From Escherichia coli (GTDB taxonomy: Bacteria > Pseudomonadota > Gammaproteobacteria > Enterobacterales > Enterobacteriaceae): DNA of 64,000 nucleotides. The stretch's first letter is position 1. Each line of letters opens with the position of its first letter. Under the pieces are notes generated by a model that was not told where the DNA came from, made no database searches, and worked only from the letters and a program-made list of their open reading frames with translations. Where the stretch lies: NCBI RefSeq assembly GCF_003334385.1, contig NZ_QOWN01000021.1. One strand, written 5' to 3'. Of this stretch, positions 1 to 64,000 are shown one piece after another. Position numbers and translations under genes: made by a program.

Positions 1-10116: not shown

Positions 10117-10928
10117 CTATTTGCGGTTGAAGGTGCCGTTCGTCCGAGCGGCACCACAAGCGGCGTTCCGGCAACTGGATCGTCAATGATCATGCAGCGC
10201 AGACCATAAATGCGCTCAATCAGTTCAGCAGTGACAATCTCCTTCGGCGCTCCCTGAGCAACAATTTTCCCTTCCCGCAATGCAATCAAATGGCTGGCGT
10301 AACGACAGGCCTGATTAAGATCGTGCAGCACCGCCGCCAGGGTATAGCCTTTTTCGCGGTTCAGTTCGCTTAACAACTCCAGCAAATCAATCTGATGACT
10401 GATATCCAGCCAGGTCGTGGGTTCGTCGAGCAGCATAATTGCCGTTTCCTGGGCCAGCACCATCGCGATCCACGCTCGCTGGCGTTGTCCGCCAGAAAGG
10501 GTATCCACGCTTTGATCTGCCAGATGAGTTATTCCCGTGGCCTGCATTGCTTTCGTTACCGCTTCTTCATCCTCTTTGCGCCAGCGGGTAAACAGCGGTT
10601 GATGCGGATAACGTCCACGCGCCACCAGCTCCTGCACGGTGATATCGCCCGGCGTGGTAGCATTTTGCGCCAACAGACCAATCCGGCGTGCAACCTCTTT
10701 ACTGGCGTAATGTTGAATGTGCTCGCCATCCAGCCAGACATGCCCATGAGCAGGCGTCATCAGGCGGCTTAAGGTACGCAGTAACGTGGATTTACCGCAG
10801 CCATTTGGCCCGATAATTGCCGTGAAGTGACCATCAGGTATTTCTACAGTCAGATTTTCCGCAACGGTATATTTGCCATATCCCAGGGTTAACTGTTCGC
10901 CGCGCAAACGGGCTACTGATTCGGTCAT
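10113..10928 (-). CDS. fepC: Ferric enterobactin ABC transporter ATP-binding protein FepC
   Basis: 271 aa from MTESVARLRGEQLTLGYGK; Walker A GPNGCGKST, ABC signature LSGGQRQR, Walker B MLLDEP; ORF has 47-codon in-frame upstream extension, judged untranslated. Confidence 0.93.
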   Translation of the reverse strand: MTESVARLRGEQLTLGYGKYTVAENLTVEIPDGHFTAIIGPNGCGKSTLLRTLSRLMTPAHGHVWLDGEHIQHYASKEVARRIGLLAQNATTPGDITVQELVARGRYPHQPLFTRWRKEDEEAVTKAMQATGITHLADQSVDTLSGGQRQRAWIAMVLAQETAIMLLDEPTTWLDISHQIDLLELLSELNREKGYTLAAVLHDLNQACRYASHLIALREGKIVAQGAPKEIVTAELIERIYGLRCMIIDDPVAGTPLVVPLGRTAPSTANS

Positions 10929-11917
10929 TTTTTGCGAGACTCCTGAATTAACAAGACGATAAGGTAAATACCGCCGAGGCTGACGGTAACGACGCCAACC
11001 GGAAGTTGATACGGCATAAACAGTTGTTGGGCGCAGAGATCGGCCGCCAGCAGTAACAGCGCCCCGCATAGCGCCGCCTGGGTTAGCCCCCAGCGAGCGG
11101 TGCCGCTAATGCGTCGGGCAATGTGCGGTGCGACTAAAGCAATAAAGGAAATCGGCCCGGCAAGCGCTGTTGCCGCAGCGGTAAGCACCACTGCAACCAG
11201 CATCATTAACAGACGCGAACGTTCGACGCTGACGCCCAGCGCACACGCGGTATCATCGCCCATTTCCAGCAAGCGCATCCGGCGTACCAGTAAGGCGGCG
11301 GCAATGAGCATCAATATAATGATGGGTGCGGAAGGCGAGGTTTTTGCCCACGTCAGGCCGTTGAGCGATCCGGCATTCCACAAACCTGCTGTTAGCGCCG
11401 TTTCTAAAGACGCTTTCAGCAACAGCCAGGTATTAAAGGCCACCAGCATGGCGCGAACGCCGATACCGATAATAATCAACCGAAAGGTGTCGATGCCGTT
11501 GCGCCAGGCGAGCAGCCAGACCAGCAGCGAAGTGACAATGCCGCCCACCATTGCTGACAGCGCGATAGCCGTCAGGTCCTGACCAAACAGCACCATCGCC
11601 ACCAGCACGCCGCTCCACGCCCCGGTGTTAAAGCCCATTACGTCAGGGCTGCCGAGCGGGTTACGCATCAGCGACTGAAAAATCGCGCCACTGACGCCCA
11701 GTGCTGCGCCAATCAACAGCGCCATCAGCACGCGTGGTAAACGCCATTCGGTGACCACCATCGTCATACTGCGCGGCGCATCGCCCATCAGCGCGGCGAA
11801 TACCTGCGAGGTTTCCAGCGTGACGGCACCGCTGCGTAATCCCCAGATACCTGCAACCACACAGGCGGAAACCAGCAGCAAACAGGTGATGAGTAATCGG
11901 CGAGAGACGTAAATCAT
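10925..11917 (-). CDS. fepG: Ferric enterobactin ABC transporter permease FepG
   Basis: 330-aa polytopic membrane ORF MIYVSRRLLITCLLLVSACVVAG...; start overlaps fepD stop, stop overlaps fepC start. Confidence 0.93.
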   Translation of the reverse strand: MIYVSRRLLITCLLLVSACVVAGIWGLRSGAVTLETSQVFAALMGDAPRSMTMVVTEWRLPRVLMALLIGAALGVSGAIFQSLMRNPLGSPDVMGFNTGAWSGVLVAMVLFGQDLTAIALSAMVGGIVTSLLVWLLAWRNGIDTFRLIIIGIGVRAMLVAFNTWLLLKASLETALTAGLWNAGSLNGLTWAKTSPSAPIIILMLIAAALLVRRMRLLEMGDDTACALGVSVERSRLLMMLVAVVLTAAATALAGPISFIALVAPHIARRISGTARWGLTQAALCGALLLLAADLCAQQLFMPYQLPVGVVTVSLGGIYLIVLLIQESRKK

Positions 11918-12918
11918 GCACCACCTCGCGTTTTACGTCGCACGAGGAAGATCAGCACCGGTGCACCAATAAACGCACTGACCACAGAAACGCGCAGTTC
12001 GCCGGGCACAATCACCCGCCCGATGATATCGGCAAACAGCAGCAGGGCAGGGGTAGCAAGTAGCGTGACGGGCAGCGACCAGCGATGATCGGCACCCACC
12101 AGCCAACGCGCCATATGCGGCATCATCAGGCCAATAAAGGCAATCGGGCCAACTATTGCCGTCGCACTACCACAAAGCACGGTAATCGCCAGCAGACCAA
12201 TCAACTGTGTGCGCGCCACGCGACTGCCCAGCGCCGTCGCGGTGTCGCTGCCGAGGCTCAAACTGTTCAGCGCGCGACTCAGTAATAGCGCAGTTGCTCC
12301 GGCGATCAGCACCGGGATCAGCACCACTTTTAAGGTATGTAGATTGCGAATATCCAGCGAACCGGCTTGCCAGAAACGCAACTGATCGTAGACGTCAGGA
12401 TTAAGCAGGGCGATGCCGCTGGTCAGTCCTTCCAGCACCGCCGCCAGCGCCACGCCCGCCAGGGTTAAACGCACCGGACTTAACTGCCCGCCGCCCTGAC
12501 TGCCGGTAAAGGCAACAATCAATGAGGCCACCAGCGCCCCGGCGAAGGCCATCGCCAGTTGTTCCTGCGCGGAAGAGTAACCAAACAGCGCCGCACCCAG
12601 CACAATGGCAAAGCTGGCTCCGGCGTTCACGCCAAGCAAGCCGGGGTCGGCAAGTGGGTTTCGGGTGAGGGTTTGCATTAACGCCCCGGCAAGGCCAAGC
12701 GCGCCGCCTGCCAGTAAACCGGCAAGGGTACGCGGCAGCCGCGCGTCGAGCACGATGGTGCAGTCGGCGCTCTGGCAGGTGCCGGAGAAGGCCTCCAGCA
12801 CTACGGAAGCGGGGAGTGATTTTGCCCCAATGAGCAGGCTTAATGCCGTCGCGATAATCAGTAATAACAGCAATCCGGGCACGGCAATGGCGCGTGTCAC
12901 GGCAACAGAACCAGACAT
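11914..12918 (-). CDS. fepD: Ferric enterobactin ABC transporter permease FepD
   Basis: 334 aa from MSGSVAVTRAIAVPGLLLLL (ATG at 12918; ORF starts 4 codons earlier at MEVR). Confidence 0.92.
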   Translation of the reverse strand: MSGSVAVTRAIAVPGLLLLLIIATALSLLIGAKSLPASVVLEAFSGTCQSADCTIVLDARLPRTLAGLLAGGALGLAGALMQTLTRNPLADPGLLGVNAGASFAIVLGAALFGYSSAQEQLAMAFAGALVASLIVAFTGSQGGGQLSPVRLTLAGVALAAVLEGLTSGIALLNPDVYDQLRFWQAGSLDIRNLHTLKVVLIPVLIAGATALLLSRALNSLSLGSDTATALGSRVARTQLIGLLAITVLCGSATAIVGPIAFIGLMMPHMARWLVGADHRWSLPVTLLATPALLLFADIIGRVIVPGELRVSVVSAFIGAPVLIFLVRRKTRGGA

Positions 12919-12930
12919 ACGAACTTCCAT

Positions 12931-12955
12931 GATAATGAAATTAATTATCGTTATC
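12931..12955. promoter_or_regulatory. Fur box in fepD/entS divergent promoter
   Basis: gataatgaaattaattatcgttatc closely resembles the Fur consensus (GATAATGATAATCATTATC) and sits between divergent fepD and entS starts. Confidence 0.65.
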
Positions 12956-13028
12956 GATCTTATTTGGATATGTTAGCATGTGCAGCCTAAGAATAGGTAT
13001 TTAAAATATTTGATGGCAAGGCATTGTA

Positions 13029-14279
13029 ATGAATAAACAATCCTGGCTGCTTAACCTCAGCCTGTTGAAAACGCACCCGGCGTTTCGCGCAGTATTCCTC
13101 GCTCGTTTCATCTCAATTGTGTCTCTGGGTTTGCTCGGCGTCGCGGTGCCGGTGCAGATCCAGATGATGACACATTCCACCTGGCAGGTGGGGCTTTCGG
13201 TGACGCTGACCGGCGGCGCGATGTTTGTTGGCCTGATGGTCGGCGGTGTGCTGGCGGATCGCTATGAGCGCAAAAAAGTGATTTTGCTGGCGCGCGGCAC
13301 CTGTGGCATTGGCTTCATTGGACTGTGCCTTAATGCACTGCTGCCGGAGCCGTCATTGCTGGCAATCTATTTACTTGGTTTATGGGATGGTTTTTTCGCA
13401 TCGCTTGGCGTTACGGCGCTATTGGCGGCGACACCAGCACTGGTAGGGCGTGAAAACTTAATGCAGGCCGGGGCGATCACCATGTTGACCGTGCGTCTGG
13501 GGTCGGTGATTTCGCCCATGATTGGCGGTTTATTGCTGGCGACCGGTGGCGTAGCCTGGAACTACGGGCTGGCGGCGGCGGGCACGTTTATTACCTTGCT
13601 ACCGTTGTTAAGCCTTCCGGCGTTGCCACCGCCACCGCAGCCGCGTGAGCATCCGTTGAAATCATTACTGGCAGGATTTCGTTTTCTGCTTGCCAGCCCG
13701 CTGGTGGGCGGGATTGCGCTGCTGGGTGGTTTATTGACGATGGCGAGCGCGGTGCGGGTACTGTATCCGGCGCTGGCTGACAACTGGCAGATGTCAGCGG
13801 CACAGATTGGTTTTCTCTACGCGGCGATCCCGCTCGGCGCGGCTATTGGTGCGTTAACCAGCGGGAAGCTGGCACATAGTGCGCGACCAGGGTTATTGAT
13901 GCTGCTCTCCACGCTGGGATCGTTCCTCGCCATTGGTCTGTTTGGCCTGATGCCGATGTGGATTTTAGGCGTGGTTTGTCTGGCGCTGTTCGGCTGGTTG
14001 AGTGCGGTCAGCTCGTTGCTGCAATACACAATGCTGCAAACGCAAACCCCGGAAGCGATGTTAGGGCGGATTAACGGTTTGTGGACGGCGCAGAACGTGA
14101 CGGGCGATGCCATAGGCGCGGCGCTGCTGGGTGGTTTGGGCGCGATGATGACACCGGTTGCTTCCGCAAGCGCGAGCGGTTTTGGTTTGTTGATTATCGG
14201 CGTGTTGTTATTGCTGGTGCTGGTGGAGTTGCGACATTTTCGCCAGACGCCGCCGCAGGTGACAGCGTCCGACAGTTAA
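13029..14279 (+). CDS. entS: Enterobactin exporter EntS (MFS transporter)
   Basis: 416-aa multi-[32 protein letters not shown]... matching recalled EntS/YbdA. Confidence 0.93.
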
Positions 14280-14282
14280 TGC

Positions 14283-15239
14283 TTAAAACAGCGCCTTAAG
14301 CCTATCCAGCACTTGCATGGCGCTGTAGTAATCCAGACGGAACGTCTCGGTTCCCAGCGCATAAACCTGCTTGTTTTGTACTGCAGGCAGGTGCGCGAGC
14401 AGCGGATTAGCATAAATAGCATCGGCATCTTTCTGATCACCGGCGAACAGGAATAGTGACTCGCCATTTAACCCTGCAGCCAGATTTTCCCCACCAAGCT
14501 GAATGATGTCATGGCGTTTACCCTGACTTTGGCTGGCATTTAACCCTGCGGGTAACTTCGCCAGCGTAAAGCCGAGTTGTTCCAGCATCTGCCCTTGTGC
14601 TGATTCTGGCGTCCAGAGATTGGCACTGTGTGCAGCGGCAGTATAGACAATGGCAGTGACCGGCTGCGGCGGTAATTTGATTTGCTCTTTCGCCGCCGCC
14701 AGTTGCTTATCAAACTGCGCAATCCGCTCTGCCGCTTGTTTCTCATGCCCGGTAATTTCGCCAAGTTGCGTTAACAGCGACTGCCAGCTTTTGTCGTCGT
14801 AATTGATGATTAATGTCGGGGCGATGGTGGAAAGCTGATCATACAGTGCCAGCGCCGAATCCCCGCCGGTTGCGCTAATTAAAATCAGATCCGGCATTTG
14901 CGCGGCAACGGCTTCGGCGCTCGGTTCGCCGATATAGAGCCGTTGCAGTTTGCGTTCTTTCGCCACCTTGCTCCACTGGCGTAAAAAGCCCTGGTCATCC
15001 GCGACGCGGTTATTCGGCGTGGTCGCGCCGCTGGCGATCACCGGAGCATCAATCGCCAGCAGTGAGCCGGTCAGGGTGACGCTGGTGGAAACAATACGCT
15101 GCGGCTGGCTTTCCAGTGTATGTGTGCCACGGCTGTCAGTAATCTGACGCGGCCAGTCAGCGGCCTGAACTGCGGCTATTCCTGAAAGCAAAAGTCCTGT
15201 TAATAGAAGGGCGTTGCGGTAGAGCGGGGCGAGTCTCAC
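14283..15239 (-). CDS. fepB: Ferric enterobactin periplasmic binding protein FepB
   Basis: 318-aa [29 protein letters not shown] (signal peptide) ... matching FepB. Confidence 0.93.
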
Positions 15240-15304
15240 AAATCAGCTTCCTGTTATTAATAAGGTTAAGGGCGTAATGACAAATTCGACAAAGCGCACA
15301 ATCC

Positions 15305-15410
15305 GTCCCCTCGCCCCTTTGGGGAGAGGGTTAGGGTGAGGGGAACAGCCAGCACTGGTGCGAACATTAACCCTCACCCCAGCCCTCACCCTGGAAGGGA
15401 GAGGGGGCAG
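15305..15410. repeat. GC-rich boxC-like intergenic repeat, two partial inverted copies, within the fepB leader
   Basis: gtcccctcgcccctttggggagagggttagggtgagggg and downstream ccctcaccccagccctcaccctggaagggagagggggcag; reverse complement recurs at 22775..22820. Confidence 0.6.
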
Positions 15411-15565
15411 AACGGCGCAGGACATCACATTGCGCTTATGCGAATCCATCAATAATGCTTCTCATTTTCATTGTAACCACAACCAGATGCAACCCCGAGT
15501 TGCAGATTGCGTTACCTCAAGAGTTGACATAGTGCGCGTTTGCTTTTAGGTTAGCGACCGAAAAT

Positions 15566-15590
15566 ATAAATGATAATCATTATTAAAGCC
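15566..15590. promoter_or_regulatory. Fur box in fepB/entC divergent promoter
   Basis: aaatgataatcattattaaagc, near-consensus Fur box about 30 bp upstream of entC ATG. Confidence 0.7.
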
Positions 15591-15613
15591 TTTATCATTT
15601 TGTGGAGGATGAT

Positions 15614-16789
15614 ATGGATACGTCACTGGCTGAGGAAGTACAGCAGACCATGGCAACACTTGCGCCCAATCGCTTTTTCTTTATGTCGCCGTACCGCAGT
15701 TTTACGACGTCAGGATGTTTCGCCCGCTTCGATGAACCGGCTGTGAACGGGGATTCGCCCGACAGTCCCTTCCAGCAAAAACTCGCCGCGCTGTTTGCCG
15801 ATGCCAAAGCGCAGGGCATCAAAAATCCGGTGATGGTCGGGGCGATTCCCTTCGATCCACGTCAGCCTTCGTCGCTGTATATTCCTGAATCCTGGCAGTC
15901 GTTCTCCCGTCAGGAAAAACAAGCTTCCGCACGCCGTTTCACCCGCAGCCAGTCGCTGAATGTGGTGGAACGCCAGGCAATTCCGGAGCAAACCACGTTT
16001 GAACAGATGGTTGCCCGCGCCGCCGCACTTACCGCCACGCCGCAGGTCGACAAAGTGGTGTTGTCACGGTTGATTGATATCACCACTGACGCCGCCATTG
16101 ATAGTGGCGTATTGCTGGAACGGTTGATTGCGCAAAACCCGGTTAGTTACAACTTCCATGTTCCGCTGGCTGATGGTGGCGTCCTGCTGGGGGCCAGCCC
16201 GGAACTGCTGCTACGTAAAGACGGCGAGCGTTTTAGCTCCATTCCGTTAGCCGGTTCCGCGCGTCGTCAGCCGGATGAAGTGCTCGATCGCGAAGCAGGT
16301 AATCGTCTGCTGGCGTCAGAAAAAGATCGCCATGAACATGAACTGGTGACTCAGGCGATGAAAGAGGTACTGCGCGAACGCAGTAGTGAGTTACACGTTC
16401 CTTCTTCTCCACAGCTGATCACCACGCCGACGCTGTGGCATCTCGCAACTCCCTTTGAAGGTAAAGCGAATTCGCAAGAAAACGCACTGACTCTGGCCTG
16501 TCTGCTGCATCCGACCCCCGCGCTGAGCGGTTTCCCGCATCAGGCCGCGACCCAGGTTATTGCTGAACTGGAACCGTTCGACCGCGAACTGTTTGGCGGC
16601 ATTGTGGGTTGGTGTGACAGCGAAGGTAACGGCGAATGGGTGGTGACCATCCGCTGCGCGAAGCTGCGGGAAAATCAGGTGCGTCTGTTTGCCGGAGCGG
16701 GGATTGTGCCTGCGTCGTCACCGTTGGGTGAGTGGCGCGAAACAGGCGTCAAACTTTCTACCATGTTGAACGTTTTTGGATTGCATTAA
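15614..16789 (+). CDS. entC: Isochorismate synthase EntC
   Basis: 391 aa from [30 protein letters not shown] (ATG 15614, GGA-rich RBS upstream). Confidence 0.95.
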
Positions 16790-16798
16790 GGAGCGAGG

Positions 16799-18409
16799 AT
16801 GAGCATTCCATTCACCCGCTGGCCGGAAGAGTTTGCCCGTCGCTATCGGGAAAAAGGCTACTGGCAGGATTTGCCGCTGACCGACATTCTGACGCGACAT
16901 GCTGCGAGTGACAGCATCGCGGTTATCGACGGCGAGCGACAGTTGAGTTATCGGGAGCTGAATCAGGCGGCGGATAACCTCGCGTGTAGTTTACGCCGTC
17001 AGGGCATTAAACCTGGTGAAACCGCGCTGGTACAACTGGGTAACGTCGCTGAATTGTATATTACCTTTTTCGCGCTGCTGAAACTGGGCGTTGCGCCGGT
17101 GCTGGCGTTGTTCAGCCATCAGCGTAGTGAACTGAACGCCTATGCCAGCCAGATTGAACCCGCATTGCTGATTGCCGATCGCCAACATGCGCTGTTTAGC
17201 GGGGATGATTTCCTCAATACTTTCGTCACAGAACATTCCTCCATTCGCGTGGTGCAACTGCTCAACGACAGCGGTGAGCATAACTTGCAGGATGCGATTA
17301 ACCATCCGGCTGAGGATTTTACTGCCACGCCATCACCTGCTGATGAAGTGGCCTATTTCCAGCTTTCCGGTGGCACCACCGGCACACCAAAACTGATCCC
17401 GCGCACTCATAACGACTACTACTACAGCGTGCGTCGTAGCGTCGAGATTTGTCAGTTCACACAACAGACACGCTACCTGTGCGCGATCCCGGCGGCTCAT
17501 AACTACGCCATGAGTTCGCCAGGATCGCTGGGCGTCTTTCTTGCCGGAGGAACGGTTGTTCTGGCGGCCGATCCCAGCGCCACGCTCTGTTTCCCATTGA
17601 TTGAAAAACATCAGGTTAACGTTACCGCGCTGGTGCCACCCGCAGTCAGCCTGTGGTTGCAGGCGCTGATCGAAGGCGAAAGCCGGGCGCAGCTTGCCTC
17701 GCTGAAACTGTTACAGGTCGGCGGCGCACGTCTTTCTGCCACCCTTGCGGCGCGTATTCCCGCTGAGATTGGCTGTCAGTTGCAGCAGGTGTTTGGCATG
17801 GCGGAAGGGCTGGTGAACTACACCCGACTTGATGATAGCGCGGAGAAAATTATCCATACCCAGGGTTACCCAATGTGTCCGGATGACGAAGTATGGGTTG
17901 CCGATGCCGAAGGAAATCCACTGCCGCAAGGGGAAGTCGGACGCCTGATGACGCGCGGGCCGTACACCTTCCGCGGCTATTACAAAAGTCCACAGCACAA
18001 TGCCAGCGCCTTTGATGCCAACGGTTTTTACTGTTCCGGCGATCTGATCTCTATTGATCCAGAGGGTTACATCACCGTGCAGGGGCGCGAGAAAGATCAG
18101 ATTAACCGTGGCGGCGAGAAGATCGCTGCCGAAGAGATCGAAAACCTGCTGCTGCGCCACCCGGCGGTGATCTACGCCGCACTGGTGAGCATGGAAGATG
18201 AGCTGATGGGCGAAAAAAGCTGCGCTTATCTGGTGGTAAAAGAGCCGCTGCGCGCGGTGCAGGTGCGTCGTTTCCTGCGTGAACAGGGTATTGCCGAATT
18301 TAAATTACCGGATCGCGTGGAGTGTGTGGATTCACTTCCGCTGACGGCGGTCGGGAAAGTCGATAAAAAACAATTACGTCAGTGGCTGGCGTCACGCGCA
18401 TCAGCCTGA
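16799..18409 (+). CDS. entE: 2,3-dihydroxybenzoate-AMP ligase EntE
   Basis: 536-aa [27 protein letters not shown]..., adenylate-forming motifs (SGGTTGTPK). Confidence 0.95.
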
Positions 18410-18422
18410 AGGAGAGAACACG

Positions 18423-19279
18423 ATGGCTATTCCAAAATTACAGGCTTACGCACTGCCGGAGTCTCACGATATTCCGCAGAATAAAGTTGACTGGGCCTTT
18501 GAACCGCAACGTGCCGCGTTGTTAATCCATGATATGCAGGACTATTTTGTCAGCTTCTGGGGCGAGAACTGCCCGATGATGGAGCAGGTGATCGCGAATA
18601 TTGCTGCGCTGCGCGACTACTGCAAACAGCACAATATCCCGGTTTATTACACCGCCCAGCCGAAAGAGCAGAGCGATGAAGATCGGGCGCTGTTGAATGA
18701 TATGTGGGGGCCGGGCCTGACCCGCTCGCCGGAACAGCAAAAGGTGGTGGATCGCCTGACGCCAGATGCCGACGACACGGTGCTGGTGAAGTGGCGCTAC
18801 AGCGCGTTTCATCGTTCTCCGCTGGAGCAAATGCTGAAAGAGAGTGGACGTAACCAGCTGATTATTACCGGGGTATATGCCCACATTGGCTGTATGACCA
18901 CCGCAACCGACGCATTTATGCGCGATATTAAACCGTTTATGGTGGCGGATGCGCTGGCCGATTTCAGCCGTGACGAGCATTTGATGTCGCTGAAATATGT
19001 GGCCGGACGTTCTGGCCGGGTGGTGATGACTGAAGAATTACTGCCAGCACCTATCCCCGCCAGCAAAGCGGCGCTGCGTGAGGTGATCCTGCCGTTGCTG
19101 GACGAGTCCGATGAACCGTTCGATGACGACAACCTGATCGACTACGGTCTGGATTCGGTGCGCATGATGGCGCTGGCGGCGCGCTGGCGCAAAGTGCATG
19201 GTGATATCGACTTTGTCATGCTGGCGAAAAACCCGACCATCGACGCCTGGTGGAAGCTACTCTCCCGCGAGGTGAAATA

Positions 19280-19280
<1 letters not shown>
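18423..19280 (+). CDS. entB: Isochorismatase / aryl carrier protein EntB
   Basis: 285-aa ORF MAIPKLQAYALPESHDIPQNKVDW...; C-terminal ArCP region with DSV serine site; stop overlaps entA ATG. Confidence 0.95.
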
Positions 19281-20442
<1,162 letters not shown>

Positions 20443-20559
20443 ACCCGACAGAATTAGATGAGATTGCAGGAAAACTCGGTTAACGGAGTGATCGAGTTAA
20501 CATTGTTAAGTTAAATATTGGTTTCAACTCCGATTTACATGGTTGCTGTGTTGTTAAAT

Positions 20560-20622
20560 TGTACAAAGATGTTATAGAAACAAAATGTAACATCTCTATG
20601 GACACGCACACGGATAACAACT
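20560..20622 (+). promoter_or_regulatory. cstA 5' leader with GGA motifs near the ribosome-binding region (putative CsrA sites)
   Basis: GGA-containing motifs (atggacacgcacacggataacaactATG) adjacent to start; cstA is a known CsrA and CRP target; exact sites not resolved. Confidence 0.35.
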
Positions 20623-22728
20623 ATGAACAAATCAGGGAAATACCTCGTCTGGACAGTGCTCTCTGTAATGGGAGCATTTGCTCTGGGATACATTGCTTTA
20701 AATCGTGGGGAACAGATCAACGCGCTGTGGATTGTGGTGGCGTCGGTCTGTATCTATCTGATCGCTTACCGTTTTTATGGGCTGTATATCGCCAAAAATG
20801 TGCTGGCGGTTGACCCGACGCGTATGACGCCAGCGGTGCGCCATAACGACGGGCTGGACTATGTGCCGACGGACAAGAAAGTGCTGTTCGGTCACCATTT
20901 TGCGGCCATTGCCGGAGCAGGTCCGCTGGTGGGGCCGGTACTGGCGGCGCAAATGGGCTACCTGCCGGGGATGATCTGGCTGCTCGCTGGGGTGGTTCTC
21001 GCCGGTGCGGTGCAGGATTTCATGGTGCTGTTTGTTTCTACGCGCCGTGACGGTCGCTCGCTGGGTGAGCTGGTCAAAGAAGAGATGGGGCCAACCGCCG
21101 GGGTGATTGCGCTGGTGGCCTGCTTTATGATCATGGTCATTATCCTTGCAGTGCTGGCGATGATCGTGGTGAAAGCCCTGACTCATAGCCCGTGGGGAAC
21201 ATATACCGTTGCGTTCACCATTCCGCTGGCGCTGTTTATGGGGATCTACCTGCGCTATCTGCGTCCGGGGCGTATTGGCGAAGTGTCGGTCATCGGTCTG
21301 GTATTCCTGATTTTCGCCATTATCTCTGGCGGCTGGGTGGCAGAAAGTCCGACCTGGGCACCGTACTTTGACTTTACCGGCGTGCAGTTGACCTGGATGC
21401 TGGTGGGTTACGGTTTTGTGGCGGCGGTGCTGCCGGTGTGGTTACTGCTGGCCCCGCGTGACTACCTCTCTACCTTCCTGAAAATCGGGACTATCGTCGG
21501 TCTGGCGGTAGGCATTTTGATTATGCGCCCGACGCTGACCATGCCTGCGCTGACCAAATTTGTCGATGGCACTGGCCCGGTATGGACCGGTAACCTGTTC
21601 CCGTTCCTGTTTATCACCATCGCCTGTGGCGCGGTGTCTGGCTTCCATGCGCTGATCTCTTCTGGGACCACGCCGAAGATGCTGGCGAACGAAGGGCAGG
21701 CGTGCTTTATCGGCTACGGTGGGATGTTAATGGAATCCTTCGTGGCGATTATGGCGCTGGTTTCCGCCTGTATAATCGATCCGGGCGTGTATTTTGCCAT
21801 GAACAGCCCGATGGCGGTGCTGGCTCCGGCAGGGACGGCGGATGTGGTCGCTTCTGCCGCGCAGGTGGTGAGTAGCTGGGGCTTTAGCATTACACCAGAT
21901 ACGCTAAACCAGATTGCCAGCGAAGTGGGTGAACAGTCGATCATTTCCCGTGCGGGCGGTGCGCCGACGCTGGCGGTGGGGATGGCCTACATTCTGCACG
22001 GCGCGCTGGGCGGCATGATGGATGTGGCGTTCTGGTATCACTTCGCCATTTTGTTTGAAGCCCTGTTTATTCTGACGGCGGTGGATGCAGGTACGCGTGC
22101 TGCGCGCTTTATGTTGCAGGATCTGCTGGGCGTGGTGTCTCCTGGCCTGAAGCGGACCGATTCACTGCCTGCTAACCTGCTGGCAACAGCGCTGTGCGTA
22201 CTGGCGTGGGGCTACTTCCTCCATCAGGGCGTGGTCGATCCGCTGGGCGGCATTAACACTCTGTGGCCGCTGTTTGGTATTGCCAACCAGATGCTGGCAG
22301 GGATGGCGCTGATGCTCTGTGCCGTGGTGTTGTTCAAGATGAAACGTCAACGTTACGCCTGGGTGGCGCTGGTACCAACGGCCTGGCTGCTGATTTGTAC
22401 CCTGACCGCAGGCTGGCAGAAAGCGTTTAGCCCGGATGCGAAAGTCGGCTTCCTGGCCATTGCTAATAAGTTCCAGGCAATGATCGACAGCGGCAATATT
22501 CCGTCGCAGTATACTGAGTCACAGCTGGCGCAACTGGTGTTCAACAACCGTCTGGATGCCGGGTTAACCATCTTCTTTATGGTGGTCGTGGTGGTTCTGG
22601 CACTGTTCTCGATTAAGACGGCACTTGCGGCATTGAAAGATCCGAAGCCAACGGCGAAAGAAACGCCGTATGAACCAATGCCGGAAAATGTCGAGGAGAT
22701 CGTGGCGCAGGCAAAAGGCGCACACTAA
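20623..22728 (+). CDS. cstA: Carbon starvation protein A, peptide/pyruvate transporter CstA
   Basis: 701-aa polytopic ORF MNKSGKYLVWTVLSVMGAFALGYIALNRGEQ... Confidence 0.95.
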   Translation: MNKSGKYLVWTVLSVMGAFALGYIALNRGEQINALWIVVASVCIYLIAYRFYGLYIAKNVLAVDPTRMTPAVRHNDGLDYVPTDKKVLFGHHFAAIAGAGPLVGPVLAAQMGYLPGMIWLLAGVVLAGAVQDFMVLFVSTRRDGRSLGELVKEEMGPTAGVIALVACFMIMVIILAVLAMIVVKALTHSPWGTYTVAFTIPLALFMGIYLRYLRPGRIGEVSVIGLVFLIFAIISGGWVAESPTWAPYFDFTGVQLTWMLVGYGFVAAVLPVWLLLAPRDYLSTFLKIGTIVGLAVGILIMRPTLTMPALTKFVDGTGPVWTGNLFPFLFITIACGAVSGFHALISSGTTPKMLANEGQACFIGYGGMLMESFVAIMALVSACIIDPGVYFAMNSPMAVLAPAGTADVVASAAQVVSSWGFSITPDTLNQIASEVGEQSIISRAGGAPTLAVGMAYILHGALGGMMDVAFWYHFAILFEALFILTAVDAGTRAARFMLQDLLGVVSPGLKRTDSLPANLLATALCVLAWGYFLHQGVVDPLGGINTLWPLFGIANQMLAGMALMLCAVVLFKMKRQRYAWVALVPTAWLLICTLTAGWQKAFSPDAKVGFLAIANKFQAMIDSGNIPSQYTESQLAQLVFNNRLDAGLTIFFMVVVVVLALFSIKTALAALKDPKPTAKETPYEPMPENVEEIVAQAKGAH

Positions 22729-64000: not shown

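Follow-up and report, generated by a model that had tools for sequence, protein, structure and literature searches.

The fepB–entC intergenic region

The DNA analysed is a 64,000-nucleotide stretch of Escherichia coli contig NZ_QOWN01000021.1 (hereafter the window), within which entS, fepB and entC mark the fepB–entC segment as part of the E. coli enterobactin cluster. The intergenic region between fepB and entC is identical to that of K-12 MG1655, and a window position is converted to the NC_000913.3 coordinate by adding 609,271, an offset that we checked against the published intergenic range (624,511–624,884) and against published repeat coordinates. The fepB–entC spacer measures 374 bp in the window, compared with 188 bp in ST131 and O157:H7. 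The features discussed below are collected in Table 1.

Table 1. Features of the fepB–entC region and of the related repeat copy after cstA, in window coordinates.
Feature	Position	Strand	Basis or remark
entS	13029–14279	+	ORF list
fepB coding sequence, GTG start	14283–15239	-	
Shine-Dalgarno/start-codon region and site of RyhB pairing (-20 to +5)	15235–15259	-	Outside the insertion, common to both alleles
69-aa ORF, TTG start, inside the insertion	15243–15452	-	ORF list
186-bp insertion in the fepB 5' UTR (long allele): both BoxC copies, spacer and outer arms	15267–15452	-	Anchored comparison with the ST131 allele
Left outer arm, pairs with 15431–15454	15275–15298	.	GATGACAA...AAAAG.GCTC, common to other composite copies, with divergence
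eco:5_BoxC, wider published member at TMECO 7	15297–15347 (reverse complement)		PMC2267715
BoxC/TMECO 7, type A, CCCTCGCCCCTTTGGGGAGAGGGTTAGGGTGAGGGG	15308–15343	+	MG1655 624,579–624,614; Table 1 of PMC4666352
26-nt spacer between the BoxC copies, tip of the predicted rod	15344–15369	.	Alignment and fold
eco:6_BoxC, wider published member at TMECO 8	15366–15417		PMC2267715
BoxC/TMECO 8, type B, CCCTCTCCCTTCCAGGGTGAGGGCTGGGGTGAGGGT, in reverse orientation to TMECO 7	15370–15405	-	MG1655 624,676–624,641, antisense; PMC4666352
Right outer arm; 5' strand of the predicted rod base in the mRNA	15431–15454	.	
Fur box 1, fepB operator, AAAATGAGAAGCATTATT	15451–15468	-	PMC5020551; footprint ~15445–15475
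fepB transcription start according to the literature (-217)	15456	-	PMC4666370; 7 nt past the conserved -10
Putative fepB promoter	15464–15492	-	-35 TTGCAT 15487–15492, 17-nt spacer, -10 GAAAAT 15464–15469
Putative entC promoter	15524–15552	+	-35 TTGACA 15524–15529, -10 TAGGTT 15547–15552
Fur box 2, entC operator, ATAAATGATAATCATTAT	15566–15583	+	PMC5020551; footprint ~15560–15608
entC	starts 15614	+	
Solo BoxC copy eco:7_BoxC, cstA–ybdD interval, followed by a REP	22777–22827	+	PMC2267715

The inverted repeats upstream of fepB belong to the BoxC family

Two pairs of inverted arms were found upstream of the fepB start codon. The inner arms (15302–15342 and 15371–15411) are 41 nt long, 76% complementary and 28 nt apart, and the outer arms are 24 nt long and 71% complementary. 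The inner pair corresponds to the two inverted GC-rich repeats that an earlier note, made from the letters of the window, had described at this place as boxC-like and as recurring downstream of cstA. The 22-mer CCCTCACCCTAACCCTCTCCCC is found at 15321–15342 on the minus strand without mismatch and at 22782–22803 on the plus strand with one mismatch, against an expectation of 0.00 from 100 shuffles; these matches are beyond chance.

All three copies in the window are identical to published BoxC members (eco:5, eco:6 and eco:7) in the family file of Petrillo et al. 2008, which holds 22 BoxC members in K-12 (PMC2267715). At the narrower scale of the TMECO motif, positions 15308–15343 are identical to TMECO 7, and the reverse complement of 15370–15405 is identical to TMECO 8; TMECO (Holder et al. 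2015) is the family earlier named BoxC or PIT, for potential intrastrand triplex (PMC4666352). There is thus no remaining doubt that the repeats in the fepB leader and the copy after cstA are BoxC elements, on both counts as the earlier note had proposed.

The TMECO motif spans ~34–37 nt and consists of a C-rich block, a loop, a G-rich block, a second loop and a second G-rich block, or of the complement of this arrangement; type A copies have TTA as the second loop and type B copies a CCG-like second loop (PMC4666352). TMECO 7 and TMECO 8 form one of five inverted type A plus type B pairs in MG1655, and the supplementary table of the same study puts both between fepB and entC, "5' of entC/E/B/A/H" (PMC4666352). 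A genome-wide comparison of the repeat copies, also proposed in the earlier note, was run with blastn and revealed dispersed BoxC copies at 19 places in the K-12 MG1655 record, with a median of 16 per genome; the published TMECO count per K-12 genome is 23 (PMC4666352). Every copy that we inspected was intergenic.

Consensus TMECO oligonucleotides adopt an intrastrand triplex in vitro, as seen by CD and NMR, and in vivo footprinting gave no sign of a stable TMECO triplex (PMC4666352). In the summary that this study gives of earlier PIT work, the element had no promoter or terminator activity and left RNA polymerase unaffected. The study further reports that TMECO positions show no trend toward a general regulatory role, that the motif is not associated with transposons, phages or plasmids, and that TMECO loci are far more variable among E. 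coli strains than control intergenic regions. Where two motifs form a palindromic pair, strains were found in which both are missing, or in which each has been partly deleted and one stem-loop remains (PMC4666352).

fepB has its own promoter and Fur operator and a leader of about 217 nt

The positions of the two Fur boxes rest on published footprints. Table 3 of PMC2189734 lists the DNase footprints from Brickman et al. 1990 as 623,939–623,969 (fepB) and 624,054–624,102 (entC) of NC_000913.2; these were converted here with an assumed genome-version offset of 777–778 bp. Fur box 2 controls entCEBAH and lies downstream of the entC +1, -10 and -35 (PMC5020551). Both boxes were also picked up independently, as an inverted pair, in our repeat search. 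A search with the Fur consensus 19-mer at up to three mismatches missed both of them and found only the fepD–entS box; by count, the fepB–entC boxes differ from the 19-mer at at least four positions.

A promoter and terminator scan returned sites only inside Fur box 2, missing the fepB and entC promoters, and no terminator-like site; the two promoters were instead placed from conservation and the literature. Among 55 aligned short-spacer species, CTTGCATC and ATGAAAATGAGAAGCATTA show conservation of 100% or close to it, and TTGACA and TAGGTT of entC are likewise conserved, as is Fur box 2. The fepB -35 and -10 hexamers are putative assignments made from such conserved blocks. For the length of the fepB UTR we rely on Wang et al. 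2015, whose construct pJXW036 contains the entire fepB 5' UTR, -217 to +24 (Table S1, PMC4666370). Brickman 1990 and Elkins & Earhart 1989 reportedly describe a fepB leader of ~219 nt and start sites 103 bp apart. In the long allele, the 217-nt leader runs from 15456 down to 15240 and includes both BoxC copies.

The Fur box near 15566–15590 had previously been read as belonging to fepB, with the promoter lying there and a leader of ~330 nt. A Fur box is indeed present at that place, and the leader is indeed long enough to hold both repeats, but the two parts of the reading that concern fepB itself did not stand. A sigma-70-like site on the minus strand (15606 to 15579; TCCACA, 16-nt spacer, AATAAT) could give a minor start near 15572. 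Nevertheless, we consider a fepB promoter at this position very improbable: the footprint over Fur box 2 is assigned to the entC operator, a separate footprinted operator at Fur box 1 serves fepB, the UTR used experimentally is 217 nt long (PMC4666370), and the block formed by the -35, the -10 and Fur box 1 (15451–15492) is conserved in the 55 species. The Fur box beside entC is not to be taken as the fepB operator.

The BoxC pair is part of a 186-bp insertion immediately downstream of the fepB transcription start

We compared the window with the ST131 allele between anchors and found that the UTR differs in length by exactly 186. On the mRNA strand, the short allele reads ...GAAAATGAGAAGCATTA followed directly by ACTTCATTAATAACAGGAAGCTGATTT and the GTG start codon. 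In the long allele, ...GAAAATGAGAAGCATTA is followed by the insert, TTGATGG...CGCCCTTA, and then by ACCTTATTAATAACAGG.... The trinucleotide TTA flanks the insert at both ends (15453–15455, and 15267–15269 within the insert itself) and is present once in the empty site, so the boundary of the insert is ambiguous by 3 nt. The insertion lies between Fur box 1 and the ribosome-binding site and starts 2–5 nt past the fepB transcription start; the two bases that complete the 18-nt Fur box 1 are the first two of the insert. The fepB leader of the short allele is ~31 nt long, and in short-allele strains and other species the conserved promoter/Fur block is only ~31–45 nt from the fepB start codon. Combining the 217-nt UTR, the exact indel and the published placement of the repeats puts both BoxC copies inside the fepB 5' UTR, as one block that follows the start site.

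Among 5,426 complete E. coli genomes, the long intergenic region is covered over at least 80% of its length in 2,755 and the insert itself in 2,721, so that ~51% carry the long allele; the remaining genomes match only from window position 15453 onward. ST131 and O157:H7 lack the insertion. The long allele is very uniform, with at least 99% identity in most genomes. Its high frequency and uniformity are compatible with neutrality plus clonal structure, and also with selection.

We surveyed all 80 Enterobacteriaceae species representatives in which fepB adjoins entC. A spacer of 187–188 bp was present in 48 of them, including E. albertii, the GTDB representative of E. coli, Citrobacter, Enterobacter and Klebsiella, and the insertion was absent from 79, whose leader has stayed at ~31 nt. 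E. whittamii was the only representative with BoxC-derived DNA between fepB and entC; its allele has the same junctions and outer arms and an internal deletion of 86 bp that leaves a single hairpin. Because 48 of the 80 species share the 187–188-bp spacer and E. whittamii alone has insert-derived DNA, the comparison indicates that the short form, with a leader of ~31 nt, is ancestral and that the long form is a gain. Within E. coli, the polymorphism may stem from a single gain that recombination spread, or from a gain and later precise loss. Conservation together with the gene across species, the mark of a conserved cis-regulatory leader RNA such as a riboswitch, attenuator or thermometer, was not found.

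In our reading, the outer-stem changes of the E. whittamii allele are compatible with pairing: G-U has become A-U, C-G has become U-G, and one mismatch has become G-C. This hints that the potential to form a hairpin may have been kept, and a palindrome in the DNA would give the same pattern.

Similar composite copies are dispersed in the genome

In genomes that lack the insert at fepB, the best matches to it cover window positions 15277–15418 at 83–87% identity and lie at alx–sstT, gcvP–ygfF and yijF–gldA. Aligned with one another, the four copies have in common the left flank, the type A box, a conserved 26-nt spacer and the type B box; similarity in the right flank is weak. Indels of 1 nt occur in the paralogous copies, and blastn did not recover the right outer arm at the other loci. 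The opposite order, type B, spacer and type A, occurs at K-12 trmL–lldD and yagE–ISEc19. In our reading of covariation along the rod that the transcribed fepB insert is predicted to form, the long allele is near-invariant within E. coli, and the four paralogous copies show mismatches in the outer blocks and not clean compensatory changes.

All BoxC loci that we checked are polymorphic within E. coli. At the other K-12 BoxC loci checked, the repeats were present in 1,912, 1,201, 3,026 and 3,745 of the 5,426 genomes (22–69%). At alx–sstT, some strains carry a 76-bp internal collapse resembling the fepB allele of E. whittamii, and the collapsed and replaced variants examined at this locus included no clean empty site. 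At gcvP–ygfF, the filled/empty comparison with O157:H7, which is without ygfF, showed a difference over a larger region. Neither of these two loci yielded another clean filled/empty comparison for BoxC composites. The 3-bp TTA flank, seen at the single fepB locus, is weak evidence for transposition.

The transcribed insertion is predicted to fold into a rod that leaves the initiation region clear

Folding of the leader RNA, a check suggested in the earlier note, gave -98.8 kcal/mol, compared with -75.9 ± 5 kcal/mol for shuffled sequences (z = -4.6). For the whole UTR the predicted energy is -93.2 kcal/mol and for its two halves taken apart -66 kcal/mol, a gain of ~27 kcal/mol. Thermodynamic prediction on the RNA from +1 through the first 60 nt of coding sequence yielded a single rod from nt +6 to +179; five 5'-terminal nucleotides are unpaired, and 38 nt separate the rod from the start codon. 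The repeats are predicted to pair into a long stem, as had been supposed from their inverted order. In the growing transcript, the local BoxC hairpins are predicted to form first.

The rod is predicted to be self-contained and clear of the Shine-Dalgarno and start region. The Shine-Dalgarno sequence has a mean unpaired probability of 0.33 in long and short alleles alike, and the region from -20 to +5 has one of 0.39 in the long and 0.48 in the short allele. This is the region at which RyhB pairs to repress fepB translation, as established with compensatory mutations by Wang et al. 2015 (PMC4666370). The predicted structure gave no sign that the ribosome-binding site is occluded or exposed, or that a terminator is formed. 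A permissive Rfam 15 scan of positions 14800–16000 found no match that reached threshold; the best, to mir-188, scored 28.6 bits against a gathering threshold of 72, and the sub-threshold matches, to microRNA precursors and other families, were generic long-hairpin or chance matches.

The 69-aa ORF is most likely an artefact of the repeat

An ORF of 69 aa lies in the insertion in the sense orientation of fepB. It had been dismissed as a product of the repeat, and our results agree that it is most likely artefactual, as it is repeat-borne, has no Shine-Dalgarno sequence and finds no match in NCBIfam. We rejected the coding reading because no protein family was matched and because the frame is broken in E. 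whittamii and in the paralogous copies. A translated upstream ORF that couples translation into fepB would fit its orientation and its stop codon at 15243–15245, 3 nt before the fepB GTG at 15239. We give this possibility almost no weight, given that the TTG start lies 4 nt from the 5' end of the mRNA and is buried in the base of the predicted rod, that the whole ORF belongs to a repeat insertion absent from half of E. coli, and that its frame is cut by the 86-nt E. whittamii deletion, which is not a multiple of three, and by the 1-nt indels in the paralogous copies.

Discussion

The BoxC pair in the fepB leader is most likely a composite dispersed repeat and not a dedicated regulatory element of fepB. 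The unit consists of a type A and a type B BoxC element, inverted around the 26-nt spacer and bounded by weaker outer arms, 186 bp in total. Its insertion 2–5 nt downstream of the fepB transcription start extended a leader of ~31 nt to 217 nt in K-12 and in the other E. coli strains that carry it. Once transcribed, the imperfect palindrome would fold on itself as a rod between +6 and +179, and the promoter, the Fur operator, the Shine-Dalgarno sequence and the RyhB site would be left as they were before. The insertion was probably tolerated because the rod folds on itself and the control sites are unchanged. We favour with fair confidence the view that a self-folding dispersed repeat landed in a short fepB leader and has persisted there as a near-neutral passenger. 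Its effect on fepB expression is probably small, and at most modest. Any effect would most plausibly come about through an altered mRNA half-life caused by the 5'-proximal hairpin, or through cleavage of the duplex by RNase III.

The suggestion of the earlier note that the stem could affect translation or stability leads to a different reading, in which the BoxC rod has been co-opted for post-transcriptional control, whether by 5'-end-dependent decay (RppH/RNase E), as an RNase III substrate, or by slowing access of the ribosome or of RyhB/Hfq. In each of these cases, long- and short-allele strains would yield different amounts of FepB per transcript. The rod is indeed very stable, its predicted start is 5 nt from the 5' end, and it contains long near-perfect duplex segments. 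In E. coli, mRNAs can be stabilised by stem-loops at the 5' terminus, and long duplexes are cleaved by RNase III. The frequency and near-invariance of the long allele can also be counted in favour of co-option, as can the pairing-compatible changes in E. whittamii and the existing control of fepB by RyhB at an adjacent site (PMC4666370). Against this, the predicted accessibility of the Shine-Dalgarno sequence and start codon is unchanged, with the rod lying clear of both, and the block has no counterpart in about half of E. coli or in 79 of the 80 species representatives, all of which have the same Fur- and RyhB-regulated system. Five unpaired nucleotides at the 5' end may suffice for 5'-end sensing, as work on ompA-type leaders indicates. 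As summarised in PMC4666352, BoxC/PIT elements lack promoter and terminator activity, and their positions show no regulatory trend. We regard co-option as unlikely. Our literature search found no functional study of the fepB leader, and Brickman 1990 or Elkins & Earhart 1989 may include leader deletions.

Somewhat less probable again is that the 186-bp composite represents a lineage-specific gain, in which a 5' rod of ~170 nt alters fepB decay, the level of FepB or sensitivity to RyhB. If this were true, the insertion of a repeat would have created a natural regulatory polymorphism in siderophore uptake that separates K-12 from ST131 and O157:H7.

The fepB pair is a listed member of BoxC/PIT/TMECO (Bergler 1992, Bachellier; Hoyne & Maher 2000/2002; PMC4666352; PMC2267715), with TMECO 7 listed as type A mm and TMECO 8 as type B (PMC4666352), and it shares the intergenic location and strain variability of that family. 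The reduction of the E. whittamii allele to a single hairpin is an instance of the 'palindrome effect' described for the family. The BoxC tables give the pair only as fepB–entC; its location in the fepB 5' UTR and the 186-bp block are added here.

BIMEs are similar in that GC-rich palindromic units of two subtypes are inverted around conserved linkers, lie in intergenic regions, are transcribed within neighbouring mRNAs and are present or absent according to strain. They belong to another sequence family, and the fepB pair has no match to the REP consensus. REP and BIME elements also differ from BoxC in that they are generally found 3' of genes and that some are documented to influence mRNA stability or to bind gyrase and IHF; to our knowledge, BoxC has no such role.

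MITEs of the ERIC/IRU kind share with the fepB unit a length of <200 bp, a long RNA hairpin, the occurrence of several similar copies in a genome, presence/absence polymorphism and insertion into a transcribed leader; the imperfect inverted arms at its ends and the short direct repeat that flanks it at fepB may be further points of likeness. Unlike MITEs, however, the fepB unit has weak terminal arms (71%) and a flanking repeat at one locus only, and solo BoxC units greatly outnumber composites. We know of no cognate transposase for the BoxC composite. Stem-loops of the ompA type that stabilise mRNAs at the 5' end, and leaders processed by RNase III, resemble the insert in form only, through a stable 5'-proximal hairpin and a long duplex; in contrast to these leaders, the fepB insert is not conserved with its gene.

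Published work had already described the BoxC family, its type A plus type B pair at fepB–entC, how variable such loci are, and the long leader of fepB. What we add is incremental: a 186-bp block whose junction lies right after the transcription start, its frequency of ~51%, an ancestral leader of 31 nt, and an initiation region predicted to be untouched by the rod. The K-12 fepB–entC region serves as a model of Fur-regulated divergent promoters and as an expression cassette; 186 bp of it are a strain-specific repeat that the ancestral control region lacked. With natural leader alleles of 31 nt and 217 nt at hand, whether a BoxC pair in a 5' UTR affects an mRNA can be tested directly.

Structural variants of the BoxC pairs

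The chief variation that we observed inside the long fepB allele of E. coli is carried by strains RM6927 (L089) and 10_253 (L090), in which 6 bp (ACCCTA) are deleted within the type A BoxC. This variant further differs by one substitution close to where the insert joins the fepB-side (3') sequence. A larger rearrangement was found in Escherichia whittamii (L008 1212-1501), where the fepB leader contains the insertion as in E. coli, with identical junctions, and an 86-bp internal deletion leaves a single hairpin in a spacer of 288 bp. The substitutions that distinguish the outer stem of E. whittamii from that of K-12 are compatible with pairing.

At alx-sstT, a 76-bp deletion bounded by GGGAGAGGG repeats reduces the BoxC A+B pair to a single hairpin in some strains (21AR0707, locus L095, compared with L004 1130-1400). 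A third strain class carries a different, longer sequence at this locus (718-bp span). In the cstA-ybdD spacer, a REP-like palindrome lies 3' of the solo BoxC copy, thus placing two distinct repeat families side by side.

Transcription signals and transcript ends around fepB

A sigma-70-like site overlapping the entC operator, Fur box 2, is directed at fepB. This putative promoter could give rise to a minor fepB leader of ~330 nt. At the other end of the gene, the stop codons of entS and fepB are convergent with only 3 nt between them, and the 3' ends of the two transcripts must therefore overlap; the pair is included as a convergent 'excludon' in the list of PMC12288877.

The top match to the 19-bp Fur consensus in the entire window (GATAATGAAATTAATTATC, 3 mismatches) is directly upstream of entS and is taken to be within the fepD-entS divergent promoter region.

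Other repeats in the fepB-entC spacer

Among the spacers of the species representatives, we also observed that the fepB-entC control region has acquired other small repeats in other species. The elements in Klebsiella grimontii (L039) and Salmonella enterica subsp. arizonae (L074) are presumably ERIC-like, as judged from the ERIC primer sequences, and three further genera contain other additional DNA.

Features of the window and fepB-entC spacers of other species
Feature	Window position	Strand	Spacer length	Description
Fur consensus match	12931-12949
entS and fepB stop codons	14279-14283
Sigma-70-like site	15579-15606	minus		TCCACA, 16-nt spacer, AATAAT; inside Fur box 2
REP-like palindrome	22846-22879			GCCGGATAAGGCGTTCACGCCGCATCCGGC; after BoxC copy, between cstA and ybdD
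K. grimontii			311 bp	ERIC/IRU-like element between the two -35 boxes
S. enterica subsp. arizonae			308 bp	ERIC-like element in entC leader, 3' of Fur box 2
Kluyvera			232 bp	Other additional DNA
Pseudocitrobacter			247 bp	Other additional DNA
Intestinirhabdus			344 bp	Other additional DNA
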